Virus record (IMG/VR): IMGVR_UViG_3300035703_000127 | Coordinates: 1-52,819 of that record | Source: a virus | Lineage: Duplodnaviria; Caudoviricetes | Length of the DNA stretch: 52,819 bases | Reading direction: 5' to 3' (one strand) | Shown here: positions 1-52,819 of the stretch, one piece after another | Layout of the letters: every line of letters starts with the position of its first letter | Numbering within the stretch: the first letter of the stretch is position 1 | Notes under the pieces: model-generated | Database searches by the model: none | Told to the model about the DNA's origin: nothing | The model's input: the letters and a program-made list of their open reading frames with translations, nothing else | Program-made: the position numbers and the translations under genes

Positions 1-145
1 CCTGCTGGTGGACATAGGACTTTGCTGATTCCCCAGCCGGACCTGGTGGCCCCTCGCTGATCACCCGCACCATGCGTGCCTGGGCTTCCTCGACAATCTG
101 AACCAGCCGCGCTTCCCCTTCTCTGATGACGTGGACTTGATCCAT
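1..145 (-). CDS. Partial virion-associated protein (runs off window)
   Basis: ATG at 143-145 overlaps the stop of 145..546; reads MDQVHVIREGEARLVQIVEEAQARMVRVISEGPPGPAGESAKSYVHQQ (short GPP/GPA collagen-like stretch). Confidence 0.6.
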   Translation of the reverse strand, partial: MDQVHVIREGEARLVQIVEEAQARMVRVISEGPPGPAGESAKSYVHQQ

Positions 146-546
146 CACGCCTCCACAGCGGCTGTGCTCAGGCCCTGGTTGATGCTGGCAAGGCCCTCCA
201 GCCAGTAGTTCCGTTCTCCAGCTCTTGGCAGCGACGGCCCTTCAATCAGCAGCAGATCCCACTGGGATGGCTCTTCCAGCGCAGCGGTGTCCTGCCAGCT
301 GCCCACCAGATAGAAGTCCCCGTAGATCACCACGCTCGTTTCACCTTCCTGCGTCACCGTGATCGGCACAGCGCGGTTGATCCACTCCACTGCGAAGGTG
401 AGCAACGGCTCGATCCGCCGGCCATTGCGCACCTTCCACACCTGGGCGATCACCTCGCGATCGGTGCAGTCGATCGGCAGCTGAATGCGCTCGCGGAAGG
501 TCGCCCGCTGCGGGATGGTGATGTCGTAGCGCAGCGGTAAATCCAT
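145..546 (-). CDS. Hypothetical phage structural protein
   Basis: 133 aa; YDITIPQRATF N-terminus typical of small phage virion proteins; preceded by the GGAAAGCTG motif. Confidence 0.6.
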   Translation of the reverse strand: MDLPLRYDITIPQRATFRERIQLPIDCTDREVIAQVWKVRNGRRIEPLLTFAVEWINRAVPITVTQEGETSVVIYGDFYLVGSWQDTAALEEPSQWDLLLIEGPSLPRAGERNYWLEGLASINQGLSTAAVEA

Positions 547-575
547 CGCCCTGGCCCCCTGGGCCAGCTTTCCGC

Positions 576-920
576 TCAGGACTGGGCAGCGGCATCTGGC
601 CGGCTGAGCTCGATCGTCGGCCCAGCGGCAGGCTCAGCCTCTGGCGCCTCGGTGGGCTTAGCTGAGACTTCCTCTTTGGCCTGCCAGGCCTCGTTTACCG
701 CAGGCGTGGCCGGGTCATCCGCCTGGAACTGCCCGTCAGCGTCGCGGGCCCGGGTGGTGCGCTTGCTGCGCTTGCCCCTGGCGCTCTCCACGGCCTCTGG
801 CTCGGTGACCACCACCTGCAGGGGCCTGGCGTGGGCGATCACCGCCTCCGGCGGCAGGGGCGTCTTGGCGCCAACGACGCCCAAGGTGATGCCAATCGGC
901 TTGCCCATCAGGTTCTCCAC
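576..920 (-). CDS. Hypothetical protein downstream of capsid genes
   Basis: 114-aa ORF, collinear with neighbours; start uncertain. Confidence 0.5.
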   Translation of the reverse strand: MENLMGKPIGITLGVVGAKTPLPPEAVIAHARPLQVVVTEPEAVESARGKRSKRTTRARDADGQFQADDPATPAVNEAWQAKEEVSAKPTEAPEAEPAAGPTIELSRPDAAAQS

Positions 921-922
921 GT

Positions 923-950
923 AAAAAACAAGGGGCCCCGCAGGGCCCCG
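923..950 (-). terminator. Rho-independent terminator after capsid/decoration genes
   Basis: Minus strand CGGGGCCC-TGCG-GGGCCCC followed by TTGTTTTTT. Confidence 0.75.
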
Positions 951-967
951 ATGGTCTCCAGTCGCGA

Positions 968-1426
968 TCAGGCGGGCTGGATGTAGATGGTGGCGGTGCC
1001 AGCGGGCTCAGCCTCGCCGGTGCCGGCAACGGCCTGGATCGCCACGCCGCGCACCTCGCCGGTTACACCAGCATCGGCGGCCTTGATGGCATCCTCCAAC
1101 TGACGGCCCGACAGGCCGATCTCGGTGGTGCCTTTGCCCGCCAGGGTCACCGTGGCGATCGAGGCGTAGGCGCTGGCATCGGCCAGGGTCCCGCCAGCCG
1201 GCACGTGGGCCACCTGGATGGTGTATTGGCCAGCGGCTGCAGCGTCCTGACCGACCACCACCAGCTTGAACAGGTTTTGCTGGTTCAGCTGGGTGGTGAG
1301 CAGCCGGGCGGCGCCGGTGCGGGTTTCTTCTGCACGGCTGTAGCCGTTGGCGCCGACATAGCCCACCAGCACCGATTCAGCATCGAGGTGGTAGGCCCGC
1401 CGGTCAAGCCCAAATGAGCGTCCCAT
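968..1426 (-). CDS. Putative capsid decoration / minor head protein
   Basis: 152 aa, Ala/Gly/Thr-rich, directly after the major capsid gene; GGAGG RBS. Confidence 0.55.
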   Translation of the reverse strand: MGRSFGLDRRAYHLDAESVLVGYVGANGYSRAEETRTGAARLLTTQLNQQNLFKLVVVGQDAAAAGQYTIQVAHVPAGGTLADASAYASIATVTLAGKGTTEIGLSGRQLEDAIKAADAGVTGEVRGVAIQAVAGTGEAEPAGTATIYIQPA

Positions 1427-1459
1427 GGATGGTTCCTCCGTAAGTGATCAGGGAATGAA

Positions 1460-2383
1460 TCAGGCCACCACGGCCGCGTTGGTCACCCCGGCCAGACGCG
1501 CCACTGAGCGACCGTTGTAGATCGCCAGACCGATGTACCAATCCATGCGGGTGCGCATGGCCGGCTTGTCGGGGGCCTCACCCAGATCCCGCACGCTGAT
1601 GCCGTACTGGCCCTGGTGCTGGCCTTGGATGCCGGTGGTGAGCATGTCGCCGAACGCCACGCAGTAGATGCTGGTGGTGTTGCCGTCCTCGGTGAAACCT
1701 TGGATGTCCTGGTTCAGCGAGTTTTTGTCGGTGATCAGGATCTCCACGTCGCCGTAGCGGGTGACGATCTTGCCCATCTCGTTGCGGTCGGTCAGCAGAC
1801 AGCCCGACAGCTCCTGGGTGCGAGCGGCCTGGGACAGCCGCCGGCGCATGGCCTTGGGCATGATCAGGTACTTGGGAGCACCGCCGGAATCCACTTCATC
1901 GATCAGCTGATCGAGAGCGGCCAGCGACAGGGGGCCGCCTTCGTTGTCGATGTACTGGCTGGAGCCCTCCACCACCCGGGTCTTGAGGCCGTCCATCTCG
2001 CGGGGATTCGTTTCCGAGTCGCCGTTGATGAACTTGTCCTCGAAGGTCATCCGCATTGCCCGGACCTTCATCTGGGTCTGGATGCCGCGGGTCTGCTCGC
2101 CGTACATGTCGATCTGAGCCAGATCCACATCCAGGTCGCCACCGAAGATCCGCAGGCCTTCGGATTGGGGGTTGAGCACGCCGTAGCCGTCGGGGTTGCC
2201 CTCGTTGAAGCCACGGAAGCCCACGGCCGGCAGTTCGCCTTCGCGGGAATAGAACACGCCGCTACCAGGGACGTTCTGGAAGGGGATCGTGCGCATCAGC
2301 TCACCTTCGGTGAGCTCGGAAATGACGGCGGAAGTCAGGGGATCCTGCACCCCTTTCGCCGCCTCCATGAGAGTGAGGCCCAT
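1460..2383 (-). CDS. Major capsid protein
   Basis: Start MGLTLMEAAK at 2383 with AAGGAG RBS; 307 aa with coat-protein-like segments (PAVGFRGFNEG, KFINGD...MDGLK, SIYCVAFG, SVARLAGV); follows the scaffold gene. Confidence 0.85.
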   Translation of the reverse strand: MGLTLMEAAKGVQDPLTSAVISELTEGELMRTIPFQNVPGSGVFYSREGELPAVGFRGFNEGNPDGYGVLNPQSEGLRIFGGDLDVDLAQIDMYGEQTRGIQTQMKVRAMRMTFEDKFINGDSETNPREMDGLKTRVVEGSSQYIDNEGGPLSLAALDQLIDEVDSGGAPKYLIMPKAMRRRLSQAARTQELSGCLLTDRNEMGKIVTRYGDVEILITDKNSLNQDIQGFTEDGNTTSIYCVAFGDMLTTGIQGQHQGQYGISVRDLGEAPDKPAMRTRMDWYIGLAIYNGRSVARLAGVTNAAVVA

Positions 2384-2523
2384 TTGGGTTCTCCTTGAAG
2401 TGGGGTTGTGTTTGGGACTGGCTTCACGCCGGGTGGCCAGGGCCCTCACGGCCTCTGACAGGTTGCGCCGGTGGCCTCACGCCTCCAGCTGTGCCCTCAG
2501 CTTTCCAACCCCCGATCGACAAC

Positions 2524-2550
2524 AAAAAAGCCCCCCTGCCAGGGGGGCGT
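2524..2550 (-). terminator. Rho-independent terminator after scaffold gene
   Basis: Minus strand GCCCCCCT-GGC-AGGGGGGC followed by TTTTTTG. Confidence 0.8.
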
Positions 2551-2570
2551 GACGCCAGAGCGGCGATGGC

Positions 2571-3401
2571 TCAGCGCTTCGGCTGGGTGTAGGCCAGGGC
2601 GAACTTCTCCTGGGTGGAGAGCTTGCTGATGTCCTGGCCGTGGGCCGTGCGCACATCCCGCCCAGGGCCCATGCCACTGCCGCTGCCGTACTTGGGCTTG
2701 AACAGGAAGGAATAGAGCTGGTGGTCCCGCTGCTTGGCGATGAAGTCGCCCGGCTTGAGGCGCTTGCCGGTCTCCTGATCGAGCTCCCAGTCGCCATTGG
2801 CATCCACCACCCCCAGGCTGCCGTCGGCAGGGTCGATCTTGAAGCGGCCCCCCAGGCGATCCCAGAACATGTCGAAGGCGCTCACGCCGTCTTCTCCCAC
2901 GACGGTGAGGCCATCGGCGGAGATAAACACCTTCTCCAGGGCGTAGCGCTGGCGCTCGGTTTCCAGCGCGCGCACAGCCCGCTCCCGCTCCTGAATCGCC
3001 TCCTGCAGCTTGCTGCTGTACTTGGTCTCGGTTTCACGCAGCTTCTCGGCCTCCCGGGCCTGGGCCTCGGCCGCCAGCCGCTCGGCTTCCGCGGCGCGCT
3101 CCTGGGCCTTGCGGTAGGTCTCGGGATCCAGATCCTTCACTGCCTCATAGCGTCGCTGGGCTGCCTTGGCGGCCTTCTCGTGCTCGGCGCTGATGCGGCG
3201 TTCGTTGTCCAGGGCGCGCTTGAGCTTCTCCAGGTCGCTGAGGCCAGCGTCATCGCCCTCGCCGCCGGTGCCGCCGCCCTGGCCTGCTGGGGAGCCGCTG
3301 CCGGCCCCCTCGCCGCCGTCGCCAGTGCCGGTGTCGGCCAGGAGGATGCCGCGGTAGACGGCTGCCAGTTCAGGGAAACGCTCAATCAGGCGTTTGCGCA
3401 T
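2571..3401 (-). CDS. Capsid scaffolding protein
   Basis: Gly-rich acidic N-terminus, coiled-coil middle (LEKLKRALDNER), C-terminal FKPKYGSGSG...KLSTQEK; immediately upstream of the capsid gene. Confidence 0.75.
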   Translation of the reverse strand: MRKRLIERFPELAAVYRGILLADTGTGDGGEGAGSGSPAGQGGGTGGEGDDAGLSDLEKLKRALDNERRISAEHEKAAKAAQRRYEAVKDLDPETYRKAQERAAEAERLAAEAQAREAEKLRETETKYSSKLQEAIQERERAVRALETERQRYALEKVFISADGLTVVGEDGVSAFDMFWDRLGGRFKIDPADGSLGVVDANGDWELDQETGKRLKPGDFIAKQRDHQLYSFLFKPKYGSGSGMGPGRDVRTAHGQDISKLSTQEKFALAYTQPKR

Positions 3402-3440
3402 GGTTCAGGTCGGGGCTCACCCCCGCCGTGATGGTGCGGC

Positions 3441-3599
3441 TTAGGTTTCCAAGGGCCGCTGACGCTCCATTCCCTGGCGCAGCGCCTTGAGCTCCTGACG
3501 GCGCATCATGGTTTGGCGATTGGCGGCTTGCCGCAGCTGGAGGGTCTCCAACAGCGCGCTGTAATCGGGCCCGTCCGCTGGAGGGGTTGCGCTGGTCAT
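3441..3599 (-). CDS. Small hypothetical protein (52 aa, not in ORF track)
   Basis: ATGA overlap with the upstream stop; MTSATPPADGPDYSALLETLQLRQAANRQTMMRRQELKALRQGMERQRPLET; stop lies inside the GGAAACCTAA motif. Confidence 0.55.
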   Translation of the reverse strand: MTSATPPADGPDYSALLETLQLRQAANRQTMMRRQELKALRQGMERQRPLET

Positions 3600-5158
3600 G
3601 GCTGCAGATCTGAAGGGCTAAAGCCGAGAGCAAGCAGCTCCTGCCGGCAGTATCCAGCGTTGCTCCAGTCCCAGGCGATGTAGGTAGCTTCCGAGTTTTT
3701 GACCTTCAAGCGCTGGTTGAAAGCAGCACTTGGCATTGCCACGTCTGCGCGACTTGGGAGCTGATTGGTGACGGCTAATCGATCTGTCATGTCCCATGTG
3801 CTTGCATTCTGCCCCAGTGTCGGGTCAATGAAGATTCGCGGAGCGCGCATGAAATAGTCCCTGCGCAGGTTCGCGTAAATCAGGCTGGCATCGCTGGTAT
3901 GGCTTAAGTCCATCTGTCCTTTGAGCCAGGTGTAAATAGATGGCGTAGCGTAAAAGTAACTGCTGTGGATTCCCCTGCTGAGGTTGCCCATGCCGAAATG
4001 CGCTGCATAGCGACGACTCGGCGTTGGGTAGGCGTCTGAGCTGTATTGATCGTAAGTGTCTTCGGTGTAGGCGCTTTGATCGAAATAGTGGTTGTAATTG
4101 TAGCTAGGCATGTAAGCGGTTTGATCTGGGCCGTCTTCGCCTCTGGCATCCCATGGGGCTGTGAAATCGCCAAACCACAAGAAGCGTGGGCTCAGGTAAA
4201 AATTATCGGCGCCGATGCTTGGGTCTGGGAAGATCGCGTTGATTCGCTGAGCAAGCAGAGCGGGGACTGATACTTCTTTGATCTTCTTCCTGGTTACTAG
4301 AAAGGCTCTGTTCTCAAACAATGGGGTTGACTTGATGTAGTTGGTTTCTCCTAGGCCTGCCGTTACAACGACATCGTAGCCATAGTCATAGCCTTGCTTT
4401 TCATAGGTCCAGGGGCGCCCCGTAACCATGCGTCCCGTCCATGTCCAGTTTCTGTTGATGGCAAAGGATGCTGCCATCCTGACTTGCCGTGCGATCGTCA
4501 CCACAATGCAAGATTCACGGCCAACGGGCAGCAGCAAAATCTCCTTGTAGGCGATCCTTGATTGATCGGTGTAAATTGTTTGGCTTTGTCCGCTGAATAC
4601 CGTTTGTGGCGGATCCCCTCCCCACGGAACAGTGACTATTTCCGTTGGATTGTATCGAATGTACGCAAACTGATTAGAAGCCGGGTAAACGGCGTACAGA
4701 CTCCAGCGCCGCGTGGGAGGTTCTGAGGGCGATTGGCTTTCTAAAGTTGGCCAGCTCTGGGCTGGCCATTGGATAATCTTGTATTCGTCGGGGAGCAGAT
4801 TTTGTTGAGCCCACGTATATTTCTGGGAAACGGTCCCGCTGATCTTTGTGCCGGGCGGCACAAGTAAAAGTTGATTCGCATCAGCATTGGGCGGTCCGCT
4901 GACTGTTGGACTGCTCCAATAAGCCCACACCCCGCTCATGGTGATGGTGTCTTGCCGCACGGCGGCAGGCTCAGGCCGCCGGTAGGCCTCGGCGCTGGCA
5001 TTGTGCCGCTGCCGCTGCACCCTCGGCCGCGTCATCCCACGGCTTGCCGCCGCCAGCTCCTGGCTGCGCTGAAAGCGGGCTCGATTCGCCAGGATGCGCT
5101 GCTTAACCGCCTGCAGGATTCGATCGGGAACAAGCTGAATGTCAACAAGCGTTGCCAT
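3596..5158 (-). CDS. Putative tail tip / receptor-binding region protein
   Basis: Likely start MATLVDIQ at 5158 (TGATG overlap); 520 aa, aromatic-rich, lower-GC C-terminal part; last large gene of the tail module. Confidence 0.55.
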   Translation of the reverse strand: MATLVDIQLVPDRILQAVKQRILANRARFQRSQELAAASRGMTRPRVQRQRHNASAEAYRRPEPAAVRQDTITMSGVWAYWSSPTVSGPPNADANQLLLVPPGTKISGTVSQKYTWAQQNLLPDEYKIIQWPAQSWPTLESQSPSEPPTRRWSLYAVYPASNQFAYIRYNPTEIVTVPWGGDPPQTVFSGQSQTIYTDQSRIAYKEILLLPVGRESCIVVTIARQVRMAASFAINRNWTWTGRMVTGRPWTYEKQGYDYGYDVVVTAGLGETNYIKSTPLFENRAFLVTRKKIKEVSVPALLAQRINAIFPDPSIGADNFYLSPRFLWFGDFTAPWDARGEDGPDQTAYMPSYNYNHYFDQSAYTEDTYDQYSSDAYPTPSRRYAAHFGMGNLSRGIHSSYFYATPSIYTWLKGQMDLSHTSDASLIYANLRRDYFMRAPRIFIDPTLGQNASTWDMTDRLAVTNQLPSRADVAMPSAAFNQRLKVKNSEATYIAWDWSNAGYCRQELLALGFSPSDLQP

Positions 5159-5559
5159 CAGTCGTCTTGCAGCAGTCTGATCACATAGGACTTCACCTGG
5201 CCTGCTTGCAGGAGAAGCGGTGTCGTAAGACGCGCAAAGCTGTGAGGGTAAGTGCCCCCTGCAATGGCAATCACCACGGTGTCGTGTGTGAAACCAGCGC
5301 CAGAGCCGCTGAACTGGGCATTGATCGCCGGCAGGGCATAGGCGCTGCCGTTGTAGCTGCCCGTGCCGATGGTCCCTGTGACTGGTGCATAGCCGTTCAC
5401 CTCTGCCAGCTCCAGGCCCTCCCATTGAGCGACAGTGCTGCTGGAGCCAAGGCTGGCGGTTGGATCGCTGCAGAGGAAGACGGTGTAGGCCTTGCCTTCA
5501 AACGCCAACGCTGCTTGCCGCTCTAACTCTTTTGGGGTGATCGATAGGGTGAGAGCCAC
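5158..5559 (-). CDS. Tail-associated structural protein
   Basis: 133 aa, beta-type; ELAEVNGYAPV resembles the neighbour's EISAGNGYTAG. Confidence 0.55.
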   Translation of the reverse strand: MALTLSITPKELERQAALAFEGKAYTVFLCSDPTASLGSSSTVAQWEGLELAEVNGYAPVTGTIGTGSYNGSAYALPAINAQFSGSGAGFTHDTVVIAIAGGTYPHSFARLTTPLLLQAGQVKSYVIRLLQDD

Positions 5560-5564
5560 AGCGA

Positions 5565-5987
5565 TCAGGCGATGGTGAGGACGCCTGTGGTGGCGTCAAA
5601 GTCCACGGCGAAAGACTCGCCAGCGGCGAGGGTGATGCTGCTGCCGTAATCCCACCAGCCGATCAGCTCATCGTTGGTGGCGGTGTCGTTGTAGAGCACC
5701 GCGTAGCGGAAGGGGCCAATCGAGCCGCCGGTGGCGGTCCAGGTGGCGGGGTCGCCGAGCACCAGCTTGTAAGTGCCGCTGGTCTGGCTGGAGCTGGTGA
5801 CAGCAGCGGTGGCACCACCAGCGGTATAGCCGTTGCCGGCACTGATCTCGGCCAGGTCCGCTTTGACCGCGTTGGTGGCCACCGGTGCGGTGCTGGTCAG
5901 CAGCACCTTGAGGGTGTCCGCGCCGAGATCGTGCTTCTTCTCGGCCAGCGCCTCCACGAAGCTGTTGAACTTGTTGAACGACGCCAT
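5565..5987 (-). CDS. Conserved phage tail-associated protein
   Basis: MASFNKFNSFVEALAEKKHDLGADTLKVLL...GPFRYAVLYND...LIGWWDYG, a common phage virion family. Confidence 0.7.
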   Translation of the reverse strand: MASFNKFNSFVEALAEKKHDLGADTLKVLLTSTAPVATNAVKADLAEISAGNGYTAGGATAAVTSSSQTSGTYKLVLGDPATWTATGGSIGPFRYAVLYNDTATNDELIGWWDYGSSITLAAGESFAVDFDATTGVLTIA

Positions 5988-6016
5988 CGGCCAGGGGCTT
6001 TGTCCCTAGCTTTCCT

Positions 6017-6268
6017 TCAGCCGATCTGGCGAACGACCTTGCGCCACTTGGGCAGCATCGGGAAGTCAGGAGAGGTGCCGACAGCGGCGATCCGATGGGA
6101 GGAATTAAGTTCCAACAGACCGCGATTGAAGGGGCCGTTTAACAGCTGCTCAATATCTGGTGCGGTCAGCGCAGTTACCCTAAATCCTGTCGTAGGCAGG
6201 GGTGCATCCACAACTCCCAGTCTAACGGTAGTCACTTGAGTGCCTAACACAAAAGAACCCCAGGGCAT
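6017..6268 (-). CDS. Hypothetical protein
   Basis: 83 aa; abuts the stop of 6269..7117. Confidence 0.5.
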   Translation of the reverse strand: MPWGSFVLGTQVTTVRLGVVDAPLPTTGFRVTALTAPDIEQLLNGPFNRGLLELNSSHRIAAVGTSPDFPMLPKWRKVVRQIG

Positions 6269-7117
6269 TTAATACCTCACAAAAACTGGAGAGGCTCCCA
6301 TGCACACCGCAGTTGTGGGCCCAGGGAGCGTGCAATAACGACCAAATAAATATCCCAGTGATGCCCCTTCACCGATAAGCAAGTTCTGACTAGCGGCGGA
6401 TACTGCCAGAGTCGTGGCACTACCAGCGGCCGGCAAGTAAGTAGTGCTGGTAACCTTCAGCGCAAATGGATCAAGGACATTGTTGGACGAAGAATATAGA
6501 GAGGCAGTCACTACGCCATACTGGCGCCTTGGCGTAGTGTTTGTTGGCAAATAAAAAGTGCCATAAGTGTTGCTAGTTGTGTAGGTATAGCCGGCCCACT
6601 CGCCATTTGAATCCTTGAATACCAGAAATGTGCCCGAGTAATTGGCTGTTGCGCTGGCTTTCCAAGCCAAGCAGAAAAACTCCTTTCCGTTCTCTGTTTC
6701 GCTACCTATAGCGAACTCCGCGGCTTGGCCTGAAGTGTAAAAGTATGCTGTCGGAATACTTGACGAAGGAGCTGTAAATGCTCCGTATCCTCCGTTTCCC
6801 GTTCCAGCTGTCCAGCCGGAGTCAAACGACACCGTGGCTTGGGCTGTCGAATTGCTAAAAAATGAAGCATAAAAAGTTGAACCGCTACTGGCACTGGCCA
6901 GTTTAATGACCCACCCCACGTAGTTCGTGCTGGTGCTATTAGCAGGTCCCTTCTCAATCGTGATCTGCTTGGTCGCGTTGCTGGCGTTGGCGTTGACCGC
7001 TGCAACCCAGGCCACCAGCTTGTCGTTGATCTGGAGCGGTGCAGAAGTTGCCGTGGTCTTATCGAGCCAGTTGTATTCAGCGCTTGTCCACGCCTGATAG
7101 TCCATTGTGACCGCCAT
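6269..7117 (-). CDS. Putative tail fibre-associated protein
   Basis: 282 aa, Thr/Ser/Ala/Gly-rich, lower GC. Confidence 0.55.
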   Translation of the reverse strand: MAVTMDYQAWTSAEYNWLDKTTATSAPLQINDKLVAWVAAVNANASNATKQITIEKGPANSTSTNYVGWVIKLASASSGSTFYASFFSNSTAQATVSFDSGWTAGTGNGGYGAFTAPSSSIPTAYFYTSGQAAEFAIGSETENGKEFFCLAWKASATANYSGTFLVFKDSNGEWAGYTYTTSNTYGTFYLPTNTTPRRQYGVVTASLYSSSNNVLDPFALKVTSTTYLPAAGSATTLAVSAASQNLLIGEGASLGYLFGRYCTLPGPTTAVCMGASPVFVRY

Positions 7118-7473
7118 CAGCCGATCTCCTCGTAGTTGATGGTCAGGTCAACGCTGGTGCCAGCCGATGCCTTCGCCTGCAGCTGATCGCCTTCCTCAAG
7201 ATAGATGTACTCGTTCTTATCGGTGGCGATGAGCGTCTTGCCGGCATCTACGGTGCCGCCTTTCAGCAGGTAGCTGGTGGTGGTGCCTCGGTAGATGGCG
7301 ATGTCCACCGTTACGGAACCGACCGCCACGTTGGCAGCTCGAATCGTGTTGACCTTTAGCACCTTGCCGCTGGCAGCGGTGTTGCTCAGAACAGCCGTCA
7401 AGCTGGTGGTCAGTGCCGCTGGTGCGGTCTTGCCGGTGACCGTGGCTGGTGATCGCAGGTTGGGTGCGGCCAT
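7117..7473 (-). CDS. Conserved phage tail-fibre-associated protein
   Basis: MAAPNL...TGKT...KVLKVNTI...IYLEEGD...INYEEI pattern common in aquatic phages. Confidence 0.65.
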   Translation of the reverse strand: MAAPNLRSPATVTGKTAPAALTTSLTAVLSNTAASGKVLKVNTIRAANVAVGSVTVDIAIYRGTTTSYLLKGGTVDAGKTLIATDKNEYIYLEEGDQLQAKASAGTSVDLTINYEEIG

Positions 7474-7500
7474 GGTCTGCGCTTGCTATCCCTAGCTTTC

Positions 7501-8247
7501 CTAGTCCGCCCACATTTCGGGATAGACGAGCGCTTCGTAGCCGTAGGTCTGCGTGGCCCACTTGCCGAAAAAGTCCTCCAGCGACAGCTGGGCGTCCTGG
7601 CCGGTGACGGTGAAGCTGCCGGCCGAGGCAGCCACCAGATACCCGCGCAGGCCGCGGGAGTCTTGGCCGGTGGTTGTCAAGTTGCCACCGGCTGCCACCA
7701 GATTTGCCCCCTTGAAGAAGGTGGCGTCCTTGCCGGTGAGCGCCACCGCTCCCACCTCTCCTGCCAACGGCAACCGCTGATAGCGCAGTGCCGTGCCCTG
7801 GCCCGTGGAGGTGAGTACGCCCGCTTCGAGGCCAGTCCAGCGGTAGCCGCGCAGGCTGCCGGCGTTCTGGCCTGTAGCCGCGAAGCCCCCAGCGTCGGCC
7901 TTGATCGCTCTGGTGTAACGGGATGAGGCGCTTTGTCCCGTGACTGAGCAACCACCTGCAGCCAAGACCATAAGGGTGGCCAGAACTGCCGATCCCTTGC
8001 TGCGGCTGATCGCCTCCAGCTCATCGACCGGCTCGGCAACCCCATAGGGGTAGTCGATGATCTGCAGCCTGGTGCGCGAGATCGCCAACAGCCGGTCTTG
8101 CTCCAGCAGTGGAGCAATCAGGGCGCCGCTCGTTTGCACCTGATCAAACTGATCCGCACCGTTGAGCGGCAGCAGATCAAACAGGCTGCCAGGGCTGGCG
8201 GGATCCAGGCCCTCGGGGCTGGTGATTGTGTTGGCGGGAACGGCCAT
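7501..8247 (-). CDS. Tail protein with internal repeats
   Basis: 248 aa; six ~22-aa GxxxxTG(Q/K) repeats. Confidence 0.6.
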   Translation of the reverse strand: MAVPANTITSPEGLDPASPGSLFDLLPLNGADQFDQVQTSGALIAPLLEQDRLLAISRTRLQIIDYPYGVAEPVDELEAISRSKGSAVLATLMVLAAGGCSVTGQSASSRYTRAIKADAGGFAATGQNAGSLRGYRWTGLEAGVLTSTGQGTALRYQRLPLAGEVGAVALTGKDATFFKGANLVAAGGNLTTTGQDSRGLRGYLVAASAGSFTVTGQDAQLSLEDFFGKWATQTYGYEALVYPEMWAD

Positions 8248-8249
8248 GG

Positions 8250-9623
8250 CTAAGGCACCAACAGGGGCAGTGAGCTGGCTGCAACTGGAACCTTGACCCA
8301 GCTGGAGGTAATGGGCTCGGTGCGACCAGCCACACCGCAGAGCAGCAGATCGCTGCTGCAGACCACGCCATTGCCGTCGAAGGCCCAGGCAGTGCCGTTG
8401 AGCCGCATCCCGGCGCTGATGCCACCAGCATTGAGGTAGATCGCTGCAAAGGCTTGGCCTGGCAACCGGTCAATGCTGGTGCTGATGTTGCAGCCGTAGG
8501 CGTTGCCGGCAAGCAGGCGATTCATCATGGCGCCGTACTCTCGGGCCGCTGCAGCGGCATTGCCCTGCACCAAGGTGCCGCTGGTGTTGAAGTAATCGTC
8601 TGGCGCATAGGGCATGGTATAGCTCCTCGCCGTGTTGACTTCAAATGCGCTGCTATCGCTTGAGTTAAAGCTGATGCTCCCCTGCGTGGATCCAGGGCTT
8701 GGAGTTGATACTTCCAGGTCATCGATTGTGCCGCCGCCTGGAATCGGATCTGTGGCCGTGAAGGTTCCGCCGCCTCTGTAGGAGTTATAGAAGACTCCAG
8801 GCCCCACCACGTCAGGGTCTATGGCTGCTGGGTTGAGCAGTTCTTCCACTTCACGGCTCTGCTCATCAGGCCGGCCATAGACCGGTGCGCGGCCGATGGA
8901 CGTTCGCACTTCGGTGCCATCGCAGGTGAGCTCCGCTGCCGCATCGATGATCGACTGCAGGCGGCTATCGGTGCCATCCAGGGCTTTGAGCTGCTCGGCA
9001 GCTGACTGCTGCCCTTCTTGGGTCAGCCCTTGCGCCATCCAGCGCGTCACCTTGGTCTTGGTGTGTGTTCTGCCGTTTTCACTTGACGTGAACTCGTCGT
9101 ATTCCGTCAGCGTTTGACTGGCGATAATCGTGACCATCGTTGACGGTTGCAAGTAGCCACCATTCTCCTCATATGGCCCATTGAGTGAATAATCAGTAAT
9201 CGCCAGCGAGCCTGCCAGCTCGACTTCACTGATGTACTCCGTGACCATTTCACGGATTACTTTCGGGCCTTCGCTCGTCACCCGATAGGTGTACTCGGTT
9301 TTGCTCTCTTTGTTAGCATCGCCAGCTGGGAGCCCCAGGCCTCGCTCCAGACGCCACTTCACGTAGGCGGCGTTGACTGCTGCGATGGTGTTGCGTGTTT
9401 CAGAATTGCGCTCGCCGACGACATCTTGCACCTGAGGCTTGCCGTCGTTGTCGAAGTAGTCAGCCTGAACATAAGTTGTTCGCGTTTCTGTCCATTGCGT
9501 ACTGGTCAGGCTGGCAGTGCGTTTCTGGAGTGAACCATCCGCCAAGGTAACGGCATATTCAATCTTGATCTTCGCCGGTGTGCTTACCGTTTTGTCGTAT
9601 TCCCAGTCATAGTCGTATGCCAT
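8250..9623 (-). CDS. Minor tail protein
   Basis: 457 aa in the post-tape-measure cluster; coupled to neighbours. Confidence 0.6.
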   Translation of the reverse strand: MAYDYDWEYDKTVSTPAKIKIEYAVTLADGSLQKRTASLTSTQWTETRTTYVQADYFDNDGKPQVQDVVGERNSETRNTIAAVNAAYVKWRLERGLGLPAGDANKESKTEYTYRVTSEGPKVIREMVTEYISEVELAGSLAITDYSLNGPYEENGGYLQPSTMVTIIASQTLTEYDEFTSSENGRTHTKTKVTRWMAQGLTQEGQQSAAEQLKALDGTDSRLQSIIDAAAELTCDGTEVRTSIGRAPVYGRPDEQSREVEELLNPAAIDPDVVGPGVFYNSYRGGGTFTATDPIPGGGTIDDLEVSTPSPGSTQGSISFNSSDSSAFEVNTARSYTMPYAPDDYFNTSGTLVQGNAAAAAREYGAMMNRLLAGNAYGCNISTSIDRLPGQAFAAIYLNAGGISAGMRLNGTAWAFDGNGVVCSSDLLLCGVAGRTEPITSSWVKVPVAASSLPLLVP

Positions 9624-10333
9624 TAGCTAGCGCTCCGTATCGCTTCAAAGTTCACCGTCACCCTGTCGGCCGGTTCTTCGCCGCCGGCAATGGGCTGCAA
9701 ATCAATGACATCCGCATCTGTGAGCACAGGAGCCGTCCCGATTGCATCAAGCGCCACCTTGCGCACCACCAGCTGCTCTGCCAGGTTCAGTGTGCCGTAA
9801 CAGCAATGGCTTGCTATCAGCTTGCCGATGGTCGCCACATAACCGCTGCTCAGATCCAGCTCTGAACGCAGGAACTGAAACGACAGCGTTTCAGAGCCAC
9901 TGGCCAAGGGGATGCCGATTCTGCCAAGGCAGTACACCAGCGCATCTTGAGCACTGATGGTCGGCGGTCGTGTTGAGCTCGGATTCCACCAGCTTGCTGG
10001 CAGTGCTTCCGCGCGAATCACATCCGAGAGCACCGCCAGGTTCTCCTTGAGCGCGAGCTTGCAGCCCACCTCCAGTGTTGTCGTGCGTTCGTAGGGATTG
10101 GCCGTTGAGCGCAGCACCCGCACGCGCCTGGGGAAGCGCGTGACTGTGCCGACCTGCGGCCGCTCGTAGGCGAGATCCACCAGGGTGCCACGGGCATAGT
10201 TCGCCAGCCCCGCCAGTACCACGGTCCCGGTGGTGCGGATCAGGCCGCTGTCGGAGAGCAGGTCATCGCCAATCTGCCCGGAGAGCACCTCGCCCAGGTT
10301 GCAGATCATCCGGGCCCGGACATCAATCGCCAC
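9623..10333 (-). CDS. Minor tail (hub-like) protein
   Basis: 236 aa; second gene after the tape measure. Confidence 0.55.
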   Translation of the reverse strand: MAIDVRARMICNLGEVLSGQIGDDLLSDSGLIRTTGTVVLAGLANYARGTLVDLAYERPQVGTVTRFPRRVRVLRSTANPYERTTTLEVGCKLALKENLAVLSDVIRAEALPASWWNPSSTRPPTISAQDALVYCLGRIGIPLASGSETLSFQFLRSELDLSSGYVATIGKLIASHCCYGTLNLAEQLVVRKVALDAIGTAPVLTDADVIDLQPIAGGEEPADRVTVNFEAIRSAS

Positions 10334-10336
10334 GGC

Positions 10337-11086
10337 TCAAATCCCCCAGAGATCGATGCTGACGATGCACCGCGTCGTCTTGGTGCCGCTGCTGGTCGTC
10401 ACCTGCCGGCGCTGCATGGTGGGCGCACTGGCGGGGTAGTAACTGCCGCTGCTGGGGGCAGTGATCACCGCGGCCTTGTACCAGGCCTTGATCGCCGTCC
10501 AGCCCGCCTCGGTGGTGTAGCCGTTGAGGCGCTTCACTTCCACCACGCCCAGGGGGCCATTCACCACGATGCCGCCGGCTGCGGTGCGCTCCAGCTGCGG
10601 CCCACCCTCGTAGCCATCGGGCTGATCGAGCAGCGTCAAGGTGGTGCCGCCCAGGTTGAAGGTGCCGTGAATGTTGGCTTCGGCATCTTCCGCCTCCAGC
10701 TCGCGCGATAGCTGCCGCTTGAGGGCGTCAAGTGCCTGGCTGGCATCGATCAGCCCAAAGCTGACGCGGATGAAGGCGCCGGCGGCCTCCCCACTGGGCG
10801 AACTGGTAAACCAGCAGGCGACATTGCTCCAGCTCGTGCCGGCAAATGAGCCACTGAAATTGACCGTCGTACCCGTACTGAGCGACACCGCTGTGTCGGC
10901 ATCAGCCTTTCTGGCGTCGCGCCAGGTTTCAAAGATGCTCAGCAGGCTGAGCCAATCCGCCGGGCGCACCAGGCCCTCGACGTTCCACTGCCGTGGCGCC
11001 AAGCCCGTGGTGGTGTCGCTCTCGGCGTAACCCAGGGGCTGCGCCTGCAGCCGATCGATGGAGAGGGTTTCAAGGGTGACGGCCAT
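10337..11086 (-). CDS. Distal-tail-like protein
   Basis: 249 aa; immediately after the tape measure. Confidence 0.55.
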   Translation of the reverse strand: MAVTLETLSIDRLQAQPLGYAESDTTTGLAPRQWNVEGLVRPADWLSLLSIFETWRDARKADADTAVSLSTGTTVNFSGSFAGTSWSNVACWFTSSPSGEAAGAFIRVSFGLIDASQALDALKRQLSRELEAEDAEANIHGTFNLGGTTLTLLDQPDGYEGGPQLERTAAGGIVVNGPLGVVEVKRLNGYTTEAGWTAIKAWYKAAVITAPSSGSYYPASAPTMQRRQVTTSSGTKTTRCIVSIDLWGI

Positions 11087-11089
11087 GGA

Positions 11090-14000
11090 TCACCGCATGC
11101 GATTGAGCAGGTTGAGGTGACTGGCCCCGCCGTCGTTCCGCACCTTCACATGCACGGCCCAGTCCTTTTCCACCAGGCGATCGACGCTCTGCTGAAGCTT
11201 GCCGATGGCCACGGCCTGATGCGCGATCACCGCTGCGTGATCGCGACTGCCTGAGCGGGAGCGCGCCACCAGGCGCTGACCACTGACCGCGCCTCGGGCC
11301 TGGCCATCCGGGGCAAAGGCGCCCCGTTCTTTGAGCCCCTCGGTGACACCGGCGGGGATCACCAGGCCGCTGGTGGGTGCTGTCCAGAGGCTGTTGGGTG
11401 GCCGGTTGATCAGCGACAGCTGGCCGGTGGAGCTCAGGAAGGATTCCTGGCCGAGGGATCGAGCGGCCGGGCCATCGTTGATTCGCACGGTCTGGCCTGC
11501 ATCCACCGGGCCACCGGTCCAGCGGCTGCCGGGGAGGCCTGAGGCCTTCGCCAGGGTGTTGTAGAAGGTCTGGGCTGCAGTTGCTGCAGCCTGCATGGCG
11601 CTGCGCAAACCACCAGCGGAGCCCGAGGCACGGCTGAGGTTCTCGGCCATCTGGGCGGTGGCCACCACGCGGGCATCGCCAGCAGCCTGGCCCAGGGCCT
11701 GGTTGATCGGCTTGAGGGATGCAGGGTTGGCGTTCTTACCGATGTTCCCGGTCTGGGTGGCGGCCTCGCCGGCCTGGGTTGCAGCACCGCCGAGCTCCTT
11801 GGTCACAGCACCAACAGCCCCCTGGGCGGCTCCCAGGTTCTTCTGGATGCCGGCGGTGTTGGTGGAGGTGGCTGAGGCCTGGGTAGCGGCTTGCCCCAGT
11901 CCCGTGCTGGTCTGCTGCGCATAGCCGGCGGTACTGCGCAGGGCCTGATCCACCGCGCTGCTGGCACTGGCAGTGTTGCTGGCGCCGGTGGTGGCGGCCT
12001 GGAAGTTGACCTGTAGCTGGTTGGCTGCACCCGCGGCGGCCTGGGTCGCTGTTGCGGCCTGGGTGGTCTGCTGGCTGAGCACGATGCTGCCGTCAGCCGC
12101 TCGCTTGGCCACCACCTCCACCGCTGCCATCCCCTGGCCCAGTGATGCGGTGGCCTGAGTGGACCGAGCGACGGCGCCATAGAACCCCTGCCCGGCGGCC
12201 TCGGCCTTGAGGCTGTTGACGGCCGTTTCGTTGGTGGCCTGGGCGATCGCCCGCTCCAGCGGTTGGATCTGCCCCAGCAGGCCCACGTTCTCCTGGCTCA
12301 GGCCCACCGCCTGTTGCTTGAGCTGCACCTGCTGAGCGGCTGCGGCCACGCCGGCGGCGTCGTTCTTGGCGGTGGCCTCGGCCAGCTTGGCCTGGGCATC
12401 CAGCAGCTCGTTCTTGGCCTGGATCACCGAGAGGTTGGCGTCGATCTGCGCCTTCCGCTGGCTGATCTCCAGCAGCCGCGCTTCGATCACCTGCTGCTGC
12501 GCCAGGGCATTGGCCTTGGCCTGCAGCGCCTGGGCCTCCAGCTGGCGGTTGGCCTGGCGGATCTTGTTCAGCTCCCCTTCGCTGGCGCCGGCCTCCTGTG
12601 CGCGCTGCAGCTCGTACTGGCCGCGGGCCTTGGCGATGGAGAAGCGGGACTGCTCCAGGTCCGCCATCGCCTTCCCGTAGGACAGGGCCATGGTCATCAG
12701 CTGCTGATCACCGCCGGTCTTGCTGGCCTCGGCGTTCAGGGCCATCAGCTTCTGGGTGAGGCTGCTGGCGGACTCGCCCTGCTGCTGGAGCTTTTCGGCC
12801 ACCAGACCCCGCTTGACGGCCTCAGCATCCAGCTGCTGCAGCTGCACGGTGCTGATTTGCACCTGGGACTTGGCGGCCTTGGCCAGGGTCTCGTAGTTGG
12901 CAGCGAGCTCCGGCTGGTTGTTGGCCCGGGCGGCCACAGCCAGATCGGTGAACTTCGCGGCCAGGTTCTCCGATGCGGTGATGGAGAACCCGAGCGCCCT
13001 GCGGTTCTGGTCGAGCTCGCCGGTCAGCTGCCCAACCTGCTCTGCCGGCACCGTCCCGTCGATCGTCGCCAGCTTCTCGCGGAACGCGGCGGCTTTCTGA
13101 GCAGCCTTGCCAATCTGCTCATCGAACTGCTCGAACTGATCGCCCGCCTCGATGATCGCCTGGTTCTCGCCGGCCACCTGGTAGGCCTCGCGGGTTTTGT
13201 CGATCAGCCACTGCAGGCCCTGGAGTACGGCGCCGATCGGGGAGTTCTTGAGCGCCGTCCACATCCCCTGGAGGGCCATGGCGGCGAGCTTGCCCACGCC
13301 AGGGATCTCCCGCACCTTCTCCACCAGGCCCTCGAACGACTTGCCGAGGTTGCGGGTGATCTCCGCCACCGGTCCGCCCTGGCGGCCGAAGTCCTGGAAG
13401 CTCACCCCGGTGCCCTTGAGGTCCCGCCCCAGCTGCTCCACCACCGGACCGACGCTCGCGGTCACCTGGCGGGACTGGCCCATGATCTGGTTGTAGCCCA
13501 GCACTGCCGGCACCACGGCGGCGGCTGCGATGGCCAGGGGCCCCAGTGCTGCCGCGGCTGAGGCGAACCCTGCCGCCACCTGCCCGCCGCTCAGTCCCGC
13601 CGCGCCAGCCAGCACCCGGCTGAGCCCGGTCATGGCGTTGGCAGCGCCCGTGGCACCAGCGGTCATCGAACCCTGCAGCACGGCCGCGGTGCCCTTGAGA
13701 CCGGTCTGGGCCATAGCGGAGTTGGCCGCCATGGTGCGCAGGCTGTTGCCCAGCAGCGAGGCCCCAGTGGCGGCATTGGCCAGGCCGCCCCGCAGCCCGG
13801 TGATGCCGTTCTGCACCAGGGCCTGGAGGGCTAGGCCACCGGTCTTGGCACCGCCGGCGATGGCCTGGCCCAGCTGCTGGAACCCCGCCACCGCCTGGGC
13901 GGCGTTGAGGGACTTGAGGCCCTGCACGATCTTGGCCAGCCCGGCCACTGCTGCATTGGCGCTGTTGGCGTTGAACCCGGCCGACAGCTTCTGCCAGGCG

Positions 14001-16240
14001 ACAGCAGCACCGGCCAGATCGCGCTTGAACTCCATCCGCAGGAACCGGCTCAGCACCTGCAGTTCCTTGATCGCCCCGGCGACCATGGGCTGTTGCACGG
14101 CCCGGCCGAAGGCCACGGCTGCCACCTTCGCGGCCACGTAGGCCCCCGTCAGCGTCACGAGGGTGGCGGCCAGGGCGCGGATCGGCCCGGGCATCGCCGC
14201 CACCGTTCCAAGCACCAGGTTGGCGAGGTTGAGGAACGGCGCGAGCCCCGCCGACAGCACCTTGCCGAAACTGCTGGTGATCACCCCCAGGGCGCCCTCC
14301 AGCTGCATCAGGGCCATCTGGAAGCCCTGCATGCCGCCGCGGGCCACATCCGTTGATCCCTTGGCGTTGCGGATCGTCTCGTACATCCCAGAGATGGCCT
14401 GTTCGCTCTGGTTGATCACCGCCAGGAACTTGCTGCCGGCCTCATCCCCGAAGATCGCGCTGGCCAGTTCCACCTGGGCCGCCACCTCCATCTGCCCCAT
14501 CGAATCCTTCAGGGAGAGGAACACCTGATCGAGGGGCTTGAGGGTGCCCTGGGTGGTGGTCACCTCCGCCCCGAGCATCTTCATGGCGTTGGTGAGCTTC
14601 TCCTGCCCCTTGGAGAGCCCCAGGCTTTCGCCACTGGCACCGGCGGCGGCCTTCTGCAGGCGCTGCAGGCCGGTGCGCAGGCCGGTGCCGGCCACGGAGG
14701 CATCGATGCCGGCGTTGGCCATCAGGCCGGCCGTGGCGGCCAGATCCTCCAGGCTCACCTTGAGGGTGTTGGCGACCGGTGCGGCGTACTGGAACGTGTA
14801 GCCGAGGCCCTCCACGCTGGCGTTGGAGGCGTTGGCGGTCTTCACCAGCACGTCCACCACTCGGCTGGTCTGATCCACCTGCAGGCCAAAGCCCCGCAGG
14901 GTGTTGCCGACGATCGAACCCATGTTGTCGAAGCTGGTGCCGGTGGCCTCAGCGCCCCGCACCACTCCAGCAAGGGCCACCTCCACCTCGCCGACCTTGT
15001 AGCCGGCGCGCACCAGGGACGTGGCCAGCTCGGCCACCTGCTTCTGGGTGCCAGCGGCTTCAATGCCCACCTTCTCGATCACGGCCTCCAGGCGCTCGTA
15101 GGCGCCGGGCTCCTCGGCGGCGGTAGCGGCCTTGCGGATCTCGGTGTCGAGGGCGGTGAACTCACCGATCAGCGAGCGGATGCGACCGAGGGCCGACCCC
15201 ATCGCATTGGTGAGGGTGTTTGCAAGGGAAAAGCTGATGCCGGCCATGGCGGCCTGCATCACCCCGCCCTGGCGGCTGGCATTGGTGAAGCCACTGCTCA
15301 GTCGCTCCAGCCCCGCCTGCCCCTGGGTGGTCTGCCCGGTGAACGTCGCCAGGCTGCGCGCGGCCCCATCGAGAGCGGGGTTGAGCTGGCGCAGCTTGTC
15401 GAGCTCCTTCTGGGGAACGATCTCCCCCTTGGGCGTCTCAAACCGCAGCTTGACGGTGTTGAAGACCAGCCCCACTTCCCGCGCAGCCTTCTGGGCCTGA
15501 TTCACCACAGCGGCGAACAGGGCCTTGTTCTGATCGACGCCACGGCCGATCCCCTGCCCCAGGGCCTGACCGATCTGCACGCCACTGCCGCTGGCCGCAC
15601 CCTGGCCGGCGGCGAATACCCGCTTGAACTGCGCCGGCAGGACCCCATCGAGGCTGCTGCCAATCCCGGATCCCAGGCCACTGCCGAGGTTCACCCCGGC
15701 CTGACGGCTGGAGCTGCTGGCGGCGCCGACGGCCTTGAGGAACGCCGGGGGTAGCTGGCTCTGCAGGCTGCCCCCGGCACCCTGGGCCAGGGCGGTGCCG
15801 AACTGCTTGCCGGACTGGCTGGCTGCGCTGCTGCCAGAACCAAGGGCCCTGTTCAGGGCTGCGGGGATCGTGCTGCTGACGCTGCTGGCCACCCCGGAGG
15901 CCAGGGCGGTGCCCAGCTGTTTGCCACTGCTGCCGGCGGAGCTGTTGGCGCCAGTGAGCGCTTTCTGCAGGCTGGAGGGGATGGCGCGCCCTACCTGGGC
16001 GCTGACGCCGGCGGCGAGGCTGCGCCCCAGGGCGGCGCCGCTGCTGGCAGCACCGCTCTCGGCGTTCTGCAGCGCCTTGCTCAGGCTGCTGGGGATCAGG
16101 GAGGAGGCGCGGCTGGCCACACCACGCCCCAGGCTTTCGCCGGCCCGGGCGCCGGTGGCTGCTGCCTGCTGCTCAAACTGCTTGAGGCCCTCCAGCAGAC
16201 CCCGTGGGTCGAGGCCGCCGCTGATCGTGAAGTCAGACAC
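11090..16240 (-). CDS. Tail tape measure protein (TP901-like core)
   Basis: 1716 aa, Ala/Gly-rich helical; core motif GYTFQYAAPVA...EDLAATAGLMANAGIDASVAGTGLR...ASAIFGDEA. Confidence 0.92.
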   Translation of the reverse strand: MSDFTISGGLDPRGLLEGLKQFEQQAAATGARAGESLGRGVASRASSLIPSSLSKALQNAESGAASSGAALGRSLAAGVSAQVGRAIPSSLQKALTGANSSAGSSGKQLGTALASGVASSVSSTIPAALNRALGSGSSAASQSGKQFGTALAQGAGGSLQSQLPPAFLKAVGAASSSSRQAGVNLGSGLGSGIGSSLDGVLPAQFKRVFAAGQGAASGSGVQIGQALGQGIGRGVDQNKALFAAVVNQAQKAAREVGLVFNTVKLRFETPKGEIVPQKELDKLRQLNPALDGAARSLATFTGQTTQGQAGLERLSSGFTNASRQGGVMQAAMAGISFSLANTLTNAMGSALGRIRSLIGEFTALDTEIRKAATAAEEPGAYERLEAVIEKVGIEAAGTQKQVAELATSLVRAGYKVGEVEVALAGVVRGAEATGTSFDNMGSIVGNTLRGFGLQVDQTSRVVDVLVKTANASNASVEGLGYTFQYAAPVANTLKVSLEDLAATAGLMANAGIDASVAGTGLRTGLQRLQKAAAGASGESLGLSKGQEKLTNAMKMLGAEVTTTQGTLKPLDQVFLSLKDSMGQMEVAAQVELASAIFGDEAGSKFLAVINQSEQAISGMYETIRNAKGSTDVARGGMQGFQMALMQLEGALGVITSSFGKVLSAGLAPFLNLANLVLGTVAAMPGPIRALAATLVTLTGAYVAAKVAAVAFGRAVQQPMVAGAIKELQVLSRFLRMEFKRDLAGAAVAWQKLSAGFNANSANAAVAGLAKIVQGLKSLNAAQAVAGFQQLGQAIAGGAKTGGLALQALVQNGITGLRGGLANAATGASLLGNSLRTMAANSAMAQTGLKGTAAVLQGSMTAGATGAANAMTGLSRVLAGAAGLSGGQVAAGFASAAAALGPLAIAAAAVVPAVLGYNQIMGQSRQVTASVGPVVEQLGRDLKGTGVSFQDFGRQGGPVAEITRNLGKSFEGLVEKVREIPGVGKLAAMALQGMWTALKNSPIGAVLQGLQWLIDKTREAYQVAGENQAIIEAGDQFEQFDEQIGKAAQKAAAFREKLATIDGTVPAEQVGQLTGELDQNRRALGFSITASENLAAKFTDLAVAARANNQPELAANYETLAKAAKSQVQISTVQLQQLDAEAVKRGLVAEKLQQQGESASSLTQKLMALNAEASKTGGDQQLMTMALSYGKAMADLEQSRFSIAKARGQYELQRAQEAGASEGELNKIRQANRQLEAQALQAKANALAQQQVIEARLLEISQRKAQIDANLSVIQAKNELLDAQAKLAEATAKNDAAGVAAAAQQVQLKQQAVGLSQENVGLLGQIQPLERAIAQATNETAVNSLKAEAAGQGFYGAVARSTQATASLGQGMAAVEVVAKRAADGSIVLSQQTTQAATATQAAAGAANQLQVNFQAATTGASNTASASSAVDQALRSTAGYAQQTSTGLGQAATQASATSTNTAGIQKNLGAAQGAVGAVTKELGGAATQAGEAATQTGNIGKNANPASLKPINQALGQAAGDARVVATAQMAENLSRASGSAGGLRSAMQAAATAAQTFYNTLAKASGLPGSRWTGGPVDAGQTVRINDGPAARSLGQESFLSSTGQLSLINRPPNSLWTAPTSGLVIPAGVTEGLKERGAFAPDGQARGAVSGQRLVARSRSGSRDHAAVIAHQAVAIGKLQQSVDRLVEKDWAVHVKVRNDGGASHLNLLNRMR

Positions 16241-16243
16241 TGA

Positions 16244-16687
16244 TCACACCTCCGCAGGAATCACCACGGCCGGGTTGCTCCAGCGCACCACCGCCTGGGC
16301 CAGCCCGGTGGTGACGCCCGGCAGGGTCACGTCGTTCCAGGCCGCACCCGGCAGCAGCGCCACCAGACGCTCCAGCACCGCCTCGTACTGCCAGTCCCCC
16401 AGATTCGGCGGCTGCCACTGGGTCACCGTGAGCCGCCAGGTGGGGTTCAGCTGCTGCTCGCCGGTGGCCCAGGGCTGCGGGGCAGTACTGCTCTGGCGGC
16501 GGATCACCACCTCCACGCCCTGGGGCTCCACACCGGGGGGCATGGACTCGTTGGGCCAGAGCACCGCCAGGGCGCTCAGCACGGTGCCATCGCTGAAGCG
16601 ATAGCTCCCCAGCAGCGCCATCAGCGCCGCATCCGCCTCCAGCCAGTCGTAGATCGCCTGGGGATCGGTGGGGTAGGGACTGGCCAT
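16244..16687 (-). CDS. Putative tail terminator/completion protein
   Basis: 147 aa; QAIYDWLEADAALMALLG N-terminus typical of terminators. Confidence 0.55.
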   Translation of the reverse strand: MASPYPTDPQAIYDWLEADAALMALLGSYRFSDGTVLSALAVLWPNESMPPGVEPQGVEVVIRRQSSTAPQPWATGEQQLNPTWRLTVTQWQPPNLGDWQYEAVLERLVALLPGAAWNDVTLPGVTTGLAQAVVRWSNPAVVIPAEV

Positions 16688-16690
16688 GCT

Positions 16691-16722
16691 CCAGGTTTCC
16701 GGCCAGCGGCGCGGAAAGCTCG
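16691..16722. promoter_or_regulatory. Back-to-back copies of the GGAAA(C/G)CT putative late promoter
   Basis: Minus-strand GGAAACCTGG (16691-16700) and plus-strand GGAAAGCTCG (16713-16722), each facing a gene. Confidence 0.6.
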
Positions 16723-16743
16723 GGCATTCTTCGGGCAGGGCCG

Positions 16744-16989
16744 ATGGCCTGCAGGCAATGCCAGCGCTGCGGCGCCCGCTGGATCGATGGCCAGCTCTAC
16801 TGGGCCACCGGCAAGCCCGGGAGTGATCTGGACCTGGCGGGGCTGGTGTGCAACCTGGCCAATGACCCCAACTGCGCCAATCCCCTCAAGGGCGCGACCG
16901 GCGGCGACAGCTGGGAGAAGCGCGCCGGCCGGGCTGAGGCCTTCATCGAGGCCCTAGGGCAGGAGATCGATCGGGCCAGCGAGCGCTGA
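16744..16989 (+). CDS. Small Cys-rich conserved protein of cyanophage type
   Basis: CQRCGARWIDGQLYWATGKPG..LDLAGLVCN...CANPLKG..GGDSW; has its own motif copy upstream. Confidence 0.7.
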   Translation: MACRQCQRCGARWIDGQLYWATGKPGSDLDLAGLVCNLANDPNCANPLKGATGGDSWEKRAGRAEAFIEALGQEIDRASER

Positions 16990-16995
16990 GGGCAC

Positions 16996-17023
16996 AAAAA
17001 ACCCCGCCAGGGTGATGGCGGGG
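16996..17023 (-). terminator. Rho-independent terminator after tail tube gene
   Basis: Minus strand CCCCGCCA-TCACCC-TGGCGGGG-TTTTTT. Confidence 0.8.
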
Positions 17024-17069
17024 CGGTGAGTCCAGGAGCTGCTCTCACCCGAGCGTTTCAGCTTGCCGA

Positions 17070-17666
17070 TCAGGAGCTGAAATCGAGGGCATAGGGGCCG
17101 TAGAACTCAAAGCTGCAGCTCCAGCTGACGATCGATCCGGCCTCGTTGTTCTCGTTGTAACCGGTGAAGCGACCGAAGCCGTACACCGTTTCGGTGGAGC
17201 CCACCGGGCCAATCCGCGCCAGCTTGGCCATCAGGTTCTTGCTGACGGAGTTGCGCTCACACAGCCGCAGCACCTTGTAGGCCGCGTCGGTGAAGTTGGC
17301 GTTGCCGGCCAGCTCGATCACCGCCGACTTGGAGGTAGCGATCGAGGTGGAGAAGCCCTCGGTCTCGTCGTCGTAGGTCAGCGAGGTCTCGCTGTTGGTG
17401 TCGGTGGAGAGGGTGGCGCTGGTCAGGCCCAGGAGCCGCAGCGGATCATCGGAGCCATCGAGGGCCAGGGCCGTGGTGCCAACGGTGAGGCCATAGGGGG
17501 TGGTGGTCTCGGTGACGGCTGCGCTGTTGGAGAGGGGGGCCGTGTTGTCGATGAACTTGCCAGCACCCAGGCCGCCGGCGCTCAGCTCCGCCAGATCCAG
17601 CTCAGTGGAGAGCAGCGGCACGATGTAGACCTTGTAGCCAAAGGCCTGGGAGAAGTTGGAGGCCAT
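17070..17666 (-). CDS. Major tail (tube) protein
   Basis: 198 aa; TYDDETEGFSTSIATSKS...YGFGRFTGYNE...IVSWSCSFEFYG; followed by a terminator. Confidence 0.75.
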   Translation of the reverse strand: MASNFSQAFGYKVYIVPLLSTELDLAELSAGGLGAGKFIDNTAPLSNSAAVTETTTPYGLTVGTTALALDGSDDPLRLLGLTSATLSTDTNSETSLTYDDETEGFSTSIATSKSAVIELAGNANFTDAAYKVLRLCERNSVSKNLMAKLARIGPVGSTETVYGFGRFTGYNENNEAGSIVSWSCSFEFYGPYALDFSS

Positions 17667-17767
17667 GGGGACCCGCAGAACGCTGCCCTAGGGGTCCCGC
17701 TCCGCTAAGGCGCCCCAGTGGCTTACAGGGCCATGGCAAACCAAGGGGCCACCGTGGCCCATAAGCC

Positions 17768-18070
17768 TTGAGCCGTTGCTGCTACCCGCCGGGGGTGTCC
17801 TTCTGCCCGCACAACAAGCAACGGCCGTTCCAGGCCCGCATCCAGTGGCGGGGCCGGCGGATCAGCCTGGGTTACTTCCGCTCGATTGCTGAGGCGGAGG
17901 GCCGTCGCAATGCGGTGCTGGCGGAGATTCGGCAATGGGAAGGATCGAACCTGCCTCCGCCATCACTGCTCCAGCGCTGGCGACAGCAGCCGGAATCACC
18001 AGCTCCAGCGTCTCCCCATCCTCTGAGTGCAGCAGACGGCGCTGACCCGCCGCCTCGGCCTCCGCAATGA
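17768..18070 (+). CDS. AP2-domain DNA-binding protein
   Basis: YPPGVSF...RPFQARIQWRGRRISLGYFRSIAEA matches the AP2 pattern; 3' end overlaps the convergent chaperone gene. Confidence 0.6.
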   Translation: MSRCCYPPGVSFCPHNKQRPFQARIQWRGRRISLGYFRSIAEAEGRRNAVLAEIRQWEGSNLPPPSLLQRWRQQPESPAPASPHPLSAADGADPPPRPPQ

Positions 18071-18581
18071 GGAAGCCCCCCCAGTGCTCGGCATCCACCA
18101 CGTAGGGGGCCAGCAGCAGGGCATCGTCACCAATCCAGGCCAGCCGCGGGGGGAGCTGATCGGGATCGGCCACGGCCTTGAGCTCCTTGAAGAACGCCAG
18201 CGAGAAACTGGGCAGCAGCCCCCGGCGCTCCAGCTCCAGCAGGGCCGCACCAGCGGCCGCAGGCGGTTTGGCGCTGCCTTCGTCCTGGTGGAAGAACTGG
18301 AAGTCGCGCAGGGCAAAGGGCTTGCGCTGTTTCTTGGGATCGCGCGCCTGGTTGGCCGTCAGACAGGTGAGCTGGGCGATGGGGAGCTCGTGGCACTGGA
18401 GCCTTTCGCGCTCCTGCCGTTCGCCGGCTTCGAGGGCGCTGAGGAGGTAGGCGATGGTGTTAGCGCCAAAGCGGTCTGGTCGGAACTCATCGGCTCCGGG
18501 GTAGAGGGTTCGCAGTCGCCAGTAGATCCGCTCCCAGTCGGGTTCGGCGGGCGGTTGCCAGGTGCCGGCGGCAATTTTCCC
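17862..18581 (-). CDS. Tail assembly chaperone, -1 frameshift extension (GT-like)
   Basis: Open in the -1 frame from the slippery site GGGAAAA (18575-18581): GKIAAGTWQPPAEPDWERIYWRL... Confidence 0.7.
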   Translation of the reverse strand, partial: GKIAAGTWQPPAEPDWERIYWRLRTLYPGADEFRPDRFGANTIAYLLSALEAGERQERERLQCHELPIAQLTCLTANQARDPKKQRKPFALRDFQFFHQDEGSAKPPAAAGAALLELERRGLLPSFSLAFFKELKAVADPDQLPPRLAWIGDDALLLAPYVVDAEHWGGFLIAEAEAAGQRRLLHSEDGETLELVIPAAVASAGAVMAEAGSILPIAESPPAPHCDGPPPQQSSGSNPG

Positions 18582-19129
18582 AGCTCTTCTGCCGTCTTGC
18601 GCTCCTGCTCCTCGGCGTTGCTGTCTTCCTGTTGCTCGCCTGCTTCGGTCTGGACAAAGGCGAAGATCGCCGCGATCAGCAGCTCCCCCAGCTGGCGGGT
18701 GTCGGCCTCGCTCCAATCCTCACAGCCGGGCAGACGGTTGACGATCACGGCCGTCACCCCAGCGATCTGGCGGCGATCGTTCCAGGCCACCGTGGCATCG
18801 GTCAGGGCGCCGAGGGGTCCGGCGTACTTGGCGCGCAGCTCCAGCTCCTGGCCGGTGAGCACCGCGCCGGCGCCCAGCGCGGCCCCAAGGATGCGCGTCA
18901 CCATCGTGTGGGCATCGAGGTGGGGGAGGCCTTCGGCCTTGGCGATCTCGGCGGCCACCAGGGCGCTCTCTTTGAACAGGGAGAACCCGCCATCGGCGTT
19001 GCGCAGGGCCTCCCGTTCAAACCACCTCAGCGAGCCGTAGCGGGGGAACTCCAGCTCGCCGATCTCCGGGTTGCCGACGGTGACGGCGGCCTGACGGGGC
19101 TGGGTCTTGAACGGAAGCGGCTTGCTCAC
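18359..19129 (-). CDS. Tail assembly chaperone (G-like)
   Basis: Globular part ends ...EELGK at G GGA AAA, then a low-complexity Pro/Ser tail. Confidence 0.7.
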   Translation of the reverse strand: MSKPLPFKTQPRQAAVTVGNPEIGELEFPRYGSLRWFEREALRNADGGFSLFKESALVAAEIAKAEGLPHLDAHTMVTRILGAALGAGAVLTGQELELRAKYAGPLGALTDATVAWNDRRQIAGVTAVIVNRLPGCEDWSEADTRQLGELLIAAIFAFVQTEAGEQQEDSNAEEQERKTAEELGKLPPAPGNRPPNPTGSGSTGDCEPSTPEPMSSDQTALALTPSPTSSAPSKPANGRSAKGSSATSSPSPSSPV

Positions 19130-19168
19130 GCTGGGGGCGCATGTAAGCCAGCTTTCCGGCTCAGCTGA

Positions 19169-19624
19169 TCAGAGCTTGAGGGCCTGGAGCCACACCTCTT
19201 TGAACCGCGCCTGCACGTCGTAGGGCTCGATCCCGGCAATCCGCTCGGTGCCCAGCACTGCGGATGTCCACGGCCGGGGCGGCAGGTTCACCAGCTGGGC
19301 CTTGGGGTTGCCATAGGGCCGGATCGTGGCCCCCTCATGCACAAACGAGGCGTAGTTGACGGTCCAACGGAAGACCGCCTCATAGCCCGACACTCCGAAG
19401 CTGTTGCTCTGCCGCAGCGCGCCGGTATCCACGATCGTGCGGGGGCTGCCCACGGCCTTGTTGTTCACCCGCACCGTCTGCCGGGGCCAGGCCCAGACCT
19501 TCGAGCCGATAGCGTCCTGGAAGCGGCCGTTGAGCTCGCTGAACACCACCTTGGCGGCCGTCTGGGCGGCCTGTTCGGCCCGCTGGGCCAGGGGCACATC
19601 GAACTTGACGGTGAACTTGCTCAT
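19169..19624 (-). CDS. HK97 gp10-like neck/tail completion protein
   Basis: IVDTGALRQS...VNYASFVHEG...PPRPW motifs. Confidence 0.75.
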   Translation of the reverse strand: MSKFTVKFDVPLAQRAEQAAQTAAKVVFSELNGRFQDAIGSKVWAWPRQTVRVNNKAVGSPRTIVDTGALRQSNSFGVSGYEAVFRWTVNYASFVHEGATIRPYGNPKAQLVNLPPRPWTSAVLGTERIAGIEPYDVQARFKEVWLQALKL

Positions 19625-20103
19625 CGCGTCTCCGCGAAGATCCCGGCGAACTTGTCGCCTGCCGCAGCCCGCAGCCGGGCGCCGATGCCACCACTGCCGT
19701 AGGGATGACTGATCTGGCTGAGGGTGAGCCAGCCCAACTCGGCGTCATCCACCGCCGGCAGACCGCTCAGATCGCCCCAGCAGGCCTGCAGCGTCTCCCC
19801 CGCCTTGAGGCCCTGGGGCCGGAGGCCGTTGTCCTGCCACGGCCAGCTCAATCCCAGCCCCAGCCAGTCGCTGCCCGGCGGCAGCACGGCATGGCGCACC
19901 AGGAAGCCCGACAGGCCGAACTGGCCGATCGCCAGGCCACCGGTCTGCTGCTCACCGCCACCGGCCTCACTGCTGCGGGCCCAGGCATCGATCACCACGA
20001 TCTCGGTGGGCACGCGCGAGCCATCGCGGAAGTTGGGGATGGCGGCACTGCGGCGCTCGAACCGCAGCCGGAGGTTGGCGTAGGCGGCAAAGGGGGAGGC
20101 CAT
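19621..20103 (-). CDS. Putative head-closure protein
   Basis: 160 aa; position between the adaptor-like and gp10-like genes. Confidence 0.45.
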   Translation of the reverse strand: MASPFAAYANLRLRFERRSAAIPNFRDGSRVPTEIVVIDAWARSSEAGGGEQQTGGLAIGQFGLSGFLVRHAVLPPGSDWLGLGLSWPWQDNGLRPQGLKAGETLQACWGDLSGLPAVDDAELGWLTLSQISHPYGSGGIGARLRAAAGDKFAGIFAETR

Positions 20104-20591
20104 CAGCTGCGCAGCAACACCCCGACGCTGGCGCCGTAGCCCATCTCGCTCAGGCCGATGGCGGCGAGCACCTTGGCCTGCAGGTCAGCGATGCGCGCGC
20201 CACTGGCGCCGTTGGCTGTGGCCATCTGGCCATCGCCGGCGGTGATGCGCACCTTGTAGAGCGTCTCGGTGTCGTACTGGAGCACGTCCACCTGGCGCAG
20301 CATGTCTTCTCGGGTGGGTTCAGCGCCGGGGCGGAGGCCCTCGTAGGTCTTGGCGGAATCCAGGTGGGCTCTGCCATCAGCCACCTTGCCGGCATAGGCC
20401 GCCTCCAGGGCGGTGGCCTCATCGATCCAGGCGCGGCACTGGGTCACGGTGGTGGGGCTGAGGGCCGCGACACTGTTGAGGGCACTCACCAGGTGCTGGA
20501 TGCCCGATTCGGTGACCGGGATGGCGGCATAGGTGCGGATGGCCTCGCGATCCGACTCACGCCAGAGGGGATTGAGGGGCGGGATCGCCAT
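20103..20591 (-). CDS. Putative head-tail adaptor
   Basis: 162 aa; first neck-module gene, preceded by the motif at 20607-20620. Confidence 0.45.
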   Translation of the reverse strand: MAIPPLNPLWRESDREAIRTYAAIPVTESGIQHLVSALNSVAALSPTTVTQCRAWIDEATALEAAYAGKVADGRAHLDSAKTYEGLRPGAEPTREDMLRQVDVLQYDTETLYKVRITAGDGQMATANGASGARIADLQAKVLAAIGLSEMGYGASVGVLLRS

Positions 20592-20621
20592 TGCGCCGGC
20601 TCGGGTGCCTCAGGTTTCCGC

Positions 20622-20999
20622 TCAGCGGCGCCGATCGAGACCCGTGTAGCGGTAGCCGGCCGGCCTGGGGGCGCCAGCGGCGATCCCGCGGGTGAACCCC
20701 ATGCGCTGGGCGCGCTCCGGGTTGCGCGCCACATCCTGGGCGCCATAGCCAGCGCGGTAGAGGCCGTTCACGGTGGCCAGCTGCCGCACGCTGATCCGCT
20801 TGCCGGTGAGATCGGTGCCGCGGGTCCGGGCACGGTTGGGGGCCCCGCCGATGGTGCCGTCAGGCCGGCGAATCCCGGACACCAGCTGGAATGCTTCCGA
20901 GCGGGAGGTGCCGAAGCCCGTGAGGCCTTCACGCTTCACCTTGCTGCCCTGGCGGCCTGGGGCTCGGGTGCTGCCTGCCTTGCTGTTGTTGCCTGCCAT
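20622..20999 (-). CDS. Arg-rich MAGN-leader protein
   Basis: MAGNNSKAGSTRAPG leader; motif upstream. Confidence 0.75.
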   Translation of the reverse strand: MAGNNSKAGSTRAPGRQGSKVKREGLTGFGTSRSEAFQLVSGIRRPDGTIGGAPNRARTRGTDLTGKRISVRQLATVNGLYRAGYGAQDVARNPERAQRMGFTRGIAAGAPRPAGYRYTGLDRRR

Positions 21000-21030
21000 G
21001 GGCCCGGCGCCGTTGCCTCAGGTTTCCAGC

Positions 21031-21468
21031 TCACCAGGCCTGGCGCCTCCCTTCATTCCAGGCGCGCTGATCCATGCCCCAGCGCCGGTTGGCAAGTGCT
21101 TGCCGACTGCCCCGGGGCCGGCGGCCACCTGGCTTGCTGTTGAACTTCTCGCTGTTGCGGGTCTGAAGCCGTGGGCGGTTGCCGTAGGTGGAAGCGGTGC
21201 CGTAGTCGCGCATGAAGTTCTGCGCACGCTCCGCCGTCAAGCGTGACTGCTGCGCGCGCTTCATGTCGCTGTTGATGCGCTTGTCCCTGGCGTAACGGGT
21301 CATGTCCAACGGATACGGCGTCCTCTTCTCGATCGCCACCCGTCGGGCCAGAGCGGTCACTGTGCGCTCCGCCCGGCGCTGCAGTGTGGCGTTATCGAAT
21401 GAGTTGGCTGGGCCGACAGCACCTCCAGCCGTCCGGCCACTCCCTGCTCGACTGCCGTTGCCCGCCAT
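21031..21468 (-). CDS. Arg-rich MAGN-leader protein
   Basis: True start at 21468 (MAGNGSRAGSGRTAGG), inside the longer track ORF 21031..21777. Confidence 0.75.
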   Translation of the reverse strand: MAGNGSRAGSGRTAGGAVGPANSFDNATLQRRAERTVTALARRVAIEKRTPYPLDMTRYARDKRINSDMKRAQQSRLTAERAQNFMRDYGTASTYGNRPRLQTRNSEKFNSKPGGRRPRGSRQALANRRWGMDQRAWNEGRRQAW

Positions 21469-21487
21469 GGTCCTGCTGCCTGATGCC

Positions 21488-22135
21488 TCAGGTTTCCGAC
21501 CTGCCCCGCCGCCGCCGCTTGGGCGTGCCACCGCTGTTGCGGGGGCCCGGCCGAAGGTTGTTCCTGCCGGCCTTCGGTTTGCCTTTGCCCATGTACGCCA
21601 TCTGGTTGCCGTAGATCTCCCGCGCCCTGGCGGCTGGCTTGCTGCCACGCGCTGCAGCATCAGCAGCACGCTGCATCCGCCGCTGGATGGCCTTGGCGCC
21701 GATCCGGGTTCCGACCACGCCGATCTCGACACCGGCCAGCATCCGGTCAATCGGATCCTTGGAAAGTCGCCTCTCAATCGCCCGAGCGGCGCTGCGCTCG
21801 TTCTGCCGCATCATCTTGTCAACCTGAGGCCGCTTGGACTTCACCGCATCGCTAAAGCGCTTCATCTCGGCGTCCAGATCCTTGATTGAGCGCTCGGCTT
21901 GCCGCTCGATCTGGCCCAGCCGGAGCCTGGGCGTCTTCGGGTTGAAGGAGCGGACGGCATTGGCCCGCAGTGCCAACGGCTGCCGCCGATTGCTGCGCCC
22001 GCTGGTGGGGATCACCACGCTGCGGGGCTGAGGCCTCGGCAGGCCAGCCGTGGCCCTGATGCTGTTCCCGGCCCCCTGCACCGAGACCCCGCCTGCGGAT
22101 CGGGCGCTACCGGCCCGACTGCCATTACCTGCCAC
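21488..22135 (-). CDS. Arg-rich MAGN-leader protein
   Basis: GTG start, MAGNGSRAGSARSAGG; ends ...SET* inside the motif. Confidence 0.75.
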   Translation of the reverse strand: MAGNGSRAGSARSAGGVSVQGAGNSIRATAGLPRPQPRSVVIPTSGRSNRRQPLALRANAVRSFNPKTPRLRLGQIERQAERSIKDLDAEMKRFSDAVKSKRPQVDKMMRQNERSAARAIERRLSKDPIDRMLAGVEIGVVGTRIGAKAIQRRMQRAADAAARGSKPAARAREIYGNQMAYMGKGKPKAGRNNLRPGPRNSGGTPKRRRRGRSET

Positions 22136-22165
22136 GGCATCACCGCCACTGGCTCAGGTTTCCGC

Positions 22166-22585
22166 TCAGCGCTGGCGACGGATCACCCCAGCTCGCTGCC
22201 CTGCCTTTGGCTGCGGCAGGCCACTGCGTGGGCCCACCACGTAGCCCCAAGTGCCATTGGGCAGCCGAAACTCTGATGCCCTCCAGCGGGGGGATTCAAC
22301 CCAGGTGCGGCTCATGCCGTTGGATCCGATCAGCCCGATCTTCCGGCGCCGGGCTGGCGTCATGTCCTTGTCAGCGAGGAAGACCTGGTTGGGTTGAGGG
22401 AACAACCGCTGGGCAGCCTTCAGCTGGGTCAGCTGCTCCAAGGCCTGGTCTTCCTTGCTCGCCCGGGGTGCTGGTGCTTGGGGGCGCTTGATGGCCACCA
22501 CCTGGCCGGTGCGTTGCAAGGGCTTGCTGCCAGAGCCTGGCCCCGTTGTGCGAGCGCTCCCCGCGCGGCTCCCATTGCCGGCCAT
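22166..22585 (-). CDS. Arg-rich MAGN-leader protein
   Basis: MAGNGSRAGSARTTG leader. Confidence 0.75.
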   Translation of the reverse strand: MAGNGSRAGSARTTGPGSGSKPLQRTGQVVAIKRPQAPAPRASKEDQALEQLTQLKAAQRLFPQPNQVFLADKDMTPARRRKIGLIGSNGMSRTWVESPRWRASEFRLPNGTWGYVVGPRSGLPQPKAGQRAGVIRRQR

Positions 22586-22835
22586 CGTCGAACTGCTGCG
22601 ATGCCTCAGGTTTCCATCGGCTGCCCAGGGATGTCCTGAGACCCACCGCTGGGCACAGCAGCTGCGGTCTTACCGGTCCAGGAGGTGACTGGGCCATCAC
22701 CATCCCGGCAGTTCGGCTGGCTGGTCGGCTATGTCGCGCTGGGCAGATATGGAAGGCTTGGTCTATGCGTCTTCTGCATAGGAGCGATATGCGCTGTATG
22801 GGCTGGGTATGGTTCCGCCTGAATAGTTCTGCCCG

Positions 22836-23192
22836 ATGACGCCGGATTCGGCAGGTATAGACCTCGGCGCTATTCCTGGCCTAGAGCTACAGCGTGATAG
22901 GCGGAGAGCTGTTGGCGATCGGCGACAGGAGCTGCGCTACGTCCCAGAAGAGGGCAGTTGTCCTGTGCGGCTTAGGAAGGCCAGCTCAACCCAGCATCTT
23001 CAAGCGGATTTGCTTGACATCAGCACGCGCGCCATGCGGCTGGCCCTTCATCCTCAAGCGGCATTCTCCCTTGGGGAGCGGTGCATCACGACTTGGCGGC
23101 CGCCAGGAGCGGATGAGTTGAGCCTGGGAGGATGGGTCACCAGACTGGAGAAACACAGCTTAATTATTGTGATGACGTTGACATTTTCGTAA
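22836..23192 (+). CDS. PilZ-domain-like protein (moron)
   Basis: RxxxR (RQELR) followed by DISTRA (degenerate DxSxxG) and a beta-rich C-terminus; opposite strand, lower GC. Confidence 0.55.
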   Translation: MTPDSAGIDLGAIPGLELQRDRRRAVGDRRQELRYVPEEGSCPVRLRKASSTQHLQADLLDISTRAMRLALHPQAAFSLGERCITTWRPPGADELSLGGWVTRLEKHSLIIVMTLTFS

Positions 23193-23227
23193 CAGTTAGC
23201 GGCAGCCTTGTTTCAGCATTTCAGGCC

Positions 23228-23500
23228 TCAGGTTTCCGCCGGCGGCACGGCGATCTCCTCATACCCCCCTCTGGGCAACAGCAGCAGGTGGCCATCGCCC
23301 TCGCCGTCGTTGCTCAGATCGAACGGAACCATCTCGCAACAGGCCACAGCCGTGCCGGCATCCCTGTGGATGTAGACGTGCAGGGGCCGCCCCTGGCGGT
23401 CGCAGTCCGGCCAGGAGGCGATCTGCCCCTTGAGCTGCGCGACGGTCAACCCTTCCGGGTTGCGCAGGAACAGCGGATGCAGGCTCACTTCGCCATCCAT
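23228..23500 (-). CDS. Hypothetical protein
   Basis: 90 aa; ends ...AET* inside the motif. Confidence 0.55.
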   Translation of the reverse strand: MDGEVSLHPLFLRNPEGLTVAQLKGQIASWPDCDRQGRPLHVYIHRDAGTAVACCEMVPFDLSNDGEGDGHLLLLPRGGYEEIAVPPAET

Positions 23501-23688
23501 CAGCGCAACCGCATCAGCCAGCCACGGCCCTGGGCATCGAGGCTGGCCTCCAGCACCTGCACCACGCGATGGGCCTCCCGCTCCTCCAGCTCCAGGGCGG
23601 CCTGGCGCAGGCTCTGGCGGGCAGCCTCCTCATCACGGCCCAGAACGGCGACGTGGAGCATCAGCAGGGAGCGCAGGCCGGGATCCAA
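23500..23688 (-). CDS. Hypothetical protein
   Basis: 62 aa, helical; coupled to 23228..23500. Confidence 0.45.
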   Translation of the reverse strand: MDPGLRSLLMLHVAVLGRDEEAARQSLRQAALELEEREAHRVVQVLEASLDAQGRGWLMRLR

Positions 23689-23762
23689 CCGTAAGCCACT
23701 GATTCGATGCCGAAACAGTAGCGGGGCTGATCAGGAGCGCAAACGATTCAGGGTGGCGCGGC

Positions 23763-24104
23763 TCAGTAGAGGCGGGTTGCGGGGAAGCGGAACCCTGCCC
23801 GCCTCCTGCCAACGGCGAACAGCCCCATGTCCCGATACATCCGAGCGTTCTGCGCGGTCTGGAGGGTTCTTTCAGCCCGGCGGAGGCTGCCAGTGGCTAT
23901 GCGGCCGATGCGTGAATTGACCTCCCGAGCGGCACGGTCTTCCATTGGCCCCGTTCTCATCGAACCCTGGTTGTTGCGGCTGCGGGCGCCCTCGCTGGCC
24001 TTCACGAACTGGCTCACCTGCAGGGAGGTGGGCCGGGGTGGCTGCGACGCCACTGCGCCGCCACTGCTGCGACTGCTGCCGCCCCGTGAGCCGTTACCTG
24101 CCAT
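23763..24104 (-). CDS. Arg-rich MAGN-leader protein
   Basis: MAGNGSRGGSSRSSGG leader. Confidence 0.75.
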   Translation of the reverse strand: MAGNGSRGGSSRSSGGAVASQPPRPTSLQVSQFVKASEGARSRNNQGSMRTGPMEDRAAREVNSRIGRIATGSLRRAERTLQTAQNARMYRDMGLFAVGRRRAGFRFPATRLY

Positions 24105-24139
24105 GGTCCTGCTGCTGTTGTCTCAGGTTTCCGCTGCCT

Positions 24140-24538
24140 TCAGCTGTTCACCAGGCGGCTGCGCTTGCGGCCGGCTTTCTTTGTGGTGCCGGTGGTGCGT
24201 CGTTCACGGTTGGCGAAGCCGGCCTGCAGCGATTGCGGCATCCCCGTGGCCCGATCCGTGCGGAGGCTTTCGTAGAAGTTCCGCGCCCCGCGCTGGGTGG
24301 CATTGGTCTGCAGCAGGCGCCGGTTGTTGGCGTCTTGATCCCACCGGGGGCGATCAGCGTTGGCGATGTAGCGGCGGGTTTGCATCCGATCCCGGCTGGC
24401 CCGGGCATAACGGCGTTCAAAGGCTGCCTGGCTCACCGACGCCAGGGCGTTGATCGACTTGGGCTTGTCGCTGACGGCCGTTCCCCCTCCGCCGCCGGCT
24501 GCACGGGAGCTCCCGGCCCTGTTGTTGGCGCCAGCCAT
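24140..24538 (-). CDS. Arg-rich MAGN-leader protein
   Basis: MAGANNRAGSSRAAGG leader. Confidence 0.75.
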   Translation of the reverse strand: MAGANNRAGSSRAAGGGGGTAVSDKPKSINALASVSQAAFERRYARASRDRMQTRRYIANADRPRWDQDANNRRLLQTNATQRGARNFYESLRTDRATGMPQSLQAGFANRERRTTGTTKKAGRKRSRLVNS

Positions 24539-24576
24539 GGTCTGAATGCTGTTGCCTCAGGTTTCCGGCTTGCTGC

Positions 24577-24927
24577 TTACCCCTGCCCCGCCGCGCGTTT
24601 CATGCGCCGGCGCATCTCCCGCAAACCTGCTGCCACCCCTGTGCCTGGCTCTTGACCAGCGCGCATGGCGGCGGTGAACGGATCGCGAATCTTGGTCAGC
24701 ACGCGGCCGCGCACGCTCATCATGTTGTCGAGACTGGCGTTAAAACCAGCGGCCTGAAACGCCTCTATGCGGGCGCGATCGGAGCGCAGCTTGCCATTGG
24801 ACATCACTCGGGCAAAGGCCTTTTCTTCCGCATTGAGGCGCAGCGGCGAGGGTGAAATCGTGCTGACTGGTTGGACCTTCGCTCCAGCACTGCGGCCACT
24901 TCCAGCCCGGTGCCCCGCCCCTGCCAT
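24577..24927 (-). CDS. Arg-rich MAGN-leader protein
   Basis: MAGAGHRAGSGRSAG leader; ATG at 24927. Confidence 0.7.
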   Translation of the reverse strand: MAGAGHRAGSGRSAGAKVQPVSTISPSPLRLNAEEKAFARVMSNGKLRSDRARIEAFQAAGFNASLDNMMSVRGRVLTKIRDPFTAAMRAGQEPGTGVAAGLREMRRRMKRAAGQG

Positions 24928-24945
24928 CACCCTGCGCCATCTGGC

Positions 24946-26031
24946 TCAGGTTTCCAGCGCCACGCTCGGCATCAGGCTCTCCAGCACCCCCGGGTAGCGC
25001 CGCTTCTCGCTGGCGGTTGGCAGTTTCAAGTAGCGCTGCAGCTCCTTGCGCGCGGCCGCGGGTTCCATCCCCTTGGCCTCGGCGTATTCCTTCCAGGCCT
25101 GCTGCTGGCTCTCGCGCCAGAACGCCTGATCCAGCAGCCCATCACGGGCCTCTCCGGCGGGGAGATCGGCCACCTCCTGGGGCACCGGCGTGGTCACGCA
25201 ACGGCAACGCGGGTGGGCCGGCGTCACCACCTTCCCGGCCGGGTAGATCTGCCCATGGCGGCTGGCGCAGTAGGGGCAGGCCCGTTCATCCTTCACCGCC
25301 ACCCAGCGCACGTACTCAAACCCCTGCCGCCGGGTGTGCTCCAGCTGTCCCTGCGCATAGGCCGTGGCCAGTTCACTGCGGGCGATCAGCGCCGCCCGTT
25401 GCCGCAGCCCCAGCGCACGGGTCTTGCCGGTGGGATCGCCGGCACCCTCCAGGGCACGCCGCACCTGGGCCTCCATCCGCTTGGGCCCCCACCCCCGCGC
25501 GGCCGCATCGGCCGTCACCGCCACCAGCTGTTCGCGGAACCGGGCCCCTTCTGCCCCCAGGTAGGCGCCGGCATTGCGCACCGCGGCCGCCACCGCCGGG
25601 CCGTTGGCACCGCCAAAGGGCAGCGCAGCCTCCGGGGCGCTCAGCTGGGCCAGCTCCCGGCTCAGCTCACCCCCCAGCCGCTGCGCTTCCGTCAGGTCGC
25701 GCTCCAGCTGCTGCTGCCACCGCAGGATCTCGGCCTCGCTGAGGAAGTCCTGGCTGATCTCCAGGATCGAGCGCAGCCGCGCCGAGCTTTCGCGGATCAC
25801 CGCGGCGCCACTGCGCTGCAACGGCCGCCCCTGGGCATCCACCCCTTCGGGTGCAGCGGCCTCCAGGTAGCGCCCGTAGGCCCGCTTCAGCTCAGCCATC
25901 ACCCCCGCCAGGCTGCGGCGCAGGGCCTCCACCGTGGCCGTTTCGCTGCGGGCCTCCAGTTGCCGCAGGGCCTCGGCATAGTCTTCGGCCAGCTGCAGGC
26001 TGGCTTCACCAATCCGCCGGCGGCGACTCAT
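24946..26031 (-). CDS. Minor head protein, MuF/SPP1 gp7 family
   Basis: RAALIARSE...WVAVKDERACPYCASRHG...PAHPRCRC; directly after the portal. Confidence 0.88.
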   Translation of the reverse strand: MSRRRRIGEASLQLAEDYAEALRQLEARSETATVEALRRSLAGVMAELKRAYGRYLEAAAPEGVDAQGRPLQRSGAAVIRESSARLRSILEISQDFLSEAEILRWQQQLERDLTEAQRLGGELSRELAQLSAPEAALPFGGANGPAVAAAVRNAGAYLGAEGARFREQLVAVTADAAARGWGPKRMEAQVRRALEGAGDPTGKTRALGLRQRAALIARSELATAYAQGQLEHTRRQGFEYVRWVAVKDERACPYCASRHGQIYPAGKVVTPAHPRCRCVTTPVPQEVADLPAGEARDGLLDQAFWRESQQQAWKEYAEAKGMEPAAARKELQRYLKLPTASEKRRYPGVLESLMPSVALET

Positions 26032-27635
26032 GCCACTGCGCGCTGTTGCTGCGCGCCCAGCTCAGCAGCGGCATTCAGCCCCCCGCCACCACCAGCAGGC
26101 AGGGCCTCAGGGGGGAGGCCCCCAGGCGGCAGGGCCCCGGGGGGCAGGGCCCCGGCCAGGTCGTTCACCCCAGGCACATTGCCAGCGACTGGCAGTTGCT
26201 TACGCAGCCGCTCCAGTTCATCGTCGGCGCTGGTCACCACCGTCAGCACACCGCCCTTGATGATCTGCTCCAGGAAGCTCTGGGTAGAAATCTGCTCGTT
26301 CTGCTCCAGCGACGACAGCTGCGCCACATCGGGGGCCGCCAGCGGTCGATCGAACAGGTGTGCCGCCATCGTGATCCCGGCTTCGGGGCTGAGACGCTCA
26401 CCGGTGAAGTTGCACCACAGCAGCATCAGCGCCTGCACCGCGGAGTTCTTGGCGGTGGCCACCGAACGCATCGAGGCCTCGGTGTGCGCAGCCTCCAGGC
26501 TGGCCTGGGTGGCGGTCTTGCTGCCGCCATCGCCGTAGAGGAATGCCAGGGTCTGCTCGCGGATCAGCGCTTCGATGTGGCTGATGTCCTGCGCCAGGTG
26601 GTTCAGGGAGCTGGCACCCGGTTCGGCAAAGCCAAAGCTGCCGTTGGGGTCCAGATCCACCACGCTGTTGGGCCCCAGCACCAGCGGCGCCACCTGCCCC
26701 CCAGGCCCGGGCAGGGCGCCCTTGCGCACCGGCACCGGCATGGCGGTTTTGTGCTTCAGCTCGGCATGGTCGGAGCGGCAGCGCAGGTGCTCCAGCGTCA
26801 GCTCCGCCAGCCCCGACAGGCGGATGCTGCCCTGGCCGAAGCCCTCCCGTGCCCCGGCGGCGTACCAGACCACCGGCGGAGCGGGGTAGGGCCGTCCAGC
26901 CGGTGCCTCGTAGTACCCCTGCTGGGGCACCCCATCGGCATTCACCGCCACCCGCACCGACGGCCGGCCGCCACTGCCGGCGCTGCCTTCCACGATCTCC
27001 AGCAGCCGCCAGAAGGCCTGGCCGTTGAGGGTGCCGATCAACCGGTAGCGGGGCTTGAGCTTGACGCCGTAGAGCCCGTCCTGCTCCTCAGCCCACTCGC
27101 GAATCACCAGCCAGTCGAGCACCTCCCGACCGCCCTCGTGGTGAACGCGCCAGTTCAGCAGGTTGCGGCGCTCCACCAGCGCCAGGTAGGGCCGCCGGTC
27201 TTCCGCCAGCTGGTGGCCGTTGGTGGGGACGCTGCCGGCCGGCATGTCCACGGTGATCAGGCAGCCGCCATCCCGCAGGGCCAGCTGATCGGCCTGCTGC
27301 AGAAAGCTGGTGAGATCGTTGCCGCGCCGGTCAATGTCATCGATGGCCCTCTCCAGGCTGGCTGGGGGGTTCTTGAGCTGGTAGCGGCTCAACACCCCCG
27401 CGAAGCTGGTGATGGCATCGCGGAAGAAGGGCACATAGCTGACCCGCCCCAGCCGCGCCTTGTAGGCGGCCGGTGGTTCCTTCGGCTCCTTGGGCAGGTA
27501 GTGCTCCAGCCGGCCCTTGAGGTAGTTCCAGCAGTCGCGGTTGCGATCGAGCTCCTCCAGCACATCGCGCAGCACGTGATGCTGATAGCTGGGCAGCTCA
27601 GGATCGGTTGTGGGGTGCGCGAACTTCTGCTCCAA
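26028..27635 (-). CDS. Portal protein (DUF4055-like)
   Basis: 535 aa; YLPKEPKE...YKARL, RRPYL, KTATQA motifs; lies between terminase and MuF. Confidence 0.85.
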   Translation of the reverse strand: MEQKFAHPTTDPELPSYQHHVLRDVLEELDRNRDCWNYLKGRLEHYLPKEPKEPPAAYKARLGRVSYVPFFRDAITSFAGVLSRYQLKNPPASLERAIDDIDRRGNDLTSFLQQADQLALRDGGCLITVDMPAGSVPTNGHQLAEDRRPYLALVERRNLLNWRVHHEGGREVLDWLVIREWAEEQDGLYGVKLKPRYRLIGTLNGQAFWRLLEIVEGSAGSGGRPSVRVAVNADGVPQQGYYEAPAGRPYPAPPVVWYAAGAREGFGQGSIRLSGLAELTLEHLRCRSDHAELKHKTAMPVPVRKGALPGPGGQVAPLVLGPNSVVDLDPNGSFGFAEPGASSLNHLAQDISHIEALIREQTLAFLYGDGGSKTATQASLEAAHTEASMRSVATAKNSAVQALMLLWCNFTGERLSPEAGITMAAHLFDRPLAAPDVAQLSSLEQNEQISTQSFLEQIIKGGVLTVVTSADDELERLRKQLPVAGNVPGVNDLAGALPPGALPPGGLPPEALPAGGGGGLNAAAELGAQQQRAVA

Positions 27636-27716
27636 ACCGAGATCCGCCAGCGGCCACCTTCTGGCTCAGGTTTCCAACCCCTTCCCCCATCAGGCCTCAC
27701 GGCTGGGGGCGTGATC

Positions 27717-28790
27717 TCAGGCGGCCAGATCCAGGAGCCCCAGCTGCAGGGCCTGGGCCTCCAGCTGCCGGCGGCTGCGGGGGCGCCGGGGGGGCGCCTT
27801 GGGCAGCGCCTGGTGGCCCGGCGGTTTGAGCTCCACGGCCAGCTGCAGCGCCAGCTGACGGCGCACCTCCGGCAGCCGCTGGCCTCGCAGTGCCATCCGC
27901 GCTGCCGTGAGGAACTGCCCCAGGGCCTGCATCGGCATCACCGGCCGCCGGCCGGGGTTGCTCCAGAACTGCTCCAGCGCCTGGCGGTCACTGCGATGCA
28001 GCCGCCCCCAGATCGTTTGCACCAGCTGTTCCACCGGCTGCAGCACGTCCGCCTCCAGCTGGGCATCGGCCTGACCCACCAGCTCCTCATGCAGTTCGGT
28101 GGTGCCCGCCATGGCGTTGAGCATTTCTTCGAGCTCTCCGGCCTTCAGCCCCACCGCCTGGCACACCACCTCGGGGCTCTGGCCAGCCTCCAGCAGTTTC
28201 TTGGCCCGCGGCATCACCTCCCGCCAGCGAGCGGGGAACTTGATCGCATACCCCCGGTCGCGGAAGTGGTGGAGGATCTCGCCGTTGATGTACGGCACCG
28301 CGATGGTGCTGAGCTTGTAGCCGCTGGCGGGGTTGTACTTGCGGCAGCCCTTCACCAGGCCGACAAAGGCAATCGCCTCCAGGTCGTCGTAGGCCAGCTG
28401 GGATTTGCGCGCCCATCCCCAGGCGTACTTGCGCGCCAGCTTCAGGTTGTCGGTGATCAGCTGCTCCGAGTCGAGCTCCTCGCCGGTGTCCGGGTTGACC
28501 CAGCGCCAGGGTGCAGGGAAGCCGCCGCGATCTACTCCGGCGCCAGCACCAGCTGACGGTTCCAGATCAGCAGTTCCCGAGGGGCCCGCTGCAGCTGGCT
28601 CAGGGGCGCTCGGCTCCACTCCCCCCCGAAGCGTCGAATCTCGATCTGGCGCTCCCGCAGTCGCCACAGCCCGCCGACGGGGAGACCGCGCACGGCGCTG
28701 GCCGTGGCCTCCGGCAGTTGATTCAGCGCTGAGCGGTGGGCCGTTGGGGCCTGGGAGGGCAGGGGCACAGCTGGGCGGTAGGTCAGTCAT
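27717..28790 (-). CDS. Phage RNA polymerase sigma factor (sigma70 group 3, SigF-like)
   Basis: Region 2: LITDNLKLARKYA...YDDLEAIAFVGLVKGCRKYNPASGYKLSTIAVPYINGEILHHFRD; start uncertain, low-complexity N-terminus. Confidence 0.85.
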   Translation of the reverse strand: MTDLPPSCAPALPGPNGPPLSAESTAGGHGQRRARSPRRRAVATAGAPDRDSTLRGGVEPSAPEPAAAGPSGTADLEPSAGAGAGVDRGGFPAPWRWVNPDTGEELDSEQLITDNLKLARKYAWGWARKSQLAYDDLEAIAFVGLVKGCRKYNPASGYKLSTIAVPYINGEILHHFRDRGYAIKFPARWREVMPRAKKLLEAGQSPEVVCQAVGLKAGELEEMLNAMAGTTELHEELVGQADAQLEADVLQPVEQLVQTIWGRLHRSDRQALEQFWSNPGRRPVMPMQALGQFLTAARMALRGQRLPEVRRQLALQLAVELKPPGHQALPKAPPRRPRSRRQLEAQALQLGLLDLAA

Positions 28791-28815
28791 GGGCAGGATT
28801 CCTGGGGTGGGGAGC

Positions 28816-30441
28816 TCACCGGAAGCCCGGGGCCTGGGGCGGCCGGCGCGGGGCAATCGGGCCCTGGGGGATCAGATCCCCAGGCTTGGGATCGGTGTAG
28901 TGCTCACTGCCACGGCCCCAGCTGGCGGTCGTCACCCGCATCGGGCCGGTGCCGGACACGTAGTTGAGGACCTGGGTGGTGCTGTCCACCATGTCGTCAT
29001 GGGCTGCACCGGGGAACCCCAGCAGCTGGTCTTCGTAGGGCTGCAGCCAGCCGGCACCGGTTGGATGCCAGACCCGGCCCTGCTCGTACCAGGGGGCAGC
29101 GGCATTGGCGCGGGCCTCTTTGCCCCCCAGGGGGCGCACGCTGCGGATCAGGTAGCCGCTGCTCTCACGGCTGAGGGTGTCGATCACCGCCGGGCCGTTG
29201 GCGGCATCCTCCACCAACAGCTCCCCGAAGTGCCAGCGGTGCCAGACCGTGGCCAGCAGGGCCAGGGTGTCGATGAATCCCAGGCGCTGATTGATCACGT
29301 CCCGCAGGAACATGCCATCGGCGCACTGGCTCCAAATCGTCAGCGCCACAAAGTCGCTGCCGCTGGTGCTTTTGAAGGTGCAGTCCAGGGACGCCAGGGT
29401 GCGAACGATCTGGCTCTGATCGATCTGCGCCGGGTCGTAATAGCGGAACCACTCGCGCTGGAAGAGGTTGCCGCCGGCCACCGTCGGCTGCTGCTGGTAG
29501 AGGGCCTGCCACCAGCGGGTTGCCATGGTGCCTTCGGTCTTGCGCAGCTGCTCAATCGGATAGCGCTCCGGGCAGAGGGCCTCACCGGGTTGGCGCCAGT
29601 CCGGCTCACGGGTGCAGCTGGCCGGCAGCGGGGTGTATTCGGCCTGGGGCAGGGCAATGGCCGCCAGGTCGATCACATGCCACCGCTCGGGTTCGGAACC
29701 CCGATCGAGGGCCTCATCTTCCTTGCTCAGCAGGAAGCCGGTGAGGTCATCGAGGGCCCAGCGGGTCTGGATCACCACCATCGCGCCACCGGGCTCCAGA
29801 CGGGTGGAGTAGACCGCATCCCACCAGTCCTTCATCGCCGCCTTGTAGCCCGCGCTGTCGGCCTGATTGGCATCTTTCACCGGGTCGTCGATCACCCCCA
29901 GGTGGAAGCCCTTACCGGTGGCTGCACCGGCGACACCCACAGCCCACATGCCACCGCGATCGAGGGTGCCCCAGCGGTTGACAGCGCGGCTGGCCGGATC
30001 AATCGGCCCACCGTCTTCCGTGAAGAACTGCCGGGCTTCGCGGGAGAGGGAATCGGCCAGTTCAGCGCCATAGCTGGCCAGACCCACCCAGCGCTCGGGG
30101 TGACGGCGCAGGAAGTAGGCCGGGAACAGCCGGCTGGTCAGCTGGGACTTGCCATGGCGCGGCGGGGCCTGAATGATCAGGCGCTTGATCTGGCCATCGG
30201 CCACCGCCTGCAGACGCTCCACCAGCACATCGACGTGCCGGTAGAACTCAAAGCGGGGTGAGACGCGGCGGATGAACTGGGCCAGGCTGCCCACCTGCTC
30301 GGCGTTCTGCTCGGGGGTGAGGGCCAGCTGGTGGCGCTGGCGCTGCTGCTCCAGGGCCTGGCACCGCTGCCAGGCCGAGTAGCCGCCAAAGCGCTTGGCC
30401 GCTCCCAGGTCCAGCAGGGCATCGCCCAGACGGCGGCTCAC
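28816..30441 (-). CDS. terL: Terminase large subunit
   Basis: Walker A PPRHGKS, Walker B GVIDDPVKD, VIQTRW, nuclease motifs VEDAANG and FPGAAHDDMVD. Confidence 0.93.
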   Translation of the reverse strand: MSRRLGDALLDLGAAKRFGGYSAWQRCQALEQQRQRHQLALTPEQNAEQVGSLAQFIRRVSPRFEFYRHVDVLVERLQAVADGQIKRLIIQAPPRHGKSQLTSRLFPAYFLRRHPERWVGLASYGAELADSLSREARQFFTEDGGPIDPASRAVNRWGTLDRGGMWAVGVAGAATGKGFHLGVIDDPVKDANQADSAGYKAAMKDWWDAVYSTRLEPGGAMVVIQTRWALDDLTGFLLSKEDEALDRGSEPERWHVIDLAAIALPQAEYTPLPASCTREPDWRQPGEALCPERYPIEQLRKTEGTMATRWWQALYQQQPTVAGGNLFQREWFRYYDPAQIDQSQIVRTLASLDCTFKSTSGSDFVALTIWSQCADGMFLRDVINQRLGFIDTLALLATVWHRWHFGELLVEDAANGPAVIDTLSRESSGYLIRSVRPLGGKEARANAAAPWYEQGRVWHPTGAGWLQPYEDQLLGFPGAAHDDMVDSTTQVLNYVSGTGPMRVTTASWGRGSEHYTDPKPGDLIPQGPIAPRRPPQAPGFR

Positions 30442-31172
30442 CCGATCACCTCGGCGTCTTCAATCACCCGGGCATCGAGCTCCAGCACTGCCCGCTCCAT
30501 CTGCAGCAACAGCCTGTCCACGCCGATGGCGCGGCCCCAGTTGTGATGGGCTGAGGCCGCCAGGCTGCAGGCCGAGGCGACAAAGGAGGGGATCTCCCGG
30601 GACTTGAGCAGCTCCTGGCGCTCCAACATCCGCGCCACGGATTTACTGGCGATCTGCGTCATCGCCCGGGCGAGCTTCATCTGGTGACGGCCGAGGGATT
30701 CGGATTCCTCCCGGAACATCTCCAGCATCTGTTCGTGTTCCAGTTCCTTGGCCCGGATTTCAGGCGGCAGGGAGGGCAGGGCGTCCGGGTTGCGACTGCT
30801 CACCAGTTCCACCGGCGGGCGAGACGCCGCTTCCAGCAGGGGTTGTGGCAGAGGCGGGGCCAGATCCGGGTTTGTGGCGGACTCCTCCGTGCGGGCATCC
30901 CATTCCTTGGCACGGCCGACCCAGTTGAACTTCAGGGCCAGTTCGTTGATGGCAGTCCTGGAGGTGCCGAAATGCTTGGCGGTTGCGACCTGGGTGCGGC
31001 CTGGGCCCTGGTCGCGGTAGTGCAGGAACTTCAGATGGGAGTTCTGGCGCTCGCGGGGGAAGCCCTTCTCATCGCGCTGATACCCCTGGCCGTGATCCCA
31101 GGGAAACTGGCGTCCATCATTCCCTTGATTCGGCACAGAATCCAGACCGATCCGGTTTCGATAGCTGATCAC
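30438..31172 (-). CDS. Probable terminase small subunit
   Basis: HTH-like segment and FNWVGRAKEWD motif; overlaps the terL start. Confidence 0.65.
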   Translation of the reverse strand: MISYRNRIGLDSVPNQGNDGRQFPWDHGQGYQRDEKGFPRERQNSHLKFLHYRDQGPGRTQVATAKHFGTSRTAINELALKFNWVGRAKEWDARTEESATNPDLAPPLPQPLLEAASRPPVELVSSRNPDALPSLPPEIRAKELEHEQMLEMFREESESLGRHQMKLARAMTQIASKSVARMLERQELLKSREIPSFVASACSLAASAHHNWGRAIGVDRLLLQMERAVLELDARVIEDAEVIG

Positions 31173-31356
31173 GCGGATGGTAAGGCTTTTCCGGCGGCCG
31201 GCCAGGGAAAACCAGGACGCACAGCACGCGCACCGTGGCGGTCAAGGCGAAACAGGGTTCAGCCGGACTGGTGAAGAAAGAGCCGGTGCATCACAAGACG
31301 CGGCAGGGTAATGGCCGGGGGAGCCGCTCCAGCCACGGGCGGAAGCTGCGCCGGGG

Positions 31357-31620
31357 TCAGGGCAGGGGCTGAGGGTCGGCGGGCGGTTCGTGGCGCTCGT
31401 AGGCCTTGAGTAGCCGGCGGGCGGCGACCACCAGCTGCTCCAGCTCCTCCAGGTCCAGGCGCAGGGTCTTGGGGGCGAGGGCTGCATCGACGGCCTCGAT
31501 CTCCAGGAAGGCGCCGCCGCCCTCATCGACGATGGAGAGGCGCAGGCCGTTGCCGTAGTAGGGGTTCTGATCGCTGGGGTGAATGCTCACGCTGAGCGGT
31601 GTGTAGCGGTAGCTGGTCAT
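31357..31620 (-). CDS. Hypothetical protein
   Basis: 87 aa; SIVDEGGGAFLEI motif seen in small phage proteins. Confidence 0.6.
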   Translation of the reverse strand: MTSYRYTPLSVSIHPSDQNPYYGNGLRLSIVDEGGGAFLEIEAVDAALAPKTLRLDLEELEQLVVAARRLLKAYERHEPPADPQPLP

Positions 31621-31720
31621 GAGGGCCTGCGCAGGTCGGCCAGGGCCCGGGTGAGGTCCATCCAGCCCGGGTTGCCGATGTTGACGCGCAGGGCGGGCAT
31701 GGTGAGCTCAATGGGGGCGC

Positions 31721-32011
31721 TCATTGCTCTGCATCCCGCTCAGGCATTTCCTCTGGGAGCCAGGCCATCGCAAGTCGGACGGTGTTGACGAGGTGCTTGT
31801 GTTCTTCGCCGACAACCAGAGCAAGGTGCGCCAACGCGAATGCTGCCTGGATGCGCAACTCCGGGGGTGGCGGCAGGTCGCGCAGCCATCTGCGAGCGAG
31901 TGCGACATGGCGGCGCGATTCAGGCGAAAGGGTGCCGCGATCAATCTCCTGTTTCAGGATTTCTGAGAACTTCCAACACAGGAAGTAAGGGTCAAGCGCT
32001 GCAAGATTCAT
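31721..32011 (-). CDS. Hypothetical protein
   Basis: Overlapping gene chain. Confidence 0.5.
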   Translation of the reverse strand: MNLAALDPYFLCWKFSEILKQEIDRGTLSPESRRHVALARRWLRDLPPPPELRIQAAFALAHLALVVGEEHKHLVNTVRLAMAWLPEEMPERDAEQ

Positions 32012-32289
32012 CCCTCCACCTCCAGCACCTGGCGGCGCAGGGCGGCCAGCACCAGGGCATTGGTGCCGGAACGGCGCAGCATGGCGAGCTGGGAGTCAAT
32101 CAGCGCCAAGATCCGGTCTCGTTCCCGGGCGGCAGCCTGTTGCCAGGCGGCCTGCACGGCAGCGTCCTGGGTGAGGTGTTCCGCAGCGCGGACCAATACG
32201 CGCTCCTGGGCCTCGATGGCGGCGCGCTCGTTGCTGAGTTCAGCCAACAGGGCATCCAGCTGTTGGCGGGTCTGATCCAAAAGTTCCAT
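32008..32289 (-). CDS. Hypothetical coiled-coil protein
   Basis: Overlapping gene chain. Confidence 0.55.
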   Translation of the reverse strand: MELLDQTRQQLDALLAELSNERAAIEAQERVLVRAAEHLTQDAAVQAAWQQAAARERDRILALIDSQLAMLRRSGTNALVLAALRRQVLEVEG

Positions 32290-32651
32290 CAGCAGGCCAC
32301 CTCCAGCAGGGGCAGCTGGCCGTTGTTTTTCTCGATCCGGGCGATGCGCAGGGCCTCCATGCGTTCGGGATCCAGTTCGGCGCGGAACTCATCGAGCTCC
32401 ACGGTGTTGCCGTCCTTAATCAGCCAGAGCCTGTCGCTGTCCATGCGGTCGAACACGCCGTCATCAAGCGGCTCCGGCTTCGCGCGTGAGCAGCAGCTGG
32501 TGGCTTCGGCGTCATCCCAGACATCGAACTCGACTTCAGCCTTGGCCCACTTCTCGGCGGTCTCCTGATCCGGGGCCCACACCAGGGCTTCACCCTCGGC
32601 GCTCCATTCCTGGGTCACCAGGACCCGGTAGAGGTTCAGGTTGCTGCTCAT
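32289..32651 (-). CDS. Hypothetical protein
   Basis: Likely start MSSNLNLY at 32651 (ATGA overlap). Confidence 0.55.
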   Translation of the reverse strand: MSSNLNLYRVLVTQEWSAEGEALVWAPDQETAEKWAKAEVEFDVWDDAEATSCCSRAKPEPLDDGVFDRMDSDRLWLIKDGNTVELDEFRAELDPERMEALRIARIEKNNGQLPLLEVAC

Positions 32652-33016
32652 GGCGCCACCTCCAGCTGGAGCGTCACGGCTGTGCTCAATCCGCAGCTTC
32701 CCCACTGCACAAAGCGAAGCCCCTCCATTGCCGGGTGAACGGCTTGGCCTGGATGGAACCGTCGGATGCTGGTATTGGCGTTGATCCACCACAGCATCCC
32801 GATGCGGCCGTGGTCGGAGTTGATGTTGATCATGGACAAGACGACGTGTGGTTGCTGAGGGGGCTCCCCGCTGCGGCGGGGTTGAGGGCCTCTGCCACCT
32901 GGCGGGCGCCGATGCCGCGGTAGCCATCGACTTCCAGCAGCAGCGAGAGGGTGTAGGGGTGCAGGCCGGGACGGCGAGCGGCGAGGGCATGCAGGTGCTC
33001 ACGCCAGCTGGGGCGT

Positions 33017-33418
33017 TCAGCGGTCATGGCTGGCCTCGGGTCGGCGATCGGCCTCACGGCGGAGCCATTGGGCCTGGGGGCCATCACCAAAGGCATCGGC
33101 GAGGGCATCGGCGACGGCGTGGAGTTCCTTGCCGGTGGGTGCCAGCCAGGCCAGATCCAGCAGCGATGTGGCCGGCGGCGGCGGCAGCGCTGCGCTGGGG
33201 GCCAGCTGGTAGGGCTCGATCAGCTGGCCGGTGGCATCAATGAATCCGGCCTGCTGCAGGAAGCTGCGGGCGGTGGCGGGGTCCTGGAGCAGGGAGCGCA
33301 ACGCCAGGGCCAGCACCTGCAGCGCAGCCGGCGAGGGCAGGGGTGTGGGGGTCGGCGGGGGGATCGTTGCGGGAGCCGGGCCGGTGATGGCCGGCGCAGC
33401 CTCGGCGATGGTGAACAT
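33017..33418 (-). CDS. Hypothetical protein
   Basis: 133 aa; ARSFLQQAGFIDATGQLIEPY. Confidence 0.5.
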   Translation of the reverse strand: MFTIAEAAPAITGPAPATIPPPTPTPLPSPAALQVLALALRSLLQDPATARSFLQQAGFIDATGQLIEPYQLAPSAALPPPPATSLLDLAWLAPTGKELHAVADALADAFGDGPQAQWLRREADRRPEASHDR

Positions 33419-33620
33419 GGTGAATCTCAGGGGGAGAGCAGGTCGGGGCGGTGGGCGTGAAACCAGGCGATGAGGGAGGTCAGGTCGATCAGCAACGCTT
33501 CTCCGGTGTCGGTGGCGGCGCGGATGGCCAGCTGGCTGCCGGGCAGGTCCACCAGGGAGACATCAGCGCCGCAGTTCAGCTCCTCCACGCCGTCCATGGG
33601 GCGCTCATCGAAGGCCCAGC

Positions 33621-33923
33621 TCATGGCAGGAACTGCGGCAGCTGGGGGCCAGCGGTCGGCTGGGATCTGGAGCCGGACTGGGGGCTGCGAAACCGCAGCT
33701 GGCGGGACTGCCGCAGGGAGATCTCACGCCAGCCCTCGGTATCACGCTGGGCCTGCCGGAGGGCGGCCTGCAGGTTGTGAATCGCCTGGCGCTGGTGTTG
33801 CACGAGGGTGTGCTGGTCGATCAGCACGGCTTCGGCTTCCAGCAGCCGGCGTTCGAGGTAGACGACCCGGGCGGCAGCGGGGGAGAGCAGGCGCTGGCGC
33901 CACCAGGTGAGGAGGGCGTGCAT
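33621..33923 (-). CDS. Hypothetical coiled-coil protein
   Basis: Gene chain with 33427..33624. Confidence 0.5.
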   Translation of the reverse strand: MHALLTWWRQRLLSPAAARVVYLERRLLEAEAVLIDQHTLVQHQRQAIHNLQAALRQAQRDTEGWREISLRQSRQLRFRSPQSGSRSQPTAGPQLPQFLP

Positions 33924-33946
33924 GGCATCAAGGCGGTGGGGATGGC

Positions 33947-34742
33947 TCAGCTGGCGATCACGTCCAGCACGGCGCTGCTGGGATCGAGATCGGGGGCGTA
34001 GGCGTCGGCATCCACCACCGACGGGGCGGCCGGGGTGATGGTGACGATGTAGCCCTGGGTGCTGAGGGCCTGGGCCTGAGCCCAGAGATCGGCCTCGGTG
34101 GAGAGGCTGTAGAACTGGGAGCCGATCAACCGTTGACGGCGACCGGGCCCCTTGCGCTCGATCACCTCGTGCCAGGTGAGGCGCTTGCGATCGGCAGAGA
34201 GCTGGGAGCGACCCTTGCGATCGGCGTGGGGTTGGGAAAGGGGCATGGGAGGGATGGGGCAGCCGCAGTGGAGGCAGCGGTGATCAGGTCGCACGGGCAC
34301 CAGGCCAAAACAGCTGACGCACCAGCGTTCAGGCGCTGGGTTGGCCAGAGGAATCGAGAGGCAGGTCACGGTCGGCGGCAGTGGCATCAGGGGTGGCCTC
34401 TGCGGGAGTGAGGGATGGGATCGGAGCGTTCCAATCCAGGGCGGTGACGGTTTTCAGGCACTCACTGGCCACGAGGGCATAGAGGGCGCTGGTTCCGGCC
34501 ACGTCTTCTGCGGCGGGGTAGGTGACCGCGGCGATCGAGCGCTTGAGGGCGCGGGCCAGTTCGCGCCGGTTGGTGAGCAACAGGTACTGGTGGGGGTAGC
34601 CGGGGCGTTTGCGGGCGGCTTCTCCCGGGAACAGGGCCGGGATGGTCTCCGGCTGCCAGGCAATGACGCGCACGGCATCAGTGCCGAGGCTGGGGTCAGC
34701 CGTGACGACGATCGGGCCGGCGGGGAGGAGGTGCAGAGACAT
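33947..34742 (-). other. Two adjacent hypothetical early genes (33947..34387, 34329..34742)
   Basis: Overlapping minus-strand ORFs; the first has CxxC...CxxC. Confidence 0.45.
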
Positions 34743-35312
34743 CGGAGGGCAACGGGCGACGGTGGCTCAGCTGGTGATCAGCTGGCGCTTGGCGGTGAGC
34801 AGCTGGCGGCGATGGGCGGCCAGCTCGGGGTAAGAGATCCAGCGGGGGGCCTCTTCGTCGTTGAACTGGATCAGGGCCTCCAGGCCGGCGCCGGTGCGGC
34901 GGATTTCGTGGAGGTAGCCCCAGCCCTTGGCCATCGGCGCGCTCATGAGAAACGCATGGCGAGGGGCTTGGTCAGCAGCTCCAGCTGACTGGCCTGCCAC
35001 TGGGAGCCGTCGGGGGCCCGCAGGGCGTAGTGGGGCCAGCCGTTGTGCTCCAGCAAGCGGGTGACCACGAATGGGTCCTGGTGCCAGGCGTGGCGACGGG
35101 GCAGCAGGAACACCCGATCCCCGACGGCAAAGAGGTGATGGGCGGAGCACGTCATGGGCAACGGTGCGGCTGAGCGATGCACACCACGTGGGCGATGGCC
35201 GGGATGGCCTCTGGGTTGGTTTTCCGTTGGCTGTGGTGGATCAGCCCACCGGGCGACCAGATCAGGGCGGAGGTGATGACGAAGCCCAGCAGGGTGGGGA
35301 GGTGGCGCATGG

Positions 35313-35579
35313 TCAGTCGAGAAAGGAGGGGTTACAGCGCGCGATGGAGCCCAGGGCGGTTTCGTCGGTGTCGCAGTAGCGCCAGGGCGGATCAGGCGGC
35401 AGTTGGGGGTAGACGGTGACGAGGTAGGGGTGGCCGGCGGCCTGGAAGGCGGCGTGCATCGGCTCCCAGTCGTCAGCTCCCCCCCTGTCGTCGGTGCCGT
35501 CGGCGGCCTCGAAGTAGAAGATCCAAGGGTCATCGGCGGGGATGGGGGCACCGGCCTGCTGCTGCCAGGGGGTGCTCAT
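35313..35579 (-). CDS. Hypothetical protein
   Basis: Start MSTPWQQ overlaps the stop of the LexA-like gene. Confidence 0.5.
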   Translation of the reverse strand: MSTPWQQQAGAPIPADDPWIFYFEAADGTDDRGGADDWEPMHAAFQAAGHPYLVTVYPQLPPDPPWRYCDTDETALGSIARCNPSFLD

Positions 35580-35812
35580 GGGTCTTCCCCCGGCGCGGTG
35601 GGCAGCAGGCTGCGGACACAGCCACTCCTCCACGTGATCAGAGCCAGTGCCCGCAACCGGTTCAGGTGGTGCTGAATGGCGGAGGGTGAACGGAGCCCGA
35701 AGTGGGCCTGCAGTTCGCGGATGGAGGGGCTGATGCCGTGCTGCTGGCGGTAGCGGATCAGGTAGGGCAGCAGTTGCCGTTGCTTCACCGATGGCTCAGG
35801 GGCGGGCGTCAT
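35576..35812 (-). CDS. LexA-type winged-helix DNA-binding domain protein (no peptidase domain)
   Basis: KQRQLLPYL...HGISPSIRELQAHFGLRSPSAIQHHLNRL...RSL. Confidence 0.8.
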   Translation of the reverse strand: MTPAPEPSVKQRQLLPYLIRYRQQHGISPSIRELQAHFGLRSPSAIQHHLNRLRALALITWRSGCVRSLLPTAPGEDP

Positions 35813-36127
35813 CGGGCCTCCAGCCGTGCTGCCAGGCGCAGGTGATCAGGGATTGGCGGCTGTGGGAGCCGTAGGGGATGCGGCGGTCATCCAGGAAGTC
35901 CTGGGCGTCTTCCTCGTGCTCATCGGAGCTGATGGCGTGGCTCAGGAGCTCCTGGAGAGTGGCGTAGAGCATGGTTCTGGTTCTGACCCGAATCAGGGTC
36001 AGGCAAAGAAGGAGGCCGGTTCCGGGTGGGGGCCGGGCCGGCCATGACCCCACTATGCCAGTTCTTTTGCGAAAGGAAAGTCCTTTTAATCAGAAAGCGC
36101 AACATTCGAGCCTGATTCGGTGTCTGA

Positions 36128-36520
36128 TCAGGGTTCGCGGTAGAGCAGGGACTGCCACACCCGCACGTCGCCGCGGTGGCGGCTGGGGCGGCTGGTGGTG
36201 ATGGTGCGATCGGTGCGCACGATCCAGCCCGCCTTGGCGGCCGCCACCATCACCGGCCCTGAGGCGCGGTTGTCGTGGGTGCTGATCCCCTCAGCCTCCA
36301 GGCCATCCCAGAGGTCGTTGGCGCTCACCTCCGGCCGGGCCAAGGCGGCGGCCCGCAGCACCCGCAACGCGGCCTGGCGGAACTCCGGCCGGGCGTGATC
36401 CCACACCTGGGCCATGCCGGCCTGTTTGCCCACCTCCCCCTGGCGGGGGCTGGTGCCAGGGGCTGCAGCCGCGGTGAACAGGGGCAGATCGTGGTACTGC
36501 CCTACGGCGCCAGCGGCCAC
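36128..36520 (-). CDS. Hypothetical phage protein (winged-helix-like)
   Basis: RASGPVMVAAAKAGWI...SRH...RVWQS pattern. Confidence 0.6.
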   Translation of the reverse strand: MAAGAVGQYHDLPLFTAAAAPGTSPRQGEVGKQAGMAQVWDHARPEFRQAALRVLRAAALARPEVSANDLWDGLEAEGISTHDNRASGPVMVAAAKAGWIVRTDRTITTSRPSRHRGDVRVWQSLLYREP

Positions 36521-37107
36521 TACTTGATGCTCCAGCTGCGGCGCTCCTCCAGCCGGGCGCCCGGCACCTGCTGGCCCAGCTTGAGGGCGGCCTTGATGGC
36601 CGCTTTGTCTACAGCTGTGCTGGTCTTGATGCGCATGAACGCATCTGGCACGGCCTCCTCCTCCTCGATCACCAGCCCCTGGGAGCGGCGGCTGCTGATC
36701 TGGTGGTTCGGCAGCGTGAAGGCCGTGGCGTTGGGCTGCAGGCGGGTGAGCACGGTGATCAGCGCGGCCTCCAGGCGATCGGCGCGGGCGCCATCGGCAG
36801 CGGCCAGATCGCTGAGGCGCTGCGCCTGCTGCTTGCGGTAGGCGGCCTGGCCCCGCAGGTTCTCGATCACCCAGCAGTAGGCATCGGCCTTGCGCTCCAG
36901 GGCGGCGCGCTGGCCTTCATCCGCGGCCAGCAGGGCCTCCAGTTCGGTCAGGGCGGCCTGGCGCTGCTCGTCATCGTCGCTGTCCAGCAGCAGGGCCAGG
37001 TTCTCCACCTGGCGGTTGAGCTCCTGGGATTCCAGGCCCAGCTGCCAGAGGGAAGGGGCTGCAGCCGGCGGCGCGGCCGCAGGGGTGGCCTCAAGGGTGA
37101 CAGACAT
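36520..37107 (-). CDS. Siphovirus Gp157 family protein
   Basis: KADAYCWVI...VDKAAIKAALKLGQQVPGARLEERRSWSIK; likely start MSVTL at 37107. Confidence 0.85.
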   Translation of the reverse strand: MSVTLEATPAAAPPAAAPSLWQLGLESQELNRQVENLALLLDSDDDEQRQAALTELEALLAADEGQRAALERKADAYCWVIENLRGQAAYRKQQAQRLSDLAAADGARADRLEAALITVLTRLQPNATAFTLPNHQISSRRSQGLVIEEEEAVPDAFMRIKTSTAVDKAAIKAALKLGQQVPGARLEERRSWSIK

Positions 37108-37214
37108 GGAACACATCCGTGGTGGCCTGATCAGGCCTAGCACTAAAACGCTACCGTTTCGGCGTCGGATCGGGCGGTGTTCCGATCTGATGCGCCCTTT
37201 TTCGTGACACATCC

Positions 37215-37397
37215 ATGGCGAGCCGAAAGCTGTCCCTTCACCTGGCCCCGCACGTCTTTGAGCTGCTGCAGGCCAAGGCGCAGCGAGAGGGTCGCTCCAG
37301 CGCCAACCTCGCGGCCTTCCTGGTGGAGCGCGAGCTCCGCAGCCCTCACAACATCCCGGCGGGCAGCAGCCCGGGCGATGGCACCAGCTCCAACTAA
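37215..37397 (+). CDS. Ribbon-helix-helix (Arc/CopG-like) regulator
   Basis: KLSLHL...LQAKAQREGRSSANLAAFLVE. Confidence 0.75.
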   Translation: MASRKLSLHLAPHVFELLQAKAQREGRSSANLAAFLVERELRSPHNIPAGSSPGDGTSSN

Positions 37398-37424
37398 CCC
37401 CCCCTGCCCTGTTGCGCTCCCCCC

Positions 37425-38057
37425 ATGCCCACCCTGGCCCGCAAGGAAGAAGTCGTCGTCATCCAGCCGCCCGATTTCCGGCTACTGGAACTGCAGATCC
37501 GCGGTACGGCGCCCCTGGTGATCAACCGCTTCAGCGCCAAGGCGATGGCGATGATGCGCGAAACCCAGGAAGCCGGCAGCACAGCCAAGTCCCGCAAGAA
37601 GCGGGAGCCCAAGGACTTCGACGCGCTCTATGAAGACGCGAAGCACCGCAGCGATGAGGGCTGGGAGGGCATCCATGCGGCGGCCTTTCGCAATGCCTCG
37701 ATCAGCGCCTGCCGCGCCTGCGGCTACGTGATGACCAAGGCCAAGCTGGCGATCTTCGTGCAGCAGGACGGCTTCGACGTGGTGGATGGTGCGCCGTTGG
37801 TGCGCATCTCAGAAGGGGTCGCCGAACCGTGGGTGGCCCCGACTCGCAATGCCACAGGCGTGGTGGACCTGCGCTGCCGGCCGATGTATCGCCAGTGGGG
37901 CGCCATCCTGCGGCTGCGCTACGACGCCGGCATGCTCACCCAGGGCGACGTGGTGAACCTGGTCGCCCGGGTGGGGCTGCAGGTGGGGATCGGCGAGGGG
38001 CGGCCCGATTCCAAGGCGAGCCCGGGTCTGGGCTTCGGCCTGTTTGAGATCGTCTGA
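37425..38057 (+). CDS. Stand-alone RAMP/Cas7-like RNA-binding protein
   Basis: RAMP-like order of motifs: LQIRGTAPL strand; GIHAAAFRNA (cf. IPGSSLKG); RPMY..W; C-terminal G-rich loop GLQVGIGEGRP...GLGFGLF. Manual recognition only. Confidence 0.6.
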   Translation: MPTLARKEEVVVIQPPDFRLLELQIRGTAPLVINRFSAKAMAMMRETQEAGSTAKSRKKREPKDFDALYEDAKHRSDEGWEGIHAAAFRNASISACRACGYVMTKAKLAIFVQQDGFDVVDGAPLVRISEGVAEPWVAPTRNATGVVDLRCRPMYRQWGAILRLRYDAGMLTQGDVVNLVARVGLQVGIGEGRPDSKASPGLGFGLFEIV

Positions 38058-38135
38058 TGGCTGACAACACCCCAGGCGGTCGCGATCCGCCGGCACTGGA
38101 GAGGCATTCGCGCCCTTGAGCCCCGGCATTCAAAC

Positions 38136-38633
38136 GACATGGCAACGCTCGGTGGCCCATTGCAGCGCCCACCTCTGCTTGGCACCGCAGGATTGGCTCG
38201 GCGACCCAACGCTTGGCTCGCCTTGGCTGGGCCTCTCACGGCTGGCTAGGAGGAGCTGGGATTGACCAGGCTCGGCCTCCCACTGCAGGCATGGATCGCC
38301 ATGGCTTTGCAGCGCTGGGCGGCACGACGCTCGGCATGACGCCGCTGGATAGGCAACGCCTGACGGTGCGTGGATGACGTGGCGAGGCCCGGCCCCCCAT
38401 CGCTGGATAGGCAACGCCTACCGAGGCACGGGGTGGCATGGCACGGCTGGAACCGCATGGCAAGTCGTCTCAACGATGGCGTGGCATGACCCGGCCGGCA
38501 ACGCATCCCATCGCACGGCTCGACAAGGCGACGCAAGGCGCCCCGCCGCAGGCATGGCACGGATCGGCAACGCTCCGTGAGGTATCGCAGGCGTGGCACC
38601 GCTCGCTCTGATCGGCCTCAGTGCGGCCGGCAA
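38136..38633 (+). repeat. Pentamer-periodic array (GGC-like triplet + NN) in ~10 blocks; probable non-coding RNA locus
   Basis: e.g. ggcTC ggcGA cccAA cgcTT ggcTC gccTT ggcTG ggcCT; blocks separated by 4-nt NGCH spacers at 38186, 38240, 38284, 38343, 38401, 38445, 38493, 38547, 38586, 38625. Confidence 0.8.
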
Positions 38634-38668
38634 CTGCCGATGACACCGGTTCGATTCGGACCAACACT

Positions 38669-38686
38669 GGGGGCCTGCGGGCCCCC
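38669..38686 (+). terminator. Strong hairpin closing the array
   Basis: GGGGGCC-TGCG-GGCCCCC with only a weak U-tract (TTCCCCT). Confidence 0.5.
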
Positions 38687-38705
38687 TTCCCCTATTGCTG
38701 AACCC

Positions 38706-39284
38706 ATGAGCGATCAACCCGTCTACGCCTTCTCCTACGAGGAGGCAGAAGCTGACCTGGGCGTGGATGCCCAGACCGCGGGCGCCGAGCTGGACCGCAT
38801 CCGCCGCCGCGATGGTCACATTGCCCCGGCGGTGGTGGTGGCGGAGAGCCGGCCAAAGAAGGCCCCGCTGCATCCGGCCTTTGAGTGGCGCGATGCGGTG
38901 GCGGCCGAGCGCTACCGCGAGCACCAAGCCAGCCAGCTGGTGAAGGTGGTGCGGGTGATCACGCCCCCACCGGCACGTCAGGCCAGTCCCACCACGGTGC
39001 GGGTGGAGCGGCGCCAGACCAGCGAGCCCCTGGTGGAGCGCCACGATCCCTTTGAAGCCCAGCTCAGCGAGGTGGTGGGCCAGATGGTGGAGACCGAGCG
39101 GCGGCTGGAGCAGATCAAGCTGCAGGCGCAGCGCAGCTTCGATCGGCAGCGGATGATCAGGGTGGAGGTGGCGCTCAGCGCGCTGCACGAGGCCCACGAG
39201 GCGCTGTTGGCGGCGGGCGAACGCGAGGGATGGGCCGATCTTCCCCGTGCGGCGATGGCCAGGGGCGGCGGCCGGAGGCGCTGA
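38706..39284 (+). CDS. Conserved phage protein, partner of the RAMP-like gene
   Basis: Start MSDQP at 38706; PAVVVAESRP..APLHPAFEWRDAVAAERYREHQA motif. Confidence 0.7.
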   Translation: MSDQPVYAFSYEEAEADLGVDAQTAGAELDRIRRRDGHIAPAVVVAESRPKKAPLHPAFEWRDAVAAERYREHQASQLVKVVRVITPPPARQASPTTVRVERRQTSEPLVERHDPFEAQLSEVVGQMVETERRLEQIKLQAQRSFDRQRMIRVEVALSALHEAHEALLAAGEREGWADLPRAAMARGGGRRR

Positions 39285-39316
39285 GCCTCCAGCCAGACGC
39301 GATGCCAGGGGATGGA

Positions 39317-39682
39317 TCAGGCCATGGCGGCCATCCCCTGCAGGGCCAGGGCCTGCAGCAGATCGGTGCGGCGGCCGGTGCGGGCCAGGGCCTTGAGGCC
39401 CAGCTGGCGCGCGCGGCGGCGCAGCTCACTCACCGTCAGCCCCTCCAGGGTGTCCTGGGCCAGGGCATGGAGCGGATGCACCACCGGCGGCAGGCAGCGA
39501 TCGGCCGGTATCGGCGGATCAGCCGGTGCAGCCAATACCTCGGCAGCTGGGTGCGAGGGCCCCTGCGGGGCGATGGCCAGCAGCAGGGCCACCAGGGCCA
39601 CCAGCACGGTGGCGGCGGCCTCCAGGGCCAGCCAGCTCACCAGCAGCAGCGCTTCCACCGGGTGCAGTTCGGTGCGGTTCAT
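39317..39682 (-). CDS. Membrane-anchored protein with Rho-N/SAP-like C-terminal domain
   Basis: Hydrophobic N-terminus; LEGLTVSELRRRARQLGL...RRTDLLQAL. Confidence 0.55.
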   Translation of the reverse strand: MNRTELHPVEALLLVSWLALEAAATVLVALVALLLAIAPQGPSHPAAEVLAAPADPPIPADRCLPPVVHPLHALAQDTLEGLTVSELRRRARQLGLKALARTGRRTDLLQALALQGMAAMA

Positions 39683-39893
39683 GGTCTCGGGGGCAAAGGA
39701 TTCGGCGGCCGGCGCATCGCTTCCAGCGCATCGGCCACCAGGCGGCCCCCTGGCATCGGTTGTCGAGGTTCAGCGCCCTGGGGCCCCGGGCCCGGCGGGC
39801 TGTTGTTCCGTTGCGCGAGCGGCCCAGCTGCAGGGCTTGCGGATGCGCCCCATCACCATGGCACAGGCCGGGCCGATCACGCCACCGGGATCC

Positions 39894-40103
39894 TCAGCCG
39901 TGACCGTTGGCGCGGCGGTGTTCCCGGGCCATTTCCAACAGGTGGGCGCAGAGATTGGAGGCGGAGCGGCCCTCCAGGCTGGCCTGCTCATGGATCCAGT
40001 CATGCAAGGCCTGGGGCATGGTCACGGAGATGCGATGGGGAGAACGCTGCAGGAAGGCCGCAAGAGGCGAGCTGGCGTCAAAGGGGACGTTGGAATAGGC
40101 CAT
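39894..40103 (-). CDS. Ribbon-helix-helix regulator
   Basis: RISVTMP...EQASLEGRSASNLCAHLLE. Confidence 0.75.
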   Translation of the reverse strand: MAYSNVPFDASSPLAAFLQRSPHRISVTMPQALHDWIHEQASLEGRSASNLCAHLLEMAREHRRANGHG

Positions 40104-40164
40104 GGGTCAGATCTGGCACAGGTTGGATCTAGCCGGTTCTGGTCACAACCGACATAGCTACACG

Positions 40165-40908
40165 CTAATCAGGTGCCGAATGTGTCCGGGTTGCGTCAAC
40201 GTGCGGCATGCCGGCACACAGCCGAACCCCGAAGGTTCGGGCCCAGTCCCACGCCAGCTCCTGCAGGTCCGGCCGCCCGGTGAGCGGCAGCAGCCAGATC
40301 GGCACCTCTCCGTTGCACCGGGCCTTGAGAGCGCGATCAAGCCAGCGAGCATCCTGCGGGCCCGTCACTGGCTGAATCACCTCATTGGCGCGGCGGTAAA
40401 GCCAGTCCCGCACCATCAGCCCGCCCGGTTGCTGATGTTTCGGGCTCAGGCTCACCCACACCCGACGGTCCACGCTCAGCGGCAGCACGCCACTGGTCTC
40501 CACCTGCACGCTGTAACCCCGCTCCAACAGCTGGGCGCTGAACCAGGCCAGGTCGTACAGCGCCGGCTCTCCGCCGGTGATCAGCACATGGCGGCTCTGG
40601 TAGCCCCCGATCAGCGCCAGCAGTCTGGTGCCGCTCAGCCAGCGCCAGCCCCGCTGGCCGTCCCCCCGCTCCAGGTCTTCTTCGCTGGCCTGATCCTCTT
40701 CATCGGCGATGGTCGGCTCGGGAATCCCGGCTGGCGCATTGCACCAGGGGCAGCCCACCGGGCAGCCCTGCAGCCGCAGCACCACCGCCGGGGTGCCGGC
40801 ATGGATGCCACAGGGGACCGGCTCTTCTCTCAAGCTCCAGACCGCCAGGCAGCTGTCCTGGGGCTGCAGCTGCACCGGGATGGCCGCGGTGGACGGGACC
40901 TGTTCCAT
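40165..40908 (-). CDS. queE: QueE-like radical SAM protein
   Basis: GTPAVVLRLQGCPVGCPWC, HVLITGGEP, VQVETSG, WVSLSPK; N-terminal QGEG motif absent. Confidence 0.65.
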   Translation of the reverse strand: MEQVPSTAAIPVQLQPQDSCLAVWSLREEPVPCGIHAGTPAVVLRLQGCPVGCPWCNAPAGIPEPTIADEEDQASEEDLERGDGQRGWRWLSGTRLLALIGGYQSRHVLITGGEPALYDLAWFSAQLLERGYSVQVETSGVLPLSVDRRVWVSLSPKHQQPGGLMVRDWLYRRANEVIQPVTGPQDARWLDRALKARCNGEVPIWLLPLTGRPDLQELAWDWARTFGVRLCAGMPHVDATRTHSAPD

Positions 40909-40930
40909 GGCCCAGTGTTCCGGCCGTGGC

Positions 40931-41176
40931 TTACACCTGGCGCCCTAGCCGGCGGTAGAAGCGCTGCTGCTCTTCCAGCCAGTGGCCCTGCGGGGTCCCC
41001 AGCACCAGGGAGAGCTGGAAGTCGAGCTGCGGATTGATGGGGGTGCGGTCGCTCAGCACGCGGTAGATGGCGCCACCGGAGCGGCCGACGCGCGTAGCGA
41101 ACTCCGCCTGGGTCCAGCCCCGGGCCTGGAGTTCGCGGCGCAGCAGGCCGCCGGGGCTCAGTTCAGCGACCCTCAC
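40931..41176 (-). CDS. HigA-like XRE HTH protein
   Basis: SPGGLLRRELQARGWTQAEFATRVG...LSLVLGTPQGHWLEEQ. Confidence 0.75.
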   Translation of the reverse strand: MRVAELSPGGLLRRELQARGWTQAEFATRVGRSGGAIYRVLSDRTPINPQLDFQLSLVLGTPQGHWLEEQQRFYRRLGRQV

Positions 41177-41628
41177 CGGTTCGGGAGGCGCCGGCGGACG
41201 GTGGCGGCCCCCAGGGGCCGAGAGGCGTAGTTGTTGCTGATCCGGTAGTTGTAGACGTTGCCGGTCGGCTTGTCGCTCTGATAGGAGCGCTCCTGAACCC
41301 TGAATCCGGTGCGTCCCACGCGGCGGCCATAGGCGTTGATCTTGCCAGTATCTGGGGCGTAGAGGTCGCCGCGATAGGTGCGACCCGAACCGATGAAGCT
41401 GGGCGAGATGCGCCCGCCCCAGGCCATCAGACGAGCACTTTTGGCGCCATCACCCCAGCCGTAGGAGCCTCGATTGGCGGCATCTTTGGCGATGGTGTTG
41501 CGGTAGCGACGGGTATTGCGGTCCTGGAGGATGGTGCCCGATCCGCTCGCCCCAATCCGCTTCGGGCTGAGGTTCACCCCACCACCGGCGCCGCGACCAG
41601 CACCACCCCTCGCCCCGTTGCCTGCCAT
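41173..41628 (-). CDS. Arg-rich MAGN-leader protein
   Basis: MAGNGARGGAGRGAGG leader. Confidence 0.75.
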   Translation of the reverse strand: MAGNGARGGAGRGAGGGVNLSPKRIGASGSGTILQDRNTRRYRNTIAKDAANRGSYGWGDGAKSARLMAWGGRISPSFIGSGRTYRGDLYAPDTGKINAYGRRVGRTGFRVQERSYQSDKPTGNVYNYRISNNYASRPLGAATVRRRLPNR

Positions 41629-41659
41629 CTATCTGAAAGCCATTACTCCAGGTTTCCGT

Positions 41660-42166
41660 TCAGTAGATCCAGGCCTTGTCGATCGTGGTCTCAAAGCCTG
41701 CATCGGTGCGGTAGCGAACGGTCTTGCGATTCACCCGCGTCACCACGCCGTCGCCGTAGAGGCGTGAGCGGATGCGATCACCCACAGAGCCCTTCCACTG
41801 ATTCCGCTGGGTCTGGCGTTTGCGCTCGGCGTCGCCCTTATTGGTGCTCGCCATGCGATCGAGGTTGGCGGCCCGTTCCCGCAGGCGCTCAGCACGCCTC
41901 AACGCCTCCATCGAGCGGTCGATCCCCGCTCGTGCTTTGTCTCGTTGCCGGCCCAGCCCTGGCTGCGTCCAGAAGGCGTTGTCGCCGGGTCTCCTGTGAC
42001 GGTCCCAGAGCCGCTGGGATTCCGCCTCTGCCCGGGCCGCCTGGTCACGTCGCTTCTGGGCCCGGGCTGCCCAGCGCTCCTTCTGGGTCATGGGCGCCGG
42101 CTGCTCGGCCGTGACGCTGCCGCCCGCACTGCGCGCACCCCCTTTCCGGCTGCCGTTCCCCGCCAT
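41660..42166 (-). CDS. MAGN-leader protein with DUF3560-like body
   Basis: MAGNGSRKGGARSAGG; C-terminal VGDRIRSRLYGDGVVTRVNRKTVRY. Confidence 0.7.
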   Translation of the reverse strand: MAGNGSRKGGARSAGGSVTAEQPAPMTQKERWAARAQKRRDQAARAEAESQRLWDRHRRPGDNAFWTQPGLGRQRDKARAGIDRSMEALRRAERLRERAANLDRMASTNKGDAERKRQTQRNQWKGSVGDRIRSRLYGDGVVTRVNRKTVRYRTDAGFETTIDKAWIY

Positions 42167-42196
42167 GGGCCTTCGACTGGTGCCCCAGGTTTCCGG

Positions 42197-42415
42197 CTAC
42201 TTCCGCTTGCCCGCTGCCTTCCCTTTGGCCTGGGGCTTGGGCTTGGCCTTGCCGGCCTTGGCCGCTTCGCTGAGGGCGATGGCAATGGCCTGGGCTCGGC
42301 TGCTGACCACCGGGCCAGTGCCGGGGCCTGGCTTGCCGGTGTGCAGGGTGCCGGTTTTGAACTCGTGCATCACCTGACGCATCTTCTTCTGCTGGGCGGT
42401 GGGTTTCTTGGCCAT
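42197..42415 (-). CDS. DUF6496-like small basic protein
   Basis: KMRQVMHEFKTGTLHTGK...VVSSRAQAIAIALSEA. Confidence 0.75.
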   Translation of the reverse strand: MAKKPTAQQKKMRQVMHEFKTGTLHTGKPGPGTGPVVSSRAQAIAIALSEAAKAGKAKPKPQAKGKAAGKRK

Positions 42416-42419
42416 GGGA

Positions 42420-43010
42420 TCAGGAGCGGGGAGTCCGCCGGAGGCGGCGGATGTTGTTGCCGCCGTCGGTCCCGCGCTTGCCGTTGTTGTTCAGGGCAAA
42501 GCGGATGCCAAAGGCCCTGCGCTGTCGGCCGAACTTCTCCAGGCGGGCCCGACGGCCAGCACGGGTGGCCAGGGCTGGACGGACGTTGTTGCGCGGTGTG
42601 CGGGCTTCCTTGATCTTTCCGGCCAGGTAGTCGCGAGCGCGAACAGCTGTTTCAGCCCCTTGCAGCAGCTGCCGGTAGGTACGACCGGTGCTCTCCTTAA
42701 GCGTGCGATCGGTGTAATAGCCCCCAGAGCGCTGGATGTAGGCGTTGGCCTGCGATGTGAGGCGATTGGCGCGGCGGATATTGGCGGTGTTGCGCAGGCC
42801 GGCCCTGACCAGCGGCGAGAGGGTCTTGATCTGCGAGAGCATGCGCAACTGGGCCTCGCTTCGATTGGTCCGCCGGATGTTGTTGACGGCATAGGGGGCC
42901 TTGCCGCCGGAGCCATTGATCGCGGCCAGCACGTTCTGTTCCCGCTTGCGGTCCAGGACGGCCCCACCAGCCGATCGGCCGGCACCGCCTCGACTTCCGT
43001 TACCTGCCAT
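42420..43010 (-). CDS. Arg-rich MAGN-leader protein
   Basis: MAGNGSRGGAGRSAGG leader. Confidence 0.75.
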   Translation of the reverse strand: MAGNGSRGGAGRSAGGAVLDRKREQNVLAAINGSGGKAPYAVNNIRRTNRSEAQLRMLSQIKTLSPLVRAGLRNTANIRRANRLTSQANAYIQRSGGYYTDRTLKESTGRTYRQLLQGAETAVRARDYLAGKIKEARTPRNNVRPALATRAGRRARLEKFGRQRRAFGIRFALNNNGKRGTDGGNNIRRLRRTPRS

Positions 43011-43039
43011 CGTTTCTGCCCTCCACCACAGGTTTCCGA

Positions 43040-43450
43040 TCAGTTCGCGCGGCGGCGCATGGCGTTCAGCCTTGCCATGAACTCGGCATCGCGCCGGGCC
43101 ACGCGGCGGGCCGTGAGCCGATCCTTCCCGGCCAGGTAGGCGGTCAGGTTGCCGGATCGGCGCCAGGCCCCGGGCTGCGCCATGCGCTGCTGGGCTTCCT
43201 GCAGGTTGCGCAGATTCGCCTCAGCCATGGTGATGGCGTTGCGGTCGATCCCGAAGACGTTGCGGGGCGGCTTGCGGGCGTAGGCCTCCACCTTCATCCG
43301 AGCCGCGGGGATCCGCTGCGCCACCCAGCGCCGGTCCGCGTCGGTGTACGGGACCCGCACCCCCTTGGCAATGGCATTGGCGTGCTTCCGCTCTGCCAGA
43401 GACCCGCCGGTGCCCCGGCCTGATCCACCTCGGCTTCCGTTGCCTGCCAT
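43040..43450 (-). CDS. Arg-rich MAGN-leader protein
   Basis: MAGNGSRGGSGRGTGG leader. Confidence 0.75.
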   Translation of the reverse strand: MAGNGSRGGSGRGTGGSLAERKHANAIAKGVRVPYTDADRRWVAQRIPAARMKVEAYARKPPRNVFGIDRNAITMAEANLRNLQEAQQRMAQPGAWRRSGNLTAYLAGKDRLTARRVARRDAEFMARLNAMRRRAN

Positions 43451-43453
43451 GGC

Positions 43454-43990
43454 CTACATCAGCCGACCGATGGACCGGCGCTCACGGGCGCGGTCCCTTG
43501 CGGCGCCGCTGTTGGTCGTGCGCTGGATCATCATCCGACGGCCTGGCACGGTGTCGGAGAAGCCACCCGTGAGCAGGTTGCCCTGGCCGCGGGTGGTGCC
43601 GCTCCGGCGCCCCACCAGCGTGGACTTGGCGCCTGAGCCGTAGCGGCCCTGGTAGTTCGCGGCCGAGAGCACCCGATCGGCCGTGATGCGGTAGCGGGCT
43701 GCTGCCCGGCCCTTGGTGCGGACGTTGACGCGCAGGCCGCCTTGGGCGATGGCCTTGTTCTGCTTGGCCGCCAGGCGACGGTTGGCTTCAAAGATCACCG
43801 GGTCATCCGGCGTGAGGCGGCCGCCCTTGGAGCTCAGCATGTAGTCCCGGTAGCGCCGGATGCGACTGATCGAGTCCTGCAGCGCGTTCTGGTCACCCGC
43901 AGGCGCTGCACCACCGCGCACCTTGCCCCGGGCCGTCACCGCACCGCCGGCACCGCGGCTTGCACCACCCCGTGATCCGTTGCCTGCCAT
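43454..43990 (-). CDS. Arg-rich MAGN-leader protein
   Basis: True start at 43990, MAGNGSRGGASRGAGG. Confidence 0.75.
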   Translation of the reverse strand: MAGNGSRGGASRGAGGAVTARGKVRGGAAPAGDQNALQDSISRIRRYRDYMLSSKGGRLTPDDPVIFEANRRLAAKQNKAIAQGGLRVNVRTKGRAAARYRITADRVLSAANYQGRYGSGAKSTLVGRRSGTTRGQGNLLTGGFSDTVPGRRMMIQRTTNSGAARDRARERRSIGRLM

Positions 43991-44063
43991 CTGCTCAGCC
44001 CCAGTGCCCTGGTTTGCCCAGGGCACTAAGCCATGCGGGGCATCACGCCCGCCAGGCGGGGGC

Positions 44064-44414
44064 TTATGCGCCTGCGACCCTGCGGATCCGGCGTTGGCCG
44101 GCGGGGCTGATGCCCAGGGCCCTGGCGCGACGGACGGCGCTGCTGCCGCGGCCGCTGCCGATGTTCATGGACCCACGGCTGCGAACTTCCATCGCCCCCA
44201 CGGCGAAGGCGCGACGGGCCACCTTCGTGCGGCTGTAGCGCGCGCTGTCCTGTGGCGTCATGGCCTTGTTCTTGAGCGCGGCGCTCTCAGGGCTCTCCTG
44301 CCGCATCCGGTCGTAGCGATCCGTTGCCGCACGGTAGATGCCTTGGCGCTTGGCAGCAGCCGCACTGCCACCGGCGCCGCGGCCACTGCCTGCTCGACCC
44401 CCATTGCCTGCCAT
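44064..44414 (-). CDS. Arg-rich MAGN-leader protein
   Basis: MAGNGGRAGSGRGAGG leader. Confidence 0.75.
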   Translation of the reverse strand: MAGNGGRAGSGRGAGGSAAAAKRQGIYRAATDRYDRMRQESPESAALKNKAMTPQDSARYSRTKVARRAFAVGAMEVRSRGSMNIGSGRGSSAVRRARALGISPAGQRRIRRVAGA

Positions 44415-44432
44415 GACCCTGAAGCGTTTGCC

Positions 44433-45160
44433 TCAGGTTTCCGGCTCCTCCCCACCGCCTTCCTCCAGCTCCAGGCCGTCGAGTTCCAGCAGGCCCTCCT
44501 CATCAAGCTCGCCCACATCCAGCAGCTCGGGGGTGTCGGCGTAGACGTACTTCCAGCCCTTACGGCGGTAAACCACGATCCGATCGCCGTTCTCATCCAC
44601 CAGGGGGATGATCGTCTCGCCATCGCGCACCGAGGCGTGAGCGAAGCAGCGGAAGCTGTTGGGCCCCAAGGCCTTGGCGTACACCTCATCGTTCCAGATC
44701 AGGTCCCAGAACCCCGCCACGTCCTGCTTGGGCAGCTTGCCGTCGGGGTTGGTGATGGCCCGGTAGTGCTTGGCGTTCTTGTGCCGCAGGGGTTCTGCCC
44801 AGTCCAGCTCCGGCAGCGGCTCCAGGATCTCGATGGCATCGGCCTTGCTGACGATCACAAAGCTCTCCTCATCGCCGGGCTCCAGCTCGCTGTCCACCAC
44901 GTTGATCAGCTGATGCCAGTAGGGCATCGGCCGGTCGTAGAGCTCATGCCACGGGTCGAAAAAGTCGCTGGGCTCCTCGTAGGAGGTGGAGAACACCTGC
45001 AGGCCGATCGACTTGGCGAAGGCCATGGCCTCCCGGGCGTTGGCAATGTCCATCGCATCGCCGCGCTCCCCGCAGCGCTTGATGAACTCCGGCCCCAGGG
45101 CCTTCACCTGCTTGGGGCTGAGGTTGTTTTTGAAGGTCTGGGCGAAGTACGGCACCTCAA
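44433..45160 (-). pseudogene. C-terminal half of the IS-interrupted radical SAM gene
   Basis: Removing the IS and one duplication copy restores ...GAWIEV-PYFAQTFK... in frame. Confidence 0.8.
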
Positions 45161-46816
45161 GGCCGCGTCCCTTTGCGTGGTGTAAAATCCGAGGCCGCAC
45201 TTCCCTGATCAGAGGGTGATCAGAGTGGAATGAGCGGATATCAATCCCGAGGCGATGGGTTGCCTCGTTCATTCACCTTGCACGGTCACAAATGACCTGT
45301 CAAGGCATGTCTGCCTGAGTGTCCTGATGGTGCAGCAGGGTTCAGCGCCGGCCCCCGGGCGCCAGAGGTCCGGCCCGCCCTGTGGGGGCGAGCCAGAGCG
45401 CTGGCTGGGTCCCGTGTGATCGCTGGCTGCTACGCGGTGGCTGTAGTGGCTCGGGCACCGGGCGGCAGTTCATCGGCTGCCGCCGGAATCGCGGCCATCG
45501 AGTCGAGCGAGAACATGCGGCGGCCCTCCAGCTGCCAGTGCTCGTCCTGCTCAAGCAGCACGGCCCCCACCAGGCGCGTGATCGCGGCGTCGTTGGGAAA
45601 GATGCCAACGACACGAGTGCGGCGCTTGATCTCCTCGTTCACCCGCTCCAGCAGGTTGGTGCTCCACAGCTTGCGCCAGTGGCTGACTGGGAAGTGGCGG
45701 AACGCCAGCACGTCCTCGCGGGCTGAGGCCATGAGTTCAGCGGCCCTGGGGAACTTCCCGGCGAGCATCGCCGCCACCTGATCCCACTGCTCCTGCACGG
45801 TGGCGGCGCTCTGCTGGGTGAACACCGAGCGCAGGGCAGCGGCCACCATCTCCTGCTGGGCCTTTGGCACCGTCTGCAGGAGGTTCCTGGCGAAATGGAC
45901 GCGACAGCGCTGCCAGGAACACCCCTGGAACATGCGGCCCACGGCCTTGGTCAGGCCCACATGGGCGTCACTCACCACCAGCCGGACCCCAGTGAGGCCG
46001 CGCTGTTTCAGGCTGGCGAGGAACTCCCGCCAGAAGGGCTCACTCTCGCTGTCGCCCACCTTGAGCCCAAGCAGCTCCCGGCGGCCATCGGCGTTGACGC
46101 CCATGGCAACGACGACGGCGCGGGAGCAGACCTGCAGCGTCTTACCGAGCCGGCCGTGGAGGTAGGTGGCATCCAGATAGAGGTACGGATGGCGGCTGCC
46201 ATCGAGGGGCCGCTCCAGGAAGGCCTGGATCTGGGCGTCGAGCCCCTGGCAGATGCGGCTCACCTCCGAGCGGGAGATCCCAGCATCCGAGCCGATCGCG
46301 GCGACCAGGGCGTCGACCTTCCTGGTGGAGACGCCCTTGACCCAGGCCTCCATGATCACCGCGTAGAGGGCCTGATCGATCCGCCGCCTGGGCTCGAGGA
46401 TCGTCGGGAAGAAGCTCCCCGAGCGGAGTTTGGGGATCGAGAGGGGGAGGTCGCCCACCTGGGTGGTGAGCAGGCGAGGTCGACTGCCGTTGCGGTAGCC
46501 GAGGCGTTCGTCGGTGCGCTCATGGCGCTCGGCACCGAGCACGGCGGCAACCTCCAGCTCGATCAGTTGCTGCAGGCCGTGGCGCGCCAGCTCAGGGATA
46601 AGCTCCCCGGCCGTGCTGCCATCCAGTAGCGACGCCAGTGCTGAGGCGCCAGAATCCGTCTTGGGCATGGTTCGTCTGGTTGAGGTGGTTCTCAAACCAG
46701 GGAAGCGGGCCTGCCCACCCCCTACAAGCGCTGGAGCCTGGAGCGGTGGTCGGCTCAGCCCCGGCTACACCGGGGCTGAGGCCCAGGGAATTTCCACCAC
46801 TTGGCGGGACTCAGGC
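45161..46816 (-). mobile_element. IS256-family insertion sequence
   Basis: 8-bp direct repeat CACCTCAA at 45153-45160 and 46817-46824; imperfect terminal inverted repeats (GGCCGCGTCCC..GTGGTGTAAAATCC / GGCCTGAGTCCC..GTGGTGGAAATTCC). Confidence 0.9.
45430..46695 (-). CDS. IS256-family transposase
   Basis: GYRNG, GVSTRKV, YLYLDAT, VSDAHVGL, WQRCRVHFARN, STNLLERVNEEIKRR. Confidence 0.95.
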   Translation of the reverse strand: MRTTSTRRTMPKTDSGASALASLLDGSTAGELIPELARHGLQQLIELEVAAVLGAERHERTDERLGYRNGSRPRLLTTQVGDLPLSIPKLRSGSFFPTILEPRRRIDQALYAVIMEAWVKGVSTRKVDALVAAIGSDAGISRSEVSRICQGLDAQIQAFLERPLDGSRHPYLYLDATYLHGRLGKTLQVCSRAVVVAMGVNADGRRELLGLKVGDSESEPFWREFLASLKQRGLTGVRLVVSDAHVGLTKAVGRMFQGCSWQRCRVHFARNLLQTVPKAQQEMVAAALRSVFTQQSAATVQEQWDQVAAMLAGKFPRAAELMASAREDVLAFRHFPVSHWRKLWSTNLLERVNEEIKRRTRVVGIFPNDAAITRLVGAVLLEQDEHWQLEGRRMFSLDSMAAIPAAADELPPGARATTATA

Positions 46817-48463
46817 CACCTCAATCCAGGCGCCCCAGGCCCCAAGATCCTTGATCCGGTTCAGCAGCGGCTCAAAGTCCGGCACCCAGTCCAGCGTGAG
46901 CGGGTTGACGCCCACCGTCACCACGTGACCGGCGGCCACCAGCTGCTCCACCAGCTCAAAGCGACTTTCGATGCTGGGCGCCATGGGTTCGACCCGCTTG
47001 CGCACCGCGTCGTCGAGCATCGGGATCGACACGTACCAGACCGACGGCGGGTTCTCGCGGATCACCTTCTCCAGGAACGGGCGCTGGGGCTTGTGGGCCC
47101 CGCGGGTCTGCCAGGTGAGGGGGATCTGGAGCTCCATGCACAGCTCCCAGATCGGCTCGAACTGCTCGGCATTGGTGCCGGCGAAGGGATCGACGTGGTT
47201 GGAGACCAACATCGGCACGCCCGCCTGAAGCAGCTTGGCCTCACGGGTGCTGCGGGTGCGGTAGTTGGCCAGCAGCCCCATGATCCCGGACAGGTCCGCC
47301 TTGCGGTCCGGCTTGAACGCATTGGCAAAGCAGTTGCGCGATAGGAACCCTCCTGAAACGTAGTTGTGGGTAGACGTGCGGAAACTGGCCACGCGGATCA
47401 TGCCAGCGTCTTCCACACGCACCACTGGGATGCGTTCTTGCAAGCCCTTCAGGGACCGTCCCATGAGGGAGTTCGCTTTTCGGGTGATGGCAGGTTGAAC
47501 AAACTGCACGAATAGTGGTGCTGCCAATCCCACAGCATTGACGAGGCGAATGGCTTTGTCTTCCGAGACGAACTGGAACCCAAAGGACAGCAGAGCTTCT
47601 TCAATACGGCGATAGGTGATTGGGTTCTTCTCTCGGTGTTGGCAGATCCGAAGTGCCGACTGGGTGGCGCCAGAGCGACGGGCTGGAGTGCTTCCCTCTG
47701 CGTCATAGATGCCAGCGAGCCAGCCACGCCAATACTCACGCTGCTCGGCGGCATCCGCAGAGGCCATCAGTCGGCTCACAGGATGCTCCACAGGGAAATA
47801 GAGCTGCTGCATCGGGGAGCGCCCCGGCGTAGCGGTGTAATCCTTGAACGCCCGTAGTGGCTGGGAGGCCCAGCCCAGCGCAGACACAAAGGCAGCTACA
47901 CGCTCCAGCGGCTCAGGGTCCTTCAGCGCAATCCGCCAAGCGCCATATGGCGTTGTGCTGGCGTCGCCTTCCAACAAGCCGCAGATGTAACCCCGGCGGT
48001 AGTCATCGCAGAACGGTTCATCCGTCAGCAGTGGCAAGCGAATGCGATGCAGAGCTCGTCCAGGGCGAACAACCATCCGCGAATAGGGGCCGACTGTGCA
48101 GATCGGCGCGTACTCGATCACCCCACGGCGACCCGTCCAGAAGTGGTGATCAGGGGTGCAGGTGATCGTTTCGCCGTTGGCCAGGTGAACCCGAACACCG
48201 GGCACCTCGCGAGCAAACACCTCTTCCACCACGGCCGGGGCCCATTCGCGGTGGGCACCAACACCACGAGACTGGAAGCCCAGGAGAACATCGCCTACCT
48301 GCACAGCCTTGCCGGGCTTGGTGCGGAGATTGGCGAGCATCACCGGCGAGTTTTCTTCTATGCAGTAGGTGCAGGCATGGCCGCACCAGTTCATCGAAAG
48401 CTCCAGGCCCGCCGGGGAGACCAGGAACTCGCCCGCGTAGGCGCGGATGCCATCGCCAGCCAT
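46811..48463 (-). pseudogene. N-terminal half of an SplB-like radical SAM gene containing an intein; truncated by the IS
   Basis: CGHACTY-[intein]-CFAN restores CxxxCxxC; TGA stop lies in the IS end. Confidence 0.8.
47333..48364 (-). mobile_element. Intein with LAGLIDADG homing endonuclease (344 aa)
   Basis: Starts CIEENSPV; block B ITCTPDHHF; YICGLLEGDAS and WLAGIYDAEGS; ends THNYVSGGFLSRN with +1 Cys. Confidence 0.9.
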
Positions 48464-49119
48464 CAGCCTTCCTCCCGGGCGTGGATCTGGGCCAGGAAGT
48501 CATCGGCCAGCTTGAGCAGGGCGATCTTGTCGCGGCTGTAGCCCAGCTCCTCTTTGGCCTGGCGCCAGCGGCGCAGCTCCTCGGGTTCCAGCACGATTGC
48601 CAGCGGCTGGCCGCGGGAGGGGTCGTCGGGGTCGCCGTAATCCGGCTCCTCCTCATGCTCCTCGATGCCATCCTCCTCGCCCTTGCTGATCAGCTCCTGG
48701 AGCTCATCGGGGCGGAACCAGTCGCTGGTGTCGAAGCCTTCATCGCTGAGCGCGGCCAGCACGTCGTCATCCCACTCGCTGAGCTCCCCGGTGCGGTTGT
48801 CGGCGATCGACAGCTGCACCTTCTGCTCAGGGGTGAGGTTGGTGCGGCGCACGGCGATGATCTCGTTGCCATCGGCCTCGATCACTCGCACCTTCTCAAT
48901 GCCAACCTGGCCGGCGGCCTCCACCACGCCGTTGCCGGCGATGATCTGGCCCTCTTCGTCGATGACGATGGAGCGGCCGACGCCGAGGGTCTGCAGGCTG
49001 TGGGCGATGCGATCGGCGCTGCGGGAGGTGCGGCGACGGGGATTGCGGGGATCGGCCCGCAGCTGAGAGATGTGGCTGATCTCAGCGGCGGCAGCCTTGG
49101 GGGCAGCTTTGGGGGGCAA
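48463..49119 (-). CDS. ParB/Srx-like N-terminal domain protein
   Basis: ISQLRADPRNPRR...SIVIDEEGQIIAGNG...IADNRTGELSEWD. Confidence 0.85.
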   Translation of the reverse strand: MPPKAAPKAAAAEISHISQLRADPRNPRRRTSRSADRIAHSLQTLGVGRSIVIDEEGQIIAGNGVVEAAGQVGIEKVRVIEADGNEIIAVRRTNLTPEQKVQLSIADNRTGELSEWDDDVLAALSDEGFDTSDWFRPDELQELISKGEEDGIEEHEEEPDYGDPDDPSRGQPLAIVLEPEELRRWRQAKEELGYSRDKIALLKLADDFLAQIHAREEG

Positions 49120-49137
49120 GCCGGTGGTGCGACTGCC

Positions 49138-49305
49138 TCAGCTTTCCGGCGGTGGCTTAGAGATCGGCGGACGCTCCGCCTCGGGGAACTGGGAGAGGTC
49201 GCGCTCCTCCTCCACCGCCTCCAGCAGCTCCGCCATGGCAGCCAGTTCGGCGGCCAGGTCTGAGAGATCGAGGTGGAGCTCCACAGACCGCTGGGGCAGA
49301 GCCAT
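49138..49305 (-). CDS. Small acidic hypothetical protein (55 aa, not in ORF track)
   Basis: MALPQRSVELHLDL...KPPPES*; stop lies in the GGAAAGCTGA motif. Confidence 0.5.
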   Translation of the reverse strand: MALPQRSVELHLDLSDLAAELAAMAELLEAVEEERDLSQFPEAERPPISKPPPES

Positions 49306-49397
49306 CAGCGTGCCGGCGCAGCCCCTGGTTTCAGGGGATGATTCGTGCTCAGATCCGCGGCATGGTTGGTTCTGATGCTGATCAGAGGGCGCCTGTC

Positions 49398-50033
49398 CTA
49401 CCGCTGAGTCACTTCACCGGTATGGCAGTTGATCACCTCCCGTGACTGCCCACCGAAGCCATTGGCGGCGGTGTACTCGATCATGCCGAGCTGCAGCTGC
49501 TGCTCGATGTCGTTGCGCAGTCGCAGGCTGCTCGGATCGCGCAGCGACGCCTCCAGCTGCATCAGGCACCGGGCCCGTTCCTCCTGGTTGATCACCAGCG
49601 CATCGCGGATCTGCTGTTCGCTCAGCGGCGGCCGGGAGGATGCTGGCTGGGGTTGCTGGGCAGCTTGCGGTTGTGGCGCCGGTGCCGGTCTGGCGGTGAT
49701 GCTGTCGGCGGCCACCTGCTTCACCAGCTGCTGGAAGGCTGGGGCCTGAATGCGGCCATGCCACAACGCCAGGGACGGCTGCGCGAGCACCTGACAGGCC
49801 AGCTGCACCTGGCGGCGGCAGAGCGGGATTGAGGCCTCAGCTGTCACCACCGCCAGCGCGGCCATGCCCAAGGTGACGATCGCGCCGGCAGCTGTGACCT
49901 GGAAGGCCAGCAGGAACAACCGGCCACCGGGACCCATGCTGAGCTGCCCGCGGCGGCGGCGTTCAGCCTGGCGGTCCTGTGCATCGGCCAGGCGCTGGAG
50001 GGCTTCCCTCTGCTGCGGGTCAATCGGTGCCAT
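49398..50033 (-). CDS. Membrane-anchored hypothetical protein
   Basis: TM segment plus C-terminal LRDPSS...YTAANGFGG motif. Confidence 0.55.
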   Translation of the reverse strand: MAPIDPQQREALQRLADAQDRQAERRRRGQLSMGPGGRLFLLAFQVTAAGAIVTLGMAALAVVTAEASIPLCRRQVQLACQVLAQPSLALWHGRIQAPAFQQLVKQVAADSITARPAPAPQPQAAQQPQPASSRPPLSEQQIRDALVINQEERARCLMQLEASLRDPSSLRLRNDIEQQLQLGMIEYTAANGFGGQSREVINCHTGEVTQR

Positions 50034-50053
50034 TGCAGCGCCTGCTGATGGGC

Positions 50054-50383
50054 TCATCTTGGCCGTGGGGCCCCTGCTCTCGGCATCACCGCAGCCCGGA
50101 AGATCCAGGTGGCGGCATTGAAGCGCTGCAGCAGCCGCACCAGGCGAAACAGCAGCCAGTGCCCCATCGGCGCATGACGGCTGAGCAGCTGCTGCGCATT
50201 GGCGCCACCGTCGATCGCCAGGGCCTCCTGCACGTAGCTCTCCACCTGATCCAGCAGCCGGCGCTGCGCGGCCTCAAAGGTGGAATCCTGCGCCGCCAGG
50301 TCGAAATCCAGGCACGCCACCACCCACTGGCCTTCGACACGGCGGGCCATGAGGTGCAGTGAGGCCGGTGCAGCAGCAGCCAT
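50054..50383 (-). CDS. HicB-like domain protein
   Basis: WVVACLDFDLAAQDSTFEAAQRRLLDQVESY. Confidence 0.55.
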   Translation of the reverse strand: MAAAAPASLHLMARRVEGQWVVACLDFDLAAQDSTFEAAQRRLLDQVESYVQEALAIDGGANAQQLLSRHAPMGHWLLFRLVRLLQRFNAATWIFRAAVMPRAGAPRPR

Positions 50384-50393
50384 GGCACTCAGG

Positions 50394-50789
50394 CTATGGC
50401 CGTGCCCAGCGTGCCTCGATCAGCGCCGAGAGCTTGGGCAGCCAGATCGCTTCCTGTTTCTTGAGCATGGTGCCGGTGATCGCCAGGCAGGCCCAGCCGG
50501 AGGCCTGAGCGGTGAAGGCCTTGGCGCAGTCGCGCTCGATGCCAACACCGGAGCTGTGCTTTCCGAGGGTCCAGGTGCCACCCTGAATCTCCAGGGCCAC
50601 CTGCGCCTCAGGCCAGGCGAAGTCGGCCCGGTAGCGCACGCGGCGGGTCACCAGCCCCAGCGCCTTGCGCTCGGATGCCCAGGCCTCCCAGGCCGGGAGG
50701 CTGTATTCCCGCTCGAAGGGCAGGGCGGGATAGAGCTGCTGCCAGCGCGCCGCGAAGCGATCCTCAAGGGGTGAGCTGGTGCGTGGCAT
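50394..50789 (-). CDS. PD-(D/E)xK endonuclease (DUF559/Vsr-like)
   Basis: YRADFAWPEAQVALEIQGGTW...H...RDCAK...GW. Confidence 0.75.
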   Translation of the reverse strand: MPRTSSPLEDRFAARWQQLYPALPFEREYSLPAWEAWASERKALGLVTRRVRYRADFAWPEAQVALEIQGGTWTLGKHSSGVGIERDCAKAFTAQASGWACLAITGTMLKKQEAIWLPKLSALIEARWARP

Positions 50790-51048
50790 GCGCGAGCTTT
50801 CCGCCCGGAAGCGCTCTGCCAGTCGGCTTCAGCAGCAGGGCTCAGCTCAGCGGCGTTCGCGGTCTCGGATGGCTTTCAGCCTGGCGCCCAGTTCCCGCAG
50901 CTTGGCCACCAGCTCGGTGTCAAGCGCGGCGTCCCTGAAAGACCGGGTGATTGTGTCCGCAATGCGCTGGAAAGTCGGCGCAGCTTTGGCGAACGCGTCA
51001 GTTAGCTCTTGGGCTTCGTTGTTCGGCATGGAGTCGTAGAGAAAGTGA

Positions 51049-51288
51049 CTAAGAGGGGGTGCTCTCCAGCTCCTGGGCGATGTTCCGCAGCTCCCGGCGG
51101 GTGCGCGGTGTAGGAGTCCAGCGGCAAGGTCCATCGCCGGTCCAAGGGCCAGCGTGGTGGTCGGCCAGGACCCGGAGCGCGGCTGCCAGGCACACCTCCT
51201 GCCAGTTGCCCTCCAGCGGACCGAGCAGCTCGTAGCGTTCGTCAAAGGCTTGGACGATGGCGGCAGCGGCGGGGCTCAGCTCAGTCAT
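51049..51288 (-). CDS. Hypothetical protein, LSPAA paralog
   Basis: MTELSPAAAAI...AAALRVLAD...ELRNIAQELE. Confidence 0.6.
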   Translation of the reverse strand: MTELSPAAAAIVQAFDERYELLGPLEGNWQEVCLAAALRVLADHHAGPWTGDGPCRWTPTPRTRRELRNIAQELESTPS

Positions 51289-51526
51289 GGTTGCCCTCCA
51301 GCTCGGCGGCGATGGCGAGGAGTTCGGCGCGGATCTGCTCGCATTGGGTGATGCAGCAGTCGTCGCCACACGGATCGAGAGGCGCCACCTGATCCACAGC
51401 AGCTCGCAGAGCAGCGGCGACAGTGGGGGCATCCAGCTGCCAGCCCATATCTCGGATTTGCGGTTGATCGCTGTACAGGGCAAGCACGGCATCCTTTACT
51501 GCTTGCGCGGCGGGGGACAAGCTCAT
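51281..51526 (-). CDS. Hypothetical protein, LSPAA paralog
   Basis: MSLSPAAQAV...AAALRAAVDQV...ELLAIAAELE. Confidence 0.6.
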   Translation of the reverse strand: MSLSPAAQAVKDAVLALYSDQPQIRDMGWQLDAPTVAAALRAAVDQVAPLDPCGDDCCITQCEQIRAELLAIAAELEGNHD

Positions 51527-52254
51527 GCCTCCACCTCCGGCGCCATCAGTATCTGCCGGAGCGGCACCGGCAGCGCGTGGTGGGGGAGCCAGTGGGATGC
51601 GCCCCAGGAAGGGCCATAGGTGCGGTCCAGTAGCTTCCACCCCCAGTCGTCGTCATAGTCGCCAAGCTGATCGGCCCAGAACCAACACTTTCCCTCCCCA
51701 TCGCAATCCTCCAGCCCCGGCAGCCGCTCAGCGACGGGCACCGGCTCGATGGCGGGGCGGTGCCAGCGGGCGAGGACGGCGCGAGCGAAGCAGTGCTGCT
51801 GCGTTGGCCATGGTCCTTGATCTTGTTCTGTTGCCCAACTCCAAAGATCGCTGATCTCTTCATCCGTCGCCTCCTGCGGCTCAGATTGGCGCCCTGATAC
51901 CGCTTTAGTCCACCCGTCGGCGTAGCCCTCCCGGTAGGCATGAAAATCGTCGCCACGATGCGTCCATGGAACATCAATTTCTTCGCAGTCCAGCTTCGCC
52001 CCCTGCGGCTCGGGCTGGGCCAGGGCGGCGCCATCCAGTTCGGCTGCGATGGCGAAGAATTGAGAGCGAATGCTTTGCTGAATTATGTCTTCGAGAATAG
52101 AAACCAGGCCATCCTCTGGCACCACCTGATCCGCAGCAGCACGCAGGGCGGCGGCGGCATAGCTGGAGTAAAAGTTCGTTTGCCACTTTGGGTTTCGTGT
52201 TGCTTTGTAAGCGGCTTTCAGAATTGCCTGTGCGGCGGGGGATAGGTGAGTCAT
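51523..52254 (-). CDS. Hypothetical protein, LSPAA paralog with extra domains
   Basis: MTHLSPAAQAI...AAALRAAADQV...FAIAAELD, then PVPVAERLP...SHWLP. Confidence 0.6.
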   Translation of the reverse strand: MTHLSPAAQAILKAAYKATRNPKWQTNFYSSYAAAALRAAADQVVPEDGLVSILEDIIQQSIRSQFFAIAAELDGAALAQPEPQGAKLDCEEIDVPWTHRGDDFHAYREGYADGWTKAVSGRQSEPQEATDEEISDLWSWATEQDQGPWPTQQHCFARAVLARWHRPAIEPVPVAERLPGLEDCDGEGKCWFWADQLGDYDDDWGWKLLDRTYGPSWGASHWLPHHALPVPLRQILMAPEVEA

Positions 52255-52742
52255 GGATTCCAATGATGCTCAAGACGATGGGCGAGAGCGGCCAGGTGAG
52301 CTTCGTAGGGAGTGTCGTAGGTGCCTACGTACTGCTTTCTGCCTTGTCCGATCACTTGATAGCTGGCGTACCACCGGCCTTCTGGAGTAGGGCGCACGTA
52401 GCGCCAACCAGCCTTGCCTCGCTTGCGTTTATTCTGCTCGTTGGTAGATCGACAGCACCAGCGAAGATTCTTTGGGTGGTTGTTGAGCGGGTTGCCGTCT
52501 ATGTGATCAACCTCTTTGTGGTGTGACTCTGGCATGATGCCGGAAAGCGCCAAGACAATGTGAGAACAGGCATAAGTCCTGCCTTTTGTCTTAACCCTGT
52601 AGTAGCCGTCAACTAGATGGCCCGCCATCTTTTGATGGTTTTGGTACGGCACCAGTTGGCGCCACGACAATCCTGAAGGCTGAGACGGATCAACCTGAAA
52701 ACGCTCACGCCACAGGTCGAGCCTGTCTTGTGCAATGGTCAT
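52251..52742 (-). CDS. HNH homing endonuclease with AP2 domain
   Basis: EVDHIDGNPLNNHPKNLRW; C-terminal YVGTYDTPYEAHLA. Confidence 0.85.
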   Translation of the reverse strand: MTIAQDRLDLWRERFQVDPSQPSGLSWRQLVPYQNHQKMAGHLVDGYYRVKTKGRTYACSHIVLALSGIMPESHHKEVDHIDGNPLNNHPKNLRWCCRSTNEQNKRKRGKAGWRYVRPTPEGRWYASYQVIGQGRKQYVGTYDTPYEAHLAALAHRLEHHWNP

Positions 52743-52819
52743 CGGACAAGCCTGTAGGTAAATCCATCGACTTTGATTATCTCGGGTGGTTTGGGTGATT
52801 GACGGCGGGCGGCGCGGAG

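Follow-up and report, generated by a model that had tools for sequence, protein, structure and literature searches.

The locus and its gene products

A compact plus-strand island is found at positions 37215-39284 of the window (the whole stretch of DNA that was analysed, 52.8 kb), where a gene for a small ribbon-helix-helix (RHH) protein is followed by a gene for a 210-aa Cas7-like RAMP protein (vipr), an array of pentamer units and a gene for a 192-aa partner protein, P192; every part that the first-pass annotation had described here was recovered in its place (Table 1). Elsewhere, the ORFs whose GC3 signal indicates coding are nearly all on the minus strand, bearing out the description of a plus-strand island in a minus-strand phage. 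The host phage is uncultured and siphovirus-like, with a genome of 66% GC, and the nearest genome-linked relatives are found in picocyanobacterial (Synechococcaceae) assemblies. A ParB-like gene lies elsewhere in the same phage. The reported absence of cas genes and CRISPR repeats was confirmed: none of the 63 ORFs matches a cas model (PADLOC), and Tandem Repeats Finder, run on the whole window, returned two short coding repeats only.

Table 1. Coordinates of the features at the locus, in window positions
Feature	Position	Strand	Basis
Imperfect inverted repeat	37162..37193	.	12-nt arms, 83% complementary
RHH gene (60 aa, ribbon-helix-helix, CopG/Arc-like)	37215..37397	+	Pfam RHH_5, E 4.6e-7
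vipr, Cas7-like RAMP protein, 210 aa	37425..38057	+	Vipr-family homology, AlphaFold2 model
Leader, 78 nt, vipr stop codon to first called unit	38058..38135	+	background in HMM parse
vrRNA array, 101 pentamer units (G/C)GC-NN	38136..38629	+	unit HMM, Viterbi parse
4-nt junction units (starts)	38186, 38240, 38284, 38343, 38372, 38401, 38445, 38474, 38493, 38547, 38586	+	Viterbi parse
Candidate guides 1-6	38136-38189, 38190-38243, 38244-38287, 38288-38346, 38347-38375, 38376-38404	+	junction-bounded
Candidate guides 7-12	38405-38448, 38449-38477, 38478-38496, 38497-38550, 38551-38589, 38590-38629	+	junction-bounded
GC-rich hairpin, 7-bp stem GGGGGCC/GGCCCCC, then TTCCCCTATT	38669..38686	+	fold of 38620-38705
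P192, 192-aa partner gene	38706..39284	+	start supported by alignment of 29 homologues

The divergent intergenic region 37108-37214, which separates a minus-strand Gam-like gene from the island, holds an inverted repeat that is terminator-like by a consensus scan and may be an operator or another regulatory hairpin. Within 36900-39500 a consensus scan found no sigma-70-like promoter, and no Rfam family was matched. The RHH gene, which also matches a PHROG Arc-like repressor (E 0.0036), is spaced 27 nt from vipr. The genes upstream of vipr vary among its relatives, and tblastn returned no RHH homologue in the 88 related loci examined (41 viral loci and 47 genome loci), so that the RHH gene, which had been put forward as a component of the system, is not a conserved part of it; its product is probably a local transcription regulator of the island's operon that stands outside the machine.

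A relationship to the Vipr family is evident from profile searches with the 210-aa protein. A profile of 69 homologues (A2), compared with 177,635 PDB sequences, retrieved 36pp, 'SUSP1 Vipr protein', with E 1.1e-6 (the runner-up had E 0.64), and hhalign of this profile against the SUSP1 Vipr CDS gave 95.4% and E 1.6e-8 with 171 columns aligned, almost the whole protein. The AlphaFold2 model (pLDDT 93.1, pTM 0.86) predicts a RAMP fold; 36pp was not among its listed Foldseek matches in the PDB. The earlier assignment as a RAMP/Cas7-like protein thus holds, with a validated Vipr as its homologue. No match to the protein was found in Pfam, NCBIfam or PADLOC, the RAMP Pfam model matched 0 of the 69 family members, and a single-protein search of species genomes returned no close relative; in the ESM Atlas the 210-aa protein and P192 both fall into unnamed viral clusters. 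The product ends in a glycine-rich C-terminal stretch, VGIGEGRPDSKASPGLGFG. The contact residues of SUSP1 Vipr named in the cryo-EM preprint include R138, R179, D177, W178 and H17 (bioRxiv 10.64898/2026.04.26.720927); R138, R179 and D177 map to R152, R193 and E191, all three of which are conserved in the family, W178, which stacks on G2, maps to G192, a glycine invariant across the 69 sequences, and H17 maps to N34 through a weak stretch of the alignment.

The N-terminal domain of P192 is conserved (GVDAQTAG.EL.RIR ... APLHPAFEW..AAE.YREHQA), and its C-terminal part is helical. The 192-aa gene had been described as conserved, and its PLH..FEW motif was expected in the flanks of vipr homologues; this linkage proved tight, as a P192 profile (A4) finds the gene in 34 of the 41 viral loci, the other 7 of which end less than 500 nt past vipr, and in 45 of the 47 genome loci, on the same strand as vipr in 77 of 77 cases and downstream of it in 76 of 77. 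P192 is encoded in Cyanophage Cy-LDV1 (g33) and in Mycobacterium phage Quico (gp58). Searches of Pfam, PDB, NCBIfam and PADLOC gave no significant match: a SopD-like assignment was rejected since the best PDB match is a 26-residue motif with E 0.018, and a relationship to Vap1 of SUSP1 was ruled out (BLASTP E 16). Judged by its sequence and linkage, P192 would be acting as a vap-like accessory of this Vipr clade.

The pentamer array and its junctions

Between vipr and the P192 gene is a gap of 648 nt (38058-38705) without a credible ORF, 494 nt of which are occupied by the array. The unit HMM finds this single array in the whole window, both strands having been searched, and when the same detector was applied blind to SUSP1 (first 50 kb), every unit that it called fell within the VIPR locus already published. 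Sequence identity at lags of 5, 10, 15 and 20 is 0.34-0.37 (0.22-0.33 at other lags); for lag 5 the excess amounts to 0.097, whereas the highest value among 994 other 648-nt windows of the contig is 0.031, and it lies at z = 10.2 relative to 500 shuffles. The claim of a strict periodic structure was therefore right as to the periodicity, which is far above chance, and wrong as to the strictness, since perfect GGY is seen in only 40 of the 101 units; near-perfect GGYNN runs extend to 5 units at most, and Tandem Repeats Finder reports no pentamer array at the locus. Position 1 of the unit is G (0.66) or C (0.26), position 2 is G (0.73), position 3 is C (0.83) or T (0.07), and positions 4-5 are variable. 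The two guanines are weaker than in the pooled relatives, where G1 is 0.91 and G2 is 0.88. The NN positions have about 40% GC.

Eleven units of the array are 4 nt long, each a -1 phase slip, and the top autocorrelation lags of 44, 29, 34, 49 and 39 (5k-1) are consistent with one such slip per guide. GGCA, CGCA and TGCA dominate among the junction units of the relatives; those of the window include the unusual forms GGCT, CGCT, GGAT, CGAT and GGCC, which are not xGCA. From the relatives, and from the preprint legend on 'staggered' arrays, we infer that the junction units are guide boundaries. A repeated or invariant 3' tail of the SUSP1 type was not found in the array. Some relatives have a conserved leader directly after the vipr stop codon, with a sequence unlike that of the window.

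The hairpin that sits between the array and the P192 gene probably terminates the array transcript or caps its 3' end. Of 26 distinct relatives, 15 have a perfect hairpin (at least 6 bp) at this place, compared with 32 of 520 random windows, and its stem differs in sequence from lineage to lineage; in the window, the hairpin fails the T-run rule of the terminator scan.

Conservation, target searches and alternative readings

An adjacent array with 5-nt periodicity, which the first-pass annotation had expected in the flanks of homologues, is kept by the homologues. At least 10 units lie directly 3' of vipr in 38 of the 41 viral loci (the other 3 end 46-223 nt past the gene), and an array accompanies vipr in 44 of the 47 genome loci, at 41-83% identity; loci that have no array are mostly cut short. 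Outside the gap between vipr and the partner, the viral loci contain no units in 275,602 nt. Nearly all relatives carry GGY-NN units on the vipr strand, and the trio of vipr, array and P192 recurs in both Cyanophage Cy-LDV1 and Mycobacterium phage Quico, the latter with gp57/gp58 and a 51-unit array. Array sequence changes far more quickly than the genes on either side, in the manner of guides, as in the pair L025 and L027, where vipr is 95.8%, the partner 92.5% and the array 53.6% identical. Pooled mismatch rates are 11-12% at NN versus 4.5-5.7% at G1/G2. No clear concentration of substitutions at NN is seen in the subclade to which the window belongs (L031-L037). No relative has an array that truly resembles the one in the window.

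Searches for natural targets found none, and matches stayed close to control level where controls were run. A scan of 130 guides of at least 8 units, taken from the window and from the arrays of 29 distinct relatives, against 551,204 positions (skips of 0-3 were tried) returned, at skip 1 and a threshold of 80%, 121 matches versus 122.5 with order-shuffled guides. Exact gapped patterns of four window guides had 0, 1, 0 and 0 matches in IMG/VR, the lone match being in an AT-rich giant-virus MAG and taken as chance; one guide had 0 matches in JGI metagenomes, and two clean guides from relatives (L029, L040) likewise had 0 matches. With up to 3 mismatches, one guide matched once in 301 genomes of the family of the Synechococcaceae MAG, versus one control match. 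When eight window guides were compared with the window and with five related phages in full, 5 matches resulted, versus 5.35 for shuffled guides. The guide at 38497-38550 matches 17 of 20 positions at G303:C1:8999-9027 in a related phage, a score equalled by 8 of 400 shuffles, and we treat this as a lead only.

The looseness of the window's array raises the question of whether this is a VIPR locus in decay, with vipr and the partner intact and the array degenerate, or with a few working runs left, e.g. 38425-38449. The fraction of perfect units is well below the 80-88% seen in clean relatives (L002, L006, L027), several junction units depart from xGCA, the target searches yielded no natural target, and the nearest subclade lacks NN-biased substitution. 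We nevertheless consider decay unlikely. No other stretch of the contig is as periodic as the array, 90% of the units have C or T at position 3, and the AT-rich NN positions, in a genome of 66% GC, are evidence against neutral decay; similarly loose arrays stand beside intact genes in L020, L023 and L039 (27/88, 44/116 and 51/131 perfect units, respectively), internal degeneracy is described as frequent in vrRNAs in the preprint (bioRxiv 10.64898/2026.04.26.720920), and vipr, its G-loop intact, shares 86-89% identity with the closest relatives.

A relaxed code offers another account of the same units, in which the subclade would read xxC/SGC-NN and not GGY-NN, through G-recognising residues unlike those of SUSP1, and the "degenerate" units would be functional. 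Position 3 is indeed better kept than G1 and G2, with C at a quarter of first positions, the changes of W178 to G192 and of H17 to N34 touch the contacts to G1 and G2, with the contact to Y3 (R179, here R193) retained, and the repeat variants NNNGG, YNNNG and NNNNG are among those listed in the preprint (bioRxiv 10.64898/2026.04.26.720920). However, relatives that share the GEGRP G-loop, with its invariant G192, mostly have clean GGC units, so the residue changes fail to explain the looseness of this array, and we regard a relaxed code as very unlikely. That the island is not RNA-guided at all, the units being an iteron- or centromere-like array of DNA-binding sites (a thought that the ParB-like gene of the phage might encourage) or a compositional by-product and the RAMP-like protein having another role, is hardly credible given the full-length homology to a Vipr with a solved RNA-bound structure, the strand-specific placement of the GGY-NN units, which nearly all relatives have on the same strand as the gene, and the quick turnover of array content.

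A probable VIPR locus and its place among known systems

Together, the fold, the homology to Vipr and the retention of array and partner support the original proposal of a non-CRISPR RNA-guided system built from a lone RAMP protein and a pentamer array, and this uncultured siphovirus-like phage probably carries a VIPR system in the island. Systems of the VIPR (Viral Interference Programmable Repeat) kind, to which the first-pass annotation had likened the island, do exist in print, in two 2026 preprints (bioRxiv 10.64898/2026.04.26.720920; 10.64898/2026.04.26.720927); types I-VII and the accessories vap1-6 are distinguished among them. This kind of system is thus already published, and the locus is a further VIPR member and no new class.

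By analogy with the published systems, the array would be transcribed, probably together with the RHH gene and vipr, from the divergent promoter region, and the transcript would probably end at the hairpin downstream of the array. Cutting at the junction units would then yield guides of about 5-11 units, as in a "staggered" array, on which one Vipr protomer would bind each pentamer, burying the fixed xGC triplet and presenting the NN bases; one subunit per 5 nt is what the cryo-EM preprint shows, for SUSP1 only (bioRxiv 10.64898/2026.04.26.720927). The filament could pair with double-stranded DNA matching NN-x-NN-x (one base skipped in three) and form an R-loop triplex that blocks transcription of a rival mobile element, with P192 assisting as Vap1 does in SUSP1.

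The locus provides a clearly bounded VIPR example from a phage that has high GC and is probably cyanobacterial, and one Vipr clade is seen to travel with a continuous GGC-NN array and one partner family, as yet uncharacterised, across very distant phages, among them cultured carriers amenable to the bench (Cyanophage Cy-LDV1, Mycobacterium phage Quico and relatives). The loose units of the window's array are a natural test of the GG requirement of Vipr. A broader proposal, that in this clade, which spans cyanophages to mycobacteriophages, P192 is possibly an undescribed effector or loader and that the code of the window's subclade has relaxed from GGY-NN to xxC-NN, is unlikely as a whole; if the last part were true, the guide format could drift while the G-loop of the protein stays fixed.

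VIPR repeats are defined as at least four tandem YNNGG (GGY-NN) units that adjoin the gene on its strand, and the array has 101 units on the plus strand, 40 of them perfect GGY. The locus also has the minimal composition of an accessory gene with no cas genes or CRISPR array, the accessory being P192 and not Vap1. The closest likeness is to the VIPR with a 'staggered' vrRNA array (bioRxiv 10.64898/2026.04.26.720920): both are phage-borne, with a lone Vipr gene, one accessory and no cas genes, and both have a continuous head-to-tail GGY-NN array whose guides abut end to start, which in the window shows as a 4-nt xGCA unit with a -1 phase slip. The window differs in that its units are looser than the published GGY consensus and that an RHH gene, not a described component, lies directly upstream.

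The Type II VIPR of Escherichia phage SUSP1 comprises Vipr, Vap1 and four vrRNAs (PDB 36pp) and resembles the window in its homologous Vipr of about 200 aa, with the G-loop and thumb arginine kept, in its two-gene module and in having guides of about 10-15 GGY-NN pentamers that run on the same strand as the gene. The two Vipr proteins share about 22% identity over aligned columns, the fixed triplet is GGC in the window versus GGT in SUSP1, and the tryptophan W178 is replaced by glycine; in SUSP1 every guide stands apart as a unit of about 100 nt that has a leader of its own and a conserved 3' tail, whereas the window has one continuous array. With no repeated tail, no Rfam match and a partner unrelated to Vap1, the locus does not belong to Type II.

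Class 1 CRISPR-Cas was likewise rejected, since no repeat-spacer array or cas genes accompany the Cas7-like gene and the RAMP Pfam model finds none of its family. The window lacks the CRISPR repeats, Cas6/Cas5 handle recognition, cas1, cas2, cas3 and cas10 of those systems, and their backbone subunits (Csm3, Cmr4, type VII Cas7, Cas7-11) have 8-16% sequence identity to its Vipr. The footprint per subunit would differ as well, at 5 nt with 2 guide bases in VIPR versus 6 nt in the Cas7 of class 1.

The plus-strand island and its Vipr protein

The whole record is a siphovirus-like phage of 52.8 kb and 66% GC that encodes a major head protein, portal, large terminase, tape measure, Gam-like protein, QueE-like enzyme and ParB-like protein, with almost all genes on the minus strand; the table lists the plus-strand island and other features.

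Features of the phage record, with the gene trio of a cultured relative
Feature	Position	Strand	Remark
RHH gene, 60 aa	37215-37397	+	RHH_5, E 4.6e-7
vipr, 210-aa gene	37425-38057	+	second part of island
Gap between vipr and partner, 648 nt		+	holds array
Pentamer array, 101 units	38136-38629	+	HMM parse
GC-rich hairpin	38669-38686		3' of array; fold
Partner, 192-aa gene	38706-39284	+	fourth part of island
121-aa protein	39317-39682	-	convergent with partner gene
Second RHH_5 gene	39894-40103	-	adjoins QueE-like gene; just downstream of island
QueE-like radical SAM gene	40165-40908	-	just downstream of island
Sigma-70-like gene	27717-28856	-	between large terminase and portal; Sigma70_r2, E 1e-8; PHROG sigma factor
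IS256/Mutator-family transposase	45430-46695	-	Pfam Transposase_mut, E 4e-131
ParB-like/methyltransferase-N-terminal-like ORF	48463-49119	-	PHROG ParB-like, E 3e-29; PADLOC MTase_II, E 1e-12
Homing-endonuclease-like ORF	52251-52742	-	PADLOC HEase, E 1e-8
Trio in L093 (Mycobacterium phage Quico, NC_028751)	2120-2365, 2501-3100, 3115-3570

The 210-aa protein matches nothing among Pfam, NCBIfam and PADLOC models, and RAMP models match 0 of 69 members of its family, which numbers 4,270 proteins at E <= 1e-3 (90% clusters) or 2,299 representatives at 50%. The 69-member profile gives one significant match in the PDB, 36pp 'SUSP1 Vipr protein' (E 1.1e-6; next E 0.64), already top-ranked with the single sequence (E 0.054), and hhalign with the Vipr CDS of Escherichia phage SUSP1 runs nearly end to end (95.4% probability, E 1.6e-8, 171 columns); this homology bears out the RAMP/Cas7-like identity proposed in the first-pass annotation. 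The contact residues named for SUSP1 Vipr in the cryo-EM preprint (10.64898/2026.04.26.720927) are thumb R138, G-loop D177, W178 and R179, and H17; they correspond to R152, to E191, G192 and R193, and, in a weakly aligned stretch, to N34; R152, G192 and R193 vary hardly or not at all across the family alignment.

The RHH gene had been counted as part of the RNA-guided system, a role that we withdraw since no related locus checked has a counterpart upstream of vipr; it is read as a local regulator. Among the minus-strand genes, the transposase suggests that the phage carries an insertion sequence, and the QueE-like gene gives a hint of 7-deazaguanine modification of DNA; the 121-aa protein is hydrophobic in its N-terminal half and shows a weak SAP/Rho_N-like motif (E 0.005-0.04) in its C-terminal part.

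A loose pentamer array

Identity across the gap is 0.34-0.37 at lags 5, 10, 15 and 20 vs 0.22-0.33 elsewhere; the lag-5 excess is 0.097, whereas none of 994 other contig windows exceeds 0.031 (z = 10.2, 500 shuffles), and period-5 power is locally highest at 38126-38300 (3.6 vs a 99th percentile of 2.3). The structure had been described as strictly periodic: the periodicity stands, but the strictness does not, as Tandem Repeats Finder does not report the array and the longest near-perfect GGYNN run is 5 units. A purpose-written small hidden Markov model of the GGY-NN unit, with 4-nt units permitted, was run blind as a positive control on the first 50 kb of SUSP1, and called units solely within the published VIPR (Viral Interference Programmable Repeat) locus, flanking vipr and vap1 on either side. 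Applied to both strands of the contig, it finds a single array, with perfect GGY in 40 units, split by eleven 4-nt units into 12 runs, each with 3-11 full units. Position 1 is G 0.66 and C 0.26, position 2 G 0.73, position 3 C 0.83 and T 0.07, and positions 4-5 (NN) vary and are rich in A and T. The top long-range lags (44, 29, 34, 49 and 39) all have the form 5k-1, which is what a single -1 slip per run would give. The hairpin has a counterpart at the corresponding position in 15 of 26 distinct relatives, with varying stem sequences, vs 32 of 520 random windows.

Relatives, partner gene and array divergence

The association of vipr homologues with an adjacent periodic array holds widely. IMG/VR contains 41 loci encoding a 69-88% identical protein, in 38 of which vipr is followed immediately by 10 or more units, the remaining three ending 46-223 nt past the gene; no units were called elsewhere in 275,602 nt. 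Species genomes add 47 loci from many phyla (41-83% identity), 44 with an array beside vipr; the closest belong to a Synechococcaceae MAG (78%), a Gammaproteobacteria MAG contig (79%) and two further cyanobacterial assemblies (64-65%). The 29 distinct arrays of relatives are mostly cleaner than that of the window (position 1 G 0.91, position 2 G 0.88), with 4-nt units mainly GGCA (149), CGCA (38) and TGCA (23) and runs most often of 8-10 units. The VIPR preprint (10.64898/2026.04.26.720920, fig. S18) describes 'staggered' arrays, where each guide abuts the one after it. Deposited phages matching the protein comprise 33 records: 27 Mycobacterium, 5 Gordonia and Cyanophage Cy-LDV1 (55%), ordered g34, 39-unit array, g33, 32-unit array.

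Cultured mycobacteriophages have the same trio as the window, annotated as hypothetical throughout; in the early region of Quico it is flanked by the anti-repressor and Xis genes, and a clean GGC-NN array of 51 units precedes gp57, which is followed by gp58. In one subclade (loci L002, L006 and L027) a conserved leader with a GATAAT hexamer lies directly 3' of the vipr stop codon, which the leader of the window resembles only loosely; its repetition inside the L027 array (3543-3567) suggests internal promoters. In the 54-kb record G305, which holds L029, units are called at both contig ends; the array was probably split by the assembly.

A profile built from 29 sequences homologous to the 192-aa protein detects the partner in 34 of 41 viral loci (the other 7 all end <500 nt after vipr) and 45 of 47 species-genome loci, on the vipr strand in 77 of 77 and downstream in 76 of 77, which upholds the proposed conserved linkage. 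Being nearly always linked, on the same strand and downstream, the partner is, judging by gene neighbourhood, an accessory gene of this Vipr clade. Searches of Pfam, PDB, NCBIfam and PADLOC gave it no significant match; it shows no similarity to SUSP1 Vap1, and its profile finds no member in the first 50 kb of SUSP1.

Between loci with a vipr identity of 90% or more, the arrays have diverged far further and differ in length (L025 vs L027: vipr 95.8%, partner 92.5%, array 53.6%). Mismatch rates over eight pairs are 11-12% at NN, 9.3% at Y3 and 4.5-5.7% at G1/G2 (Fisher p 3e-8, descriptive only, as pairs share loci); within the subclade of the window (L031-L037) there is little or no such NN bias, and the array of the window has no real similarity to that of any relative.

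Candidate targets and comparison with known VIPR

Searches of local sets, IMG/VR, JGI metagenomes, Synechococcaceae-family genomes and related phages established no natural target of the guides; exact-match scans are much stricter than the 80% match given as the target rule in the VIPR preprint (10.64898/2026.04.26.720920), so a blank result says little. Read at 1-nt skip, guide 38497-38550 agrees in 17 of 20 NN bases, its seven 3'-most units perfectly, with 8999-9027 in contig C1 of G303, a complete related phage carrying L001, in a stretch without clear coding signal. Order-shuffles of this guide reached 17/20 in 8 of 400 cases (same five genomes), and since several guides were tried the match is a lead and not significant. 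The sole exact IMG/VR match to a guide pattern of the window (38190-38243), at 601-629 of L089, an AT-rich giant-virus MAG contig, was judged chance.

VIPR has already been described (10.64898/2026.04.26.720920, 10.64898/2026.04.26.720927), and the resemblance noted in the first-pass annotation proves apt: of the VIPR defining features, the locus has a Vipr homologue, an adjacent same-strand pentamer array and a linked accessory gene without cas genes or CRISPR repeats, and it is a real system with intact genes and an array that is loose yet clearly periodic. Defence by SUSP1 against a satellite is reported to require both Vipr and Vap1 (10.64898/2026.10.15.759431). The type II VIPR of SUSP1 has separate tailed vrRNAs and Vap1, whereas the window locus has neither and therefore does not fit type II; it adds a member to an already published kind of system rather than a new class.
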